64,000 nt of DNA. Source: an uncultured Candidatus Micrarchaeota archaeon (GTDB lineage Archaea > Micrarchaeota > Micrarchaeia > Micrarchaeales > Micrarchaeaceae). The stretch is taken from NCBI GenBank assembly GCA_963741095.1, contig CAVUGN010000002.1, positions 160,001-224,000 of the forward strand. The letters are read 5' to 3'. The notes under the pieces were generated by a model that worked only from the letters and a program-made list of their open reading frames with translations, made no database searches and was not told the origin of the DNA. Positions 1-64,000 of this stretch are shown here, piece by piece; within the stretch, counting starts at the first letter, position 1; every line of letters starts with the position of its first letter. The position numbers were made by a program, and so were the translations under genes.

Positions 1-66
1 CGCGGCTATTAGTATGTGCTTGTCCGAAAGCTTGGCGGCCAGTTCGCCAAGCACGTTCTTAGCCAT
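1..66 (-). CDS. 5' part of a gene running off the window (MAKNVLGELAAKLSDKHILIAA...), product unknown
   Basis: ATG at 66, open frame to the window edge, 10 nt downstream of the UPF0147 stop on the same strand. Confidence 0.5.
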   Translation of the reverse strand, partial: MAKNVLGELAAKLSDKHILIAA

Positions 67-76
67 CTCATCAAAT

Positions 77-340
77 CTATGTCTTTATCGATTCGAGCAT
101 GCTCAGTATGTTCCATATGCCTGTCCTTGCCTGCGGCGGCAGGTTTATGTCCCCGCTCACCGCATCTAGGCTGTATATCGCAGACGATATCCTGACTATG
201 TAGGCTTCTTTCGTGCTCAGCCTCGTCTTCGCATCGGATATCGCGCTCCTGACATTCTTGGGCACGCTGAAGTCGTTTACCAGCAATTCCATCTGCTTGA
301 TTATCCGTTCTATCGTTTCGTTGATCTCTTTTTCATCCAT
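77..340 (-). CDS. UPF0147 family protein
   Basis: D.SVPKNVR, AIYSLD.VS.DINLP..ARTxIW motifs of the archaeal UPF0147 family. Confidence 0.9.
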   Translation of the reverse strand: MDEKEINETIERIIKQMELLVNDFSVPKNVRSAISDAKTRLSTKEAYIVRISSAIYSLDAVSGDINLPPQARTGIWNILSMLESIKT

Positions 341-397
341 AGCAACCCCTCTAGAAATTAGACAATAGGTATTGGCTCAAAATGTATTTATAGGTAT

Positions 398-1339
398 TCA
401 CGTCACGTGGAGGACCACGTGGGCAAAGATGCCTATGCACATCGTTGCCACGGCGATGCCCATCGATATGAGCAGCGATTTTACGACTCTCGCCTTCACA
501 CTGGTGTTGCTGACAATCGATATCAGTATCGACACCACGGTGAGCGCAGCGGCAGTGGCAATCACGGACAACAATATTCCGACATAACCGACAATCCCAA
601 AGAGGTAAGGCAACAATGGGAATATGGCACCCACGACATACAGGGCGCCGGCATAGGCCGCCGCGCCTCTCGGAGATATGCGATTCGTGCGCGTGATGCT
701 GTTCTCGTACTCCGCAGATAGGAATGAGCTCCCTGACATCGAGAGCATCCCCGAAATGGCAAATATAAGGCCTCCGAAAAGCACGAGCGTCGGATTAGTT
801 ATCGCTATGGCGAGCCCCGCAGTCGCCGCAAAAACCTCAACAAGGCCGTCGTACATCCCGAATATGACATCCCTTATGTGGTTCAGGCCGGGGCTGTGCT
901 CGGAGATTATCTTCCACTCCAGCTTTTCCTCGTCAACCATCACGTTGCGCTCTATCTGTTTTATCACTTTCGCCTCGCTGCTTCCCAGCTTTGATGTGTC
1001 TATGACGTGCCTGAGCTTGCTGTGGATCATGGATTCTTGGTACTTCAGCGCCTTGACCGTTATTGCAAGGCCAAGCAAAATTTTCACGAACCTTATCCAA
1101 AGCAGGGTTATCTCGATTCCCACTCTCGACACTTTGATGCTCTTGGTGTCGATTATCCTACCGCACAGGTCTATGTCCTTCTGCTCAAGACCAGTAAGTT
1201 TGATGAGTATCTCCTTCAATTCACTGTCCTTCTCGTTTTTTGTAAGCACCTTGTAGACGCTCATGTGCAGTCTTTCGTTCCTGTAGAACTCCTCAAGGTA
1301 CCTTCTGTTTTTTTCATCCATGCCATCACCCGAGCTCAC
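398..1339 (-). CDS. VIT1/CCC1 metal transporter with N-terminal ferritin/rubrerythrin-like domain
   Basis: IRDVIFGMYDGLVE, GMLSM..S.FLS, GAIFPLLPY VIT1 motifs; helical N-terminal domain. Confidence 0.85.
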   Translation of the reverse strand: MSSGDGMDEKNRRYLEEFYRNERLHMSVYKVLTKNEKDSELKEILIKLTGLEQKDIDLCGRIIDTKSIKVSRVGIEITLLWIRFVKILLGLAITVKALKYQESMIHSKLRHVIDTSKLGSSEAKVIKQIERNVMVDEEKLEWKIISEHSPGLNHIRDVIFGMYDGLVEVFAATAGLAIAITNPTLVLFGGLIFAISGMLSMSGSSFLSAEYENSITRTNRISPRGAAAYAGALYVVGAIFPLLPYLFGIVGYVGILLSVIATAAALTVVSILISIVSNTSVKARVVKSLLISMGIAVATMCIGIFAHVVLHVT

Positions 1340-2268
1340 TTGGTCGTCACTCCGATCCGGCTGAGATAGGCCCGCATCTGCAGCGCGGCCTTCACGCCGC
1401 CTGAGGCGGCGGTCACCGCCTGCATGTAGACGCCATCGGACACGTCTCCCGCGACAAAGACGCCTTCAACTTCCGTGAAGACCTCGTCCTTTGCAATCAC
1501 ATAGCCTCTTTCATCAAGCTTCAGCTTTCCGACAAGGAACTTGGTGCTCGGAGCGTTGCCTATCGCCATGAAAACGCCATCCGTGCGGACAACCTGCGTC
1601 TCATTCGTCTGCACGTTCTTGATCCTTGCGCCGTTGACCTTACCACCGTCTCCCAGTATCTCTTCGACAACGCTGTTCCACAGCACCTTCACCTTCTCGT
1701 TCTTCAGCAGGCGCTCCTGCATTATCTTGCTCGCCCTGAACTCGTTCCTTCTGTGTATGACCGTGACGCTTTTTGCGAATCTTGTCAGGAAATCCGCGTC
1801 CCCAACTGCAGTATCGCCCCCGCCTACAACTACGACGTCCTTGTTCTTGTAGAACGGCGCGTCGCATGTTGCACAGGTGCTCAGGCCTCCTCCCATATAC
1901 TTCAATTCGGAAGGAATGCCCAGCATCCTGGCCGATGCCCCAGTCGCAATTATAACGGACATCGCCTCATAGCGGTTCGAAGCGGTCTTTACCTTGAAAG
2001 GGCGCGAAGAGAAGTCGACGCTTTCCACCTCCTCCTCTACAAACCTCGCTCCGAACTTCTCAGCCTGCTTCTTCATCTGCAGCATGAGATCCGGGCCCTG
2101 TACGCCTTCTGGGAATCCAGGATAGTTCTCAACCAATGTCGTGAGAACCAGCTGGCCGCCGTAGGCGGGTCCCGCGATGACGAGCGGCTTGAAGTTTTCC
2201 CTTGCGGCATATATCGCCGCAGAAAGCCCGGCGCACCCCGCGCCCAGTATCAGGACATTCTCTGGCAA
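1336..2268 (-). CDS. trxB: thioredoxin-disulfide reductase
   Basis: GAGCAG FAD motif, CATCD redox centre, GGGDTA, HRR, GVFVAGD. Confidence 0.95.
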   Translation of the reverse strand: MPENVLILGAGCAGLSAAIYAARENFKPLVIAGPAYGGQLVLTTLVENYPGFPEGVQGPDLMLQMKKQAEKFGARFVEEEVESVDFSSRPFKVKTASNRYEAMSVIIATGASARMLGIPSELKYMGGGLSTCATCDAPFYKNKDVVVVGGGDTAVGDADFLTRFAKSVTVIHRRNEFRASKIMQERLLKNEKVKVLWNSVVEEILGDGGKVNGARIKNVQTNETQVVRTDGVFMAIGNAPSTKFLVGKLKLDERGYVIAKDEVFTEVEGVFVAGDVSDGVYMQAVTAASGGVKAALQMRAYLSRIGVTTK

Positions 2269-2272
2269 GTCA

Positions 2273-2788
2273 TCATCCTTTCTTTATCTCAAGCACCTTT
2301 ATCGTGAAGATCAGGGTCTTGCCCGCTAAAGCGGGATTAAAATCAACTGTTACGTTCGTCGCATTTACGGCCGATACAACGCCCTCCTGCCTTGTACCAT
2401 TGATCGATCTGGCGATCACCGTCCCGACCCGTATCACTGCGTTTCCGAATGTGCTGGATGATACAGACACGAACAGTGCGGGATTTATCTCACCATAGCC
2501 CTCGTTTGCCGGGATTGTTATGGTCTTTTGTTCGCCCAGGCTCATTCCGACAACGCCATCGTCGAAGCCCTTGATCAACTGACCAGAGCCGACAGTGAAT
2601 TGCAGGGGCGTCTTTCCGATGTTCGAGTCAAAAACAGTCCCGTTCGTAAAAGTTCCAGTGTAACTGACGTTGATCGTATCCCCAACTGCAACTACCGGCA
2701 CTGGAGCGCGGCCAATCGCCAAATAAACCACCACCGCTATCGCAACCAATGCGATGACTCCAAGAACATAGGATTGTTCAATTTTCAT
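2273..2788 (-). CDS. FKBP-type (SlyD-like) peptidyl-prolyl isomerase with N-terminal membrane anchor
   Basis: FDSN..PLQFTVGSGQLIKGFD, VDFN.LAGKTL.F; start set at MKIEQ because the upstream extension overlaps tRNA-Asp. Confidence 0.9.
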   Translation of the reverse strand: MKIEQSYVLGVIALVAIAVVVYLAIGRAPVPVVAVGDTINVSYTGTFTNGTVFDSNIGKTPLQFTVGSGQLIKGFDDGVVGMSLGEQKTITIPANEGYGEINPALFVSVSSSTFGNAVIRVGTVIARSINGTRQEGVVSAVNATNVTVDFNPALAGKTLIFTIKVLEIKKG

Positions 2789-2806
2789 TGCATCACAAAC
2801 ACAAGG

Positions 2807-2897
2807 CGCCTTGGCCGGGATTCGAACCCGGGTCACAAGCGAGCTGCCACAAATTGTGTTGACAGGCTCGTATGCTGGACCACTACACTACCAAGGC
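2807..2897 (-). tRNA. tRNA-Asp(GTC) with 18-nt canonical intron (2842-2859)
   Basis: GCCTTGG/CCAAGGC acceptor stem, CT-GTC-A loop, strict BHB (CTGT/GCAG helix), GGTTCGAATCC T-arm. Confidence 0.95.
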
Positions 2898-2947
2898 ATG
2901 CAATATAATTCTTGTCTAAACGCTTAAAGTGCCTTCGTTTTGAAGAT

Positions 2948-3400
2948 TCACTTCCCGGTTATGCGCTTCTGGAGCTTTCTGAGCTTGTCGTCATCAGCCT
3001 GTGGCCCCATCAGCGTCGTCACGTAGCCAGGATAGCTTTCAAAGAAGAGGCGCTCGGCGGCGACCGCTTGCTTGAACGCTTTGTTCGTTCCCAAAGCAGG
3101 GTACAGCTTCGCGTGCAGGTGGTTGACCCCCGTGCCTTCAAGAACCATGTGAATGCGCCCTACCTTGAGCCTCTTCTCAAGAAGGTTTGCAACTTTCTTG
3201 ATCGCGATTATGAATTCCCTCAGATCGCTGTCTTTCAACCCGAAGGCGTAACTCTCCAGATGCTTTTTCGGTATGACAAGCGTTTGGCCCGTTATGTTTG
3301 GGAACAGATCGAGCACTGCGATGTAGTTTTTGTCTTCGTACACCTTGTACGCCGGCATTTTCCCTGCCACTATCTTGCAGAATATACAATCGTTTGCCAA
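2948..3400 (-). CDS. HIT family nucleotide hydrolase
   Basis: CIFCKIV, VYED, GQTLVIPKKH, variant HIT motif HLHAKL. Confidence 0.9.
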   Translation of the reverse strand: MANDCIFCKIVAGKMPAYKVYEDKNYIAVLDLFPNITGQTLVIPKKHLESYAFGLKDSDLREFIIAIKKVANLLEKRLKVGRIHMVLEGTGVNHLHAKLYPALGTNKAFKQAVAAERLFFESYPGYVTTLMGPQADDDKLRKLQKRITGK

Positions 3401-3484
3401 TTACCCACCTGTTACATGATTTCCGTTGCAACCTATAAAAACATAGCTGTGCTTCCTGCAAGCCGCAGGCGCATAAAGCGCGCG

Positions 3485-3582
3485 TCCCGTTGGGGAGAGT
3501 CGAACTCCCAACCTATCGCTTTCTAACATGCCGTTAGTACCGCAGACTACAGGCGATCGCTCTGCCATTGAGCTACAACGGG
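3485..3582 (-). tRNA. tRNA-Tyr(GTA) with 26-nt canonical intron (3521-3546)
   Basis: C1:G72 acceptor stem CCCGTTG/CAACGGG, ATCGC/GCGAT anticodon stem, TTCGACT T-loop. Confidence 0.95.
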
Positions 3583-3682
3583 TAGATATTAATAGTTCTA
3601 TAGTTATTTAAATCTGAAATCCGTCTCTGTTTAAAGGCTGCAAGAGTTTATTAATCAAGTATAAAAATATAATAATGATACG

Positions 3683-6445
3683 ATGGCAAAGCAAGGCGTC
3701 CGCGCCGGCCCTCCCAAAGCAGTTCAGAGCGAGCTGGTAAAGAGCATAATAAGGAAGCACCATCGGACTCCCATCTCCTTCTACAAGCTCAAGGACATGT
3801 CGCTGGACATCGTCTACAATCCCAACTTCCTCGACGCGGTGCTGCTGCTGATGGGCTTCATCGCGGTCAACATGGCATCGCCTTTCTACCCGGCGCTGCT
3901 GATGATCCCGCTCCTCATAATAATATTCGTCATGACGCTGCGCCACCCGTTCCTGGGATTGGTGGTGTTCATAGCGCTGATGTTCCCTGCGATAATGTTC
4001 GAGGTGCCCGCGCTCGCGTGGATCTTCATGTTCGTCATAAGCATGTCCCTCATATTCGGGTACATGCACTACCGGACTCTTGCCTTCGCGTACATACTCG
4101 TGCCGCTCGCCTTCTCACCGATGGGTTACTTCTTCGAGATACCCGTCTTCATAGCAGCAATACTGGTCATAGGATACAAACGGGCCGCGATCCTCGCGGG
4201 CATGCTCGTTCTGGCGATTGTGATGGTCTCGGGAGTCACGGGAGTGCAGAACACCGGCTACATAACCTACAATCCCAAGCCAGTACACTTGATGGTGATG
4301 AACAGCACCGCAGCGCCGTACCTATCGCCGAGCATGCATCCTCTCACGCTAATGAACTTCCTTCCCGGCTTCGCCACGGCCCTCTCTACATTCGTGAGCC
4401 AGGGCCCGATAAACGCGCTGCCGCAAACGTTCAACTACATGCTTGCCGCTCTCACCTTCCAGCCGCTGCTCTATCTCGTCGAGCTCGCCGGCCTGGTGGG
4501 CATCGCGTTCGTCATAGACATGCTTGCAGTGACGCTGCGGTCGAGCTTCAAGGGAGTCCGGTCCAGCCTGGTCGGCGTAGGCTACCCGATACTCTACATA
4601 CTCATATCCTTCATCTCGAAATCGGACTTCTCGCTCATCATGCCGCTGGTGAGCTTCGCGATAGCGCCCTGCACGCTGTACATACTGGAGCTCTACAACG
4701 TCAACATAGTGCAGGCGCTCGCGGTAAAGAAGCAGGACATACGCATGAAATTCGGCGAGGCATTCGAGGACCTGCAATCGGAGAACTTCTCCGGCACATT
4801 TGCCGAAATAGGCAATTACGAAGCGACAAAAAAGGAGCTGCACGACGCCGTGATAGCGCCGATAGAGGAGCGCGGCATAAGCAGGGCATACAACGTGAAA
4901 CCTGCCAAGGGCCTGCTGCTATTCGGGCCTCCCGGAACCGGAAAGACGATGCTGATGCGCGCCCTTGCCAACGACATCAAGGCGGGATTCTTCCTTGTCA
5001 AGGCCTCGAACCTCATATCCGCATTCCCCGGCGAGACCGAAAGGTCAATATCAAACATATTCGCGATCGCCAAGAAGAACGCCCCGGCAGTGCTGTTCTT
5101 CGACGAGATAGACGCTGTTGCAAAAAGCAGGGACCTCGAAGTCGACGAGACGCACAGGCAGGCGCTCTCGCAGCTGCTGGTCGAGCTCGACGGCTTCCAG
5201 AAGATAAGCAACGTGGTCGTAGTCGGAGCGACGAACGCGCCGCACCTGATAGACGCTGCGATAATGCGCCCGGGCAGGTTCGACAAGCTGATATACATGC
5301 CGCTGCCGGATTTCAACGGAAGGAAGGCGATATTCAAGATATACCTCAGCAAGCTCCCAGTGTCGAAGGACGTCGACCTGGGCGAGCTGGCCGAGAAGAC
5401 CGAAAGGTATTCGGGCGCCGACATAAAGGCGTTGACGGAGAACGTCGCGCAGATCATAGCGCAAGAGGCATCGAGCCAGCACAAGGTGCTCGAGATCAAT
5501 CAGGAAGACCTGCTGAACGCGATAAAGACGACCAAGCCTTCGACGTCGCTCGCGCAGCTCGAGGAATACAACAAGTTCAGGCTGGACTTCGAGAGGCGGT
5601 CGCTTTCTGAAGGGAAGGTCGAGAAGACCGAGCAGGTGGGGCTCGACGACGTGATAGGCCTGGAGGACGCGAAGAAGTCGATAGTAGAGGCGATACAGAT
5701 ACCGCTCATGCACCCTGACCTGATAAAGAGGTACGACATAAAGCCGATAAACGGGATGCTGCTCTTCGGCCCTCCCGGAACCGGAAAGACGATGCTGATG
5801 CGCGCCGTGAGCAACGAGATGAAGGGCGTGACCATACTCGAGCTTCGCGGGTCCGACATAGTGAATGCGGGCAAGGAGAACGCGATAGTGATGATAAGGA
5901 AGACCTTCGAACGGGCCATAGAGAACGTCCCATCCATAATATTCGTGGACGAGATAGACACCATGATACCCAAAAGGGAGGGGGCCACCGAAGCGGGTGC
6001 GCAAATCACCGGAGAGATGCTGGAGCAGATAGACGGCATAAAGAAGGCGACCGGCGTCGTCCTGATTGCCGCCACGAACAGGCCCGAGGCGCTTGACGCG
6101 GCCATACTCCGCGCAGGAAGGTTCGACAAGATGATATTCGTGAGGCCGCCCAACGCGGAAGAGAGAGCCTCGCTCTTCAGGATCTACCTGAAGAACGTGC
6201 CCGTAGCGAAAGACATCGATTTCGATAAACTCGGAGTGGAATCCGACGGATTCACCGGCGCAGACATAGCCAACGTCTGCAGGCAGGCGAAAACAAACGC
6301 GCTCGCAACCACCGTAAGGACGGGCGAAGAGATCCAGATATCCCACGACAACGTGGAATCGATACTGCGCAACCTCAGGCCTTCTGCACCGAGCCTCGTG
6401 GTCAGCGGCTACCTCACCTTCCTCGCAAGGTACGGCCAGAGATAA
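3683..6445 (+). CDS. polytopic membrane protein fused to tandem Cdc48/VCP-like AAA+ ATPase domains
   Basis: about 300 aa of hydrophobic helices, then two GPPGTGKT Walker A motifs, LFFDE/IFVDE Walker B motifs and ATN...GRFD SRH motifs. Confidence 0.9.
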   Translation: MAKQGVRAGPPKAVQSELVKSIIRKHHRTPISFYKLKDMSLDIVYNPNFLDAVLLLMGFIAVNMASPFYPALLMIPLLIIIFVMTLRHPFLGLVVFIALMFPAIMFEVPALAWIFMFVISMSLIFGYMHYRTLAFAYILVPLAFSPMGYFFEIPVFIAAILVIGYKRAAILAGMLVLAIVMVSGVTGVQNTGYITYNPKPVHLMVMNSTAAPYLSPSMHPLTLMNFLPGFATALSTFVSQGPINALPQTFNYMLAALTFQPLLYLVELAGLVGIAFVIDMLAVTLRSSFKGVRSSLVGVGYPILYILISFISKSDFSLIMPLVSFAIAPCTLYILELYNVNIVQALAVKKQDIRMKFGEAFEDLQSENFSGTFAEIGNYEATKKELHDAVIAPIEERGISRAYNVKPAKGLLLFGPPGTGKTMLMRALANDIKAGFFLVKASNLISAFPGETERSISNIFAIAKKNAPAVLFFDEIDAVAKSRDLEVDETHRQALSQLLVELDGFQKISNVVVVGATNAPHLIDAAIMRPGRFDKLIYMPLPDFNGRKAIFKIYLSKLPVSKDVDLGELAEKTERYSGADIKALTENVAQIIAQEASSQHKVLEINQEDLLNAIKTTKPSTSLAQLEEYNKFRLDFERRSLSEGKVEKTEQVGLDDVIGLEDAKKSIVEAIQIPLMHPDLIKRYDIKPINGMLLFGPPGTGKTMLMRAVSNEMKGVTILELRGSDIVNAGKENAIVMIRKTFERAIENVPSIIFVDEIDTMIPKREGATEAGAQITGEMLEQIDGIKKATGVVLIAATNRPEALDAAILRAGRFDKMIFVRPPNAEERASLFRIYLKNVPVAKDIDFDKLGVESDGFTGADIANVCRQAKTNALATTVRTGEEIQISHDNVESILRNLRPSAPSLVVSGYLTFLARYGQR

Positions 6446-6460
6446 AAAAGGAAAAATCGG

Positions 6461-7537
6461 TTACTTGTTTCTCTGTATCAAGAATTCGGTCAGCTGCCTG
6501 AGTCTTTCCTTCGCTTCCGATTCCTGCAGCTTCGTCTCTATCCTGCTCCAGGCTTCCTTGACGATTCTCTCCTGTAGCTTTTCAGAGTACTCCCTTGCTT
6601 TGTACTTGGTTATTATCGCGATCGCCTCGTTTATCAGCGATCTGTCGCGCGTGTGCATGCCGAGTATCTCTGTCAATCGGCTCTTGTCCTTCGCATCGGC
6701 GCTGCGCAGCGTGTGTATGACGAGCATCGTTATCTTCCCTTCGGTTATGTCGTCTCCGACTCCGCCCTTGCTGCTCGCCACCTTGCTCTCGTACAGGTTG
6801 AGCACGTCGTCCTGAAGCTGGAAGGCGACTCCGATCGTCGCGCCGAACAGCCCAAGGTCCTCAATCATCTTGTCGTCAGCCCCACACAGAGCACCTGCCA
6901 TCTGTGTTGCCATGCGCGCGAGCACCCCGGTCTTGTCATAGACCATCTCAAGGTAGTTGTCCTGCGTTATACTTGCTGAATCGACAAGGCCCCTGTGCCA
7001 TGCAATGTCCGTGCCCTGGCCTATCGTTACCCTTAGCATCTCCCTGGTGTAGATCGAGAGCATCCTGTTCTTAGTCTCCATGGAAAGTTTTTTGCTGTCA
7101 AGAAGCGCCACGACCGGGAAGTAGAACAGGAAGTCTCCGAGGTTGAGCGCCACGTCAATTCCGTACTTCATGTGCACGGAAGGCGAGCCCCTTCTCGTTT
7201 CCGAGCTGTCCTCTATGTCGTCATGCACCAGAGTTGCGTTATGCACGACCTCTGGTATGACCGAAAATTCGACGTAATCGTCAGGATTCTTGCCAAGCGC
7301 CTCTATTATCAACAGCATGAGCACGGGTCTCCATCTCTTCCCTCCGAGCTCCAGCAGGTACCATGCCGGCTTGAGCACGCTCTCCGTTATGGCTTCGTTG
7401 TTGTACTTGTAGAGCGCCTTGCCGAGCAGCGTCTCTATGTACTTGTCGGATGACCGGACCTGAAGGTACTCCTTTATCTTCGTGTTGATGAACTCGGCCC
7501 TGACCTTCAGATAACTTTCAAAATCGTCTTTCGGCAT
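6461..7537 (-). CDS. polyprenyl diphosphate synthase (GGPP synthase family)
   Basis: GGKRWRP, HDDIED...RRG, GQ..D, KT, FQLQDD motifs. Confidence 0.93.
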   Translation of the reverse strand: MPKDDFESYLKVRAEFINTKIKEYLQVRSSDKYIETLLGKALYKYNNEAITESVLKPAWYLLELGGKRWRPVLMLLIIEALGKNPDDYVEFSVIPEVVHNATLVHDDIEDSSETRRGSPSVHMKYGIDVALNLGDFLFYFPVVALLDSKKLSMETKNRMLSIYTREMLRVTIGQGTDIAWHRGLVDSASITQDNYLEMVYDKTGVLARMATQMAGALCGADDKMIEDLGLFGATIGVAFQLQDDVLNLYESKVASSKGGVGDDITEGKITMLVIHTLRSADAKDKSRLTEILGMHTRDRSLINEAIAIITKYKAREYSEKLQERIVKEAWSRIETKLQESEAKERLRQLTEFLIQRNK

Positions 7538-7730
7538 AAACTCGATTAATACTCTTCAATTAAGTCTTAAAGCTTATTGACGGACTACGTCAGCGGCATG
7601 GTGCAATGCCTATTTTGATCATCTTTTGATGCCAAACTTGCAGCATGAGTGAGAGATCAGAGCTCACAATTTGTGCCTCCTCCAAGACACCCACATAGAT
7701 TTATAGACTTCCCGCTCACACTCTAAATGG

Positions 7731-8120
7731 GTGTTAGAAATGAACACAAACGAGATAATCAAGAGCGGAGTTCTGGGGGGCATAGTGATAATAGTGCTAG
7801 AGCTTCTGGTTGGCATTGCGATTCCGAGCATGGTCTATGAATTTGCAATCGTAGCTCTGCTGATCGGTGGCTTCATATCCGGCTGGATGATAAAAGGGAA
7901 GAGCGAGGATGCAGTTGTCGCTGGCGGTGCTGCGGGTCTCGTGTATGGAATTCTCGGGATGTTGATCCTCTATCCACTGCTGTCTTCGCGTTTTAGGCAC
8001 ACGCCCGCGGTTTATTTCTTCGAGATCATCATAAGCATCGTAGTGGCTGCCATAGGCGGATTTGCGGGCAACTACTTCGCATCCAAGCAGGGATCGACCA
8101 GAACATCAAAGAAGAAGTAA
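7731..8120 (+). CDS. small 4-TM membrane protein (DUF5518-like)
   Basis: four Gly-rich hydrophobic segments (LIGGFISGW, AAIGGFAG), basic tail. Confidence 0.6.
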   Translation: MLEMNTNEIIKSGVLGGIVIIVLELLVGIAIPSMVYEFAIVALLIGGFISGWMIKGKSEDAVVAGGAAGLVYGILGMLILYPLLSSRFRHTPAVYFFEIIISIVVAAIGGFAGNYFASKQGSTRTSKKK

Positions 8121-8262
8121 AACCACTGCATCCAGTAGGCGTAGGATCCGAGCTTAGCATTGTGAATCCAATCTTCGATATGGGTCAGCACCGAAGCCTT
8201 TGCATAGCGGAGACCAATACCCTAGAAATAAATATCAATAAGGCGCATATGAACTTGATTCA

Positions 8263-8822
8263 ATGAAAGTAAGCCTAATAGGTCCTTCAAACATAAAGAA
8301 CCTCTCACAGATAATTGGCAAATCACAAACGCAGATAGAAAATATTGCAGCGGATCTGGGACGCACACTTGCAAAGAACAACTGCCGACTTGTGGTGATC
8401 TTCGGCTACGTCGGAATGCTTCAATTGGTCGGGAATCCTTTCAGGGAGAATGCTCCAAAATCGAGATGTTATACACCGAAAATGATTACGATTGGTATAC
8501 CGATATCTACATGAAATATCTGAAAGTTGCTGATGTCAAAACCAAAAAAGACAACTGGCATGACCTACTACTAAGCCTTATCAAAGATTCGGACATCGTG
8601 ATATGCGCAGGTTTGTCTGCTGGCGTATTCACGGAGATGGGATACATGAAATGGAATTTCCAAGAAGCAAAAGGTAATACAAAAGCATTAATCTGCATAA
8701 AGGAACTCCTGCCTAATGGCGAGATGCCAAAAGAGCTGACTCAAGATAAAATGGGCAAAATGATAGCAGTAATCTCTGCAAAGGACCTCGAGAAAACAAT
8801 CCTAAAATTCAAGCGCGACTGA
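8263..8822 (+). pseudogene. frameshifted SLOG/LOG-like Rossmann-fold protein
   Basis: two overlapping ORFs (8263-8514, 8466-8822) join with a 1-nt insertion near 8452; KVSLIG..., LGRTLA, SDIVICAGLSAGVFTEMG resemble SLOG motifs. Confidence 0.6.
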
Positions 8823-8824
8823 AA

Positions 8825-8896
8825 TGGGCCCGCGGAGAGTCGAACTCCGATCTCTAGCGTGTAAGGCTGGCATCTTAACCGTTGGACTACGGGCCC
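8825..8896 (-). tRNA. tRNA-Val(TAC)
   Basis: GGGCCCG/CGGGCCC acceptor stem, CT-TAC-AC loop, GTTCGACTC; one C-A mismatch in the anticodon stem. Confidence 0.93.
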
Positions 8897-8901
8897 GTGA
8901 A

Positions 8902-10125
8902 TCATTTAGAGTGCCTCTTGCAGAAGGCATCAATCCTATCTATCGCGCAGTCTAATATCTCTTTTGGAGGCAGCGCGACTATCCTGAAATGGCCTGGCTC
9001 TTCGAAGCCGGAACCCCTAGTTACCTGCACATCCTCCTCCTTGAGCAGCAGGTCCACGAACTCCCTGTCGTTCTTCAGCTTCAATTTCTCCATATGTATC
9101 TTCGGGAAGACGTAGAACGCGCCGTTGGGCTCCACGACATCGAAGTAGGGGCTCTCTTTCAGGAGTTCCGTCGCGTGGTTGGCGCGCTTCTCTATCTCCT
9201 TAGTCATCAGCCTGATCGACCTGTTGTGCTCCTTGACGTTGTTTATGGCAGCAGTGACTGCATACTGCGCTGGCGTGTTGACAGACAGCCTAACCGTAGC
9301 ATAGTTATAAAGCATCCTCTTCAGGCTCTTTGATCTGCGGTCATCTTCTGGCACCACCACAAAGCCTATCCTAAAGCCCGTAGAATCATAATCTTTCGAA
9401 GCGCCGTTCAGTATCGCGTGCGGCACGCCCTTCGCCACCTGGCTCATGCTCGTGAACTTCGCGCCGTTGTAGACGATCTCGTCGTATATTTCATCGCTTA
9501 TTAGCATCACGCCGTACTCGTTTGCGACGTCGACCACTTCCTCCAAAACCTTCCTGTCCAAGACCGTTCCGGTTGGGTTGTTCGGATTCGTTATCATCAT
9601 GTACTTTATCCTTTTTGCCAGACCTCTTGATTTTGCCTCGCTGAGCGTACTTCGAAGTACATCAAGGTGCACGCTCCATCCATCCTTTTCATCGTATTGT
9701 GCCATCAGCGCCTTCCCTCCATAGAGTTCGAGCTGCGGCATGTACATTGGATATGCCGGCCTGAGAAGAACGGCTCGGTCGCCGTCGTTTATCAGAGCAC
9801 TGTTAATGAACGACAGAGCCTCGGATATGCCTGCCGTAACTATTATATCGTCGTCCTTGAACCGAAGATTGTACATTCTCTTGTATCTCTTGATTATCGC
9901 ATCCTTCAGCATCTCGTCTCCATCTGCTTTGGAGTAACCGGTTTTGCCGAGCCTCAGTGCTTCGGCATAAGCATCAATTATGTACTTCGGAGTCGGGAAA
10001 AATTTCGGTGGGTCCCCCCTGTTAAGCTTTATGATCGTCTTGCCTCTCTTCTCAAGCTCAAGCGCGACCTTATCCTCCTCTTCTATCGGATTGAAAGCGT
10101 ACCTGCTTCTGTTTGATAAGAACAT
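8902..10125 (-). CDS. PLP-dependent aminotransferase class I/II
   Basis: NPNNPTG, ISDEIY, SKDYDSTGFRIG, GAFY. Confidence 0.93.
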   Translation of the reverse strand: MFLSNRSRYAFNPIEEEDKVALELEKRGKTIIKLNRGDPPKFFPTPKYIIDAYAEALRLGKTGYSKADGDEMLKDAIIKRYKRMYNLRFKDDDIIVTAGISEALSFINSALINDGDRAVLLRPAYPMYMPQLELYGGKALMAQYDEKDGWSVHLDVLRSTLSEAKSRGLAKRIKYMMITNPNNPTGTVLDRKVLEEVVDVANEYGVMLISDEIYDEIVYNGAKFTSMSQVAKGVPHAILNGASKDYDSTGFRIGFVVVPEDDRRSKSLKRMLYNYATVRLSVNTPAQYAVTAAINNVKEHNRSIRLMTKEIEKRANHATELLKESPYFDVVEPNGAFYVFPKIHMEKLKLKNDREFVDLLLKEEDVQVTRGSGFEEPGHFRIVALPPKEILDCAIDRIDAFCKRHSK

Positions 10126-10165
10126 GCGAATACCAATAATTACAACAATGAAATCCTATTATAAC

Positions 10166-10831
10166 CTATTTCTCCTCCAGTTTCGCCTCTTCTATCACGT
10201 ACTTTCCGACCGTGCCGGACCATTCCGTGTGCGCCTTTACGATATCTATCCTCTTCTTGAAAAGCGGGGCATCAAGGACGAACGATTCTGCCTCTCCGCC
10301 TTCGAAAGACATGTTTATCCTGTACTTCTCCTGGAGTTTTTTCAGCTTCGCTATCATCTTCTCGTCTATCACCGCGCCAAGATAGCTCTTGTCGAAGCCC
10401 TCTGCCGATACCTGGGTGACTATCGCCTTGAAGGTTTTCGATATCTCCAGCAACTCCTTCTCCGGCTCTATCATCCAGAGCGGCGACACGCAATCTATTG
10501 AAAGGTTCTTGCAAAGCTTCTCTATCCTGTCCTTCTGGTAGGCGCTTGCAACAGCGCCCGTCACCAGCTCATCGACGCGGTTCTCCTTCAAAGCGGCTTC
10601 TATATCCTCAAGTTCCTTCTCCTTCTCCCCCTTTGTCTTGTACATCACCTGCCTTATCCCGAGCGCCTCCGCCTGGAGCTTGGTGAATTCTATCGCCGCT
10701 TTGTGGAACATGTAGCTGAACGCATTGTCCGAAACAAAGGTGATGAGCAGTTCAACATCCTTGCCGACGTCGTGCATCCTGTGGATTGCAAGAGTCGAAT
10801 CCTTGCCTCCGCTGAAAAGACATGCTCTCAT
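10166..10831 (-). CDS. dph6: diphthine--ammonia ligase
   Basis: LFSGGKDS PP-loop, SYMFH, YQKDRIE, SPLW, EGGEAES.VLDAPLF. Confidence 0.9.
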   Translation of the reverse strand: MRACLFSGGKDSTLAIHRMHDVGKDVELLITFVSDNAFSYMFHKAAIEFTKLQAEALGIRQVMYKTKGEKEKELEDIEAALKENRVDELVTGAVASAYQKDRIEKLCKNLSIDCVSPLWMIEPEKELLEISKTFKAIVTQVSAEGFDKSYLGAVIDEKMIAKLKKLQEKYRINMSFEGGEAESFVLDAPLFKKRIDIVKAHTEWSGTVGKYVIEEAKLEEK

Positions 10832-11472
10832 GGTTTCACGGTGCTTGAAGGGCATATGTCGTTGAGCACGCACCTTTCGCAGTGTTTTGCGCGTGCAGTG
10901 CAAACCTCTCGCCCAAGAGCTATAAACAGGTGATTTATGTTGCCCCATTCGTCTTTCTGGAACAGTTTCATCAGTCGTGCCTCTATCTTTTCAGGATCCC
11001 TAGTCCTGACGAATCCCAGCCTGTTTGACACCGTGATGCAGTGTGTGTCTATCGCTATGCCGATGTTTATGCCGAAGGCGTTCGACAAGACGATGTTGGC
11101 AGTTTTTCTACCCACTCCTGGCAATGTTATAAGATCCTCCATCCTGTTCGGTACCTTCAGCCCAAAATCCCTCTTTATCATCCTTGCAGCATTGAGTATG
11201 CTCTTGGTTTTCTGTCTGTAGAGGCCTATGCTCCTCACATAAGGGTACAGGTCTCTCTGCGTCAGCGCACAATAATCGCCCACCCTGCCGTATTTTTTAA
11301 ACAGACCTTTTGTCACCTTGTTGACCTGCCTGTCCTGCGCCTGAGCCGACAGAATCGTCGCGACCAGCAGCTGCCAAGGATTAGAGTGCCTGAGCTCGGT
11401 GTGCATGTACCTCTTGTAGCGCACCTTGAGCCTCTTCAACGCCTCCTTCGCCCTTTTCTGTGCTGCGTCCAT
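10828..11472 (-). CDS. nth: endonuclease III (HhH-GPD, 4Fe-4S)
   Basis: LLVATILSAQ, LPGVGRKTAN, IDTH, C-x6-C-x2-C-x5-C. Confidence 0.93.
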   Translation of the reverse strand: MDAAQKRAKEALKRLKVRYKRYMHTELRHSNPWQLLVATILSAQAQDRQVNKVTKGLFKKYGRVGDYCALTQRDLYPYVRSIGLYRQKTKSILNAARMIKRDFGLKVPNRMEDLITLPGVGRKTANIVLSNAFGINIGIAIDTHCITVSNRLGFVRTRDPEKIEARLMKLFQKDEWGNINHLFIALGREVCTARAKHCERCVLNDICPSSTVKP

Positions 11473-11518
11473 CGCAAAAAATAAGCATTGATAAATATTT
11501 ATACTGTGAATTCCAACC
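11473..11518. promoter_or_regulatory. probable bidirectional promoter between divergent nth genes
   Basis: 46-bp AT-rich gap containing the palindrome ATAAATATTTAT. Confidence 0.5.
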
Positions 11519-12175
11519 ATGGCGGAATACAAACTGCTCCCGCAAAAAGAAGCTTCAGAGCTTGTAAAAATCCTCAACGGCGCTTACAAGGATTCTCATT
11601 ACTACTTGAATTTCAAGACGCCGATAGACCTTCTCGTCGCCGCAGTGATCTCCGCGCAGACGCACGACGAGGTGGTCAACAAAACAACCCCCGCGCTGTT
11701 CTCAAAATACCACACCGCAAAGGATTATGCCAATGCTGACGAGGAAGAGCTGACAAACGCGATAAAAAGCGTTAGCTTCGCGGGCAACAAGGCGAAGAAC
11801 ATAATCGCGGCGTGCAAAATCCTCGTAGAGAAATACAATGGTAAGGTACCAGACAAGATGGAAGAGCTGATCGAGCTGCCCGGTGTGGGCCGGAAGACCG
11901 CGAACACCGTACTCATAAACGCCTACGACATAGTCGAAGGCATTCCGGTCGACACGTGGGTGATAAAGCTCTCCTACCGGCTGGGGCTGAGCCAGAACAG
12001 GAACCCTGAAAAGATAGAAAGCGACTTAAAGGAAAGAATACCAAAAGCCTACTGGAGCAAGATTGCATACGTCTTCAAGAACCACGGCAGGACGATATGC
12101 CAAACGATTCCGTACTGCAGCAAGTGCCCTATCAACAGCATATGCCCCAAGAATGATGTTTCAAAGATGAATTGA
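11519..12175 (+). CDS. nth: endonuclease III paralog
   Basis: LLVAAVISAQ, LPGVGRKTAN, VDTW variant, C-x5-C-x2-C-x5-C. Confidence 0.9.
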   Translation: MAEYKLLPQKEASELVKILNGAYKDSHYYLNFKTPIDLLVAAVISAQTHDEVVNKTTPALFSKYHTAKDYANADEEELTNAIKSVSFAGNKAKNIIAACKILVEKYNGKVPDKMEELIELPGVGRKTANTVLINAYDIVEGIPVDTWVIKLSYRLGLSQNRNPEKIESDLKERIPKAYWSKIAYVFKNHGRTICQTIPYCSKCPINSICPKNDVSKMN

Positions 12176-12400
12176 ATGGTCAGATTAACGAGATTCGGCA
12201 TGCTACTGGTCAAGGTCTTGATCATAATAGCAATAGCGGCAGTGATAGCTATCGTAAAGCTCTCGGGGCACTGGTTCCTGACGATATTCATATCAGGCGC
12301 GACAGTTGGCGGTGCGCTTATGTACGCTTACATGGCAACCATGGAGCTAAAGCGTTCCACCCGTCTTCCCCTGCGCAACAAGAAACGTTGGCCATACTGA
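12176..12400 (+). CDS. small 2-TM hypothetical membrane protein
   Basis: fills the gap between nth and endoQ; two hydrophobic segments. Confidence 0.65.
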   Translation: MVRLTRFGMLLVKVLIIIAIAAVIAIVKLSGHWFLTIFISGATVGGALMYAYMATMELKRSTRLPLRNKKRWPY

Positions 12401-12407
12401 GTGATCA

Positions 12408-13670
12408 ATGATGAAAGTTATCGCGGATTTCCATACTCATTCTAGGTTCGCGATGGCGTGCAGCCAGAACATAACACTCAACGGCATGGAGGGCGCAGCA
12501 ATAGAAAAAGGGATAAATCTGATAGGCACTGGAGATTTCATCCATGGCTCATGGCTGCAGGAGATAGGTGCAAATCTCGAAGAGGACGGTGGCAACGGTC
12601 TTTTCAGGCTCAAGGGCTCGAAGACTGGCGTCAAGTTCATCCTGAGCGGCGAGATATGCACAATATTCAACGCCAAGGACAGGACACTCAAGAAGGTGCA
12701 TCACTGCGTTGCCATGCCGAGCATAGATTCGGTCAAGGCGCTGAGGGACGCGCTCTCGAAAAAGGGCATACTGGATTCGGATGGGCGGCCCATACTCTCC
12801 ATGAGCGCGGCGGAGCTTGTGGAGATCGTCTTCAGCATAGACAAGAACGCGCTGGTCTTTCCAGCGCACGCATGGACACCGTATTTCGGCGTCCTCGGCT
12901 CGATATCCGGCTTCAATTCGATCAGGGATGCCTACGAGGACCAGGAGAAGCACATCTTCGCCTTAGAGACTGGACTCAGCAGCGATCCGCCCATGAACTG
13001 GTGCGTCTCAGAGCTCGACAAGTACACGCTCCTGTCGAACAGCGACATGCACTCGCTTCCGAAGATGGGCAGAGAGGCAAACGTCTTCGAACTAGAAGAA
13101 GGTTTCGATTACAAGACGGTCATCGGCGCAATCCACGACCGCAACGGCAAAAAGTTCAAAGGAACCATAGAGTTCTATCCCGAAGAGGGGAAGTACCACT
13201 ATGACGGCCACAAGAACTGCAGCTTCTCCACCCCGCCGAACAGCGGCATAAGCGCCTGCCCGGTGTGCGGCAAGAAGCTCGTTGTCGGAGTGCTGCATCG
13301 CGTCATGGATCTCGCAGACCGGGAACTGGGCTTCAGGCCGCCAAACGCGCCCTCATTCACCTACATAGTGCCGCTCAGGGAGATACTCGCCTACGCCCTC
13401 AGGAAGAACGTCTATTCTCCGATAATCGACGAAGAATACTCGAAGTTGATAGCGCATTTCGGCACGGAGTTTAACACGCTAATCGACGCCAGCATAGACG
13501 AGATTGCGCAGCAGTCGAGCGAGGATGTGGCGCAGGCGGTGAAGAACGTGCGCGAGAACAAGATACACATAGAGCCCGGCTACGCCGGAGTCTTCGGCGA
13601 GCTGGACCTTCTCGGCAGAGACAAGAAGAACGAGAAAAAATCCGGCGGGCAGAGCATGCTAAAGCTGTAG
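12408..13670 (+). CDS. endoQ: endonuclease Q family (PHP domain plus zinc finger)
   Basis: ADFHTHSRF, GTGD, PAHAWTP, ETGLSSD, SNSDMHS, GRE, GKYHYDGH, CPVCG, PGYAGVFG. Confidence 0.9.
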   Translation: MMKVIADFHTHSRFAMACSQNITLNGMEGAAIEKGINLIGTGDFIHGSWLQEIGANLEEDGGNGLFRLKGSKTGVKFILSGEICTIFNAKDRTLKKVHHCVAMPSIDSVKALRDALSKKGILDSDGRPILSMSAAELVEIVFSIDKNALVFPAHAWTPYFGVLGSISGFNSIRDAYEDQEKHIFALETGLSSDPPMNWCVSELDKYTLLSNSDMHSLPKMGREANVFELEEGFDYKTVIGAIHDRNGKKFKGTIEFYPEEGKYHYDGHKNCSFSTPPNSGISACPVCGKKLVVGVLHRVMDLADRELGFRPPNAPSFTYIVPLREILAYALRKNVYSPIIDEEYSKLIAHFGTEFNTLIDASIDEIAQQSSEDVAQAVKNVRENKIHIEPGYAGVFGELDLLGRDKKNEKKSGGQSMLKL

Positions 13671-13677
13671 CGCCAAG

Positions 13678-13989
13678 TCACGCCAATCTGGACGCCCTTC
13701 CGATGAACTTGTACCTCCTCATCCTGAACATGAGCCTGTCGAACTTCTTGGCTATGGCCTTGTAGTTCTTCAGCGTTATTATCGAAGTGAATGCCAGCGT
13801 GGCAAGGGCCACCTCTACGAATATGAGATAATCGCCCATCATCAGTACGAAGTTGTAGTAGCCTGGGCCACCCTCAACGATGAAGAGCGTCGCGACAGCC
13901 ACCATGACGTCGAAGGCCATCGAAGAATACGCCAACCTCTCAAGAAACTTCTCAATCCGTTTGACTCGAACTAGTTCACTGTAGTACAT
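13678..13989 (-). CDS. hypothetical 2-TM membrane protein
   Basis: ORF with two hydrophobic segments; start placed at MYYSEL downstream of an AGGTGA RBS-like element. Confidence 0.6.
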   Translation of the reverse strand: MYYSELVRVKRIEKFLERLAYSSMAFDVMVAVATLFIVEGGPGYYNFVLMMGDYLIFVEVALATLAFTSIITLKNYKAIAKKFDRLMFRMRRYKFIGRASRLA

Positions 13990-14175
13990 CCTATTCACCT
14001 GACTGGTCGCAGAGCAACTGATGATGTGGCAATCTTTAAAAGCGTGTTCTGCACCCAGAATTAACGGAAGTTTCGCAAAGGCTCTTTCCGCGCCCAAAAG
14101 GGCAAATTAGACAAACGTCTAACCCCAAGACCATGTTTAAGTATCTGGTGCGTCGCGTATTCCTATGGTGGTGGG

Positions 14176-14769
14176 ATGGTAAAGACAGCCGAAGTAGAAA
14201 CAACGATAAACCTTGCAGGATTGCCAAGGGAGATCAACGAGGCACTGGCTAATTTCATAGCGCAGATAGAGGACAGGGAGACTCCGCTGAACAAGCCGCC
14301 TCAGCACAGGATAAATCCGATAGCCTACGGGCTGGACCTGGTCAGCGATTTCATCAACAAGACGGGGGAGGAGCGCAGCATAGACCTTCAGGAGCAGTGG
14401 GAGAGCGATTCGGCGCAGGTCAGCAGCGACATAATCCTTGCCGTGTACCTTGGCGGGAAGGAGAGGGGGAACGCGATAAACGAGCTCGACAAGAGGATAC
14501 TCCTGGCGCTCGAGCGCTACAAAACCAGGATGGACCGCAGAATCGATGGCGTGGACATGACGGCAACGCTCCGGGATCTCTGCCTGATAGGGAGGGCGAT
14601 AGCGGTGAAGGACCTGCACGTCACGTCGATGAACCCCAAGGAGTACGACACGCGGTTCGTGAGAGCGCTTGCGGAGCATTACGGTATAAAAGGCGCGAGG
14701 AAGCTGCTGGAGCCGCCGAAGGTTGCCACGTATCTACCGGTAATCTACGGCCTGGCGCCCAGCCAATAG
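14176..14769 (+). CDS. hypothetical protein
   Basis: 197-aa ORF with host-like codon usage, TTTAAG box and GGTGG upstream. Confidence 0.7.
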   Translation: MVKTAEVETTINLAGLPREINEALANFIAQIEDRETPLNKPPQHRINPIAYGLDLVSDFINKTGEERSIDLQEQWESDSAQVSSDIILAVYLGGKERGNAINELDKRILLALERYKTRMDRRIDGVDMTATLRDLCLIGRAIAVKDLHVTSMNPKEYDTRFVRALAEHYGIKGARKLLEPPKVATYLPVIYGLAPSQ

Positions 14770-14855
14770 CAACGCATTTATACTTAATCCCCTCTAAGAT
14801 AACTACACTAGGCATTAGAGGTAACTGCTACTGCTAACTGTTCATTCGTGTTTTC

Positions 14856-15278
14856 ATGGATGCAAAAACTCAAGCTGACAAATTGGTCGCAGTCGTAAGG
14901 ATAAGGGGCCGGGTCAACGTGAGGTCCGACATAACCGAGACCCTGGAGAGGCTGAATCTGAAGTATGTAAACAACTGCGTACTTCTTACACTGACAAATT
15001 CATACAAGGGAATGCTCAACAAGTGCATAAACCACGTCGCGTACGGCGAGATAGACGAGCCTACGTTGGAGAAGCTTCTGGCGAAGAAAGCCGAGGGCCT
15101 GACCGCCAAGGAACTGTTGGCTGGCAAGTACGATCCGGCAAAGCTCAAGGAGCAGATGCCGCTCTGCCTGCACCCTCCGCGCCACGGCTACAAGAGCACC
15201 AAGTTGAGCTTCAAGCAGGGAGGCAGCCTGGGGTACCAGGGCGCAGACATAAACAAGCTGATATCAAGAATGGTGTGA
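14856..15278 (+). CDS. rpl30: 50S ribosomal protein uL30
   Basis: AVVRIRG, TL..LNL...N.C, YGEI, LHPPRHG, LGY.G..INKLI.RM. Confidence 0.95.
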   Translation: MDAKTQADKLVAVVRIRGRVNVRSDITETLERLNLKYVNNCVLLTLTNSYKGMLNKCINHVAYGEIDEPTLEKLLAKKAEGLTAKELLAGKYDPAKLKEQMPLCLHPPRHGYKSTKLSFKQGGSLGYQGADINKLISRMV

Positions 15279-15280
15279 TC

Positions 15281-15679
15281 ATGGTTGTAAGGCACGACAA
15301 GAAGAACAGGAAGTACTTCGGCACCCGAAGATGGGGAGTCGGCAACATAAAGAACGCAAGAGGCAAGGGCTGCCGCGGAGGTGTCGGCAACGGGGGCAAG
15401 AAGCACAAGTGGACGCGCGTGACCGCGAAGTTCCCCGAGCTGATGAAGCACAAGGGCTTCACGCCGTGGGACCAGACCAAGCTCAAGGAGATAACGCTTA
15501 ACGAGATAGACAAGATGGCAAGGGCTTCAAAGGATGAGAAGTTCGCGGTGGAGCTGGACGACTACAAGGTTCTCAGCAACGGCACCATAAGCAAGCCGGT
15601 CGTTGTCAAGGCGAGCGGTTTCTCGAAGCAGGCCGCGGAGAAGATAAAGACCGCGGGCGGAGAAGCCATCGTCATATGA
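15281..15679 (+). CDS. rpl15: 50S ribosomal protein uL15
   Basis: RKY.GTR..G.G..K..RG.G.RGG.G, KVL..G, FS..A.EKI..AGG; start at ATG 15281. Confidence 0.95.
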   Translation: MVVRHDKKNRKYFGTRRWGVGNIKNARGKGCRGGVGNGGKKHKWTRVTAKFPELMKHKGFTPWDQTKLKEITLNEIDKMARASKDEKFAVELDDYKVLSNGTISKPVVVKASGFSKQAAEKIKTAGGEAIVI

Positions 15680-15691
15680 AGGTAATAAATC

Positions 15692-16858
15692 ATGTCTGAG
15701 TCCCTTTGCATAACTTTTTATACTGATTCTTATCTCCCGGCTGTCGACGGGGTCGTGACCTCGCTGCTCAATTTCAGGCAGGAGCTGCTGCGGAGGGGCC
15801 ATGAGGTTTACGTCTTCGCGAGCGGCGATGCCGACACGCAGAGGATAGCAAAAACCCAGAAGAACGTCTTTGCGATAAAGGGCATGAAGTTCAAGGAGTA
15901 CCCCCAGTACAACATAGCTCTCTTTCCCTTCCTTTCATCGCTCAAGCTGATGAACGTCAAGGTTGACCTGATACACGCGCACACGCCGTTCAGCATGGGC
16001 TTCTACGGTATGCTCCAATCCAAGATAAACAAGACGCCGATGGCCGGATCGTTCCCGACCCTGTTCACCGACAAAGTCATACTCAACGAGTACATAACGG
16101 ACGATCGCATCAGGAAGTTCGCCGAGAGGTATTCGTGGCCGTACATAAAGTTCTTCTACAACAAGTGCGACGGCGTCCTCGCGCCGAGCACCGCTATAAA
16201 ATCGATGCTGGAGCGCAAGAAGATACAGAACGTCTACACGGTGCCGAACAGCGTGGACCTGAAGAGGTTCAGCCCGAAGGTCGACGGGGAGAAGGTGAGA
16301 AAGAGCCTGCTGGGTGACCGAAAAGGGAAGATCGTGATGTACGTGGGCAGGCTGAGCAAGGAGAAGCACGTCGAGACGCTCATAAAGGCAGCAAGGATGA
16401 TGAAGGATGAGAAAGTCACGTTCATAATAGGGGGCACGGGCCCGGCAGCGGCGCATTACCATGAGATGGTCAAGAGCATGCACCTGGGCGATCGTGTCAA
16501 GTTCACCGGATTCATCGACGACAAGATGCTGCCGCAGTACTATGCGGCATGCGACGCGTTCTGCATACCGTCGACCTTCGAGACCCAGGGAATAGTGTCC
16601 TTGGAGGCGATGGCGTCCGGAAAGCCGGTCATCGGAGCGGACTATCTGGCGCTGCACGAGCTCATAAAAAACGGCTACAATGGTGAAAAATTCGCCCCGA
16701 ACAGCGTTTCCAATTGTGCAAGAAAGATAGAAAAGGTTTTATATAATACGGATTCATATAAAGGAACGGTCGAAACGGCAAAAAGGTATTCGATTGAAAA
16801 AACGACCGATGAGCTGCTGCGTTCATACAAGGCGATCATCGAGGGTGCAGTTTTCTAA
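15692..16858 (+). CDS. glycosyltransferase family 4 (glycolipid synthase-like)
   Basis: TDSYLPAVDGV, IHAHTPF, VGRLSKEK, ETQGIVSLEAMASGKPV. Confidence 0.9.
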   Translation: MSESLCITFYTDSYLPAVDGVVTSLLNFRQELLRRGHEVYVFASGDADTQRIAKTQKNVFAIKGMKFKEYPQYNIALFPFLSSLKLMNVKVDLIHAHTPFSMGFYGMLQSKINKTPMAGSFPTLFTDKVILNEYITDDRIRKFAERYSWPYIKFFYNKCDGVLAPSTAIKSMLERKKIQNVYTVPNSVDLKRFSPKVDGEKVRKSLLGDRKGKIVMYVGRLSKEKHVETLIKAARMMKDEKVTFIIGGTGPAAAHYHEMVKSMHLGDRVKFTGFIDDKMLPQYYAACDAFCIPSTFETQGIVSLEAMASGKPVIGADYLALHELIKNGYNGEKFAPNSVSNCARKIEKVLYNTDSYKGTVETAKRYSIEKTTDELLRSYKAIIEGAVF

Positions 16859-16934
16859 AAATGCCACCGTCAAAACAATGCTATTCTAAGGGGATTTACT
16901 GGATAATGCAACGGAAAAGGTAAAGATTGTCGAA

Positions 16935-17678
16935 GTGCAGGCTCAGACGGCAGAACCGGCTCCGGCACCGGTCGCGGCGCCGGCGGTCAAGGCTACTGCT
17001 ACAACAACCACGGAGAGCGCGAGCGCCACGGGGAAGATATCGCTGGGAAAGCTCGTGGAGGAGTCAAAGAACCCCGAAGCGGAGCGGATAAAGAAGGAGA
17101 TCGATTCGATAAGGGACCAGAGGTCAAAGCTCATCGGAAGGCTTAACGAATTCAGGAGGCGGCTGGCCTACAAGGAGAAGGAGGCCATAGCCGTCGACAA
17201 GATGCTCAAGATAGAGAGCGGCAAGGAGAGGCCAAAGGGCGGCAGGATCGGATACCTGAAAAGGATGAAGAGCCAGCTGGAGTTCAAGATCTCCACAGAG
17301 GCATCATCGCTGTCGGACGAGCGCGCTCTGGTAAGGAAGATAGACGAGATAGGCAAGCAGCTCGACGATGCCCTTGCGCTCGTAAGGCTGGAGAGGAAGC
17401 GCGAGCTCGTGAAGGGCGACATAGAGACCTTCAGGAAGGGCATAATGGATCTGGACAAGGAGATAGTGGGCATGGACGTCAAACTCGATGCGGTCTACAG
17501 CGAACTTAGGAAGGTGCTAGGCATAGGCGGCTACAAGCACGGCCCGGCTCCAGGAGCCGATGGCAAGATGCAGCACAAGAAGAGGGCGCCTGCAGCGCAG
17601 ATCAAGGAGATAAACCTGGAGGACATAGCCGTGATAAAGAGGAAGGGCGCAAAGCACGTTGCAGCAGAAGGTGCATGA
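16935..17678 (+). CDS. archaeal coiled-coil protein
   Basis: LEFKISTEA.SL..ER.LV.KI motif, heptad-rich; the true start may lie about 36 nt upstream. Confidence 0.7.
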   Translation: MQAQTAEPAPAPVAAPAVKATATTTTESASATGKISLGKLVEESKNPEAERIKKEIDSIRDQRSKLIGRLNEFRRRLAYKEKEAIAVDKMLKIESGKERPKGGRIGYLKRMKSQLEFKISTEASSLSDERALVRKIDEIGKQLDDALALVRLERKRELVKGDIETFRKGIMDLDKEIVGMDVKLDAVYSELRKVLGIGGYKHGPAPGADGKMQHKKRAPAAQIKEINLEDIAVIKRKGAKHVAAEGA

Positions 17679-18990
17679 TTTGAAGGTTTCATTTTTTGGC
17701 GCTGCCGAAGAGGTCGGCAGGAGCTGCATATTCCTACAGAGCGACAATGCCAACATACTGCTTGACGCCGGGATAAAGCTGGGCAAGCAGATCGAGTATC
17801 CCAACATACCTCCGAGCCTTATCAAGGATCTGGACGCCGTGATACTGTCGCACACCCACCTCGACCACAGCGGCTATCTGCCCCATCTTTTCGCCATGGG
17901 CTACACCGGGAAGGTCTACGCGACAAAGCCAACCATAGAATTGACGAACGTCATGCTGAGCGACTACATAAGCATCTCCGAGCCAAAGGACGTCACCAAC
18001 AAGACCATGGACCTGCTTCACAAGAGCTACGAGATAGCCGAGTTCAGGGAGCCATTCAAGCTCAGGGACCTGGATGTAGAGTTCTTCCAGTCGGGCCACA
18101 TACTCGGGAGCTCCATGGTGCGCATAAGCGACGGAAGGAAGTCGCTGTTCTACACCGGCGACCTGCAGCTCGCCAAGACAAGGCTTCTTGGCGGCGCGGA
18201 CCTCAGGAACGTAAGTGCCGACACGCTGCTGATGGAGTGCACCTATGGCTCGAAGAAGGACGTCTTCCCGCCGGAGAGCGTCACAGTGAAGAAGATGCTG
18301 AGCAGCATAAGCGAGACGATAAAGACCGGCGGCAAGGTGATGATACCCTCGTTCGCGGTGGGCAACGCTGAGCAGGTGCTGCTGATGCTCGACGATTACA
18401 TGAATTCAGGAGTGATCCCGAAGGTGCCAATATACGTCGACGGCATGATAAACAAGGCGATGCGCATACACCGTCACAACGTCATCTACGCCAGGAAGGA
18501 ATTGCAGATGAGGATACTAATGAGCGATTACGATCCGTTCAGGAGCCCCAATTTCATGCCCATCGAGAACAAGGGAGCGAGGGGCGACGTCGTCAAGAAA
18601 GAAGAAGGTTGCATAATAGTCACGACGAGCGGAATGATAGTCGGAGGCCCCATACTTTTCTACTTATCAAAGCTCGCGGGAAACCCGCGGAACAAGCTGC
18701 TCCAGATCGGCTACCAGGCCGCGGGCACGACCGGCAGGGAGCTGCAGAACGGCGCAAAGGAGATAACCATAGACCGGCGCAAGGTGAAGGTCAACCTCGC
18801 CATAGAGAACTACCACCTCTCGGCGCACGGAGACAGGCCGCAGCTTGACCTGCTGCTGAAGCGCATCCACGGCCTGAAAAGGGTGTTCCTTATACACGGC
18901 GAGGCCGAAAAGCTCGCCGAGTTCAAGGGCGACATCTCCAACAGGTTCGATGTGGTCATACCAAGGCAGGGAGAACGGTACGAAGTCTAA
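17659..18990 (+). CDS. metallo-beta-lactamase beta-CASP ribonuclease (aCPSF-like, no KH domains)
   Basis: EVGRSC, SHTHLDHSG, GHILGS, YTGD, ECTYG, SAHGD, IHGE. Confidence 0.9.
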   Translation: MQQKVHDLKVSFFGAAEEVGRSCIFLQSDNANILLDAGIKLGKQIEYPNIPPSLIKDLDAVILSHTHLDHSGYLPHLFAMGYTGKVYATKPTIELTNVMLSDYISISEPKDVTNKTMDLLHKSYEIAEFREPFKLRDLDVEFFQSGHILGSSMVRISDGRKSLFYTGDLQLAKTRLLGGADLRNVSADTLLMECTYGSKKDVFPPESVTVKKMLSSISETIKTGGKVMIPSFAVGNAEQVLLMLDDYMNSGVIPKVPIYVDGMINKAMRIHRHNVIYARKELQMRILMSDYDPFRSPNFMPIENKGARGDVVKKEEGCIIVTTSGMIVGGPILFYLSKLAGNPRNKLLQIGYQAAGTTGRELQNGAKEITIDRRKVKVNLAIENYHLSAHGDRPQLDLLLKRIHGLKRVFLIHGEAEKLAEFKGDISNRFDVVIPRQGERYEV

Positions 18991-19007
18991 AGCCGCAGAG
19001 TAATCTG

Positions 19008-20267
19008 ATGCTAACATTATCGAAAGGGGGCAAGGCGAAGGGCCAGATAAAAACCAAGCCCGAGGACTTCATCGTCGAGGAGATAACAAAGAACGGCGCA
19101 GTCCTCGAGATGGGCAAGAAATATCTCCCGGAAGAGCTGGGCTTCACACCGTCACCGGAAGGCAACATATCGCTTTTCATCATGCAGAAAAAAGGGTGGA
19201 ACACCCTGCAGGCGCTGAAGGAGCTTGCGAGGAAGTTGAGGCGCGGCATAAAATCCACGGGCTTCGCCGGTACCAAGGACAGGATGTCCATATCGGTGCA
19301 GCTGTGCAGCATCTTCGGAGCCACCCCGGAAGAGCTCGCAAGCGTTCACCTGAAGGACGTCTCGATAAACGGCGCATGGAAGGCTCCAGAAAAGATGAAG
19401 CTGGGCGATCTTCTGGGCAACAGGTTCACCGTGATCGCCAGAGATGTACAAGATGCAGACAACTTCGATGCGATAACGGATGAACTCAACGGGGTGTTCC
19501 CAAATTATTTCGGCGTGCAGCGCTTCGGCATACGCGACAACAACGTCGACATAGGCGTGAGCATGATGAAGGGCGATTTCGAAGGTGCGGTGAAGAACTT
19601 CCTCACAAACACGAACAACGAGACGAACGAAGAGGCCGTCGAAGCAAGAAAGAGGCTGCAGGATGACATGGACTTCAACAAGGCCCTGCAGTACTTTCCG
19701 CAGTACCTGAAGTATGAAAGGCAGGTCATCGAGCACCTCACAAGATTCCCCGGCGAATATTCGAACGCATTGAGAAGACTGCCGAGGTCGCTTGCTTTGA
19801 TGTTCGTGCATTCGGTCGAAGCGCACATCTTCAACAGAGAACTAGAGTACCGCCTATCGAAAGGCGAGACTGAGCCCATGAGCGGCGACATGATATCCTA
19901 TCCTAACAAGTACGGCTTCTGCGACCTCTCGACGATGGAAAGATACGAAGAAAAAAGCAGAAACGAGAAGGCGTTCATAGTCGGCAGTGTGATCGGATAC
20001 GACACCAAGTACACGAGCGAATTCGGAGCCAGGATACTTGACGAATTGGGCATAAAACCAGAGTCGTTCAAGGTCAAGGGCATGAACGAGTTGAATTCGA
20101 AGGGTTCGCCAAGGGCTCTTTTCGCGCCGTGCAAAGATCTGCAGCACACCGTAAACAGCGAAGACGGATCTGCGGTTTTCAAATTCTCCCTCCAGGCGGG
20201 ATCCTACGCGACCGTATTCCTCGATGAATTCATCAGCGGCGTGCAGCAGCAGAATCAAGATGCTTAA
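19008..20267 (+). CDS. truD: tRNA pseudouridine(13) synthase
   Basis: PEDFIVEE, AGTKD, GNRF, PNYFG.QRFG, GSYAT. Confidence 0.95.
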   Translation: MLTLSKGGKAKGQIKTKPEDFIVEEITKNGAVLEMGKKYLPEELGFTPSPEGNISLFIMQKKGWNTLQALKELARKLRRGIKSTGFAGTKDRMSISVQLCSIFGATPEELASVHLKDVSINGAWKAPEKMKLGDLLGNRFTVIARDVQDADNFDAITDELNGVFPNYFGVQRFGIRDNNVDIGVSMMKGDFEGAVKNFLTNTNNETNEEAVEARKRLQDDMDFNKALQYFPQYLKYERQVIEHLTRFPGEYSNALRRLPRSLALMFVHSVEAHIFNRELEYRLSKGETEPMSGDMISYPNKYGFCDLSTMERYEEKSRNEKAFIVGSVIGYDTKYTSEFGARILDELGIKPESFKVKGMNELNSKGSPRALFAPCKDLQHTVNSEDGSAVFKFSLQAGSYATVFLDEFISGVQQQNQDA

Positions 20268-20275
20268 GACACGGA

Positions 20276-20725
20276 TCAAATAAAATTCGGATCAGCCAGC
20301 TTCTTCCTGAGCTTGGTGCTTTTGAACGACCTGACGTTGTCCTTTGCCTTTATCAGCGCTATCCTTGACTTCAGGCCGTTCTCATCGAGCCATTCCTTCA
20401 AGCCTTTGAAACCTATCCGCTGATCATACCCAAGCGCTATGACATTGGGCCTGTATTCCTTCAGCACCCTGTACATATCCTCGGTGTCGGAGAGCCTGTT
20501 GCCCAGCACCACCTTGTCGACCATCTTCAATGAACCGACAATCTCGAGCCTTGCCCTCTCCTCGAGCACCGCCCTCCTGTGCTTGAACTTCTCTATGCTG
20601 CTGTCTCTTGCCACAACGACTATCAAACGGTCCCCCAGCCGCTTTGCCTTCCTCAGATAGAGAAGATGGCCCGGGTGTATCAGATCAAAGCACCCGAAAG
20701 CCATCACTACCTTTGCCCTGTGCAT
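20276..20725 (-). CDS. ribL: archaeal FAD synthase (cytidylyltransferase family)
   Basis: GCFDLIHPGH, VVVARD, IALGYDQ. Confidence 0.85.
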   Translation of the reverse strand: MHRAKVVMAFGCFDLIHPGHLLYLRKAKRLGDRLIVVVARDSSIEKFKHRRAVLEERARLEIVGSLKMVDKVVLGNRLSDTEDMYRVLKEYRPNVIALGYDQRIGFKGLKEWLDENGLKSRIALIKAKDNVRSFKSTKLRKKLADPNFI

Positions 20726-20745
20726 CCAAATCAATCCAATCAATT

Positions 20746-20829
20746 CGCTGGGGCTGGGATTTGAACCCAGAATTCCTTGCGGAAACCAGTTTTCGGGACT
20801 GGCGCGTTACCTGATTCTGCCACCCCAGC
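20746..20829 (-). tRNA. tRNA-Ser(CGA), long variable arm, unusual C33
   Basis: GCTGGGG/CCCCAGC acceptor stem, G73, CCAGT/ACTGG stem with loop CCCGAAA, TTCC-GCAA-GGAA variable arm. Confidence 0.9.
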
Positions 20830-20909
20830 TTGTAGGTCGATAAACCATTTATAAGCTTTAGCGATTAATATATCTTTAAGCTTTTGCGTAAGCAATCGGC
20901 GAGATAAAA

Positions 20910-22472
20910 ATGAAATTTGAGAACGAAGGAATAGGTGGAAGCCTCTCCCTTAGGATGTTCACCGTATTCTTATTCATCATTCTAGCGCTGAGCGGGGCCG
21001 CATTCGCGGTGTACATGCTAGTCACCTCATCTAACATAGTAACTCTTATGCTTGCGGTTGCATTCCTGATGCTCGCGATTGTGAGCGGATTCTTCAACGT
21101 GACCTCCGCGATGCTCTATTACAGGTCGTACTTCTACTACAAGCACATCAATGAGATAAGCTCCGGGCTGAAGCCGATGCGAAAATTCCCCACCGTAGCC
21201 ATGGTAGTTCCCGTGTACAACGAGGATGTAGAGATGGTGAAGAGGAATCTGCTACGCCTGAAGAGGATCAACTACCCAAAAGACAGGATCAAGTTCTACC
21301 TGCTTGATGACTCGACGAAAAAGGACACCATAGCATCGCTCCAGGAGTTCAGCGTCAAGAATGGAGTAACGTTCATGCACCGCGATGACAGGTCCGGCTT
21401 CAAGGCTGGTGCGCTCAACAACCTGCTGAAATCCTCGAAAGAGGAACTCATCGCGATATTCGACGCCGACGAGTACCTCACCGACAAGCGTTTCCTACTT
21501 GAGCTGGTTCCGTACTTTGCGGACAAGCAGCTCGGATATGTGCAAACGAGGAAGAGCAGCTTCAACGGCACCTTCTTCTCCGACTCTGTGAAACTTTTCG
21601 ACGATTTCTTCTACACCTTCATACAGCCGTCGCGCGCCTTCAACAACACCGCCATATTTGCGGGCTCGTGCGGTATAATAAAGCGCGAGGCATTGGACAA
21701 GGTCGGCGGCTTCCCGGAGTACGTAGTGGAGGACACCTTCTTCAGCTTCGAGGCGGACGTCAATAACTACAAGGGCCTGTACATACCGAAGATATATGCG
21801 TATGGCATGCCGATAACCACCTTCACCGCCCTGGCAAGGCAGCAATGGCGCTACAACTACGGCGACACGCAGTTCCTTGGCTATTTCTTCAACAAGGTCC
21901 TCAACAGAGAGGTCAAACTGGAATCGCGCATCTCGAAAGTGGACTACTTGACGCACGGTTTCGGCCTCAACTACCTCTCAGTAATGCTCGTGCTGATGAC
22001 TCTGGTATCCGTTCTCATCGTGTTCTCGAACTTTGCGTTCACGCACATGTCCGTGTCGCAGCTGTTCATGGCATGGAACATGCAGCAGTTCGTTGAGGTG
22101 TTCGGGTTCGTCGCGTTCATACTGTCGCTCATGGTGCCAGTCATATTGACCAAGGTGTACTTCAAGTCCATAAGCCGGGGCATGATGCTCTTCGTGCTAA
22201 ACTTCGCTCTCGCGATAGTCAGGTTCAAGGCCGCAATCGCCGCAGTTATCGGGATGAGCCCCGCCATGCACTGGCACAGGGCCAACGACCTCAGCAGGCA
22301 CAGCGCCAGCTTCTCGATATTCAACTCTCTGGCCGAGATATGTCTCTCCTCGGTGCTCATCGGAGCGGCATGCCTCGCGCTGTACCTCAACAACATCGCG
22401 GGCAGCATATGGCTCATCTGGTACGGCGTGATGTACATGGCGGCGACGGTGCTATTCTACAGGTATGGTTGA
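20910..22472 (+). CDS. processive membrane glycosyltransferase family 2 (cellulose synthase catalytic subunit-like)
   Basis: PVYNE, LLDDS, KAGALN, FDAD, VQT, GS, ED, QQWRY (QxxRW variant), multiple TM helices. Confidence 0.88.
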   Translation: MKFENEGIGGSLSLRMFTVFLFIILALSGAAFAVYMLVTSSNIVTLMLAVAFLMLAIVSGFFNVTSAMLYYRSYFYYKHINEISSGLKPMRKFPTVAMVVPVYNEDVEMVKRNLLRLKRINYPKDRIKFYLLDDSTKKDTIASLQEFSVKNGVTFMHRDDRSGFKAGALNNLLKSSKEELIAIFDADEYLTDKRFLLELVPYFADKQLGYVQTRKSSFNGTFFSDSVKLFDDFFYTFIQPSRAFNNTAIFAGSCGIIKREALDKVGGFPEYVVEDTFFSFEADVNNYKGLYIPKIYAYGMPITTFTALARQQWRYNYGDTQFLGYFFNKVLNREVKLESRISKVDYLTHGFGLNYLSVMLVLMTLVSVLIVFSNFAFTHMSVSQLFMAWNMQQFVEVFGFVAFILSLMVPVILTKVYFKSISRGMMLFVLNFALAIVRFKAAIAAVIGMSPAMHWHRANDLSRHSASFSIFNSLAEICLSSVLIGAACLALYLNNIAGSIWLIWYGVMYMAATVLFYRYG

Positions 22473-22781
22473 ATGATATACTTCAAAAAACACAGGACGG
22501 AGAACGGCGCGATAATAGCCATGTGCGACTCTGAGCTCATCGACAAGGTCCTGCAGGAGGGCGTGATCGAGTTAAACCTGAAGGACTACTCCTCGTTCTA
22601 CAAGGGCGAACTGCTCACCGAGGTGCAGGCAAAGGCCCTGATAAATCCGAAGGAGATATTCTCCGCCAACGTGGTTGGCAGCAAGTCTGTTGAGGTCGCG
22701 ATGAGCAGCGCGATAATAGAAAAGGGCCACATCAAAACGATAAACCGCGTGCCCTACGCTCAGGCATTCAAGGTAAAGTGA
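22473..22781 (+). CDS. DUF424 family protein
   Basis: IAMCD.ELI, FY.GE, ANVVG..SV, VPYAQ. Confidence 0.9.
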   Translation: MIYFKKHRTENGAIIAMCDSELIDKVLQEGVIELNLKDYSSFYKGELLTEVQAKALINPKEIFSANVVGSKSVEVAMSSAIIEKGHIKTINRVPYAQAFKVK

Positions 22782-22790
22782 TCGACCAGA

Positions 22791-23144
22791 CTAAGCTTTG
22801 GCGTCGACCGTGAGGCTCAGTATTGCCCTGGCGATGTCCCCGCCCTCCTTTTCCAACGTTCCTCTTATCAACTCCCTGTCGGTTATCCCTGTCCGCTCCG
22901 CGACGAAATCTATGTCGCTGTCGGTGATCTTCACCTCGACCGCCTTTTCGGCTTCGGTAACGTTCCCACCTATCTGGAAGCTCGTATTTCCCTGCATCTC
23001 TATCCTGGTGACCTGCGGATCCTCTATTATTATGGTCTTTTCCGGGGTCTCTATGATGACCCTGCTCGCCTCTATCTCTTCAGACTTTATGCCCATCTTT
23101 GACATCATGTTCTTCATGGTCCTAGGGTCTATGTTCGGCATCAT
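22791..23144 (-). CDS. nac: nascent polypeptide-associated complex protein
   Basis: DPR.MK.MM.KMGI, I.ASRVII, P.V, FQI.G, C-terminal UBA GDIA.AIL.L. Confidence 0.95.
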   Translation of the reverse strand: MMPNIDPRTMKNMMSKMGIKSEEIEASRVIIETPEKTIIIEDPQVTRIEMQGNTSFQIGGNVTEAEKAVEVKITDSDIDFVAERTGITDRELIRGTLEKEGGDIARAILSLTVDAKA

Positions 23145-23213
23145 GCTATCATCAAGTTCATCCGGTTATTGAACACTTTTATATATGCTCACCAAATATA
23201 ATAAAGTTGCATC

Positions 23214-23804
23214 ATGAATCGGGAGTGCAAAGTGATTGGATTGTCCGACAAGATAAAGATATTGGGGATTGCAGGCAGCCTGAGAAAAGGCTCATACAAC
23301 ATGGCTGTGCTTAGATCCGCAGCGGAGCTTGTTCCGCAGAATGCCGAACTCAAGATTTTCGACCTTAATGGAATACCCGTATTCAACCAGGATATGGAAA
23401 GCCCGCTGCCCGAACGCGTGAGGGAATTCAAGATTGAGATAATGGCTGCCGATGCGATACTCATCGCAACTCCAGAATACAACCATTCCATGCCTGGTGT
23501 CCTAAAGAACGCACTGGACTGGGCATCAAGGCCATACGGAAACAACTCCTTCGAAGGGAAACCGGTCGCGATCATGAGCGCTTCAGAAGGCATGGTGGGC
23601 GGCGAGCGGGCGCAGGGGCCGCTCAGGCAGGTCTTCGTCTATCTTGACATGCATCCGATAAACAAGCCGGAAGTCCTCATAGCGAACGTGAGCAAGAAGA
23701 TCGATGCGAGCGGAAAGCTCATAGACGAAGACACGAAAGAGCACGTAAAGAAGCTGCTCGACGCGCTGGTCAAATGGACTCTCAGATTGCAGGCAAGGGA
23801 CTGA
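23214..23804 (+). CDS. NADPH-dependent FMN reductase
   Basis: GSLRKGSYN, ATPEYNHSMPGVLKNALDWASRP; real start probably the TTG near 23241. Confidence 0.93.
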   Translation: MNRECKVIGLSDKIKILGIAGSLRKGSYNMAVLRSAAELVPQNAELKIFDLNGIPVFNQDMESPLPERVREFKIEIMAADAILIATPEYNHSMPGVLKNALDWASRPYGNNSFEGKPVAIMSASEGMVGGERAQGPLRQVFVYLDMHPINKPEVLIANVSKKIDASGKLIDEDTKEHVKKLLDALVKWTLRLQARD

Positions 23805-23817
23805 TGCCTTCTCCTCT

Positions 23818-24522
23818 TTACGGCGTATCGTTCACAGTCGCATCTATCAGTGTGCTCTGGTTTACGTAAAAGGCTGGATCAGAGGTCAGTAGCGTCAATA
23901 CCGTGTAATTATCCTTCCATCCTACGATTGCCTGGAAGTTCGTGGTGCCATTCTCATACCTCTCATACGTGTAATTCAACCCGTGTGCAGTTCCGTACTC
24001 TGTCTGCGGCGGAGTGCTGAAAGATTGCGATAGCGATGACGCGATGCTGCCGAAGATCTCTGGCGCATTGTAAGTCCTCATGACGTAAAACTCTATGCTC
24101 GCATTTCTCGTGGCATTCTGCCCCTGGATGAACGTGCCCCACCCCTCCGTTACGTTGTCTGCGGCCTCATTCGTAAGGCTTTCGATTATCGTTATGTTAA
24201 GCGTCGAATTCGGATTGAACAGATCGGAAGTCGTATAGTTCGAGATGGCTCCGAGCAATGCGCGTCCCTGATCATAGCCCATGTACACCGGAGTCCCATT
24301 CATCGAACCAAGCGGCGTCTGCGTTGCGGGTCCCTCAAGCGATTGAATCAACAAGTACAAACCCACCAAGACCACCACGGCCACAGCGGCAACGATTATG
24401 TAGAGTATCAACTTGCTTCCAGTTCTCTGGGCCGAACTGCTCGGTGCAATGTTGTTAGCGTTTGCAGGATTGCTCTGGTCAGTTTGTGAGTCCGTCTGTA
24501 CGGGACTCGTTTTTCTAGGCAT
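23818..24522 (-). CDS. single-TM membrane-anchored surface glycoprotein, function unknown
   Basis: one hydrophobic helix followed by an S/T/N-rich domain with about 12 N-x-S/T sequons. Confidence 0.75.
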   Translation of the reverse strand: MPRKTSPVQTDSQTDQSNPANANNIAPSSSAQRTGSKLILYIIVAAVAVVVLVGLYLLIQSLEGPATQTPLGSMNGTPVYMGYDQGRALLGAISNYTTSDLFNPNSTLNITIIESLTNEAADNVTEGWGTFIQGQNATRNASIEFYVMRTYNAPEIFGSIASSLSQSFSTPPQTEYGTAHGLNYTYERYENGTTNFQAIVGWKDNYTVLTLLTSDPAFYVNQSTLIDATVNDTP

Positions 24523-24588
24523 AAACGCTATTGTGCACTTCAAACATTTTAATACTTCGGTAACATTTCGGTTTTACCTAGCCGATAG

Positions 24589-25698
24589 CTACGCCATCCT
24601 TAAAGAAGCATTATGCGCCTTTTCCAGGATCGCTTGCTTACCCAAAAACGCGCCGTATCTTTCCGCAGCCACTGCAATAGCATCCAAACACTCTGCGCTT
24701 ATCCTACCGAACGGTTTCAACTTGACATCGACATTCTCGCCATTAAACGCGCGCTTCCAAGTGCCAACCACCTGGCCATCAACCAGAACAATCGGCAAGA
24801 ACATGCCATTACCTCCTGGAACCACCCTTTGTGCATGCCTGGCATTCAGCACTGCCCTCCGATCCTTGTACCCTATAAGATACTCATCAAAAGCCGGCAG
24901 CAGATGGGCGGTCGGCGACGCGCCATGCGGCTCTGCGATATCCTCGGACATCCAGTAATCGATGCCATCGATTGTTTCTTGCGACAGCTGCGAAGAGGCC
25001 ATCTCAATGCCCGCTCTCGCATCAGCCACCTTCAAACCCGACCACCACACAAAATCCTTGAATGTGGCAGGTCCGTGGCCGACGAAGTATCTTTTTGCCA
25101 TCGTGGCCAACGCCTCTTCGCGCTTCAATGCGCTACTTTTCGGCACCCAATCCTCAAGCAAGGTGAATGTCGGCTGCCTGCCGCTGTTTGGTCCGAAGCA
25201 TATGAGCCCATCACGTGCAGCACTGAAAAGAATATGGCGCTGTACGTTGTGCTTTTTGAACGCCGCGATCCCAGAATCCTCAAAAACATGTGATATCTCA
25301 TCACGAGTCAGACGTCCTTGCCGTTCAAACGCACCCAGAAGCGCCTCTCTGCCCTTCCTAAAGGTTGACTCGTTCAATCCAATGCGCCTTTGATAGTCCG
25401 GTGTTTTGCGTTCCTTCAGGAGATTCAGCATCCATCGTATATCCCTTGATGAAACGAAATGCAGAGTCCCGCGGATCGGCCAGCTTCGCACTATCTTTTT
25501 CTGGGCAATCGCCCGTTCGACCATTGCTTGGGTAGATCCGGGCAATCGAAGTCCGATAGCCCAAAGTGCGGCCAGATAATCCTGCGCCTGCATTGCACCA
25601 AGAAGAGACACAACCTCCTCCGGTCTTTTCGACCTGGTGTGCGAAATCTGCTGGCTAATCAATCTGTAGCTTGAGATATCCTGTTGCCTCATCCACAA
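24589..25698 (-). CDS. AlkZ/HTH_42 family winged-helix DNA glycosylase
   Basis: GAMQAQD (QxQ), RGTLH, RYFVGHGPAT..DF.WWSG, LLPAFDEYLIGYKDR, VVGTW. Confidence 0.88.
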   Translation of the reverse strand: MWMRQQDISSYRLISQQISHTRSKRPEEVVSLLGAMQAQDYLAALWAIGLRLPGSTQAMVERAIAQKKIVRSWPIRGTLHFVSSRDIRWMLNLLKERKTPDYQRRIGLNESTFRKGREALLGAFERQGRLTRDEISHVFEDSGIAAFKKHNVQRHILFSAARDGLICFGPNSGRQPTFTLLEDWVPKSSALKREEALATMAKRYFVGHGPATFKDFVWWSGLKVADARAGIEMASSQLSQETIDGIDYWMSEDIAEPHGASPTAHLLPAFDEYLIGYKDRRAVLNARHAQRVVPGGNGMFLPIVLVDGQVVGTWKRAFNGENVDVKLKPFGRISAECLDAIAVAAERYGAFLGKQAILEKAHNASLRMA

Positions 25699-25705
25699 TC
25701 AGACT

Positions 25706-27742
25706 CTAGCTTTTTATTCCGAGCTGCCAGAATAGGAACGCGTACATATCTGCAGTTTCCTCCGCAGCCACATTGATGCTCATTCCGAAACCATGTCCCA
25801 TCTTAGGCTGGGTTCTCAGAAGCACTAGATTATCCTTGTTGTAATCGATCATCTCCGCAGCCATTTTGCGCGCGTGCATTGGACCGACCCGTGTGTCATT
25901 ATCCGCTGACATGAACAACACCGCCGGGTATTGCTGCTCTTTTTTCACGTTATGGTACGGGGAATATCTCAGTAGAAACCTGAATTCGCTCTCTTTTTCG
26001 GGATTGCCGTACTCCGTGATCCAGACGGGCCCACCCGCAATCTTATGGTACCTCAGCATGTCCAACAGAGGCGCAGAGCACACAACTGCCTTGAACAGAT
26101 CCGGGCGCTGCACCATGCAGGCTGCCACAAGCAAACCTCCGTTGCTACCTCCAACTATTCCAAGCTTGTCCCTGTTCGTGTACTTGTTCGAGATAAGCCA
26201 TTCAGCCGCAGATATAAAATCATCGAACACATTCTGCTTTTTGGCCATCATCCCTGCCCTGTGCCAATCCTCTCCGAACTCACCACCTCCCCGTAAATTC
26301 GCAATCGCGTAAACCCCTCCGTGCTCTAAAACCGTAATGATGCTTGCAGAGAAGTCTGGCAAGTACGAAAGCCCAAAACCACCATACCCGGAAAGCACAA
26401 CAGGATTCTTCCCATCCAATTGCACCCCCTTCTGGCTCACTATGAACATCGGTATCTCAGTCCCATCCCTGGATTTGTACCACACCTGCTTGGTCTCGAA
26501 CTTTCCAGTATCCACACCTACGTTATTCTTCTCGAGCTCTGCCAGTTTCATCTTTTCAAGGTCAAATTTATAGTGAACGCCGGGATTCGTAAATGATTCG
26601 AACATGAAAAACATATCCTTGCTGTCGAGTGCCCCACCAAAATTTGACGCGGTGCCCAATCCGGGCAGGCGCACTTCCTTCAGATGCTTGCCTTCAAGGT
26701 CGCAAACAAAAATTCTCGAATGAACGTCGCTCAGGTACCTCAAACAAAGCTTGTTGTCGATAATCCTAAAATCCTCTAAAATATCCTTGCCCTGCGGGAC
26801 TATCTCCCGCCATGCCGATTCTTCGGGCTTGTTGACATCGATCTTTATTACGCGCCATTTGGGCGCTTTATAATCCGTTATCACATATGCACTTTCACCG
26901 ATTATTGCCGCATAGAACTTCGCATCCTTCCCCACTATGAGGGGCCTTATGTCAGAACCAGTTTCAATGTTCTTGTAATAGACCTCGTTTTTCTCGAATC
27001 CGAGCATCTTATCTATGGTCAGATACTTCGAACCCGACTCTATGTCCACGCCAAAGTAAACGTCCGTGGGCAAATCCTTTCCAAAAACTGGGGTGTCTTC
27101 CTTAAAATTATTGCCCAGTTTGTGCAAGTATATGAGGTGGGTGTACTCTACATCACTCTTAACGCCTGGCTCGGGCCATGTCGTGTAATAAAAACCAGAA
27201 CCGTCGTTAAGCCACGCGACGCTCGAGTATCTGACCGACGGTATCACGTCTTTCAGCAGCTTACCTGATTCCAGGTCCAAAACATAAAATGTCACTCTGT
27301 CGCTTCCATCCTTCGATGTCGAGTACGCAATTTTCTTACCATCCTTTGAAACATAAATGTTGAACAAAGATATGCTTCCATCCTCGCTGAATTTGTTCGG
27401 ATCAATTGCGACCTTCTCCTCCCCATCAAGGCCGTCACGGCGATAGAACACGGGGAATTTCTGCCCAGGCTCCTGCTTCATCTGGAAATATCTGTACAAT
27501 CCCGTTTCGGGGTTCTTTCTCACGACAGATATGTGGTGAATGCGCTTCTCATTCAGGGCAATAACGCGGTCCCGAATCTCCTCCCTGAAAGGGAGCTTGT
27601 TAAGGATCTCCCGTGCGCGTTCATTCTGCCTCTCAACAAACTGCTGCGTGCGCTTGCTGTCGGAGTCTTCCAGCCACCTGTAAGCGTCAACGATCTTCAC
27701 GCCATGCAGCGTCTCGCTCACGGCCTTCTCCTTGCTCACCAT
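25706..27742 (-). CDS. prolyl oligopeptidase (S9A)
   Basis: D.YRWLED, GYGGF, RGGGEFG..WH, GGSNGGLL (Ser), DTRV (Asp), GHG (His). Confidence 0.95.
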   Translation of the reverse strand: MVSKEKAVSETLHGVKIVDAYRWLEDSDSKRTQQFVERQNERAREILNKLPFREEIRDRVIALNEKRIHHISVVRKNPETGLYRYFQMKQEPGQKFPVFYRRDGLDGEEKVAIDPNKFSEDGSISLFNIYVSKDGKKIAYSTSKDGSDRVTFYVLDLESGKLLKDVIPSVRYSSVAWLNDGSGFYYTTWPEPGVKSDVEYTHLIYLHKLGNNFKEDTPVFGKDLPTDVYFGVDIESGSKYLTIDKMLGFEKNEVYYKNIETGSDIRPLIVGKDAKFYAAIIGESAYVITDYKAPKWRVIKIDVNKPEESAWREIVPQGKDILEDFRIIDNKLCLRYLSDVHSRIFVCDLEGKHLKEVRLPGLGTASNFGGALDSKDMFFMFESFTNPGVHYKFDLEKMKLAELEKNNVGVDTGKFETKQVWYKSRDGTEIPMFIVSQKGVQLDGKNPVVLSGYGGFGLSYLPDFSASIITVLEHGGVYAIANLRGGGEFGEDWHRAGMMAKKQNVFDDFISAAEWLISNKYTNRDKLGIVGGSNGGLLVAACMVQRPDLFKAVVCSAPLLDMLRYHKIAGGPVWITEYGNPEKESEFRFLLRYSPYHNVKKEQQYPAVLFMSADNDTRVGPMHARKMAAEMIDYNKDNLVLLRTQPKMGHGFGMSINVAAEETADMYAFLFWQLGIKS

Positions 27743-27796
27743 GCTACCCTATTGTTTATGGTGGAAATAAACTTAAACACTTATTGTAAAAAGAAG

Positions 27797-27868
27797 TGGA
27801 CCCTGCGGGATTCGCACCCGCGACCTTTACGTTGCGAACGTAACGCGCTACTGCTGCGCCAAGGGCCC
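27797..27868 (-). tRNA. tRNA-Ala(CGC) with A18/G55 variant core
   Basis: G3:U70 in GGGCCCT/AGGGTCC, TTACG/CGTAA stem, TT-CGC-AA loop, T-loop TGCGAAT. Confidence 0.9.
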
Positions 27869-27934
27869 GCGCTTGATTATAAAAGCAGCGAACTTTAAAA
27901 TAATATGGGTGTATAGATAAATAACGTTTGCGTT

Positions 27935-29362
27935 GTGATGTTGATGAGAGAAGATGCACGTGCCCTGCCAAAAAGCAAGAAACTGAAGCTCGAAGCTGTT
28001 GTAAAGGCCGTTCTCGAAGAGGTCAAACCCTCAAAAGCGGAGCTGGAGCAGACAAAGCACGCGATCAACCTGATCATGGGAAGGCTGAAGCTGGTGACTC
28101 CGAAGAACGTCGAGATACTCCTTGCGGGATCTGTCGCGCGCGGCACTCAGGTGAGAGGAAACTTTGACATAGACATCTTCCTGCTCTTCCCACGCATCAT
28201 GGAAGAGAAAGCGATGGAGAAAAAAGGGCTTGAGATAGCGAAAAAAGTGATAAAGAACAAAGACGAATCATACTCGATAAAGTACGCGGAGCATCCATAC
28301 ACCAAACTTGCCTTTGGCAATCTTGGCGTTGATGTCGAGATAGTGCCCGCATACAAGATAACGGACATAAAAGACAGGGGCACATCTGTGGATAGGACTC
28401 CTCTGCACAACGAGTTCATCGCCTCAAAGCTTTCAGAAAGGCAGAGGGACGACGTGCGGGTGCTCAAGACCTTCCTCAACGCGCACGGCATATACGGCGC
28501 GGAGGCAAGGATAGAGGGATTCTCCGGCTACCTCTGCGAGCTGTTGATCTGCCATTTCGGCTCGTTCATCAATCTGATGGGTGCCGCCGCAAGCATGAAG
28601 CTGCCCATGGCGATAGACGTGGCAAGCAAGAAGGAGTATGCAAGGAACTCTAAGGAGACCAAGGATCTCACCACCAAGTTCAACCACCAGTTTATCGTTC
28701 TGGACCCGACGGACTCGAACAGGAATGTCGCGGCCAATGTCTCTGACGAGTCCCTTTCAAGGCTGGCGATAGCATCAAGGGCGCTTCTCAAAGAACCCGG
28801 CAAGCGCACGTTCTACAGTGCCGGATACTCCGATGTGATGTCCAGAGACAAGCTTCTGAAGATCAGCAAAACCCTCGGCGTGGACGTGCACCTGATAAGC
28901 TTCAAGCTGCCGGACATGGCGGAGGACATAACCTGGCAGCAGCTTAAGAGGCTCAGTTCAAGGCTGGTCGAACTCCTCAAGGCAAACCGGTTCGAGCCGA
29001 TGCTCACGCTGCAGAACATAGAGGGCACAGACGGAATAATCGCATTCTTCATCAATCCCATAACGACAAAATCAAGGATAGTGAGAGGCCCCAGCGTTGT
29101 GATGGGCGAGGCCTACGACAAGTTCGTGGAGTCTCACAGGAACGCAACTCTCCTGTCCCTGGACAAGGAAAGGGTCTATTCCATAGAACCGGCCAGCCAC
29201 GAGACGGCTCACGCGCTCCTGCGCAGCTTCATCTCGAATCCGAAGGACCAGATGCCCTCCTATCTGAAGAGCAAGACCGCTAAGGTCTATCTCAACGAAA
29301 TTCCGGAGCAGTACGCGAAAATGCTCTACAAGGCGTACATGGAGAAGAGCATAAAATCATAG
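27935..29362 (+). CDS. cca: archaeal class I CCA-adding enzyme
   Basis: GSVARGT, DIDIF, YAEHPY, VDRTP.H, YGAE...GFSGYLCELL, DP.D..RNVAA. Confidence 0.95.
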   Translation: MMLMREDARALPKSKKLKLEAVVKAVLEEVKPSKAELEQTKHAINLIMGRLKLVTPKNVEILLAGSVARGTQVRGNFDIDIFLLFPRIMEEKAMEKKGLEIAKKVIKNKDESYSIKYAEHPYTKLAFGNLGVDVEIVPAYKITDIKDRGTSVDRTPLHNEFIASKLSERQRDDVRVLKTFLNAHGIYGAEARIEGFSGYLCELLICHFGSFINLMGAAASMKLPMAIDVASKKEYARNSKETKDLTTKFNHQFIVLDPTDSNRNVAANVSDESLSRLAIASRALLKEPGKRTFYSAGYSDVMSRDKLLKISKTLGVDVHLISFKLPDMAEDITWQQLKRLSSRLVELLKANRFEPMLTLQNIEGTDGIIAFFINPITTKSRIVRGPSVVMGEAYDKFVESHRNATLLSLDKERVYSIEPASHETAHALLRSFISNPKDQMPSYLKSKTAKVYLNEIPEQYAKMLYKAYMEKSIKS

Positions 29363-29935
29363 GCCGTACCTATTTCCCTCATCTATCAATTCGATAAGCT
29401 CATCCATCCTCTCTATCGCATCCTTTGGCGGCTCCTTTGCTCGGATGTGCCTGGAGACGTTCGAGATGTACGCAACGATCCGCTTCTTGTCCTCTGCTGT
29501 TTCGACTTCATAAGTACTTGTGCACTTTTCCCGTGAGACTATGCCGCAATAATCCGTGGCCTCTGCCACGATGTTCTCCCTGGTCTTGCCGTCCGGATAA
29601 CCCCTCTTCTCAAAACGCTTCACCAGTGTCTTGAGCTTCGCCCTCAGGACAACGGTGATGCTCTGATGCAGGTCGAGATCCGGGGCAAGATGGCCGACGA
29701 CCAGCACCACCTCCTCATCAGCTTCCTTGATCTCCGCTTTCAATGCCCGATTGAGACCTCCGATATCAACGACCTTCGAGCCATACTGGTCCCTGCTGGT
29801 GTACAACCCATCCCTGTCTACGATGTCGTTTATCTCTATTATCCTGCAGGAATCGAGTTCCTTTGAAAGCCGCTTCGCAAAGGTGCTCTTGCCAGTGCCC
29901 GGAGTGCCGGTTATTGCCACGACGAGTTTTCTCAA
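29357..29935 (-). CDS. adenylate kinase, AK6/Fap7 family
   Basis: ITGTPGTGKST, VVGH, RGY...K.REN..AE. Confidence 0.9.
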   Translation of the reverse strand: MRKLVVAITGTPGTGKSTFAKRLSKELDSCRIIEINDIVDRDGLYTSRDQYGSKVVDIGGLNRALKAEIKEADEEVVLVVGHLAPDLDLHQSITVVLRAKLKTLVKRFEKRGYPDGKTRENIVAEATDYCGIVSREKCTSTYEVETAEDKKRIVAYISNVSRHIRAKEPPKDAIERMDELIELIDEGNRYGL

Positions 29936-29940
29936 GGTAA

Positions 29941-30540
29941 CTACAACCCCTTTATGAAGCTAGAAGCGGACAGGAGCAGCGCGTCGATCTCTATCCTGCT
30001 CGACTCGAGCATGAGGTACGGGCTGTCGGGCACGAAAACATTGAGCACATAGTCCTTGTTGCCGCTGAAAAGCCAGCTCCCGAACTTGTAATCCTTGTAA
30101 GTAGTGCTTAGATCCGCCACCATCAGGGAAGAGGCAACGAGCTTCTCCACCAGGGCGTTCACACTGCCGTCGACGCTGTCTATGTAGATGGTCTTCTCCT
30201 TTGTGGGATCCCTATTCACCGTCAATGGCTTTATGACCGGTACATTGCTCTGCTTCGCGTTCATCGTTATGCTCCTGGTCAGTTGGCCGGTGACCGAATC
30301 GGCCTTGGCGGCCTGGTCCTCAAGATCCTTCTGCTCGGCCGTAAGCGCCGCCGCCTTCCCATCCAGGTACTTGTCGACGTCCTCCTTCATGTTTGCGATG
30401 GTTATCTGCACGTTCGGCTGCATCGCGTACTTCGAAGGATCGGTTAGCAAGGCCCTCAAAGAGAATTTGTACTTGCTTCCGAACTGCTTGTCAATTCCCG
30501 TTATCAGCAAATCGCTATAATCGCTCCACAAATCAGCCAT
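29941..30540 (-). CDS. hypothetical protein
   Basis: ORF co-oriented and tightly coupled with the AK6 gene; host-like codon usage. Confidence 0.75.
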   Translation of the reverse strand: MADLWSDYSDLLITGIDKQFGSKYKFSLRALLTDPSKYAMQPNVQITIANMKEDVDKYLDGKAAALTAEQKDLEDQAAKADSVTGQLTRSITMNAKQSNVPVIKPLTVNRDPTKEKTIYIDSVDGSVNALVEKLVASSLMVADLSTTYKDYKFGSWLFSGNKDYVLNVFVPDSPYLMLESSRIEIDALLLSASSFIKGL

Positions 30541-30591
30541 CAACACACCAATATTAATTTTTACATCAAGTATAAATCAGTATGTGATTTG

Positions 30592-30834
30592 ATGGGCGAG
30601 AGCGGCGACGGCAAAACGAGGGAGAGGATAGCAAAGGACATAGCACAGTTCCACGAGAGCGTCAAGACCGTCAAAATCCAGCCCCAATACGCCCGCGTCA
30701 TAGAGCTGGCCAAGATGTACGCCAGCGACGCTCAGAGCTATTTGGACAAGGGGGATCTCTACACCGCTTTTTCCTGCATAAGCTACGCCCACGGTCTGAT
30801 AGACGCGATCAAGGGTTTCGAGGGGGTGCAATAA
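30592..30834 (+). CDS. DUF357 domain protein
   Basis: A..Y.SDA..YL.KGD...AF..ISYAHG.ID. Confidence 0.9.
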   Translation: MGESGDGKTRERIAKDIAQFHESVKTVKIQPQYARVIELAKMYASDAQSYLDKGDLYTAFSCISYAHGLIDAIKGFEGVQ

Positions 30835-31926
30835 ATGTACTTGGAGGGCAAGGCGAAGATAAAGTACACCGACGACGCGTTCCTCAACCCTGACGGGACA
30901 CTGTCAAGAGACTTCAGCGTGGCGTTCATAAACGCAGTCCTGCCGGGAAAGTCGAAGGCGCTGGATTCGACCGCAGCCACGGGCATACGAGGCATCCGGT
31001 ACTGCCAAGAGACGAAGGCGAAGGACGAGACCTTCCTCGACATAAACGAGAAGGCATTCGATTCCCTGAAGAAGAACATCAAATTCAACAAGCTCAAGGC
31101 AAATGCGTACAACACGAGCATACAGGAATTCGCGAACACCACCAAGGACAGGTTCGACCTGATAGACCTCGACCCATTCGGCGGGATAACGCCGTACATA
31201 TACGATCTCCTGAAGGTCGCCAAGAGCGGCACCTACCTTCTGGCAACCGGCACCGACACCGCGGTTCTCTGCGGCGCGGAGCGCAAGGCTTGCATAAGAC
31301 TGTACGACTCGGTGCCGATGCACAACGAGCTCTGCCACGAGACGGGCATAAGGATACTGATAGGCTACATAGCAAGGACGGCCGCGCAGTTCAACATGGG
31401 GATAGACGTGCTGATGTCCCTGTCGTACCTGCACTACATGCGCGTCTTCATCCGGCTAAATTCGGGCTTCAAGAGCGCCGAAGGCTCGGTGGGCAGGATG
31501 GGCTACGCCTACCACTGCCAAAAATGCGGCAACACCTTCTGCAAGGCCGGCCAACTGCCGGAATCCTCGTGTCCGTCATGCTCCAGCAAACTCGATGTTG
31601 CGGGCAAGCTTTGGGTAGGCCCCCTCCATGACAAGGCTGTTGTAAGCTCGGTCAGCAAATACCTGTCCAAGCACAAGGCGCCCAGAAACGAGCTCAAACT
31701 GATAACGACCATAGGAGAGGAGCTTGACATGCCCCTGTACTACTCGATCCCGCGCCTGACCATGAAGCTCGGCATAGGCTCGGTTAGCCCCGATCTAGTG
31801 ATGGAGGCGCTGAAGGAAAAGGGCTTCCAGGTGTCAAAGACACACATGAGGGATTCGTGCCTAAAGACCGATGCCGCTGTGGAGGAGGTGGAGGGCGTCA
31901 TAATGCAATTGTGGAAGCGAAGGTAG
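30835..31926 (+). CDS. trm1: tRNA (guanine26-N2)-dimethyltransferase
   Basis: F.NP....SRD, ATGIRGIRY, DLIDLDPFG, TDTAVLCG, HETGIRIL, zinc-ribbon cysteines. Confidence 0.93.
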   Translation: MYLEGKAKIKYTDDAFLNPDGTLSRDFSVAFINAVLPGKSKALDSTAATGIRGIRYCQETKAKDETFLDINEKAFDSLKKNIKFNKLKANAYNTSIQEFANTTKDRFDLIDLDPFGGITPYIYDLLKVAKSGTYLLATGTDTAVLCGAERKACIRLYDSVPMHNELCHETGIRILIGYIARTAAQFNMGIDVLMSLSYLHYMRVFIRLNSGFKSAEGSVGRMGYAYHCQKCGNTFCKAGQLPESSCPSCSSKLDVAGKLWVGPLHDKAVVSSVSKYLSKHKAPRNELKLITTIGEELDMPLYYSIPRLTMKLGIGSVSPDLVMEALKEKGFQVSKTHMRDSCLKTDAAVEEVEGVIMQLWKRR

Positions 31927-32071
31927 TCTTTCCCCTCTCTGCAAAACTCCGCAAAAAGCTCGCTCACTTCCGCTTCTCAAGCCAAATTGCAAAGGGCTAA
32001 ATATTATCAAAATCGAAATATTACTGTTAAGCGGGGTGGGCGTGCTGAAGTCAGTACGTCTGGGTGGGTTA

Positions 32072-32377
32072 ATGAAAAATGAAATACAGGGGGTGGACTG
32101 TAACCGATGCAAAACGCAGGAGCGCGAGCCGCGCACGGCAGACAATTTCTGCTATGCGTGCAGAAGGACCTTGGCGGGCAGCGACATAAAATTTGTCATG
32201 CCATCAAGGGTGCTTGGCGCCAGGGAGCTGCCGCAGCATAAGAGGCTGATGTGCACGCAATGCTACAAGAGGTACGCGACAAGAAGCCGGAACAGGGCAA
32301 GCGCCTTTGTGCACATGAGCGCGCACAGGCTGAGCGCGGTACGCAACAGCTTCCTGATACAGGGTGTGCGACTCTAG
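32072..32377 (+). CDS. small zinc-finger-like hypothetical protein
   Basis: three CxxC pairs (CNRC, CYAC, CTQC); GGTGG upstream of the ATG. Confidence 0.65.
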   Translation: MKNEIQGVDCNRCKTQEREPRTADNFCYACRRTLAGSDIKFVMPSRVLGARELPQHKRLMCTQCYKRYATRSRNRASAFVHMSAHRLSAVRNSFLIQGVRL

Positions 32378-32475
32378 CCGCGATGCATCCTTAAACAAGC
32401 AGGGCTAGCTACCGCAATGTGTTAGTCATAGGTGCAAGCCGAGGCCGTAACGCTCGTGCAAGCAAAAAGAAGGAA

Positions 32476-33129
32476 TCACTTCCTTGCCTTTACCGATATC
32501 ATGTGGTACTCGTTCTCGTAGCCCAGGGCGGTCTTGAAGACCTGCGGCTCCATAGCTATGGTGCTGTCCGAGTACGGGTCGTTTATGTAGAAGGTGTCCT
32601 TGTCGTAGCCCTTGACCACAACCCAGTGCGGCGAAGGCTCCAGATAAGGATTTAGCATGCTTGCATTCACAAGGACTATCGGTATGTTGTTCGAGTTGAT
32701 CTGCTTCTTTATCATGTTTATGGTGGTGACCGCGTTGGTCTCCTTTATCTTCAGCGCCTTGACCTTATCCCTTATCTCCTTGAAAGAGGAAGAAAGGGTC
32801 TCAAGGTTTATGCCCTCGTAGACCGCGAGCTTCTTCTCGTAGCCCTCGTCCTTGGCGTTGCTTATTATCTGCGTCTTTGCTCCCCTCTTCGCGAGCGCGT
32901 AGGCCAATCCGTACCTGGAGCCGTGCCAGACGCTTCCGTTGACCGCCTCCTGCCATATCGAGAACTCGGTCTCCTTCTTCATCTGCATGCCCTTGTTCAG
33001 GTACTTGAGGGTCATCATTGCGCATGCTGCAGAGCTTGTGAATTCCTCCGTCTGAGCGTAATTGGGAACATCGAATATCTTCGATTCTCTGAATTTTGGT
33101 CTGCTGCTCTTGTTGTTCTTTGCCTTCAT
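32476..33129 (-). CDS. peptidase C39-like family protein (catalytic Cys replaced by Ser)
   Basis: Y.QT..FTSSAACAMM, E..IW.EA, GLA.AL..RG, PHWVVV.GYD, YINDP. Confidence 0.8.
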   Translation of the reverse strand: MKAKNNKSSRPKFRESKIFDVPNYAQTEEFTSSAACAMMTLKYLNKGMQMKKETEFSIWQEAVNGSVWHGSRYGLAYALAKRGAKTQIISNAKDEGYEKKLAVYEGINLETLSSSFKEIRDKVKALKIKETNAVTTINMIKKQINSNNIPIVLVNASMLNPYLEPSPHWVVVKGYDKDTFYINDPYSDSTIAMEPQVFKTALGYENEYHMISVKARK

Positions 33130-33157
33130 GTGATCACTTCTGCGTTCTTCACTTATG

Positions 33158-33254
33158 TGCAGGGAGGGAGATTTGTTCGTTGTTTTGAACTCCCGTAGGC
33201 CTAAGCCAACAGATTTTGAGTCTGTCGCGTTTGACCAAGCTCCGCCATCCCTGC
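33158..33254 (-). tRNA. tRNA-Leu(CAA) with 12-nt non-canonical intron at 58/59 (33173-33184)
   Basis: GCAGGGA/TCCCTGC acceptor stem, ACAGA/TCTGT stem, CT-CAA-AA loop, variable arm; GTTC/GAAC helix with AAA bulges in the T-loop. Confidence 0.92.
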
Positions 33255-33413
33255 ATACCTCTACTTTCTACATACGTTTTAATAAATACGTGAGCATTGC
33301 GGGGTCGTATGCCGCATTCACTCTAGGACTTAGGCGTCTGAGATATATATACCTTCTTAGAGGAATTCCGATAGGTTTAAAAACCTTCTCCCAGGGTACG
33401 CCTTTTCACGTAC

Positions 33414-34544
33414 CTACATCCTGCTTACTTTTCTTACCAACGGGTCGAACGCCTTGAAGAACGAGTTCCAGGAATACCTCGATATCACCCTGCTCCTGCC
33501 CGCCCTGCCCATGTCTTCGGCAAGCGGGCCATGCTCGGTTATGAACTGCATCTTCTTTGCCATCTCATCCACCGAGTTGACCAGGAAGCCGGTCTTGCCG
33601 TCCAGTACGGTCTCCTTCGGGCCGCCTTCATTCACTGATATGACTGGCTTCGAGCTTGCCATGCCCTCAAGAGGCGCAAGGCCGAAATCCTCGTTTATCG
33701 CGCTGAAAAGCACCGCGGTCGAATCAGAATACAGCTTCACGATCTCGTCGTCGCTCGGATTGGGCCTGAAAACGACATTCTTGACGCTCATGGCCTTCAG
33801 TTTTTCATAATACTTCTCGAAATCCGGGTACCTCTTGGACACTGAACCCGCTATCACCAGTTTGTAATCGCTGTTCGTGGCCTTGACAAACTTTTCGAAT
33901 GCGTTTATCACGTACTCCTGCCTCTTCTGTGGCGACACCCGCGAAGGATAAAAGAAATACTTTCCGTCTCCGGTGTTCGTGAATCTCTCATAATCCACAC
34001 CCGGGCTTATTACCTCGCCGCCCCTCGACAGGTACTTGATCAGCCTCTTGTTCGTGTTCTCGCTGTTTGTGGCTATCGCCTCCATCTTCTTTACTATCCT
34101 CTTCTCTTCGATCTCGTACGCCTTGGAAAAGACGCCGTACAGCAGGGCCTCGGTAGCGGATTTTTCCCTTGCCTTGGTGGACCTCAGATCGTAGACCTCC
34201 CTTGGCGGGGTGTGGCAATACCACAGCACTCGCTTGTTCTTGTTCCTTATCCACTCGCTGGGAGAGGCGTGAGCGTTTATAACGTCGTAATCCTCGGTTA
34301 TCTTGGCGTTGTAGAATCCGAAGGCGTAGTATACTGCGTTGGATATCCTCCCGGGCAGCATCGCGTTGACCTTGGGCTTCTTGCCGATCACATCGATGTC
34401 GAGTTTTTCAAACTCCTCAAAGGTGGCATTCTTGTCGTATCCCAAAGTGTATATCTTTGCGTCATAGCGCTGCGCTATCTTCAGTATCACGCGCTCTGCG
34501 CCGCCTCTTTCGTTGAGGTTGTGCTGGGCTATTATCATCTTCAT
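33414..34544 (-). CDS. glycosyltransferase family 4
   Basis: GGAERV, WYCHTP, EDFGLAPLEGMA..KPVI, GGP.ETV. Confidence 0.92.
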   Translation of the reverse strand: MKMIIAQHNLNERGGAERVILKIAQRYDAKIYTLGYDKNATFEEFEKLDIDVIGKKPKVNAMLPGRISNAVYYAFGFYNAKITEDYDVINAHASPSEWIRNKNKRVLWYCHTPPREVYDLRSTKAREKSATEALLYGVFSKAYEIEEKRIVKKMEAIATNSENTNKRLIKYLSRGGEVISPGVDYERFTNTGDGKYFFYPSRVSPQKRQEYVINAFEKFVKATNSDYKLVIAGSVSKRYPDFEKYYEKLKAMSVKNVVFRPNPSDDEIVKLYSDSTAVLFSAINEDFGLAPLEGMASSKPVISVNEGGPKETVLDGKTGFLVNSVDEMAKKMQFITEHGPLAEDMGRAGRSRVISRYSWNSFFKAFDPLVRKVSRM

Positions 34545-34545
34545 T

Positions 34546-36060
34546 CTATCGCGCCAGGTCGAAAAACTTCATTATCATCGGCTTCACGCTGTAGACATCA
34601 GTATCCTTATCATCATGCGCGTCCTTGCCAAGATCATAGTTGTTTGCTATGACGCCGAATATCCCGTTCATGGTGTGGTCGCCGCTCTTGGCCTGCTCCG
34701 GCTCCATGAACGCCTTCGTGACCGAGTAGTTCTTGACATCGATCATGTAGCCGTCCCTCACCGCAAGCAGCAGGTCAGGCGCAATGAAATGCTTCGTTCC
34801 TTTATAATACTCGTCGCCGTCGTATATCGCCGTGATGAGCTTCTCTCCTTCGGCATCTTTCAGCGTCTCCAGCCCGTCTATTATCTCCTTCTTCAGCCTC
34901 TCCTTATCCTTCTTCTGCACGGTCGGCTTGGAGAATCTGTCGTCGTTTATCCATATCATGCCGACGGGGTCGTTGGACACCGATGTGAATGCAACGGTCT
35001 TGCCCATCTCGAAGTCGAAATCGTGGATCCTTGTGTACTCCCCTCCTGAAGCCGAGGCAAATGCGCTTCCCATGAACTTGCCCGTGAGCCTCTTCGCGGA
35101 TGCCGGCAGCTTGTCGTACACTATCTTCCTCGCGTTGTTCTTCAGCATCATCTCCCTCAGTTTGTACTTCGCGCTGCCCTTTGCCTTGCCATCCTGTGGC
35201 GGGTTCTTGTACTGCTCCATTATCTCGGGCTTCAGCGTCGCGTAACCGCTGTTCACAAGCCATGCGTTGAGCAGGAATTTCAGGTGAATGGGCTGCGCAC
35301 CATGGTCGGACACCAGCATTATCAGCGATTGCTCGTTCTTGCGCTTAGTGTAATCCATAACCCACTCAAGGAAATCTGATATGCCCTTGTAGACCGGCGC
35401 CGTGCAGCTCTCCCAGTACGGTTTGTTTAGCGAATAGTGCTGAATCCTGTCTGTCTCGGTGAAGCAAACGAACACGATGTCATAATCGTTGCTCTCTATC
35501 AGTTTCTTGCTCATCTCCGATCTGCTCTCCGTGCTCGCAACGTACCTGCGCGAAGCCTCATCCGGCAGGATCTTCCCATCCTGCAGCTCCTTCTCGATCG
35601 AAGGCTCGCCCTCAAATCCTGCCTTTCTTGCCGCATCCTCGAGCGCCTTGGAGCTGAATCTCGGAGGCAGCGGCCATCCGGTCACCATGTCGACATTCCT
35701 GTTGTTGCTGATCTTCAGCACGTCCGGCGGCGTGACTATCAGCGATTTCAATCCTCTTCCAGCAGCGATGTCCCAGAAGGTCCGGTTCGCCTCAGCATCA
35801 AAATAGAGCAGCTGCTTTGTGTACTCCTTGTCGATGCAGAAGAAGTCCATGACACCGTGCTCCCCGGGTTCGAGGCCGGTGTAGATGCTGGGCCATGCGA
35901 CCGGCGTGAGCGGAGGGAGAGTCGATTTCATGTTCTTAAGAACTCCGTTCTCGAAGAACGCGCCGAAGCCGTCCATTCCATGCTTCCTGTAGAGGTCCTT
36001 TATTATCCACAAGGGCGCGGAGTCTATGCCTATCAGATAAAGTTTCTTTTTGCCAGCCAT
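34546..36060 (-). CDS. alkaline phosphatase superfamily (nucleotide pyrophosphatase/phosphodiesterase-like) protein
   Basis: LIGID, STLPPLTPVAWPSIYTG..PGEHG, DRIQH, VSDHG, SGDH. Confidence 0.88.
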   Translation of the reverse strand: MAGKKKLYLIGIDSAPLWIIKDLYRKHGMDGFGAFFENGVLKNMKSTLPPLTPVAWPSIYTGLEPGEHGVMDFFCIDKEYTKQLLYFDAEANRTFWDIAAGRGLKSLIVTPPDVLKISNNRNVDMVTGWPLPPRFSSKALEDAARKAGFEGEPSIEKELQDGKILPDEASRRYVASTESRSEMSKKLIESNDYDIVFVCFTETDRIQHYSLNKPYWESCTAPVYKGISDFLEWVMDYTKRKNEQSLIMLVSDHGAQPIHLKFLLNAWLVNSGYATLKPEIMEQYKNPPQDGKAKGSAKYKLREMMLKNNARKIVYDKLPASAKRLTGKFMGSAFASASGGEYTRIHDFDFEMGKTVAFTSVSNDPVGMIWINDDRFSKPTVQKKDKERLKKEIIDGLETLKDAEGEKLITAIYDGDEYYKGTKHFIAPDLLLAVRDGYMIDVKNYSVTKAFMEPEQAKSGDHTMNGIFGVIANNYDLGKDAHDDKDTDVYSVKPMIMKFFDLAR

Positions 36061-36088
36061 AAAACTCAACACCGAATTAATACAGCCT

Positions 36089-37144
36089 TCACTTTAACAT
36101 TTCAAGTATGCCTTCTCTTTCTTGTGCAAATCTGTTCCGTATGGGCGCCATTATGTCTATCAGCGCACCAGCGGCAGCATTCTTTAGATCTACTGGATGC
36201 AGCTTTTTGGCTTCAAAATCTTTTGAAATTTCTGTGTAATTTGTGTATTCGATGTTCCCACCGTACTCTTTCTTCCTCTCCACCGTCAACTTGCCGTTCG
36301 TCGGCAGTATCATGTGCTTGCAAAGGAACATCACGGGGTTGCCTTCTGTTATGCCCATCGGGCACCACGCGTTCTTCATCGCTGCTTTCACCTCCTCTTC
36401 AGTTGCAAGTATCGATATAAAAGAGCCTGGCCGTGACTTGCTCATCTTGTTCGCCGCTACCTGCTCCTCTTTTGACATGCTTTCCGTGATTTTCGGCGGT
36501 TCGAGCAGCGAAGGCACAAGATAATGGTGCAGTGGCACGATGGTCTTCATCTTCATTTCCTTGAATATCTCCTTCGCGAAGACGTGGACCTTCCTCTGGT
36601 CCATGCCCGCATGCGGGAAATCTGCATCCAACGCCCATATGTCTGCAGTCTGCATTATCGGATATATGTACTGCGAGATGTGTAGTGCGTCCTTTTCGCT
36701 CCTACCTTCTATTACAAGCATGCGTGTCGCCCTTGCCACCGTAGCGCGTCTGGCTATTTGTATCATCAGTTTCCAGTATTCGTCATTGCCTTTGTAAAGA
36801 TCCGAACCCAGGACAACTTTCGTGTTCGGGCAGAATGTGTTGAACACCTTTTGGTAGAATTCTGAGACCTTTTTTATCTTTTCCCAGTCGCCTCCAAGCT
36901 TATTGTTGGCCATCGTGTGCCAGTCGGCGAGAAGCACCTGCGTCTCTATGCCCGCCTTGTGGAAATCATTTATCTTCTTGCCGCCCATGAGCAGGTGACC
37001 TATGTGAAGCATGCCGCTTATTTCCAAGCCTATGTAATGTTTCGGCCTGGAGTTCGTCTCCAGTACATTGCGCAGCTCCACGTCCGTTATGACCTCTTCC
37101 AACGGCTCAGACTTAATCAAGTCGAGCCGGGTTTCAATATCCAT
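36089..37144 (-). CDS. tyrS: tyrosine--tRNA ligase
   Basis: YIGLEISG.LHIGH, LADWH, YPIMQ, GMDQRKVH, KMSKS. Confidence 0.96.
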   Translation of the reverse strand: MDIETRLDLIKSEPLEEVITDVELRNVLETNSRPKHYIGLEISGMLHIGHLLMGGKKINDFHKAGIETQVLLADWHTMANNKLGGDWEKIKKVSEFYQKVFNTFCPNTKVVLGSDLYKGNDEYWKLMIQIARRATVARATRMLVIEGRSEKDALHISQYIYPIMQTADIWALDADFPHAGMDQRKVHVFAKEIFKEMKMKTIVPLHHYLVPSLLEPPKITESMSKEEQVAANKMSKSRPGSFISILATEEEVKAAMKNAWCPMGITEGNPVMFLCKHMILPTNGKLTVERKKEYGGNIEYTNYTEISKDFEAKKLHPVDLKNAAAGALIDIMAPIRNRFAQEREGILEMLK

Positions 37145-37205
37145 ACCACTAACCTTGGATTGTTACTAATTTAAACCTAGATGGTGTAAACCAAAAGGTG
37201 GAAGC

Positions 37206-37868
37206 ATGCCACGTTCAAGGTCCCAAAAAAATATGCTTCATCCACGCGAAGTTGTTCTGGCAGCTATAGAATATTTGATACTACTTGCGCTGGTTGCTGC
37301 ACCACTTTTTCTGTTGCAGGTCTATACTTCACGCTTCACCGGATATGTTACCTCAACAGAGAATCTCAGCTTCACGCCTCCTTACATCACAGGCTTGGCA
37401 ATCAATTATTTAGGCGCCATTCTGCCGCTGCTCATATCCATACCTCTTGTGGTATACATAAGACGCAAAGTTCATGTCTTGTCCGAAGGACGTTTCAAGA
37501 ATCTGACGATTATATTCTTGATACTGTATGTGATTGTTGGCATAATGTCCATCAAATTTCCCCTAACAATATCGATATCAACTGGCAGTGGGCTGCTCCC
37601 ACTCGAATTCGTAGCTGGATTGTACCTCTTCTGCATCTCTTTACTGGATTCGCACGAACCAAAACTTATAGTTCCAATTGCGTATGCTGTAGGTGCAGTC
37701 ACGAGTGTTTTGAGCGATCTGATACTGTACGCATCTACAGCTCCAATCAATGGAATGGTCTTGATAGTCGGCGGGTACGGTCTTCTAGATGGGGATTTTA
37801 TAATGCCGATAGTCTTCATGTTAGCGAGTCTTTTATTGATGAAAATCCTAAAAAAGCAGAAGACCTGA
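37206..37868 (+). CDS. polytopic membrane protein (DUF1614-like)
   Basis: LAINYLGAILPLLIS and VGGYGLLDGDF resemble DUF1614 motifs; AT-richer codon usage. Confidence 0.6.
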   Translation: MPRSRSQKNMLHPREVVLAAIEYLILLALVAAPLFLLQVYTSRFTGYVTSTENLSFTPPYITGLAINYLGAILPLLISIPLVVYIRRKVHVLSEGRFKNLTIIFLILYVIVGIMSIKFPLTISISTGSGLLPLEFVAGLYLFCISLLDSHEPKLIVPIAYAVGAVTSVLSDLILYASTAPINGMVLIVGGYGLLDGDFIMPIVFMLASLLLMKILKKQKT

Positions 37869-37884
37869 TGCTATTATCAACCGG

Positions 37885-38637
37885 TCACGATTTCAGGATT
37901 TCAATAACTTCATCGTGCAATCTTCCGTTCGTGGCTACGTTATGCCCGGAATATATGGTATCCTTACCTCCAAAGTCCGTGAACTTTCCACCCGCTTCCT
38001 CCACAATTATCTTTCCTGGAGCAACGTCCCACGGCTTTCCTCTATCTATGGCAATGTCGACAAAACCCTGCGCAAGAAGAACGTATCCAAGTGCGTCTCC
38101 ATAACCCCTATTGCTATAGCACCTGTTGATTATGCCAAAAATCCCCTTTGTGTACGGTTCTGTGCTTTTCTCATTAATGTCCCCATAAACGACATAAGCG
38201 TCTTCAAGATCTTCTGTTTTTGAGACCCGGACTTTTTTGTTGTTCACGAATGAACCTTCACCCAAGCCGGCATAAGCCAAAATGTCCAGTTCCGGTATGT
38301 TGATGACCCCTGCTATTATTCTTCCGCGTTTCTCCAACGCCACAAAATTTGAGAAGAACGGGACCCCGCGAATGAAATTCCTTGTCATGTCTAAAGGATC
38401 AATTATCCATTTGAATTCGGAATCTGTCTTCTCGTAAGTGAACTCCTCACCAAGGATATTGTGTTCTGGAAAGTGCTTTCTTACAATGGACACTATTTTG
38501 CGCTCGGATTCCTTGTCTGCAACCGTGACTGGGGATGCATCAGACTTCTTTTCGACCTTTATGTTTGTCCTAAAATATTTTTTTAGAATGCGACCAGAAG
38601 CAATCGAAGCTTCTATAGCGATATCAAGTTCCTTCAT
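37885..38637 (-). CDS. inositol monophosphatase / histidinol-phosphatase family
   Basis: SPVTVADKESE, ILGEE, WIIDPLDMT.NF (usual DGT is DMT here), PWDVA.G..IVEEAGG. Confidence 0.9.
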   Translation of the reverse strand: MKELDIAIEASIASGRILKKYFRTNIKVEKKSDASPVTVADKESERKIVSIVRKHFPEHNILGEEFTYEKTDSEFKWIIDPLDMTRNFIRGVPFFSNFVALEKRGRIIAGVINIPELDILAYAGLGEGSFVNNKKVRVSKTEDLEDAYVVYGDINEKSTEPYTKGIFGIINRCYSNRGYGDALGYVLLAQGFVDIAIDRGKPWDVAPGKIIVEEAGGKFTDFGGKDTIYSGHNVATNGRLHDEVIEILKS

Positions 38638-38668
38638 TATCCCATCCTTTAACTTGAACCATCATAAT

Positions 38669-38775
38669 AGCCCCAAGAGGGAATCAAACCCTCGACCTTT
38701 TGCTCTGTGGCTTTTGATAAAACTTTTACCAAAAGTTTTTACCATGCAAACGCTCTATCACTGAGCTACTGGGGC
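38669..38775 (-). tRNA. tRNA-Thr(GGT) with 35-nt canonical intron (38705-38739) and A19:U56
   Basis: GCCCCAG/TTGGGGC acceptor stem, U73, TTTGC/GCAAA stem, AT-GGT-AA loop after splicing. Confidence 0.9.
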
Positions 38776-38831
38776 AGCAGAATAATGATTGCGCAAGGAA
38801 TTTAATAAAAGTTTGCATAAGCAGCACCGAC

Positions 38832-39986
38832 TCACGGCGCGGTATAACCGGTGTTCCAATTGGAGTTATAAGTCAAACTAGTTGCTATACCATTGTTGCC
38901 AATTCCGCTCGCGTCATTGGGGTTGTTGTTGAGCATCCACCAACCGACACTGTTTGCCTTATTTATCGGAGTACCGCTTATGCCTTCATCATAGAGTTCC
39001 AGTACCTGTGTTGGTGACAGTGCAATGTTGTACATCTGTACGTTCGCCATCTTGCCATTAAAGAGGCTCCCTTCGCTGCCCGCACCTATGTAAATAGGGC
39101 CTGCGGTGTTATACGTAAGCGCTCCGGCGCTGGTATACTGCTGCCCATTGATATACTCATAAGTCGCACTGGCAGTTGAAACCCCCACAACATGATACCA
39201 AACTCCGGGAGTGATCTGTACACCTGGCGGGCTGCCCGCAGTAACGCACCTTTGGCCAAATCTAATGTTAGTGTCTCCTCCATAGTAAAGGAAAAATGCC
39301 CAACCGCCGCAGCTGTTCTGTCCATTAGCATTCGTCTGTTGCATCGGTGCAACTGTGCTCCCACTGTATGCGTTTGTCTGCAACCAAAAACTTACTGTCA
39401 AGCCCTGGGTGATTGCAAGCGAAGGGGTAACTGGAATATTGATATAACTACTTGCACCGTTGAACTGCGCTACGTACTGCGGTAGCGTAGGTGCCTGCGC
39501 CTGGGTCGTGAAGCTGCCAGCAAAGCTGAACGAATTCCCTGACTTGCACGTCGTGTTGGATATGTTGCCCACGCCGTTGGCACAGTAGTTCGCTGTCACG
39601 TTGAAGATGCCGGTGTATATCGTTCCAATTCCGGCCTTGAACGGGAAGGGAGCAATGCATGTAATGGTGTTGCCCGGAAGCACCTCCGTGGGCGAACACG
39701 TGCCTATCACCGCGAAATTGTTTATCTTCGCGTTGAACGAGCCTATGCTGATGACGGCGGGCTGAGCGTCAGTGAGCGATATCTCCAGCACCGAATTTCC
39801 AGCGGTCTGGTACAACACGTCGACACAGCTGAAGCCGCTGAACGCAGAGCACTGGAAGGGCAGTGTCTTGGTCGGGATAGAGGAGAACGCGAAGAGAAGG
39901 AATATCACTATAGCTATGATGAGGAAGACGAAGGCGTACGTCGAGACGAACTCTATCGCCGACTGTGCCTTGCTGTTGCGGTGCAT
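38832..39986 (-). CDS. class III signal peptide pilin-like protein with C-terminal LamG/ConA-like lectin domain
   Basis: KAQSAIEF plus hydrophobic helix; FNGASSYI, TVSFW, WYHVVGV, YING, IYIG, FNG.MANVQMYN.ALS. Confidence 0.88.
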   Translation of the reverse strand: MHRNSKAQSAIEFVSTYAFVFLIIAIVIFLLFAFSSIPTKTLPFQCSAFSGFSCVDVLYQTAGNSVLEISLTDAQPAVISIGSFNAKINNFAVIGTCSPTEVLPGNTITCIAPFPFKAGIGTIYTGIFNVTANYCANGVGNISNTTCKSGNSFSFAGSFTTQAQAPTLPQYVAQFNGASSYINIPVTPSLAITQGLTVSFWLQTNAYSGSTVAPMQQTNANGQNSCGGWAFFLYYGGDTNIRFGQRCVTAGSPPGVQITPGVWYHVVGVSTASATYEYINGQQYTSAGALTYNTAGPIYIGAGSEGSLFNGKMANVQMYNIALSPTQVLELYDEGISGTPINKANSVGWWMLNNNPNDASGIGNNGIATSLTYNSNWNTGYTAP

Positions 39987-40036
39987 ACTCTATTATAAAA
40001 TGAATAACTTATTAAAGAATATTAAAAGTGCGGAGC

Positions 40037-40843
40037 ATGGATTACGAAGAATACAAGGCTGCAGTCAAGGGCATCGTGGCCTCAAAAAGGCTGGGTCAGA
40101 GCTTTCTGATGGACAACAGCGTGGCCAAGGCCGAGGCTGAGTACGCAAGAAACAGAACAGTCATAGAGCTTGGGGCAGGCATGGGCGTGCTCACTGGCGA
40201 GCTTTGCAAGGTTGCCAAGAAGGTCATAGCCGTGGAGTACGACGAGCGCCTCTTCGAATTCCTCATCGAGAACGTCAAGAGCAAGAACCTCGAGCTCCTC
40301 AAGGGCGACTTCTTCGAGCTTCAAAGCAAGAAGTTCGAAGCCGCGGACATAATGGTCTCGAACATACCCTACAACCTATCTAGCAAGGTGCTGATGTGGC
40401 TTGCCGACCGCTCCCTACCCGCTGTGCTTTGCCTGCAGAAGGAATTCGTAGAGCACATGCTCGCAAAGCCGGACACGAAGAGCTATTCAAGATTGAGCGT
40501 CGTGTCGAATCTCAGCTTCCAGATGCACAGGCTGATGAGCGTGAGCCCGGACAAGTTCTATCCCCAGCCCAGGGTGACATCGGAGATAGTCTACCTTAGG
40601 CCGACGGGCAAGAAGATCAGCAAAAACGAGTCGGAGATGATAAACCTGCTGATGATGCACAAGAAGAAGAAGCTCAGGAACGCCGTGATAGACTCTGCGC
40701 ACGCGCTGAAGATGGAAAAGAGCCGCGCATCGGAGATAGCGGACGGCATGACGAATAAAGAGACGCGCCCGTTCCAGATGGAACCAGAGAAAATACTGGG
40801 CGCGGCTCGCGAGTTGAGGAAGCTGCTAAAGAAATCAGAATGA
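40037..40843 (+). CDS. rsmA: 16S rRNA adenine dimethyltransferase
   Basis: LGQSFL, IELGAG.G.LT, VSNIPY, QKEF, YSRLSV, F.P.P.V.S. Confidence 0.95.
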   Translation: MDYEEYKAAVKGIVASKRLGQSFLMDNSVAKAEAEYARNRTVIELGAGMGVLTGELCKVAKKVIAVEYDERLFEFLIENVKSKNLELLKGDFFELQSKKFEAADIMVSNIPYNLSSKVLMWLADRSLPAVLCLQKEFVEHMLAKPDTKSYSRLSVVSNLSFQMHRLMSVSPDKFYPQPRVTSEIVYLRPTGKKISKNESEMINLLMMHKKKKLRNAVIDSAHALKMEKSRASEIADGMTNKETRPFQMEPEKILGAARELRKLLKKSE

Positions 40844-41497
40844 GAAGGCCGGATTCTGCTCCTTCATTACGCGGCAGTTGGGAAGCTCCCGCATGAACTT
40901 GTCCTCCGCCCTTTTCGCGCCATCCTCGCCGAGCAGCCTCTTGTAATGCATCGGCACGAAGAACTTCGGCTTGATCGCCTTCACCGCCCTTATCGCATCG
41001 TCCTCGTCCATCGTGTACTTGCCTCCTACTGGCAGGAGCGCGGCGTAGATGTTTTTCAGGCTACTCATCTCCGGTATGAAGTCCGTGTCTCCCGCATGGT
41101 AGATTCTCATGCCTTCGACATCCACTATGTAGCCGACGCCCATCTTCGCCCGAGGGTGGAAGCTCTGCTTTTCTGCAGCAATGTTGTAGGCCGGCACGGC
41201 TTCGATGCCGATGCCGTGGAAGTCGGTCTTGAATCCGGGCTCTGCAACCTGCAGGTTCCTGTACTCGCCAGCATCCAGGCAGCCCGGAGCGGCTATTATC
41301 ATCGAATCCTTCTTCATGACTTTTGCTATGTCCTCCTTGCTGCAGTGGTCGAAGTGCGCATGGGTTATCAGCACAAGATCGGCGCGTCCTTTCACGGAAT
41401 CGGGCAGATGGTAAGGGTCTATGAATATGGCATAGCCCTTCGCCTTTATGCAGAAACTCGCATGGCCCAGATAAAAAAGGATGTCCTCAAGCTCCAT
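40835..41497 (-). CDS. MBL-fold metallohydrolase
   Basis: LGHASF, IDP, THAHFDH, YHAGDT, LPVGG.YTM, PMHY. Confidence 0.9.
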   Translation of the reverse strand: MELEDILFYLGHASFCIKAKGYAIFIDPYHLPDSVKGRADLVLITHAHFDHCSKEDIAKVMKKDSMIIAAPGCLDAGEYRNLQVAEPGFKTDFHGIGIEAVPAYNIAAEKQSFHPRAKMGVGYIVDVEGMRIYHAGDTDFIPEMSSLKNIYAALLPVGGKYTMDEDDAIRAVKAIKPKFFVPMHYKRLLGEDGAKRAEDKFMRELPNCRVMKEQNPAFSF

Positions 41498-41608
41498 CAA
41501 ACCACGCATCACATTCGGCGCCGCAAAAGAAATAACTTTCTCCTCTCCTGCGCACATCGCAAGGGATAAATATATTGGGAGCGTTGTAGAGAGCAAGGGG
41601 GTGCACGG

Positions 41609-44600
41609 ATGAAGAACCTTTTGCGCATTTCGTTCTTTCTGCTGCTATCGCTGCTGGCCCTGTCATCGGTTTCAAAGATTTCCGTGGCTGCACCGGGAAT
41701 AATGGTGCCCTACTACATAGACCTGTCAAATTCGGCATCGCTCAATGAGCTTATCTCGGCGCACACCAGCAATCCCTCCGTGCCCATGATAGTCATAGTC
41801 AATCTGGGCAATCCTGGCGGCCCAGGCACCTCATCAAGCCCAACATCCCTTTCGGCAATACAGCAGATGCAGAATTCCGGCATAACGGTCGTGGGGTACG
41901 TTGACACGGACTACGGCGCGATATCCCAAAGCACGGAAGAGACCGAGATGCAGGAATGGAAAAGCTGGTACGGCGTGACCGGCATATTCTTCGATGAGAT
42001 GGCTGCCAGCTCGGGCTATGAAACATATTACACCACGCTGACGTCATACGCAAAATCCACACTTGGAATGTCCCTTACGATAGGAAACCCCGGCGGACCC
42101 ACACAGTCGAGCTACGTTCATACGGTCGACATCATAACAATATACGAATCTCCAGGCATGCCGAGCACCGGCAGTCTCAACACCTTCGGCGATCCCGCCA
42201 GCAACTTTGCACTCATCGCCTACGGCGTCCCTTCAGCGCCTTCCGCTTCAACACTCAGCAGCTACTCACCGTACGTTAGCTACCTGTATGTCACAGATGC
42301 GAGCGGCGGCAATCCCTACGACGTACTGCCCTCATATTTTTCATCAGAAGTTGCGGCGCTCAACACTGGCGGCGCCACCACCACGTCCACATCCTCTAGT
42401 TCATCATCCTCAACAATCGCGACCAATCCCTGCACCACATGCGAGGACAACTGCCTGGCTGGCTGCGGCAGCGACATCGGCTGCGCCACCAACTGCGGCG
42501 GAGGCGCCGGCGAAACGTGCTATGCTGCTTGCAGCAGCGGCACCACCGCTCCCACAACCACGATTCCAACCGATCCATGCACCGCCTGCGAAGACAATTG
42601 CCTGTCGGGCTGCGGCAGCAACATCGGTTGCGCTACAAACTGCGGCGGCGGCCCGGGCGAGACGTGTTATAATGCCTGCGGCACCACAACCGTGCCCACA
42701 ACCACTATTCCAACCGATTCATGCACCGCCTGCGAGGACAACTGCCTTGCGGACTGCGGCAGCGACCTTGGTTGTGCTGCGAGTTGCGGTGGCAGCTTCG
42801 GCGAGACGTGCTATGTCGCCTGTGGCAGCACTGTAACTTCGATCCCTACAACAACCATTCCCCAGGGCCAGTCTGGAACATGCGTCGGCGGCGATCCTAC
42901 CAGCCCCTGCACCTTCCTCGACGCTGTGGAATCATCCACCACCTACGATGGGGCTGGAGGGGGAACGATAGTGCAATTGCCTCCAAACACAAATCCGAGC
43001 CCGTTGCCGATAATAAGCGAGGTCCTGCAGCAGAACGCGCAGGACGCCCAATTCCTCCTGACCTGCCCCAACAACCCAGATGCTTCGCAGACGTTGGAGT
43101 ACCTCACCTCGGATCTGCCCGGCCAGACGTCCTACATAATGGGCGACAAATGCCTCGCCGAAAGCGCGCCGCTTCAGACATCGGTCGCGCGGCAGATAGT
43201 GGTCTCATGGTCCGGCTATGTGCCCGCGAGCTCGACCGCATCGGTCGCGTTTGACAATCTCGCCATCGGGGCGGTGAGCAATCTGGCCTATTCCGGCGGC
43301 TCCGATACGAACGGGAACAGAAACTACAATCTATCAAACGGTTATGACTCTGCTTCGTACATATCCGGCCAGGTGCCAGCCAGCCCGCAGTACGGCATCT
43401 GGACATGGAATGCGGAGTACGCCAACTTAGCGGCTGTAAATGCGGGCCTGTCTGCTCTCCAGACTCCGGACGCACTGACGAACCTTCAGATACTCGACAT
43501 CAACCAGCACCAGTTCTCCGGAAATCCGTTGTACTGCAAGAGCACGCTCGAATACACCTCTCCATGCGGCGCAACGACCACAAGCACATCAAGCATCGGC
43601 TCCACCACGACGACCTCCTCCACCTATGGTCCCTGCGGTGAATACAGCGTATCCTACATAGATCCCACCACGGGGGAGATAACCTGCGTGAGCGGCCATA
43701 CTACCGCTCCGTTGCCGGTGAGGCAGTACCAACCGGTCAACTCTGTCGCGCCAGCTTCGGTCAACGCCTCGAACCTCCACACACCGAAAACAATGGCTAA
43801 CGTGGGCGACGATTCTGGCGGTGGGGATTGTGTCAGTGATGCCGTTCCAGATTGCGGTGGGAATCCATACTACGTGCGCAGTCTGGTCCCGACAAACTAC
43901 TACTGGAGTTGCAGCTATCTTTACAACTATCAGGTGAACGCGGAGGTCAGCAACCTCGGCAACACCCAGATACCTGTGCCGGTGCAGACCGCCACGCTGC
44001 CGCAAAAGCCCTACCTGCTCATGAACAACTTCCCCTACGGCGGTTTCGTCGAACAAAGTCTGCCAGGCTCTTGCTCGGATCTGGATCTCTTCCACGGAAC
44101 TCCCTGCGACGACTGGACCAAAATATCGAGCTCGGCCACCCTTTATCTGGCGAACGGCAAAAAGTACGGGGTGAACGTCTATGTCGATCCCGCGGATCCA
44201 AGCAACTACTGGACAGTCTATTCGACCAGCTGGTTCGGCTATATCGGCTTCAGCCTCCATACCGGGTTCGTCCCGATCACAAGCCTGACGTACAAATCCG
44301 TGGGTGCGCTGCCCTACCTGCTGTACAACATATCCATGCCCGCGGAAATCGGTGCAATCAACAACAGAGAGGAATACCTCAATCTGTCGTACGACATCTA
44401 CAGCCCGCACAACTATCTCGACCCGGCAAATTACCTAGAACCGTTGCCATTGTCGACGGATTCCGGCTTATTTGCGGCGTACAAGAGTGGCAGTGCAACC
44501 GATCTTGGCATCTTCCCGTCAAACATGCTATCGCTCTCGAATCCGTACGTGGCGGGCCTGGACGAGGCTGTGACCAGCTTCCTGAGCTCGATTATCAACC

Positions 44601-47600
44601 TGCCTGCCGGCCTTTCGTCCTTGGCCATCTTCGGCTCAAATGTCAGGGTGGGCAACTATTACACCGGCGTACTGGCAAACCCGATATACCTGTCGGCGGC
44701 GCCGAACGATTACATATACGCGCTGACGTCCGCAGAGCCCTGCACGTTCTGGATACTCGGCTGCAACCAGCACATATACCTCTACACCATGCGCTTCATA
44801 CCCGCGGGCGACCTTAACCTGACGAACAACCAGCCGAACGCGCTAGGCCCCATAACCTGCGCAGATTCCTCGACCTGCCCCGATGCCTGGAATGCCCTGT
44901 GGACCAGTTCATCCGGCTACTGGGCAAACTCGCTCCGCGAGCAGTCGCAGAACCTCTACGTGACGAACGTTTACCCGATCAGCTCCACCGGCTCATCGTT
45001 CTGGGCGAGCGGCAACTGGCAGCATGATGCCGCAAACAACAATCCATCCATAGCGCCGACGGCGGTCACGACCGATTATGACGATGACCTGTTCATGCTC
45101 GGCTGCGACAACGGCAGCTGCAGCAACTTCAAGTTCGCGGAAATGATTCCGGGCGCCGGAGGAGGCAATTACATATACGATGCCGGCCAAACGCCGGCCG
45201 GTTTCAAGGCCACCGGCGAGCTCGCCGCAGACCCGGACGGGCAGTACGTGTACGTCGCCGGCGAGAACTACGGCAACGTCCTAGTGTACGGCACGCCACC
45301 GAATTCAAACTTCATCTATCTGTCGAGCGTGCCGCTGTCGTTTTCAAATCCAGCCTACAATTTCAACGTGGTGTCCTATCTAGCCAGCGGCGGCCCGTTC
45401 GGCAACGCGCTCATCGCCAGCGCCTACTCCAACATTGCCGGGGTCAACGACGTCTCGTCAAACCACCACCCCCTGGCCATAAGCGAGTATGACGGTTTCC
45501 TGTACGTCCTTGACAATTGGACATTCAAAGTGCCAGTAAACGTGAACGGCGCACTGGAGGAGATGAGCTCTGCGATACTGCTAGTGAGAGCCTTCACCGA
45601 AAACGGCATGGAGGTGCCGATAGACGGATCATCAATGAATTATCTGGTTCCGGCATTCGGGGGCGCGGTAAGCACCACGACCGGCGTATCTGTGCCACAG
45701 GGAGGTTGGGCTCCGTACGGATGGCCTATCTCCGCGAACATAATGGTCACTCCCTTTGCGCCCGATGGCGGCGCCGTACCGACCCACATATCCTACTGCG
45801 CGGCAGGCTGCACCTACTCGCCGAACACGATAAGCACGGGCTATCCGCCGATAGGTCCTGCCATAAGCGAGGATGGGCGCATCGCGGAGTCCGGCAAAAA
45901 TGCGGACCTCGGCTTTTCCACGGACTTCAACGGCACTTCATACATGATAGCGCACGACTACAACTGGGTTGACGGCGTTCCAGGCGTCTCGACCTGCTCT
46001 TCCTGTTCGTCGTCGTACACCGAATTGCTGTCGTTCAAACTCAACCTGCTCAACTACACGACGCTGTCGTACGGGGCCAATTCGCCATACACCTGCTACA
46101 TCGGCGGCAACACCGTCGTGTATCCTAGCACGCCATGCACCTACGACACCACCAGCAACATAGTGGACATATACGCGCCCATACTCGGCGTGCCCAGCTC
46201 ATTCGACTATGTCGAGAGCGAGGGGTCGCCGCAGCAGTTCACTTCGATCACCGGCCTGCTCACTTCAAGCGTGCCCGGCGGCGTCGACACCAGCCAGTAT
46301 AGCGGCAAGGCCACGCAGCAGCCCATCACCGCTTCCTGCGTCGACGGCACCACCGGCGAGAGCACAGGCACGCCCCTATGCGCCAGGAGCAGCGAAACTC
46401 CGGCCTGCGCCAGCTCCACAACCCTGTCCTGCACCTCTGGCGGAACGCCCACCTGCCCCTCCGGGGCTCCAACCTGCACCGATGTGACCACCAACATATT
46501 CTGCTCGAACGGGGACCAGGGCGCGGTTCCGACCTGCGCCGATTTAAGCAACCCCACCTGCGTTTCAACCGGCGGATCCACCAACAAGCCGGAATGCGCG
46601 GACAAAAGCGCGCCACTCTGCACCCCGACTGATCCCAACCAGCCCCTGGGGACTGCGGAGTGCAGCACCCAGGTGCAGCCCCTTTGCCCCGACGGCACCA
46701 CCCTTCCATCGTGCAACACGGAAACTGATCCGTCCAACGCGCCGCAGTGCAACACCGGCCTGCAGGTCCAGTGCCCATCCGGCCTGAGCGCGACGCCATG
46801 CGCTTCGCCTGGCAGCGCGCCGACCTGCCTGTCCCTCAACACCCTGCCCCCTCCGCCCGGCGGCACCGGCGTCTCCGCGATCATGAACACCTATGTCAAC
46901 AGCGTGATAACCGGCTACCTTCTAGTGCCTTACCACTACACCTACCAGATGTGGCAGCAGTGGTCCCCAGATCCGATTCCAACAGGGTCCGTGTACTCCT
47001 CGTACAGCTTCAACCCGGGCGATGACGTGATGGTAAACGGTGCCCTTCCGGGAGACGATTTCTCTGGCACGCTGTGCCCACCGTTCACGCTCCCGCCCCC
47101 TGTGCCCGCACCCAACGCAGGGGTAGCGACCCTGACTGATCAAGCCAATACCATCTACACGATGAACCAGGTCAACATGCAGAGCAACTACCTGCAGGAC
47201 GACATACAGGGTGGGGACACCTACCTGCAACTTGGTGAGCTCTCGCAGATCAACCAGGCCTATTACACCTCAAATCTTTCCGATGCTGGGACGGTCACGT
47301 ATCCGGACCTAAGCTACAACATATTCACCAACAGGTGGTACGGGGAGATGTTCGTAAACCAGACCATCGGCCCACAGAATTTTGTGCCGGTGGTGCTTGC
47401 CGGCGCACAGGTCATGAACGCGGTGCAGACCGACAACTACTGGCTTGAAGACTACGTGCAGCAGGAAGCAAACGGCCAGACCTTCCCTGCCTATGCGGCC
47501 CAGGATGTCCTGCCTTTGGCAAGCCCGAAAATAGGCGCGGACTGCGGAGGCACGGGATGCCCGGCTAACTACTACTACGATCCCCTGCTTTCTCCCCTGT

Positions 47601-48811
47601 CCAGCGCGCTCACCTACGCAAATTCGATGCAGCCCAGCATCATACCAGTCTTCCAGCTCTTCGCCCAGTCGTCGTACCTCTACGGCCTCGACCTCGACCT
47701 GAGCCTGAATCCGAACATCTACGGCTACAACCGGCTCGTCTACACCTTTGTCGACAGCTTCAACAACATCATAACCGCGCCGCTCGACGCAGACCTCGCC
47801 AACATAGCCACAGTCACCGCCTCGGTGCAGACGACGACCAATCCGCTCAACGCGAACGAGACCAACGTCATAGTCTCGGGCACCGCGATGTACACGCTGC
47901 CCTCCGGGATGCAGCCCCTGCCTGCCGGTTCGCCGATATACCTCTACTACGACACCAACATCAACTTTTACAACAGCATAGTCAGCCCAGCAGACTCCGA
48001 TCCGACGAACTACTACCAGTATTCGCTCCAGTGCGCCTTCTCCACAAGCCTACAGGCCTGCCAGTTAGCCAATCCGCTATCGACATTGACGCAGCCTGCC
48101 GGCGCCACAAACCCGAAGACCTTCGGCCCAATCGAAGCCAACGTGATCACCTTCCAGACCCAGTACGATTACAACGCAGTCGACTACCGGGCGGGCAACC
48201 CGCTGGCCGGCACCACTGTGCCCCAATGCGCTGCGACGCCAAGCAGCCTCCTGGACCTGCCGGCCTGCCTGCTGAACAGGGCCAAATGCGAGTGCAACAT
48301 CAACGGCGACTACGGCCTGGATCCGATACGGTCCGACCCCTACAATGCCAAACTTGACGAGTACTGCGAGCCAGTGTACGACGACGGCAACGGCATCTTC
48401 ACCTCGCAGATAGGGCTTGTCGCGATCGCCAACACGCTGCCTGACGGCACGTTCAACGCCGTCTTCGACACCTGCGGCTCCGGCACGCCCTCGATAGTTG
48501 CACAGTACTACGGCTACCCGCCGCCAGAGCCGCTGCCTGTCTTCCAGCCCTCGCTGCCCTACTCGGCCAACGCCTTCCTCTTCGAAGTGCCGCCCTCCGG
48601 CTTCGTGACCTCGAACGAATTCAACTACGCGTACTCTCCTGCCTCGCAGTCGGCATCCTTCAACATAGGCAGCTACGCCCTGCCGTTCGGCGACGTGGAC
48701 CCGGCAGCGCTCATGCTTGCAGCGTTGGCGCTGCTGATCATATCCTACGCAAAGCGCGCCACGCAAAAACCCTCCGGAAAGGCGCAAACGGACGATGTGA
48801 ACAAGGATTAA
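41609..48811 (+). CDS. giant 2400-aa membrane-anchored surface protein with N-terminal spherulin-4 (GH135-like) domain, Cys-rich repeats and probable beta-propeller region
   Basis: signal peptide; VPYY, IVN...GPG, VVGYVDT, GIFFDE, IGNPG, TIYE; C-terminal TM helix with basic tail. Confidence 0.85.
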   Translation: MKNLLRISFFLLLSLLALSSVSKISVAAPGIMVPYYIDLSNSASLNELISAHTSNPSVPMIVIVNLGNPGGPGTSSSPTSLSAIQQMQNSGITVVGYVDTDYGAISQSTEETEMQEWKSWYGVTGIFFDEMAASSGYETYYTTLTSYAKSTLGMSLTIGNPGGPTQSSYVHTVDIITIYESPGMPSTGSLNTFGDPASNFALIAYGVPSAPSASTLSSYSPYVSYLYVTDASGGNPYDVLPSYFSSEVAALNTGGATTTSTSSSSSSSTIATNPCTTCEDNCLAGCGSDIGCATNCGGGAGETCYAACSSGTTAPTTTIPTDPCTACEDNCLSGCGSNIGCATNCGGGPGETCYNACGTTTVPTTTIPTDSCTACEDNCLADCGSDLGCAASCGGSFGETCYVACGSTVTSIPTTTIPQGQSGTCVGGDPTSPCTFLDAVESSTTYDGAGGGTIVQLPPNTNPSPLPIISEVLQQNAQDAQFLLTCPNNPDASQTLEYLTSDLPGQTSYIMGDKCLAESAPLQTSVARQIVVSWSGYVPASSTASVAFDNLAIGAVSNLAYSGGSDTNGNRNYNLSNGYDSASYISGQVPASPQYGIWTWNAEYANLAAVNAGLSALQTPDALTNLQILDINQHQFSGNPLYCKSTLEYTSPCGATTTSTSSIGSTTTTSSTYGPCGEYSVSYIDPTTGEITCVSGHTTAPLPVRQYQPVNSVAPASVNASNLHTPKTMANVGDDSGGGDCVSDAVPDCGGNPYYVRSLVPTNYYWSCSYLYNYQVNAEVSNLGNTQIPVPVQTATLPQKPYLLMNNFPYGGFVEQSLPGSCSDLDLFHGTPCDDWTKISSSATLYLANGKKYGVNVYVDPADPSNYWTVYSTSWFGYIGFSLHTGFVPITSLTYKSVGALPYLLYNISMPAEIGAINNREEYLNLSYDIYSPHNYLDPANYLEPLPLSTDSGLFAAYKSGSATDLGIFPSNMLSLSNPYVAGLDEAVTSFLSSIINLPAGLSSLAIFGSNVRVGNYYTGVLANPIYLSAAPNDYIYALTSAEPCTFWILGCNQHIYLYTMRFIPAGDLNLTNNQPNALGPITCADSSTCPDAWNALWTSSSGYWANSLREQSQNLYVTNVYPISSTGSSFWASGNWQHDAANNNPSIAPTAVTTDYDDDLFMLGCDNGSCSNFKFAEMIPGAGGGNYIYDAGQTPAGFKATGELAADPDGQYVYVAGENYGNVLVYGTPPNSNFIYLSSVPLSFSNPAYNFNVVSYLASGGPFGNALIASAYSNIAGVNDVSSNHHPLAISEYDGFLYVLDNWTFKVPVNVNGALEEMSSAILLVRAFTENGMEVPIDGSSMNYLVPAFGGAVSTTTGVSVPQGGWAPYGWPISANIMVTPFAPDGGAVPTHISYCAAGCTYSPNTISTGYPPIGPAISEDGRIAESGKNADLGFSTDFNGTSYMIAHDYNWVDGVPGVSTCSSCSSSYTELLSFKLNLLNYTTLSYGANSPYTCYIGGNTVVYPSTPCTYDTTSNIVDIYAPILGVPSSFDYVESEGSPQQFTSITGLLTSSVPGGVDTSQYSGKATQQPITASCVDGTTGESTGTPLCARSSETPACASSTTLSCTSGGTPTCPSGAPTCTDVTTNIFCSNGDQGAVPTCADLSNPTCVSTGGSTNKPECADKSAPLCTPTDPNQPLGTAECSTQVQPLCPDGTTLPSCNTETDPSNAPQCNTGLQVQCPSGLSATPCASPGSAPTCLSLNTLPPPPGGTGVSAIMNTYVNSVITGYLLVPYHYTYQMWQQWSPDPIPTGSVYSSYSFNPGDDVMVNGALPGDDFSGTLCPPFTLPPPVPAPNAGVATLTDQANTIYTMNQVNMQSNYLQDDIQGGDTYLQLGELSQINQAYYTSNLSDAGTVTYPDLSYNIFTNRWYGEMFVNQTIGPQNFVPVVLAGAQVMNAVQTDNYWLEDYVQQEANGQTFPAYAAQDVLPLASPKIGADCGGTGCPANYYYDPLLSPLSSALTYANSMQPSIIPVFQLFAQSSYLYGLDLDLSLNPNIYGYNRLVYTFVDSFNNIITAPLDADLANIATVTASVQTTTNPLNANETNVIVSGTAMYTLPSGMQPLPAGSPIYLYYDTNINFYNSIVSPADSDPTNYYQYSLQCAFSTSLQACQLANPLSTLTQPAGATNPKTFGPIEANVITFQTQYDYNAVDYRAGNPLAGTTVPQCAATPSSLLDLPACLLNRAKCECNINGDYGLDPIRSDPYNAKLDEYCEPVYDDGNGIFTSQIGLVAIANTLPDGTFNAVFDTCGSGTPSIVAQYYGYPPPEPLPVFQPSLPYSANAFLFEVPPSGFVTSNEFNYAYSPASQSASFNIGSYALPFGDVDPAALMLAALALLIISYAKRATQKPSGKAQTDDVNKD
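42431..42823 (+). repeat. three tandem 8-Cys repeats (period 147/144 nt) within the giant protein
   Basis: C-x2-C-x3-C-x3-C-x5-C-x3-C-x7-C-x3-C units starting at 42431, 42578 and 42722, joined by PTTTIPT linkers. Confidence 0.95.
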
Positions 48812-48816
48812 ATGCG

Positions 48817-49362
48817 CTACACGCGCCTCAAGAACTCTTCAAGAATCACATTGAGGCTGTCCTTCGCATGGCGGATCGGATCGGGCATCGAGTTCTGCAC
48901 CAGCCAGTACTCATCGCAGAAAGCCGGCAGGCGGTTGTTCATGCGGGAATTCAGGGCCTCCTTGCTGATCGTCGAGGCGATTATGAGGTAAAAGCCATCG
49001 CCGTACCTGAGCCTGAACCTGTGGTATTTGTCCACGGCGATGTGTATCTCATCATCGGTGAGCGTGGACATGGAGTGCGGCTCTATGATCACGCGTTTGC
49101 CATCGACCCTCAACTCGGTCACGAAATCCGGTACGTAATGGTCAACCTCATGCAGGACATTCAGGTGCATGATGAACGGCTCATAATAAGTCTTTATTCT
49201 GTGCTGCCGCAGACAATCCATGAATGCATATTCGTAGCCGGTGGTAACGCTGGTCTTTGCGGATATCGGCGTGATAAATCCCATATCGAGCAGCGTTTTC
49301 GCTTCGTCCGTGCTTAGAATATGCGTTCTTGCGTGATGCACCGCTTCGTGGCACTTCGTCAT
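48817..49362 (-). CDS. putative PD-(D/E)XK-fold nuclease domain protein
   Basis: YE..F...L....I..YYEP, YVPDF, VIIEPH; start set at MTKCH because the longer ORF is antisense to aIF5A. Confidence 0.6.
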   Translation of the reverse strand: MTKCHEAVHHARTHILSTDEAKTLLDMGFITPISAKTSVTTGYEYAFMDCLRQHRIKTYYEPFIMHLNVLHEVDHYVPDFVTELRVDGKRVIIEPHSMSTLTDDEIHIAVDKYHRFRLRYGDGFYLIIASTISKEALNSRMNNRLPAFCDEYWLVQNSMPDPIRHAKDSLNVILEEFLRRV

Positions 49363-49545
49363 GCGAATACCTTTTTCATCCGATAAGCCATCAATTAAAA
49401 TAATACTTATACCTGCCTGATCCGTGGAATACGGCGCATTTCCGGCAGTTTGCGTCCTGCACCGCAACCGCTGCGCCCATGCCGAGAAGGTGTAAGCTAT
49501 ATATACTTTCTTTAACAATTTAATCCAATTTCTCTGGTTGTTCAA

Positions 49546-49947
49546 ATGGCTGACGATATAACCCCAGTGCCAATGAAGGACATGCGCGTTGGCAGGTTCC
49601 TGATGATAGACGGCATAGCGTGCAGGGTCGTGGACATAGACATAAGCTCGCCGGGCAAGCACGGATCCGCGAAGATGAGGATAACCGGCATAGGCATCTT
49701 CGACGGGCAGAAGAAGACACTTCTGACGCCCAGCCACTCTGACGGCGAGGCGCCGGTCATAAAGAAGACCAAGGCACAGGTCGTCTCGGTCGGCGAGAAA
49801 ACGGCGCAGCTCATGGATTCGGAGAGCTTCGAGATATACGAGCTGCCGATCATAGAGGAATTGGCGGGCAAGCTGCATCCGGGCAACGAGGTGGAAGTGA
49901 TAGAGGCGACGGGCAGGAGGGCAATGGCAAGGATACTAGGGGGTTAA
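49546..49947 (+). CDS. eif5a: translation factor aIF5A
   Basis: SSPGKHGSAK hypusine motif, GIFDG.K, QLMD.E.FE. Confidence 0.96.
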   Translation: MADDITPVPMKDMRVGRFLMIDGIACRVVDIDISSPGKHGSAKMRITGIGIFDGQKKTLLTPSHSDGEAPVIKKTKAQVVSVGEKTAQLMDSESFEIYELPIIEELAGKLHPGNEVEVIEATGRRAMARILGG

Positions 49948-49948
49948 C

Positions 49949-50293
49949 ATGGAATTGAGCATAACATCAAACAAGGAGAACAAGCTGTTGGGAAGAAGAG
50001 AGATCGAGTTCAACGTGGTTCAGGAGAGCAGCACCCCATCAAAGAACGAGATAAAGGCGGAGCTGTGCAAGAAGCTCAACCTGGATCCCGATTCCGTGAT
50101 AGTGGTCAAGATGGACCAGAGCACCGGAGTCAAGCAGGGCCGCGGTGTCGCGCACGCTTATCCTTCGAAGGAGATGGTCGAGAAGTTCGAGCCCGCTTAT
50201 CTTGTAAACAGGATGAAGGGCATAAAGGGCGCCAAGGTCGCAAAGGAGAAGAAGGGACCGACCGCGAAGAAGGAGGCTCCGGCTGAGAAGTGA
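49949..50293 (+). CDS. rps24e: 30S ribosomal protein eS24
   Basis: NKLLGRREI, TPS, G.A.AY, EP.Y...R. Confidence 0.93.
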   Translation: MELSITSNKENKLLGRREIEFNVVQESSTPSKNEIKAELCKKLNLDPDSVIVVKMDQSTGVKQGRGVAHAYPSKEMVEKFEPAYLVNRMKGIKGAKVAKEKKGPTAKKEAPAEK

Positions 50294-50298
50294 TTCGA

Positions 50299-50448
50299 AT
50301 GGCCGACAAAAAAGACGCGAAGAAAGCCAAAGCCTACAAGGCTGGCAAGATGTGCCCGAAGTGCAACTCAAGGATGGCCGAGCATTCCGACCGCTACACG
50401 TGCGGCAGGTGCAGCTACACTGAGTTCAAGCATGTTGCAAAGCAATGA
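50299..50448 (+). CDS. rps27ae: 30S ribosomal protein eS31 (S27ae); absent from the ORF track (49 aa)
   Basis: MADKKDAKKAKAYKAGKMCPKCNSRMAEHSDRYTCGRCSYTEFKHVAKQ, directly after rps24e. Confidence 0.95.
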   Translation: MADKKDAKKAKAYKAGKMCPKCNSRMAEHSDRYTCGRCSYTEFKHVAKQ

Positions 50449-51139
50449 TGTAGTGGCATCCAAACGAAAGAGCAAGGCGAAGAGCAAGGGCAGCAGCAAA
50501 CTCGTCAGGTACGCATTCTATTCGATAACAGTATTCATTGCGATTGTGGGGTGGTTCGTGCTCGGGGAACTCTACCTGCACGGGCTGATCACCCAGACCG
50601 CCTTCACCGCCGACGCTTCCATAGAGCTGTCCCTGTTCTTCCCGTTCATAGTGTTCTCGTACCTGCTGGCGAAGAAAAACAAGCTAAAGAACATAGTCAA
50701 CGATCTCGGCCTTTCAAGGAAGAGCCTGACGCTCAAGAACATCCTTATCGGCATATTTCTCTTTGGCCTCATACTGCTTTCGGAGTTCCTCATAGGCCTG
50801 TTCACCACGGTGACTGGAATACAGCTGCCGACCAACGTGAGCGCGGTGCTGGCCGGCATGCCCATCTATTTCCTGGTCTTCACTTTCCTCATAGCGCCGA
50901 TAGACGAAGAGATACTGTTCAGGGGTTTCCTCGTGCCGCGTCTGGGCATAGTCGAGAGCGCCCTGCTGTTCGCGCTGCCGCACCTGCTCACATACGCCTC
51001 CTGGTCCGAGTTCGTAGCGGCCTTCGTGTTCGGCATCCTTGCGGGCTACTTCTTCAAGAAGCAAAAGTCGCTGTACATAACCATCCTCGCCCATCTGCTT
51101 GTCAATTTCCTGACTATAGCGGCGATGATGCTGCTGTGA
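50432..51139 (+). CDS. CPBP (Abi/CAAX) intramembrane metalloprotease
   Basis: APIDEEILFRG, FALPH, AH..VN. Confidence 0.92.
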   Translation: MLQSNDVVASKRKSKAKSKGSSKLVRYAFYSITVFIAIVGWFVLGELYLHGLITQTAFTADASIELSLFFPFIVFSYLLAKKNKLKNIVNDLGLSRKSLTLKNILIGIFLFGLILLSEFLIGLFTTVTGIQLPTNVSAVLAGMPIYFLVFTFLIAPIDEEILFRGFLVPRLGIVESALLFALPHLLTYASWSEFVAAFVFGILAGYFFKKQKSLYITILAHLLVNFLTIAAMMLL

Positions 51140-51843
51140 TGGCCGTGGCCCTTATAGACGTAGCCCTGATGGAGCCCAAGTACCAGGTCAACCTCGGCTA
51201 CATCGCAAGAGTAATGAAGAACTTCGGGGTGGAGAGGCTGTACCTGATAAACCCGAGGTGCAACTACAAGGGCAAGGAGGCCATAAAATATTCGAAGCAC
51301 GCCCACTCGCTGCTCGAGCATGCCAGGCTGCCGAAGAGCATAGCCGAGGCGACGAAGGGCGCGTTTGTCATCGGGACGACCGGCCTATGGAGCAAGACGG
51401 ACAAGTCCTTCCACAACGTCTACAGCCTGCAGAACTCCGGACGCCTGCTAAGGAACGCGGGCCGCAGAAAGAAGGTGGTGCTGCTGATAGGCAGGGACGA
51501 CACCGGATTGAGCAAGAACGAGCTGCGGGAGTGCGACGCTACGATATTCATCGGAGCCAGCAGGGACTACCCGGTTCTGAACATCTCGCACGCGCTGGCG
51601 ATAATGCTCTACGAGCTGACCAGAATGAGCTACGGCAAGGAGTACGAATTCATGGACTCGCTCTACGCGGATGCCAAGCGCCAGAGGATGGTCCTCCTGC
51701 TCTTCAAAAGGATGATAAAAGGCAACAAATCGATAAGGGACAAGGAATCCGTGGCGATGGCGTTCAAGCACGTCCTCAGCAGATCCGCTCCGACGAGGAA
51801 GGAGGCGAATGCGATCTCGATAGCGCTTGCGGGGGCGCGCTAA
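51139..51843 (+). CDS. trmJ: SPOUT RNA methyltransferase, TrmJ family
   Basis: EPKYQVNLG.IARVMKNFG, IGTT, GR...GLS..EL..CD, YPVLNISHA; start at ATG 51139. Confidence 0.9.
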   Translation: MAVALIDVALMEPKYQVNLGYIARVMKNFGVERLYLINPRCNYKGKEAIKYSKHAHSLLEHARLPKSIAEATKGAFVIGTTGLWSKTDKSFHNVYSLQNSGRLLRNAGRRKKVVLLIGRDDTGLSKNELRECDATIFIGASRDYPVLNISHALAIMLYELTRMSYGKEYEFMDSLYADAKRQRMVLLLFKRMIKGNKSIRDKESVAMAFKHVLSRSAPTRKEANAISIALAGAR

Positions 51844-51915
51844 CGGCGTGCAGCGAAAGCGCCGACTAGGAAAACAAAAAAGGAAAAGAACCAAGGAATG
51901 GATGAAGCAGGCGCT

Positions 51916-52290
51916 TTACTTCGACGGCGCCCTCTTCGTCTTTACGATCTTTATCTTGCCAGGGGTCAGCAGTATCTTCTCTGCGTCGAGCCTCGCAATG
52001 TCTCCGTCAATCTTCTCCGCATAGCCCTTCAGGTCGTCGACAACGCTCTTGAGCGTGTTCGGCCTCTTGGCCATCTCGGTTATGTTAAGCAGGACGATGT
52101 TGCCTGTGCTCAATTCCTTCTTGATGAGATCGACGTCGGTCTGCTGCTGCAGCGAGACCGGCTTGACATAATGGTCTGCAGGTTCGTGCATCACGTCGAC
52201 ATCTTCCATCTCTGCCGCGTTCATGTACTCCTCCAAGTTTATTTCCTTGGACACGCCTAAGGTCTTCCCTAGCTTATCAAAAATGCTCAT
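51916..52290 (-). CDS. sepF: cell division protein SepF
   Basis: EL..GNIVLLNI, LK......GDIA, ILLTP..IKI. Confidence 0.9.
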   Translation of the reverse strand: MSIFDKLGKTLGVSKEINLEEYMNAAEMEDVDVMHEPADHYVKPVSLQQQTDVDLIKKELSTGNIVLLNITEMAKRPNTLKSVVDDLKGYAEKIDGDIARLDAEKILLTPGKIKIVKTKRAPSK

Positions 52291-52464
52291 TTTTTCACCT
52301 TTTCCGTCGCCTTTAACTAGTATGGTATATCATTTTTAAATACTTTCGTGTTTTGCGGAGCACCTCAACGTAAATGTGCGCCCCAGTCAAAACCCCGAAA
52401 TAGAAGGCGAAATGCGGGCGCGCAAATAGAAAACATTAAAATACTGCGCTGAAATATAGTCCCG

Positions 52465-52821
52465 ATGATAAAGGTAATGCGGGTTTATGTGCGCGCCGAT
52501 ATTACCGACGGCATACGGATTCTTGTTGATAGGTTGTGGCCTCGAGGAATAAGGAGGAACACTCCCAACGTCGACATATGGCTGAAGGACGTTGCCCCCT
52601 CAACGGAACTGAGGAAATGGTTCGCGCACGACCTCCGAAGGTGGAAGTCCTTCAAGTCGAGATACCTGAAGGAACTGGAGGAGAACAAGGCGGTCGCCAA
52701 TCTTCTGCAGGTCATAAGGTCAACTGACACCGTAACCCTAGTCTACGCGACGAAGGACGAGAAGCACAACAACGCCGAGGTTCTGCGCGAGTTCCTCAAG
52801 AGGAAATTCAAGATAGAATAA
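52465..52821 (+). CDS. DUF488 family protein (YeaO-like)
   Basis: DG.RILVDRLWPRG, W.KDVAPSTELRKWF.H, TLVY..KD..HNNA. Confidence 0.93.
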   Translation: MIKVMRVYVRADITDGIRILVDRLWPRGIRRNTPNVDIWLKDVAPSTELRKWFAHDLRRWKSFKSRYLKELEENKAVANLLQVIRSTDTVTLVYATKDEKHNNAEVLREFLKRKFKIE

Positions 52822-52834
52822 GGATTAGTCCGGT

Positions 52835-53218
52835 GTGCCATTGAGATACCTGATACTAGACACGAGCTCGATGCTCTTCGGATTCTCCAACAACAGGAAC
52901 GTGTTTGACCTTGCTATCGGCGAATTCCCAAGCCACAGGCCGCTGGTTTCCATCGGCATAGTGAACGAATTGATGGGGCTGTCGCAGAACAAGGGCAAAA
53001 AAGGCGCCTGCGCCAGGGTGGCGCTCGCCGAGATAAGAGCTAAAAAGATTGAGATTGATAATATAAACAGGGCAGACGGCTGGATACTTGAAAAAGCAAG
53101 GCGGAACAGGGGCTCTGTCGTCGTGACGAACGACACACCGCTCGCAAAAAAACTGTTGCGTTTCGGAACCACGGTGCTTAAGATGTCCAGAAGCGGCATG
53201 CTAAGAAGTGCTCGGTGA
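52835..53218 (+). CDS. PIN domain protein
   Basis: ILDTS, V.EL, AD..I, VVTND..L; conserved position upstream of rpo7. Confidence 0.85.
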   Translation: MPLRYLILDTSSMLFGFSNNRNVFDLAIGEFPSHRPLVSIGIVNELMGLSQNKGKKGACARVALAEIRAKKIEIDNINRADGWILEKARRNRGSVVVTNDTPLAKKLLRFGTTVLKMSRSGMLRSAR

Positions 53219-53811
53219 ATTTTTTGTACTACATATATAGCGTAAAAGACAGGTTCAAGCTGCCTCCGGAAAGTCTCGCGGAGGACATAGAGTCGGTGGC
53301 AGCGAAGGTGCTGAGGCGAAAGTACGAGGGCGCCATAGACAAGGACATAGGAGTCATAGTGGCGATATTCAACGTGAGGGGCGTCAGCGACGGCATCCTC
53401 TACCCTGGAGATCCGTCGACGCACCACGATGTCGAGTTTGACGTTCTGTCGTTCATGCCGGGCGTCGAGGAGATAGTGAACGGGGAGGTGACCGAGATAG
53501 CTGAATTCGGCGCCTTCGTGAGGATAGGCCCGATCGACGGGCTAGTGCACGTCTCACAGATAACCAACGACTTCCTTTCGTTCGACAGGAAATCTCAGGC
53601 GTTCGTATCAAAGCGCAGCGGAAGGTCACTGAAGAAGGGCGACACCGTGTTCGCGAAGATATCGACGATAAGCATGAAGAACAGCGTAAAGGATTCGAAG
53701 ATAGCGCTAACGATGAAGCCAGAGGGTCTTGGCAAGCCCGAATGGGCCGGCGAGGACGAGAAGTCCAAGGCAAGGTACGGAAAGGGAGGCAAGGGAAGAG
53801 GAAGGAGATGA
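53215..53811 (+). CDS. rpo7: RNA polymerase subunit Rpo7 (E')
   Basis: G.I.PGD, GEV.EI.EFGAFV.IGP.DGLVH.SQI, LTM..GLGK.EW. Confidence 0.95.
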   Translation: MNFLYYIYSVKDRFKLPPESLAEDIESVAAKVLRRKYEGAIDKDIGVIVAIFNVRGVSDGILYPGDPSTHHDVEFDVLSFMPGVEEIVNGEVTEIAEFGAFVRIGPIDGLVHVSQITNDFLSFDRKSQAFVSKRSGRSLKKGDTVFAKISTISMKNSVKDSKIALTMKPEGLGKPEWAGEDEKSKARYGKGGKGRGRR

Positions 53812-53815
53812 TAAC

Positions 53816-54007
53816 ATGGAAGAAAAAGCGTGCAAAAACTGCAGACTGGTGATAAGCCACGGAGACACATGCCCGAGCTGCGGCTCGAAGGAGCTCACGA
53901 CCAAATGGGGCAGCCCGGTGATCATACTCAACGCGGAGAAGTCAGACATAGCGAAGAAGCTGGGATTAAAGATGAACAGCACTTACGCAGTCAACATAAG
54001 CACCTGA
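53816..54007 (+). CDS. spt4: transcription elongation factor Spt4 (RpoE'')
   Basis: KACKNC...CPSCG....W...VII...KS.IA. Confidence 0.93.
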   Translation: MEEKACKNCRLVISHGDTCPSCGSKELTTKWGSPVIILNAEKSDIAKKLGLKMNSTYAVNIST

Positions 54008-54011
54008 CGGG

Positions 54012-54725
54012 TCATTCCTTCTTTTCGGCGCTCTCTTTCGGCATGTCGTATTCCTCTTCGACCTTCACCTTTTGCACCTTCAGGTTCGCGAAGATGGAAG
54101 CTACGAGGTTCGCCTTGGCTATGAAATAATCAGCGTCCTTCTTTACGGAATTGTTGAACGAGACCGTCACTGTTCCATTGGCCTCTTCGATCTTTGTCGG
54201 GCTTGCGCCGTAGCTCTTGCCCAACCCTTCGACCTTCTCCTTGTCGGACGTGAGCGCCCTGACGACCTTCACCTCATAAATGACATCCCTGCCAGCGTAT
54301 GGGTGGTTGGCGTCGACCACGACCCTGCCGGAGTTTATGCTCTTCACGATGACCGGCATGTTGTCTATGTTAACCTGCATTCCCACGTACGGAGTTATGT
54401 CGTTCTTCCTGAACCCGGCGATGGGCATCACCCTCACTAGCTCCTCGTTCCTGCTGCCGAACGCCTCATCAGGCTTGAAGGTGAACTTCTTCTGCTCGTT
54501 GAGGCCCATCGAATGCAGGGCCTTGTCCAGCCCGCTTATCACGCTGTTGGCTCCAAGAACCACCAGTGTGGGCCCGTAACGGGTTTCCTTATGGTATATG
54601 TTGGCGTCCTTCGCCTTCTGCTCCTCGGTCGTAGCGACAAGCGTGTTGTCAACCGCGTCCCACATGCTGTAGTCTATTTCCAGGAAGTCTCCATCCTTAA
54701 AGGTCATCTTATCACTATCGGACAT
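54012..54725 (-). CDS. long-type archaeal FKBP peptidyl-prolyl isomerase
   Basis: GDF.EIDY, GLD.AL, PDEAFG.R, SGRV.VDANHPYAG; start at MSDSDK. Confidence 0.9.
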   Translation of the reverse strand: MSDSDKMTFKDGDFLEIDYSMWDAVDNTLVATTEEQKAKDANIYHKETRYGPTLVVLGANSVISGLDKALHSMGLNEQKKFTFKPDEAFGSRNEELVRVMPIAGFRKNDITPYVGMQVNIDNMPVIVKSINSGRVVVDANHPYAGRDVIYEVKVVRALTSDKEKVEGLGKSYGASPTKIEEANGTVTVSFNNSVKKDADYFIAKANLVASIFANLKVQKVKVEEEYDMPKESAEKKE

Positions 54726-54832
54726 CTGACGAGCGCCGCAATGCGCGGCGAACCGCAAGTGCCAGTAGTGGTTATCTAAAAGCAATGTTTTTAAAGCTTT
54801 CCAAGCCATATTATCGCTGATAAGGCGATCAA

Positions 54833-55378
54833 ATGAAGCAAAAGACAGTTTTGAAGGCGCAGAGCGCCATGGAATACCTGATGACGTACGGTTGGGCAAT
54901 CCTGATCATCTCGGTGGTCTTGGGTGCGCTGTTCTCCCTTGGAGTGTTCAGTGGAGCATCTCTAATCGGAACCACCTGCGTCGCAAGTCCAGGATACTAC
55001 TGCAGCGGTGTTACCTACTCGCACAGCACGGGCAACATACTGTTCACGATAGGCCAGAGCACCGGTCTGAACTGGGTAAACACAGCATTCATATATGCAC
55101 CTCAGGGAACTGCATCCACCACCAACGCCCCATCAGTGACGTTCGCAAACGATATCGGTGGTCTTTATTCCGGCCAGCAGACGACCATCTCATGGGGTGT
55201 GTCCTCAACCAGCACCGCTGTCGGAACAATAACCGCGGGAACAATCTGGGCGTGCTACACAACTACATCTAGTGGTAACGCTATCGCGGGCGCAGTGCAG
55301 GCTGCAGGCTCATGCAATGCAATAGCCAACACCGTCTACTATGTGCAGATTGCAACTCTGACCGCAAAGGCTGTCTAA
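54833..55378 (+). CDS. class III signal peptide type IV pilin-like protein 1
   Basis: KAQSAMEYLMTYGWAIL, hydrophobic helix, four Cys. Confidence 0.88.
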   Translation: MKQKTVLKAQSAMEYLMTYGWAILIISVVLGALFSLGVFSGASLIGTTCVASPGYYCSGVTYSHSTGNILFTIGQSTGLNWVNTAFIYAPQGTASTTNAPSVTFANDIGGLYSGQQTTISWGVSSTSTAVGTITAGTIWACYTTTSSGNAIAGAVQAAGSCNAIANTVYYVQIATLTAKAV

Positions 55379-55413
55379 TCACAGGCAGCCTTTTTCTTTT
55401 CTTTTTTATTTTT
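55369..55413 (+). terminator. hairpin plus oligo-T terminator after pilin 1
   Basis: GGCTGTCT-aatcac-AGGCAGCC followed by a long T tract. Confidence 0.75.
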
Positions 55414-55459
55414 CAACCTCAGCGTGAGGCATGAGCAACCAAACAATTGGCGTTCTCGC

Positions 55460-55483
55460 AGCAAAAAGGGAAGTATTTATATC
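55460..55483 (+). promoter_or_regulatory. BRE-TATA promoter of pilin 2
   Basis: GCAAAAAGGGAAGTATTTATATCT; a similar element precedes pilin 3. Confidence 0.6.
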
Positions 55484-55518
55484 TTTGGTTTGTTATATCA
55501 AGCGAATAAGGTGTATTT

Positions 55519-56049
55519 ATGAATAAGCATCCTAAGGCGCAGAGCGCCATGGAATACCTGATGACGTACGGCTGGGCGATCCTGATCATCTCGGTGGTCT
55601 TGGGTGCGCTGTTCTCCCTTGGAGTGTTCAGTGGAGCATCTCTAATCGGAACCACCTGCGTCGCAAGTCCAGGCTTTTACTGCAGCGGTGTGACCTACTC
55701 GCACAGCACAGGAAACGTACTGGTCACGATAGGCCAGAGCACGGGCACGAACTGGGCATCTTCGGCATTCATATATGCCACTCAGGGATCCGCTTCCAGT
55801 GCAGGCATACCTACCGTACTGTTCGCAAACGCACTGCCATCCGGTCTTTATTCCGGCCAGCAGTCAACCATCTCATGGGGTGTATCCTCGACCAGCACCG
55901 CTGTCGGAACAATAACCGCGGGAACGATCTGGGCATGCTATGAAGTGGGAACTTCGGGTAACACCGTTGGTGTGGCTTCGGGATCATGCACAGGAACAGG
56001 CACGATATACTACGTGCAGATTGCAACTCTGACTGCAAAGGCTGTCTAA
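55519..56049 (+). CDS. class III signal peptide type IV pilin-like protein 2
   Basis: KAQSAMEYLMTYGWAIL; close paralog of pilin 1. Confidence 0.88.
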   Translation: MNKHPKAQSAMEYLMTYGWAILIISVVLGALFSLGVFSGASLIGTTCVASPGFYCSGVTYSHSTGNVLVTIGQSTGTNWASSAFIYATQGSASSAGIPTVLFANALPSGLYSGQQSTISWGVSSTSTAVGTITAGTIWACYEVGTSGNTVGVASGSCTGTGTIYYVQIATLTAKAV

Positions 56050-56085
56050 TTACAGGCAGCCTTTTTCCTTTCTTTTTTATTTTTT
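56040..56085 (+). terminator. hairpin plus oligo-T terminator after pilin 2 (duplicate of the first)
   Basis: GGCTGTCT-aattac-AGGCAGCC followed by a T tract. Confidence 0.75.
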
Positions 56086-56125
56086 ATACCCCAGCCAGGG
56101 GCATGGGCAATCCTTTCCTGCTGGT

Positions 56126-56146
56126 GCAAAAGAAGCATTTATATCC
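56126..56146 (+). promoter_or_regulatory. BRE-TATA promoter of pilin 3
   Basis: GCAAAAGAAGCATTTATATCC. Confidence 0.55.
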
Positions 56147-56180
56147 TTTTAGTGTCGTGTTATAACAAAAAGGCGGCAAC

Positions 56181-56732
56181 ATGCTTACGAGTACAAAAGC
56201 CCAGAGCGCCATGGAATACCTGATGACGTACGGTTGGGCAATCCTGATAATAGCCGTGGTCCTGGGCGCGCTGTTCTCCATAGGGGTATTCGGCGGATCC
56301 TCCTTCGTCGGGACTTCGTGCGTCGCAAGCCCAGGATTCTACTGTGGAGGCATAACCTACTCGCACAGCACGGGCAACATGGTCATCATGATAGGCCAGA
56401 ACACCGGTGCGCTATGGGGCACGGTGGCGTTTCTGTACGCGCCTCAGGGAACCGCTTCGACTGTCAACGCCCCGTCGGTGATGTTCGCGAATGCGCTTGC
56501 TCCTCCGACCGGCTTCTATTCCGGTCAGATCTACGGATTGTATTGGCCCGTATCTGCGCCAGGCACTGCTGTTGGCGCAACGACCTCAGGTGCCGTCTGG
56601 GCATGCTACACGATAGTAAGCCCTGGACTGACTAGCGGAATGCTCATGACCACCTATTCCGGCTCATGCACTGCGGGCACAAACACGGTGTACTACGCGC
56701 AGATGGCGACCCTGACTGCAAAGGCAAGCTAG
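56181..56732 (+). CDS. class III signal peptide type IV pilin-like protein 3
   Basis: KAQSAMEYLMTYGWAIL; more diverged paralog. Confidence 0.88.
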   Translation: MLTSTKAQSAMEYLMTYGWAILIIAVVLGALFSIGVFGGSSFVGTSCVASPGFYCGGITYSHSTGNMVIMIGQNTGALWGTVAFLYAPQGTASTVNAPSVMFANALAPPTGFYSGQIYGLYWPVSAPGTAVGATTSGAVWACYTIVSPGLTSGMLMTTYSGSCTAGTNTVYYAQMATLTAKAS

Positions 56733-56746
56733 CCAATCAATCCTGA

Positions 56747-57670
56747 TTACTTTTTCTTGGATTGCAGCTCTGCCTTCATCCTCAGAACTTCCGAGAGCTC
56801 ATCTGCGCTCAGCAAAGGCTTCCTCATTCTTGCAGAATCATCGGTTGCCAGCCTCGGGCACGCTGTGTTAACGAAGGCATCGAACTCCATCATGTTGTTA
56901 AGCGATTCGAAGTCGAAGGTGTTCGCGACAACAATCTCGGCATCGAACCCCGCGCTCTCTATCATATGTTTCAGTGTTTTTGCCAGGTCCAGGTTAAACT
57001 GCCCTGTCTTAGTGCTAAGCATAATTGCAAATCTCTTCGCGTCGATCGCGCTAAGCATCCTGCCCTTCTTTTTCTTTGCGTACACCTCTCTTTGCGCATC
57101 GATCCTATCCATCTTGTTCAGGAACGGGTCTGCGACGAAGAAAGGCTTCGTTGTCGCGATCAGCGCGCCCAACGGATGAAAGATCCCGCCGCCGAAATAG
57201 ACAAAGGCATCGACCTTCTCGTTGATGCTTGCAGCGCTGCCCGCATCGCAGCCCAACACCTGCCCCTCATTTTTTGCAGGGCCGTAGGGCTTGCCTATCA
57301 ATACCGTCTTTCCGTTTTTCTCATAAAAAGCCTTGATATCATTCAGCTGGTGCACGTGCTGTATCGTTGTGATGATGCCGATGGCATCGAATTCCTTGAG
57401 CGCATCCAGAGAATTTTTGATGATATCCAGCGGCGCGTCGACATGGTACTCGACGTACTCGACATTGAAACCGGCGCTCTTGAACTCGCAATGGCCGAAA
57501 TGAATGAGCTTGTCAGCCTTTATCGCCCTTGCCTCGTCAAGAGCGAGGTCGCAGGCGCCGAAGGTCGGCGATGCGGATATGAAGACCTCGTTGCCCTCGC
57601 TCTCGAGCGCTTTCGCATGCCTGAGCGCCTCCTGCTTAAGCCCTTCGGGAAACTGCAATAGAATGCGCAT
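56747..57670 (-). CDS. dph2: diphthamide biosynthesis enzyme Dph2
   Basis: LQFPEGLK, FGACD, HFGH, GQVLGC, FH, STK.GQ, TACPR. Confidence 0.95.
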   Translation of the reverse strand: MRILLQFPEGLKQEALRHAKALESEGNEVFISASPTFGACDLALDEARAIKADKLIHFGHCEFKSAGFNVEYVEYHVDAPLDIIKNSLDALKEFDAIGIITTIQHVHQLNDIKAFYEKNGKTVLIGKPYGPAKNEGQVLGCDAGSAASINEKVDAFVYFGGGIFHPLGALIATTKPFFVADPFLNKMDRIDAQREVYAKKKKGRMLSAIDAKRFAIMLSTKTGQFNLDLAKTLKHMIESAGFDAEIVVANTFDFESLNNMMEFDAFVNTACPRLATDDSARMRKPLLSADELSEVLRMKAELQSKKK

Positions 57671-57706
57671 GAACTTACCTGAACCTAAAAATGCAAAAAG
57701 AGGGCA

Positions 57707-58246
57707 TCAAAGTTTCGGCATTACCTTCTCGACCGCCTTTACCTTGTAGGTGCCCGAAAGCTTTGCCGTCGATCTCCTCAGCGCCTTCACCGCGACTTCG
57801 CGGTTCGCCTTCATCGTCTGAAGCATGAATATCGGCTGGTTCTCCTTTATCCTGGCTGCAACAGCGACCGGCCTTCCGAACGAGAGGCTCATTCCCCTTG
57901 AGGTTCGGTCTGCACCGGCAGCAGTGGACATCTTGTGCTCCCTTATGACGTTGTGCGGGAAGACCAGCACCTTTAGCGAATAATCCAAAGGTATGTTATT
58001 CTCAAGGTACTTGTTGATGAGCTGCCTTGCGGACTCTATCGCGTTGGAGCGAAGCTGAAGCGATTGCTGCGGCCTGAGCGTCAATTCTAGGTCATATGTG
58101 TCCTTGCGCACGCCCATGTTGAAGACCAACAGGCTGGTGTGCGGCAGTGCCCTGACGTAATTCTTCCTTGGTTTCCTGAGTGAGTACCTCGACCAAGGCT
58201 GCGAAGTGATGTCCCTGCAGGTCCTGGCGGGTCTAAGTCTAGCCAT
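57707..58246 (-). CDS. rpl16: 50S ribosomal protein uL16 (L10e)
   Basis: LRPART.R, QLRSNAIESAR, FPH.VIREHK, GADR.S.GM..SFGRP. Confidence 0.95.
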   Translation of the reverse strand: MARLRPARTCRDITSQPWSRYSLRKPRKNYVRALPHTSLLVFNMGVRKDTYDLELTLRPQQSLQLRSNAIESARQLINKYLENNIPLDYSLKVLVFPHNVIREHKMSTAAGADRTSRGMSLSFGRPVAVAARIKENQPIFMLQTMKANREVAVKALRRSTAKLSGTYKVKAVEKVMPKL

Positions 58247-58421
58247 AATAAACACTAAAGTAGTAGTATACTATTTTGCCAACAAAGATATAAAAAGATG
58301 CCGTAAACCAATGGGGCAGATGCTGCCGACATCGTTGCGGTGCGATACTGAGTGAGAAATTCTCTGTTGCGGGACTACTCTATTTTTATAGTTTCTCAGT
58401 GTCAACATATCAGGTGGTTGC

Positions 58422-59459
58422 ATGGATATGTTGGAAAGCGCTCTGAGCAATGAAAATTCTTCGGAAGACATGTTCAAAGCAAGAATCATGGTGTGCGGCG
58501 CAGGCGGCGGAGGCTCAAACACCATAAACAGGCTCAGCAAGATGGGCGTCATCGGGGCAAGCCTGATGGCAGTCAACACCGATGCAAAGCACCTCAACGG
58601 CATGGATCCATCTATCAAGCGCATTCTCATCGGCGGCGCACTCACGCGCGGCCTGGGAGCAGGCGGATTCCCCGAGATAGGGGCAAAGGCCGCAGAGTAT
58701 TCGAGATCTGAAATAGACAGCGCACTGAGAGGCTGCAATCTTCTCTTCCTCACCGCGGGCATGGGTGGCGGAACGGGCACCGGAGCGGCGCCGATAATCG
58801 CGGACGCCGCAAAGAAGAACGGTGCGATAGTCATAGGCATAATAACATTCCCGTTCAGGCTGGAGCGTGTAAGATTGGAAGTGGCAAAGAAGGGAATAGC
58901 CGAGCTCAGCAAGAACTGCGACACCCTGATAGTCATAGACAACCAGAGGCTCGCCGACGTCTATCCGAACCTCGCATTGGAACAGGCGTTCAAGGTTGCG
59001 GACGAAGTCGCGTCAAGGGCGGTGAAGGGCATAGCCGAGACGATAAATACGCCAAGCTTCATAAACATAGACTTCGCCGACATCAGAAGCATAATGAACA
59101 GGGGCGGAATAGCCATGATAAGCGTCGGGGAGGGCAAGGGCTCGAACAAGGTCAACGACGTCGTCAGGGAAACGCTCAGCAACAAGCTTCTTGACGTGAA
59201 TTATGAAGGCACAAAAGGCATTCTGCTGCACATACGCGGCGGAGAGGACCTCACACTGGGAGAGGCTAACGAGATAGCAGGCAGGCTGACAGAACAGGCC
59301 GCGCCGAACGCAAACGTCATATGGGGCGCAAGAATAGATCCCGCATACAACGGCAGGGTAGAAGTGATAGCGATATTCACCGGCGTCTCAAGCTCGCAGA
59401 TACTCTCCGGAAAGACCGCCGAGAACGAGGCACAAGATTTCGGGCTCGGCTCGATGTGA
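58422..59459 (+). CDS. ftsZ: cell division protein FtsZ
   Basis: GAGGGGSN, NTD, GLGAGG, GMGGGTGTG, IDNQRL, NIDFAD. Confidence 0.97.
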   Translation: MDMLESALSNENSSEDMFKARIMVCGAGGGGSNTINRLSKMGVIGASLMAVNTDAKHLNGMDPSIKRILIGGALTRGLGAGGFPEIGAKAAEYSRSEIDSALRGCNLLFLTAGMGGGTGTGAAPIIADAAKKNGAIVIGIITFPFRLERVRLEVAKKGIAELSKNCDTLIVIDNQRLADVYPNLALEQAFKVADEVASRAVKGIAETINTPSFINIDFADIRSIMNRGGIAMISVGEGKGSNKVNDVVRETLSNKLLDVNYEGTKGILLHIRGGEDLTLGEANEIAGRLTEQAAPNANVIWGARIDPAYNGRVEVIAIFTGVSSSQILSGKTAENEAQDFGLGSM

Positions 59460-59478
59460 GCGCGGGAATTATCGTCAA

Positions 59479-60321
59479 CTAAAATGCCGTACGCCCAAGC
59501 AAATCCCTCACGCTGTCCGATTTGGCGTGATCAATCGCTTTCTTGCCTAGATTATCAGTCATATTGATATCGGCTCCGTTGCGCATCAACATCTCAACAA
59601 GCTCCTTTCTATCAGCGTTTGCAGCCATCATCAGCGCCGTGAAGTTGCTATAAGTCTTCGCATTAACATCGGCTCCGGCGCGTATCAATGGCTCTACAGC
59701 CTCTCCTCTGGCTTCATGCGAGCCGTACATGATCGCCGTCCTTCCCCAAACATCCTTCATATCAACGTCAGCTCCTCTGCCTATCAATATCTCGGCAACC
59801 CTCTTGCGATCATAATAAGCGGCCAACATCAGCGCCGTCAATCCCTTCTTATTCTTCAAATCAAGATCGGCCCCGTGGCTTATTAACGCTTTGACGCCCT
59901 CTTCATTATCTTCAGACGTGGCCTTCATCAGCGCCGTATCCCCATCCTTATCACCAAGGTTTGCATCTGCCCCGCCATTCAGCAGTATCCTCAGGGTCTC
60001 GATGTATTTTCTGTTCATCGAAACCCACATCAGCGCAGTCATATCCTCGGGGTCCCTCACATTCACGTTCGCCCCTTTTTGTATCAGTTCACCAACCCTG
60101 TCGTTATCTATGTTGGGCAGCATCACTTCCCTGATCAGTTCTCTTCCCAGCTTCTTTGCTTCATCCTCGCTGACGACTAGTTTCCCCGCGCACTCCCTTA
60201 ACCTCGCGATTTTATTGTCGATTGCTGCGCCTGATGGCCCTTCGGTCTGCCTGACGAACGCCTTGATCTCCTCCACCCTCTGCGGAGTCATCCTTCCGTC
60301 CCTGTTCGCGCCGGTTTCCAT
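59479..60321 (-). CDS. ankyrin repeat protein
   Basis: repeated G.TALM.A...V..LI..GAD units. Confidence 0.93.
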   Translation of the reverse strand: METGANRDGRMTPQRVEEIKAFVRQTEGPSGAAIDNKIARLRECAGKLVVSEDEAKKLGRELIREVMLPNIDNDRVGELIQKGANVNVRDPEDMTALMWVSMNRKYIETLRILLNGGADANLGDKDGDTALMKATSEDNEEGVKALISHGADLDLKNKKGLTALMLAAYYDRKRVAEILIGRGADVDMKDVWGRTAIMYGSHEARGEAVEPLIRAGADVNAKTYSNFTALMMAANADRKELVEMLMRNGADINMTDNLGKKAIDHAKSDSVRDLLGRTAF

Positions 60322-60322
60322 C

Positions 60323-61282
60323 TCACATACCTTTCATTGCGTCCTTGAGCATCTTTTTTATGGCTTTATCATCCGTCTGGTTTATGGTCCTCCTACCCGA
60401 ACGGTCCTTTAACGTCGCATCCGCACCGTTTTTCAACAACACCGCGACAACCTTGCTATGCTCATGAGCAGCTGCCCACATCAGTGCGGTCATGCCTGTG
60501 CGATCACGAATATCTATATCCGCTTGGCTGTTTAGCAACATCTCCGCAACCTCACAATGACCTTCTTTTGCCGCCCGTATCAATGCAGTCTTGTGCGTAT
60601 CATCCTGCATGTCCACATTTGCGCCGCCGCGTATCAATCTCTCGACAACCGCCTTTTTGCCCTGTGATGACGCCCACATAAGTGCGGTGCCGCCCGCTCT
60701 ATCCCTCAATTCTGTATCTGCGCCATCGCCTATCAGAATATCAACAACGTCCACGTGGCCGTTTTGCGAAGCCCACATCATTGCCGTCATCCCCGTCATA
60801 TCCCTCAAATCCGGATTACTGGGTGGTTCCAACATCTCTACAATATCTGTGAATCCACGCGCGGAGGCGTGCATTAGCGCCGTCATCCTCTTGTTGTCCT
60901 CCGCGTTCACATCCATCAAGCGTGGAACGAACAGCAGCAGGAGCTCCACGACATCCTTGTGGTTGTTGCACGAAGCCTTCATCAGCGCCGTCTGGCCCGC
61001 TTTATCCTTCGCATTCAAGTCGGCCCCTTTGTTTATCAGCTTCTTGATCTTATCGATGTCTATAATCTTCTTTTTTGCCTCGTTGATGAGCTGCATCCCC
61101 CATGTCTGCTCGTTTTCTTCCTTTGCAATAGACTCCCTTAATCTAATTTTCATGCCCTCGATCTGTTTGCCGATCGGATGACCAGGAGTTTCATCTATCC
61201 CTCTCAGATAAGCCCTTAGCGCGTCCACTCTCGCTACGGTTATCCTTCCGTCGTTTGCCGCGCTCTCAGATTTCCCGACCAT
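60323..61282 (-). CDS. ankyrin repeat protein
   Basis: repeated TALMWA...G...V..LL..GAD units. Confidence 0.93.
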   Translation of the reverse strand: MVGKSESAANDGRITVARVDALRAYLRGIDETPGHPIGKQIEGMKIRLRESIAKEENEQTWGMQLINEAKKKIIDIDKIKKLINKGADLNAKDKAGQTALMKASCNNHKDVVELLLLFVPRLMDVNAEDNKRMTALMHASARGFTDIVEMLEPPSNPDLRDMTGMTAMMWASQNGHVDVVDILIGDGADTELRDRAGGTALMWASSQGKKAVVERLIRGGANVDMQDDTHKTALIRAAKEGHCEVAEMLLNSQADIDIRDRTGMTALMWAAAHEHSKVVAVLLKNGADATLKDRSGRRTINQTDDKAIKKMLKDAMKGM

Positions 61283-61412
61283 GAATCCAACCTATCTCAA
61301 TGATAGTCCATTTTGCCAGATATATATGGACTGCTTTTGGGTTCGTTTTGCGACGTAAATGCGTTCTTCGGCAAAACAACAGAATCAGACACCAAACCCT
61401 CTTTATGTGAAG

Positions 61413-63722
61413 TTAGGGCTCCACGACCTTGGTGTGGCCGTTGCTGTCCTTGTCCCTCTCTAATTGGTAGATACGCGCGGCGCTGACCTGCTTCAGCTCG
61501 CTCTCGTGGGTTATCACGAAGACCTGCTCCACCACCTTAGGCAGCGAGTCCCCCAACATCTCAACGAACTTCGCTATGCCGTTCTCGTCTATGTTGTGTG
61601 TCGGCTCGTCGAGTATCAGCCATTTCAGATTCGGCACCACCACCATGGCGAACGCTATCCTCATAGCAAGGCATGCCATGCTACGCTCGCCGCCGCTTGC
61701 CATGCCGTCCACCTCCGACCATTTTGCCTCCTCTCCGTTCAAGGTGCGGGCCTCTAGTTTGTAATCATCCTTGCCCGCCTCGAGCCTTATGCCGCTGTAA
61801 TCGGCGTAGGGGTATATCTCAGACCAGATGCTCTGCATCATACTGTTTATCGATGTTATGAGCCTGTTCCTAAGCATGCCTTCAGTATCTACAAGAGCGC
61901 TCTTGAACTTGTTCATCTCGCCGACCTGCTGCCTCCTCTTCTCCACCCTTTCCTTTATCTGGTTTATGTTGGCAATCTGTTTCGCCTTCTCCTCTATCTG
62001 CGTGTCCACGCTTGCAAGGTACCTCTTACCGCTCTCAATCTTCGAATTGACCTCGCTGAGACGTGAGCTCTCCTTTGTTATCCTATCCTGGAGCTCGTAG
62101 AGCGCGCTCTCGTCGACCTTCGTCGCTGCCAATCCCTCCTTCTTAGTTACAAGGAGCTCAGAATCCTTCTTGACCTCCAATTCGTGGCTCTGCCTCCTCT
62201 TCGCCGCTTCAAGATCGGTGTCGAGCGACTTTATATCCTTTCTAATTATTTCAAGCTCCGCCTCCGCCTTTTCGATGTCCTTCGAGAATATCGCCGATGC
62301 CTTCCTCGAGACTTCGGCCCTCTCGGTCGCCCTTTTAACCAATTCCTCGATGCCCTTGTAATCCTCCAGCTTCTTGCTCGACAGCAGCAGCGCGTTGCGC
62401 TCCTTCGTCGCAACCTCTATCCTGGCGGCCAATTCGGCCACGGCCTTGGAAGACCGGTCTATGCTGCTTGAAATTTCTGCCGAAAGCGCAACCTTGCCCT
62501 TCAACAATCTGTGCCTCAGCTCGTCGTCCAACTCGCGCTCGCAGACCGGGCACTTGCTCACCTCTTTGCTCAGCTCGTCGACGCTCTTCTCGAGCTCTTG
62601 CCTGCTGCCCTTCAATGCCGCAAGATCCTTCCTGAGCTCTTGGAGCGTGTCATCGTCTTTCTTCAGCGCTTTCTCAATCGAAGAGAGGTCCTTGCCCTTC
62701 ATCTTATCAAGAATCTGGTCGCGCTCCTTCACCTTTGCGAGGCCGCTCTTCAATTCCGCTTCTGCCTGGGCTGCTTCCCTAATTGCAGCGTCTCCTTTTG
62801 CCTTCTGGCTTTTGAGTTCCGCAATCGCCGTTTTCTCCTTTTCGCCAGACTCCTTCCTGTCCTTCTCGAGTTTATCAGGCCCGTGCGGCACCACAGTCTT
62901 CTCTATCTCCTTCTTCAGCGTGAGTATCCTGCTTTCCAACTCTGCAACTTCCTTTGACAGCTTTGTCCTCTTCTCGTAACTCAACTTTAGCTCAGCCAGC
63001 TCCTTTTTGCGCTTCTCCATGCCCTCCTTTGCGATGACCGCCTCCTTGCCCAGCACCGCCTGCTCCTTCACTACGGTTTCCTTCTCCTTTGACAGCGCCT
63101 CCAACTGTTTCTTGGATTCGTCCACGTCCATTTGCGTCAGGGTCTGCTCCTCTCCGCTTATCAGGGATTTCATCCAGTTGATCAGCGATGTGGCATTGAC
63201 CTCAGCATTGGCGAACCTGTCAAGACCCAGCATTTGGTCTATCTGCCTCTTCCTGTCGCCCTTCGGCAGTTCAAGGAAATAATCGAGCCTGTTCTGTTCG
63301 GAATAGACCACCCTTGAGAAGGTGTCGTAATCGACGCTAAGCAGCCTCTCTATCTCCTCGTTCACCCTCTCGGGCTGCGCCTGTATATAGGATCCGTTCT
63401 TCTCCAGCTTCGCGGTCGTGCCCTGCTCCCGCGTTATCTTCCTCGTCACCGTGTAGGAGTCGTCGCCGCTGGTGAAATTCACTTTCACGGTCGCTTCGTT
63501 CTCCTGGTCTGGTTTGTTAAGTATAAGTCCGTCAAGGCTAGTGCGCCTGTGCACCAGAGCAGGAAAGGTTCCGAACAATCCGAAAGAAAGGGCATCCATG
63601 ACCGAGCTCTTGCCTGCTCCCATTATGCCTATGAGTACGTTAACCCCCTTCTGGAAGCCGAGCACGTTGTGCTTATGGCTTCTCCAGTTAACCAGCTCTA
63701 TGGAGCTTATCACGTAAACCAC
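61413..63722 (-). CDS. rad50: Rad50/SbcC-type SMC-family ATPase
   Basis: G.MGAGKSS Walker A, coiled coils, central CPVC zinc hook, SGGE signature, ILDEPT, ITH. Confidence 0.9.
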   Translation of the reverse strand: MVYVISSIELVNWRSHKHNVLGFQKGVNVLIGIMGAGKSSVMDALSFGLFGTFPALVHRRTSLDGLILNKPDQENEATVKVNFTSGDDSYTVTRKITREQGTTAKLEKNGSYIQAQPERVNEEIERLLSVDYDTFSRVVYSEQNRLDYFLELPKGDRKRQIDQMLGLDRFANAEVNATSLINWMKSLISGEEQTLTQMDVDESKKQLEALSKEKETVVKEQAVLGKEAVIAKEGMEKRKKELAELKLSYEKRTKLSKEVAELESRILTLKKEIEKTVVPHGPDKLEKDRKESGEKEKTAIAELKSQKAKGDAAIREAAQAEAELKSGLAKVKERDQILDKMKGKDLSSIEKALKKDDDTLQELRKDLAALKGSRQELEKSVDELSKEVSKCPVCERELDDELRHRLLKGKVALSAEISSSIDRSSKAVAELAARIEVATKERNALLLSSKKLEDYKGIEELVKRATERAEVSRKASAIFSKDIEKAEAELEIIRKDIKSLDTDLEAAKRRQSHELEVKKDSELLVTKKEGLAATKVDESALYELQDRITKESSRLSEVNSKIESGKRYLASVDTQIEEKAKQIANINQIKERVEKRRQQVGEMNKFKSALVDTEGMLRNRLITSINSMMQSIWSEIYPYADYSGIRLEAGKDDYKLEARTLNGEEAKWSEVDGMASGGERSMACLAMRIAFAMVVVPNLKWLILDEPTHNIDENGIAKFVEMLGDSLPKVVEQVFVITHESELKQVSAARIYQLERDKDSNGHTKVVEP

Positions 63723-63783
63723 CGGCAGGCATTATGTACATTAAGGACGTGCAGATTTATTAGACAAGCAGGCGTGAAAAAGA

Positions 63784-64000
63784 TCAGAGCAGGCTTTCCT
63801 CCTCAACCTCGACCTCCCGTACCCCGTCTATCTTCTTCAGGGCTTCCTCCACGTTCGATGACGCCTTGTCGACGTCCTCGAAGGTGAAGAGCACTCGAAT
63901 GACCTTGATGCCGAACGCGACCTCATCGGCCTGGATGCCGGCGGGCTTGAGCTGCTCCTTTATGTTGCTCATCGCCTTTTCCAGTGCGCCGTCGTTCGGA
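63784..64000 (-). CDS. ef1b: elongation factor 1-beta (5' end outside window)
   Basis: EVAFGIK.I, VEE.L..IDGV.EVEV...SLL. Confidence 0.92.
   Translation of the reverse strand, partial: PNDGALEKAMSNIKEQLKPAGIQADEVAFGIKVIRVLFTFEDVDKASSNVEEALKKIDGVREVEVEEESLL

Follow-up and report, generated by a model that had tools for sequence, protein, structure and literature searches.

A GH135-type barrel at the head of a conserved giant Micrarchaeota surface protein: a candidate cutter of host or biofilm slime

What use might a host-dependent Micrarchaeota archaeon with a small genome make of a 2400-aa protein whose N-terminal domain resembles a polysaccharide-cutting enzyme? The gene lies in the stretch of 64,000 nucleotides that was analysed (the window), taken from an archaeal genome of 1.08 Mb and 94% completeness. 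It is a single ORF at window positions 41609-48811, on the + strand like all features of the protein given below, and its translation runs without an internal stop. From the N- to the C-terminus, the protein consists of a signal peptide, a Spherulin4/GH135 domain, three 8-Cys repeats, block A, a linker, block B with a propeller, a Cys-rich linker, block C, the motif GSYALPFG, a membrane helix, and a basic tail. The signal peptide, the 8-Cys repeats, the Cys-rich stalk, and the C-terminal membrane anchor described in the initial annotation were all found in this ORF. The signal peptide (41609-41689; aa 1-27, MKNLLRISFFLLLSLLALSSVSKISVA) was recognized in the translation by its basic n-region and h-region, and hydropathy windows placed the signal-like hydrophobic stretch at aa 3-27. 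The product is probably a membrane-anchored cell-surface protein. The sole Pfam match on the whole protein was PF12138, and NCBIfam contained no model matching either the whole protein or the head alone.

Lysine and arginine had been described as strikingly rare, and the counts bear this out: 47 of 2400 residues (2.0%), against a median of 13.1% for the genome's 1197 six-frame ORFs with a length of 200 aa or more, only 17 of which had 2.6% or less. The genome encodes seven giant ORFs with K+R of about 2% in all seven, together 16,420 aa or 4.6% of the genome. The other six contain LamG, PA14, Ig-like, REJ, and Kelch domains, which are adhesin-type as judged from sequence. No paralogue of the body of the protein, hereafter the scaffold, was found in its own genome. 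The window ORF 3683-6445 was considered as an S-layer gene and rejected; its translation comprises a membrane domain and two Walker-A motifs.

The N-terminal domain had been assigned to the spherulin-4/GH135 type by the motifs VVGYVDT, GIFFDE, IGNPG, and TIYE. All four are present in the translation, and Pfam agreed, placing PF12138 (Spherulin4) at aa 31-250 with an E-value of 5.2e-35 and 121.5 bits vs. a cut-off of 30.2. The match covered profile positions 2-238 of 239, and the genome-level search scored 127.5 bits. The head (41690-42394; aa 28-262, according to Pfam, AF2, and Foldseek) was modeled as a (beta/alpha)8 barrel with a pLDDT of 94.8 and a pTM of 0.91, the TIM barrel that was expected of it. 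Its best solved match in Foldseek was Sph3 5c5g (E 4.3e-14, TM 0.85/0.79; rmsd 2.6 Å over 250 columns, ~20% identity), and the following entries reached TM 0.55-0.59, none exceeding 0.59. Sph3 of Aspergillus is the CAZy GH135 retaining endo-alpha-1,4-N-acetylgalactosaminidase of galactosaminogalactan biosynthesis (PDB 5C5G and 5D6T). A phmmer comparison of Sph3 5c5g with the head (E 2e-6) aligned GIFFDE on GIFFDE and the Glu of TIYE on the Glu of 'vvfE' in Sph3. The two residues pointed out initially as catalytic are therefore retained, Asp129 (GIFFDE) being aligned with Asp166 of Sph3 and Glu180 (TIYE) with Glu222, where the D166/E222 mapping follows from a chain offset of 50 and the residue numbers come from secondary sources. 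Among 55 relatives of the head, Asp129 and Asn160 were invariant and Glu180 was kept in at least 90%. Relative to the stand-alone enzymes, with which it shares 45-50% identity in the protein search, the head showed no decay. The D166A variant of Sph3 is described as catalytically inactive (bioRxiv 10.1101/113696). An Asp/Glu222 pair is given as nucleophile and acid/base in PMC12054363, which prints the Asp as 'Asp196' and states that the specificity of GH135 rests on very few enzymes. Since the catalytic Asp/Glu pair is retained, an active retaining endo-alpha-1,4-N-acetylgalactosaminidase or a close activity is predicted, and the head is apparently an intact sugar-polymer-cutting enzyme domain. 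Among the matches listed in the literature on spherulin, spherulation, and GH135, no GH135 of DPANN archaea was found. To our knowledge, GH135 has been characterized only in fungi, Sph3 being its one characterized member.

Behind the barrel follow three tandem 8-Cys mini-domains with Thr/Pro linkers between them (42428-42844; aa 274-412). Their Cys residues, at aa 275-308, 324-357, and 372-405, have the identical spacing C-x2-C-x3-C-x3-C-x5-C-x3-C-x7-C-x3-C in all three. No other ORF of the genome with 100 aa or more has this pattern, and among the other proteins collected it occurred only in the database fragment P0002; the mini-domains had no Pfam match. We propose that the repeats may serve as disulfide-type spacers. 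A Ser/Thr-rich linker lies at the A-B junction (43511-43894; aa 635-762) and was modeled at pLDDT below 50 (model residues 223-350). The Cys/Thr/Pro-rich linker, or stalk (46337-46828; aa 1577-1740), contains 18 Cys, one every ~8-12 residues; its start was modeled at pLDDT below 50, and homologues showed no conservation in it.

The scaffold begins with block A (42866-43498; aa 420-630), which is conserved in the family according to BLAST blocks and had an AF2 pLDDT of mostly 64-91. The C-terminal part of block B (43901-46288; aa 765-1560) holds a six-bladed beta-propeller with large insertions (44459-46201; aa ~951-1531), and it was in the region of the blade motifs quoted by the initial annotation, which had called them propeller-like, that the propeller fold with six blades was recognized. 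The family profile found the YVTN propeller 1L0Q, a surface layer protein of Methanosarcina (E 1.5e-8, 3 stretches), as the only solved structure clearly found by it, and six-bladed TolB, YWTD, and NHL propellers took the top ranks in VIA-align. Foldseek with the model of aa 413-1600 returned propeller matches only (target TM 0.30-0.46), and the ESM Atlas gave no usable match to block A or block C (scores of at most 0.79). As the matches were propellers only and of low TM, no fold is assigned to block A, to block C, or to the initial part of block B, which is not evidence for new folds. Block C (46841-48667; aa 1745-2353) is conserved and membrane-proximal (BLAST blocks). It is followed by the pre-helix motif GSYALPFG (48668-48691; family consensus IG-S-Y-x-L-S-F-G), a transmembrane helix identified by hydropathy and found at the same position in homologues (48701-48751; aa ~2365-2381), and a basic cytoplasmic tail of 19 aa with 5 K/R, ending in the stop codon (48752-48811; aa 2382-2400). 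Of the 156 sequences examined, with the query counted, 77 had the motif with a hydrophobic helix directly after it; many of the others were fragments. Two homologues, P0145 and P0146, have a DnaJ domain behind the C-terminal helix, which places the C-terminal end in the cytoplasm.

By sequence comparison, the ~1990-aa body is a member of an undescribed three-block Micrarchaeota family, which we define here. No such family was found among the matches listed (titles and abstracts) in the literature on giant DPANN surface proteins and host attachment. Its representatives formed 137 clusters among 1.84 billion proteins; the named homologues were from Micrarchaeota, and two rows carried the label Marsarchaeota. 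The genome survey, in which block C was the query, yielded family matches in 74 of 201 genomes. Of 91 other genomes from two Micrarchaeota families, 73 encoded a member (45/55 and 28/36), as a rule at one locus per genome; of 110 genomes from 23 further families, none did. Blocks A, B, and C stood in constant order in 99 of 155 members, to which the blocks of the giant protein align, and the distances around them varied widely: 0-1406 aa ahead of block A, 3-823 aa between A and B, and 26-598 aa between B and C. Members range from 1200 to 4050 aa in length, with modules swapped at three sites.

Spherulin4 was detected in none of the 156 scaffold family members by a profile search that detected both positive controls, and the closest homologue, P0003 (58% identity), has no head and aligns from aa 413, right behind its own signal peptide. 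Judged from these alignments, the head is an add-on of this lineage, joined to a scaffold common to its relatives. The initial view of the N-terminal module as an exchangeable tip agrees with the constant block order, the variable stretch ahead of block A, and the headless nearest homologue. It requires refinement in one respect, as the recognizable enzymes of other members lie at the A-B junction and not at the N-terminus. Among the 70 members (of 156) scanned with Pfam, six carried lytic-type inserts in the A-B gap, namely Phage_lysozyme2, NlpC/P60, SLT_3, or SLT (P0030, P0031, P0032, P0189, P0195, and P0199), which makes this junction a second insertion site besides that of the head. N-terminal extensions of 130-1400 aa also occur for which Pfam gave no match. 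The closest relatives of the head itself were stand-alone Spherulin4 proteins of acid-soil Thaumarchaeota (Nitrosotalea, Gagatemarchaeaceae) and Polyangia, with 44-51% identity in the locus table. The maximum identity in the tree was 52% over 173 columns. In this quick tree of 80 domains, the domain from the window fell into no supported small clade and no donor could be named; the domains of genomes G092 and G024 paired on long branches, and that of the sister genome G085 was placed among Thaumarchaeota.

As to function, we consider it on balance probable, from the sequence and the models, that the scaffold-borne GH135 head cuts a GalNAc-rich glycan of a host or biofilm. The protein would have type I topology, with the N-terminus outside and the C-terminal helix as the anchor. 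Its body would be this genome's version of the conserved giant protein, to the mature N-terminus of which this lineage added a GH135 barrel, with the three 8-Cys spacers placed behind it. The barrel, if it is the active endo-alpha-1,4-N-acetylgalactosaminidase or the closely related enzyme predicted above, would cut, and while bound also hold, a GalNAc-rich exopolysaccharide or glycocalyx. The target polymer would be foreign to the cell, derived from a host or from the surrounding biofilm, and the outcome would be a path opened to the host membrane or a loosened matrix. The head comes first in the sequence, which does not in itself prove a spatially distal position; distal display would be the expected arrangement. 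A foreign GalNAc substrate is plausible by analogy with the Micrarchaeum harzensis system, in which the matrix of the Thermoplasmatales host is reported to bind the GalNAc-specific lectins RPA and SSA, and the same host to express a UDP-GalNAc pathway (PMC8975820, including its Table 1). The runs in which the gene occurs are labeled as soil metagenomes, so the lectin data from the acid-mine culture serve only as an analogy. Four runs of one study, labeled soil metagenome, contained at least 67% of the sampled words of the gene. Smaller shares were present in runs labeled pond and lake. None of the 12 runs listed with the gene was an RNA run, which has no bearing on expression either way.

Counted against this explanation are the role of Sph3, which serves the synthesis of its producer's own polymer and not attack, the ~20% identity of the head to this enzyme, the small number of GH135 enzymes of known specificity, and the unassigned folds of blocks A and C. 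Like Sph3, the head could act in cis, trimming or releasing the Micrarchaeon's own exported polysaccharide or glycan near its own surface; we regard this as unlikely. Sph3 is described as membrane-bound and needed for galactosaminogalactan synthesis (PMC12054363), and a small membrane-anchored GH135 (P0035) is encoded in the sister genome G085. The window also encodes a processive GT2 of 520 aa, similar to cellulose synthase/PgaC (20910-22472; E 5.5e-39, well short of the equivalog cut-off), which means that an endogenous polysaccharide may be produced. However, this gene is unlinked, 20 kb upstream. GT2 synthases of the cellulose synthase/PgaC type produce beta-linked polymers, whereas GH135 is known for the cleavage of alpha-1,4-GalNAc. 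Neither GH114 nor a CE4 deacetylase, which would be partners in such a role, was found in the genome (94% complete), and the orthologous scaffold of 73 other genomes lacks the head. Moreover, Micrarchaeum harzensis is reported to be incapable of carbohydrate synthesis (10.1101/2021.04.28.441871).

The head might instead be mainly a lectin-like carbohydrate-binding adhesion module, with hydrolysis irrelevant or very slow. Inactive Sph3 D166A is reported to bind GAG, and active Sph3 to bind Pel without degrading it (10.1101/113696). The six-bladed propeller of the scaffold is a ligand-binding type of fold, the genome's other six giants carry the domains listed above, from LamG to Kelch, and the G085 homologue P0035 has Asp-Arg replacing Asp-Glu in its FFDE motif. 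The head of the giant protein, in contrast, retains both catalytic residues and the invariant Asn160, and it has not decayed relative to the stand-alone enzymes, which makes binding as its main role quite unlikely.

Alternatively, the scaffold could be chiefly structural, an S-layer-like subunit or an S-layer anchor, with the head as an incidental passenger. The usual single locus in 73 of 91 genomes of the two families would suit such a role, as would the absence of PF05123 from the genome, the profile match to the Methanosarcina surface layer protein, and the strong conservation of the C-terminal motif, helix, and basic tail. But such a spread of lengths (1200-4050 aa), together with module exchange at three sites, is unusual for lattice subunits, and lytic enzymes are inserted in six of the 70 members scanned. 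A chiefly structural scaffold with a passenger head is distinctly improbable; a structural role as such is compatible with glycan cutting by the head, and both can hold.

That an assembler misguided by the three near-identical 150-nt repeats misjoined a GH135 gene to a scaffold gene is hardly credible: P0002 does begin within repeat 3, but it independently links this repeat to the scaffold, the reading frame is unbroken, and public soil-metagenome contigs of four runs from two studies span the start and the head-repeat and repeat-scaffold junctions with 0 mismatches. Three of the four runs belong to the first study and one to the second, which supplied X5 record 27 (42291-42520); further examples of bridging contigs are X2 record 11 (42125-42863) and X1 record 6 (42722-43417). 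The assembly itself may derive from the first study, whose contigs are therefore not independent support for the fusion.

The conserved C-terminus raises the question of a sorting signal. The layout of motif, helix, and basic tail is conserved across the family, and the motif reads LPFG or LSFG, neither PGF nor PEP; none of the known archaeosortase/exosortase signal models in NCBIfam (PGF-CTERM, PEP-CTERM, and similar) matched. A 514-aa exosortase-family protein is encoded in the genome. Across the two families, such proteins and the scaffold were co-distributed, both being absent from genus g6 (0/6 genomes each). Against a new class of signal speak 12 genomes with the sortase but no scaffold match, the DnaJ domain behind the helix of P0145 and P0146, and the absence of the LSFG motif from the 46 ORFs of the own genome that have a C-terminal helix and basic tail. 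A wider interpretation, tentative and in our estimate doubtful, would make the scaffold a conserved appendage and 'host-surface tool holder' found throughout one Micrarchaeota order, as a rule in single copy, and served by a dedicated archaeosortase system with one substrate. Defined slots for envelope- or matrix-cutting enzymes would then exist at the N-terminus and the A-B junction, filled by GH135 here and by SLT, phage-tail lysozyme, or NlpC/P60 elsewhere, and the choice of enzyme would mirror the surface chemistry of the host in each lineage. The C-terminus of GSYxLSFG, helix, and basic residues would be the signal for the co-distributed exosortase-like enzyme of 500-545 aa.

Few candidate proteins for the molecular recognition, holding, and breaching of hosts by DPANN archaea come with a testable biochemical prediction. 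The giant protein has one: its head is a domain of 235 aa with named candidate catalytic residues that could be assayed on GalNAc polymers, and orthologous scaffolds that are headless or carry other lytic domains provide natural controls. Should the choice of enzyme follow the host envelope, host type could be read from genomes of uncultured Micrarchaeota. The head also extends GH135 to archaeal surface proteins, beside the stand-alone copies of acid-soil Thaumarchaeota. Even if it is an ordinary matrix glycosidase, both the well-documented architecture and the conserved protein family are new.

Among known systems, Sph3 shares with the head the Pfam family, the (beta/alpha)8 fold, and the aligned catalytic Asp and Glu, and both are membrane-tethered and extracytoplasmic. 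However, Sph3 is a small, single-domain fungal protein from a biosynthetic gene cluster, whereas the head, ~20% identical to it and with a predicted activity, tops an archaeal surface protein of 2400 aa whose gene has no cluster of this kind in its vicinity. SPEARE proteins of Nanohaloarchaeota are reported (Hamm et al. 2019) to be giant DPANN surface proteins in which adhesion modules are joined to enzyme domains, protease and nuclease, and are proposed to act on the host envelope. They belong to another phylum and have other domains, and their likeness to the giant protein is by description only. 1L0Q of Methanosarcina mazei is likewise an archaeal cell-surface YVTN propeller (plus PKD), but the match covers few blades and nothing in it corresponds to the remainder of the 2400 aa. 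SLP_Mh, the S-layer protein of 'Ca. Micrarchaeum harzensis' A_DKE, is described as a 101-kDa protein with S_layer_N PF05123 (10.1101/2021.04.28.441871). Like the giant protein, it is an envelope protein of Micrarchaeota whose N-terminal region is signal-like, but the giant protein has ~2400 aa and no PF05123 (E up to 1), a domain found nowhere in the source genome (E up to 0.01); the giant protein is thus not this already characterized S-layer protein. The stand-alone thaumarchaeal and Polyangia Spherulin4 proteins have conserved residues in common with the head, but comprise 240-400 aa and are not heads of giant scaffolds; secreted GH135 of Gagatemarchaeaceae are discussed as possible fungal-wall degraders (PMC10640624). 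In 'Ca. Mancarchaeum acidiphilum' Mia14, of the same phylum, a few giant secreted proteins likewise take a notable share of a ~1-Mb genome, four proteins making up 2.5% of it (PMC5498576). The passages of that paper drawn on here report no glycosidase head and do not describe the three-block family; they describe large strain-specific surface proteins with PKD, YVTN/Kelch propeller, and CARDB domains, together with an expansion of LamG (PMC5498576). Propeller and LamG modules are thus present both in Mia14 and in the genome that encodes the giant protein.

The giant protein is encoded by one uninterrupted frame of 2400 aa (window 41609–48811, + strand). A signal-like hydrophobic stretch (aa 3–27, from hydropathy) is followed by a Spherulin4/GH135 domain (PF12138, aa 31–250; E 5.2e-35, 121.5 bits, cut-off 30.2), the sole Pfam match of the protein, and by a Ser/Thr linker leading to three tandem 8-Cys units (Cys 275–308, 324–357, and 372–405) with the same spacing in all three. 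The ~1990 aa behind the Cys units gave zero matches in Pfam and NCBIfam searches. A C-terminal hydrophobic helix (~aa 2365–2381) precedes a 19-aa tail with five Lys/Arg, and the architecture is that of a secreted, C-terminally anchored protein. Lys and Arg make up 47 of the 2400 residues; the genome-wide K+R median was 13.1% (1197 six-frame ORFs, each ≥200 aa), and only 17 of these ORFs had 2.6% or less. The initial annotation, which had listed these elements and the scarcity of Lys and Arg, was correct for every item checked. The protein also had about three times fewer N-x-S/T sequons than its composition predicts (12 vs. 32.3 ± 4.9 in 2000 shuffles, none of which was as low as 12). The deficit recurred in the two closest homologues (12 vs. 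26.5 and 16 vs. 25.3) and was absent in more distant ones.

Phmmer comparison of the sequence alone matched the head (aa 28–262) to Sph3, the GH135 enzyme of Aspergillus clavatus (PDB 5c5g, 5d6t; E ~2e-6), with GIFFDE on GIFFDE and the Glu of TIYE on the Glu of Sph3 'vvfE'. Assuming a chain offset of 50, the aligned residues probably correspond to Asp166 and Glu222 of Sph3. D166A is named as an inactive variant in a bioRxiv text (10.1101/113696), and another article gives the nucleophile and acid/base pair, printed 'Asp196/Glu222' (PMC12054363). When the head was aligned with 54 relatives, Asp129, Asn160, Tyr97, and Thr100 were invariant, and Glu180 was kept in at least 90%. The AlphaFold2 model had alternating strands and helices (pLDDT 94.8, pTM 0.91). 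Foldseek against the PDB placed Sph3 first (E 4.3e-14, TM 0.85, rmsd 2.6 Å over 250 columns), with all other entries at TM ≤0.59. The earlier reading of the domain as a GH135-type barrel with both catalytic residues retained is thereby borne out; with this fold match and the aligned residues, neither of the objections raised in advance (another fold, missing catalytic residues) applies to the head.

A search with the whole length of the giant protein yielded 32 proteins of 1386–3228 aa, and local BLAST delimited three common blocks, A (aa ~420–630), B (~765–1560), and C (~1745–2390). Exhaustive HMMER searching of 1.84 billion proteins with aa 413–1600 recovered 137 cluster representatives at E ≤1e-3 and 82 at ≤1e-30. 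All three blocks were present in the same order in 99 of 155 family members, and the stretches before A (0–1406 aa), between A and B (3–823 aa), and between B and C (26–598 aa) were variable. With block C as the query, the family was found in 74 of the 201 genomes of the phylum sample: in 45/55 and 28/36 genomes of two families of one order (source genome left out, unpublished genome G029 included) and in 0/110 genomes of 23 other families. Most genomes with the scaffold had one locus, and no paralogue was found in the source genome. The model of aa 413–1600, built from a 40-sequence alignment, had a mean pLDDT of 68.6, mostly 65–93 in blocks A and B and below 50 in the A–B linker and where the Cys-rich linker begins. 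The family profile matched the YVTN propeller of 1L0Q, a surface layer protein of Methanosarcina mazei (E 1.5e-8), and the propeller-like 'blades' noticed in the initial annotation fall in the matched region. Fold searches brought no assignment for block A, aa 763–950, or block C.

Judged by sequence comparison, the head is a lineage-specific addition to this scaffold. A Spherulin4 HMM built from an alignment detected both controls and none of 156 family members. In the closest homologue, P0003 (58% identity, 1972 aa), a separate signal peptide leads directly into sequence that aligns from aa 413 onwards, exactly behind the head and Cys repeats. Among the 70 of 156 members covered by a Pfam scan, six had lytic-enzyme domains, all in the A–B gap: Phage_lysozyme2 (P0030), NlpC/P60 (P0031), SLT_3 (P0032, P0189, and P0199), and SLT (P0195). 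At the N-terminal site, an identifiable enzyme was seen in the giant protein alone. The suggested exchangeable tip on a scaffold thus gains support, refined in that the scaffold takes insertions at two or more sites. Other modules were PKD (P0016, P0017, and P0022), K319L-like PKD (P0146), LamG (P0125), and InlB-type B-repeats (P0136 and P0143). The cultured Micrarchaeota hosts named in the cited papers (Thermoplasmatales, Metallosphaera) are not known to contain murein, so the peptidoglycan-type inserts of six members raise the question of what they cut. [quoted passage not shown] In both of these giant surface proteins, the co-chaperone domain is preceded by a conserved '…GSIFELF' stretch.

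The closest proteins to the head were stand-alone Spherulin4 proteins of 240–400 aa with 45–50% identity. Relatives were encoded by 172 stretches of reference genomes, the best in Nitrosotalea and other Thaumarchaeota (44–51% identity), with Polyangia and further bacteria next. The top identity in the tree alignment was 52% over 173 columns, and a quick tree of 80 Spherulin4 domains placed the head in no supported small clade. Within the phylum sample, Spherulin4 occurred in 4/201 genomes, including the source genome. In G092, it forms aa ~652–907 of a 1745-aa Ig/PKD-type protein (P0034), in G024 a 1984-aa protein carries it towards the C-terminal end, and in the sister genome G085 it belongs to a 300-aa membrane-anchored protein (P0035, L007:3155–4057, + strand). 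P0035 reads IFLDRM instead of the family's IFFDEM, with Arg replacing the Glu beside the catalytic Asp. The large proteins of G092 and G024 had nothing in common with the scaffold. A collection of 5.8 billion clusters added only three proteins of 1320–4200 aa matching the head (P0244–P0246), none with the scaffold. GH135 on surface proteins therefore recurs sporadically in Micrarchaeota, on differing carriers.

On balance, we favour the head being a host- or matrix-directed hydrolase. By analogy with Sph3, it would hydrolyse α-1,4-GalNAc-type polymers, and the polymer cut would be foreign to the cell. In favour of a foreign target, Micrarchaeota are reported to rely on hosts for sugars (10.1101/2021.04.28.441871), and the account of one studied co-culture includes a host matrix binding the GalNAc lectins RPA and SSA and a host expressing the UDP-GalNAc pathway (PMC8975820). 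However, the lectin data stem from a different habitat, and Sph3 itself is biosynthetic. The latter fits action in cis, on the cell's own polymer, which we consider unlikely. A further point for it is a gene for a 520-aa processive family-2 glycosyltransferase (window 20910–22472, + strand; related to cellulose synthase BcsA, E 5.5e-39, and to PgaC, E 1.4e-17, both scores far below the equivalog cut-offs), which suggests that the reduced genome may make its own beta-linked exopolysaccharide. On the side of a foreign target, no GH114 or CE4 partners of GAG-/Pel-type pathways were found in the source genome. At the N-terminus of the mature protein, the GH135 catalytic centre is intact, and we regard it as improbable that the head only binds, without relevant hydrolysis. 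Still less credit is given to a mainly structural role of the conserved, propeller-bearing body with the head as its passenger. The host- or matrix-directed hydrolysis that we infer is nonetheless a directly testable prediction.

That the fusion is a chimeric assembly artefact is very improbable, as contigs from public runs mapped onto window 40800–44300 spanned three places with zero mismatches: the gene start (X1 record 3, 41269–42138), the head-to-repeat junction (X2 record 11, 42125–42863; X1 record 4; X5 record 27, 42291–42520), and the repeat-to-scaffold junction (X1 record 6, 42722–43417). The database fragment P0002, 100% identical to aa 363–1814, likewise links repeat 3 to the scaffold. 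The window may have been assembled from the first study's own sample, so only P0002 and the second study, the source of X5 record 27, are partly independent.

A G-S/N-Y-x-L-S-F-G motif immediately ahead of the helix and basic tail was present in 77 of 156 sequences, the giant protein included, many of those without it being fragments. This layout is that of sortase/exosortase signals, and the scaffold C-terminus might, tentatively, be a signal for an exosortase-family protein. The source genome encodes such a protein of 514 aa (C5:198287–199831, equal to L009:1399–2943, + strand; PF09721 E 8e-22, TIGR04178 46.6 bits, cut-off 23). In the two scaffold families, 48/55 and 35/36 genomes encoded its 500–545-aa form, a tally that takes in unpublished G029 and G197 and kin genomes that are not independent; in genus g6, both this form and the scaffold were absent from all six genomes. 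Against the idea, 12 genomes with the sortase gave no scaffold match and the opposite held for one genome, no other protein of the source genome had the motif, known CTERM models gave zero matches to the giant protein, and the DnaJ domain of P0145 and P0146 lies in the cytoplasm.

The source genome (1.08 Mb, 11 contigs, 94% complete) has neighbour genes archaeal in kind (S24e, Rpb7-type). Named homologues of the giant protein were labelled Micrarchaeota, Micrarchaeia, or Micrarchaeaceae, apart from two rows given as Marsarchaeota, and at least 67% of the sampled words of the gene were present in four runs labelled soil metagenome. The flanking genes (tRNA synthetase, inositol monophosphatase, pilin-like LamG protein, KsgA, MBL-fold protein, and S24e) gave no operon context. 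Elsewhere, the 920-aa product of window 3683–6445 (+ strand) combines two GPPGTGKT Walker-A motifs with an N-terminal half that forms a long series of hydrophobic helices; from its translation, it is a putative membrane-embedded double AAA ATPase.

The giant protein is not the known Micrarchaeota S-layer protein. SLP_Mh of Micrarchaeum harzensis is described as a 101-kDa protein with PF05123 (S_layer_N) and homologues in 38/49 Micrarchaeota genomes (10.1101/2021.04.28.441871); the giant protein lacks PF05123, and the source genome, 94% complete, had no S_layer_N match at E ≤0.01. Seven ORFs of 1484–2978 aa with 1.1–2.6% K+R sum to 16,420 aa and take up 4.6% of the genome. The other six (C1:118411–127347, C4:29425–37368, C5:151985–159802, C2:11163–18554, C2:35645–41137, and C11:2–4456) contain REJ, five LamG, ten Big_3_5 with PA14, Ig_7/Big_1, or Kelch domains, one being without a match. 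This fits the picture published for Mancarchaeum acidiphilum Mia14, for which four surface proteins occupying 2.5% of the genome and expanded LamG proteins are reported (PMC5498576). Located 1.6 kb upstream of the giant gene on the opposite strand, a 384-aa protein (window 38832–39986, − strand) has an archaeal prepilin-like N-terminus (…KAQSAIEF… and then a hydrophobic helix) and LamG (PF13385, E 7.6e-23), the same kind as the pilin-like LamG expansion of Mia14. Precedents exist for GH135 enzymes, for giant surface proteins of Micrarchaeota, and for giant surface proteins of DPANN archaea that bear enzymes; the three-block family, which has no Pfam model and no description found in literature searches, is new as such, as are its fusion with GH135 and its use as a carrier of differing lytic domains.
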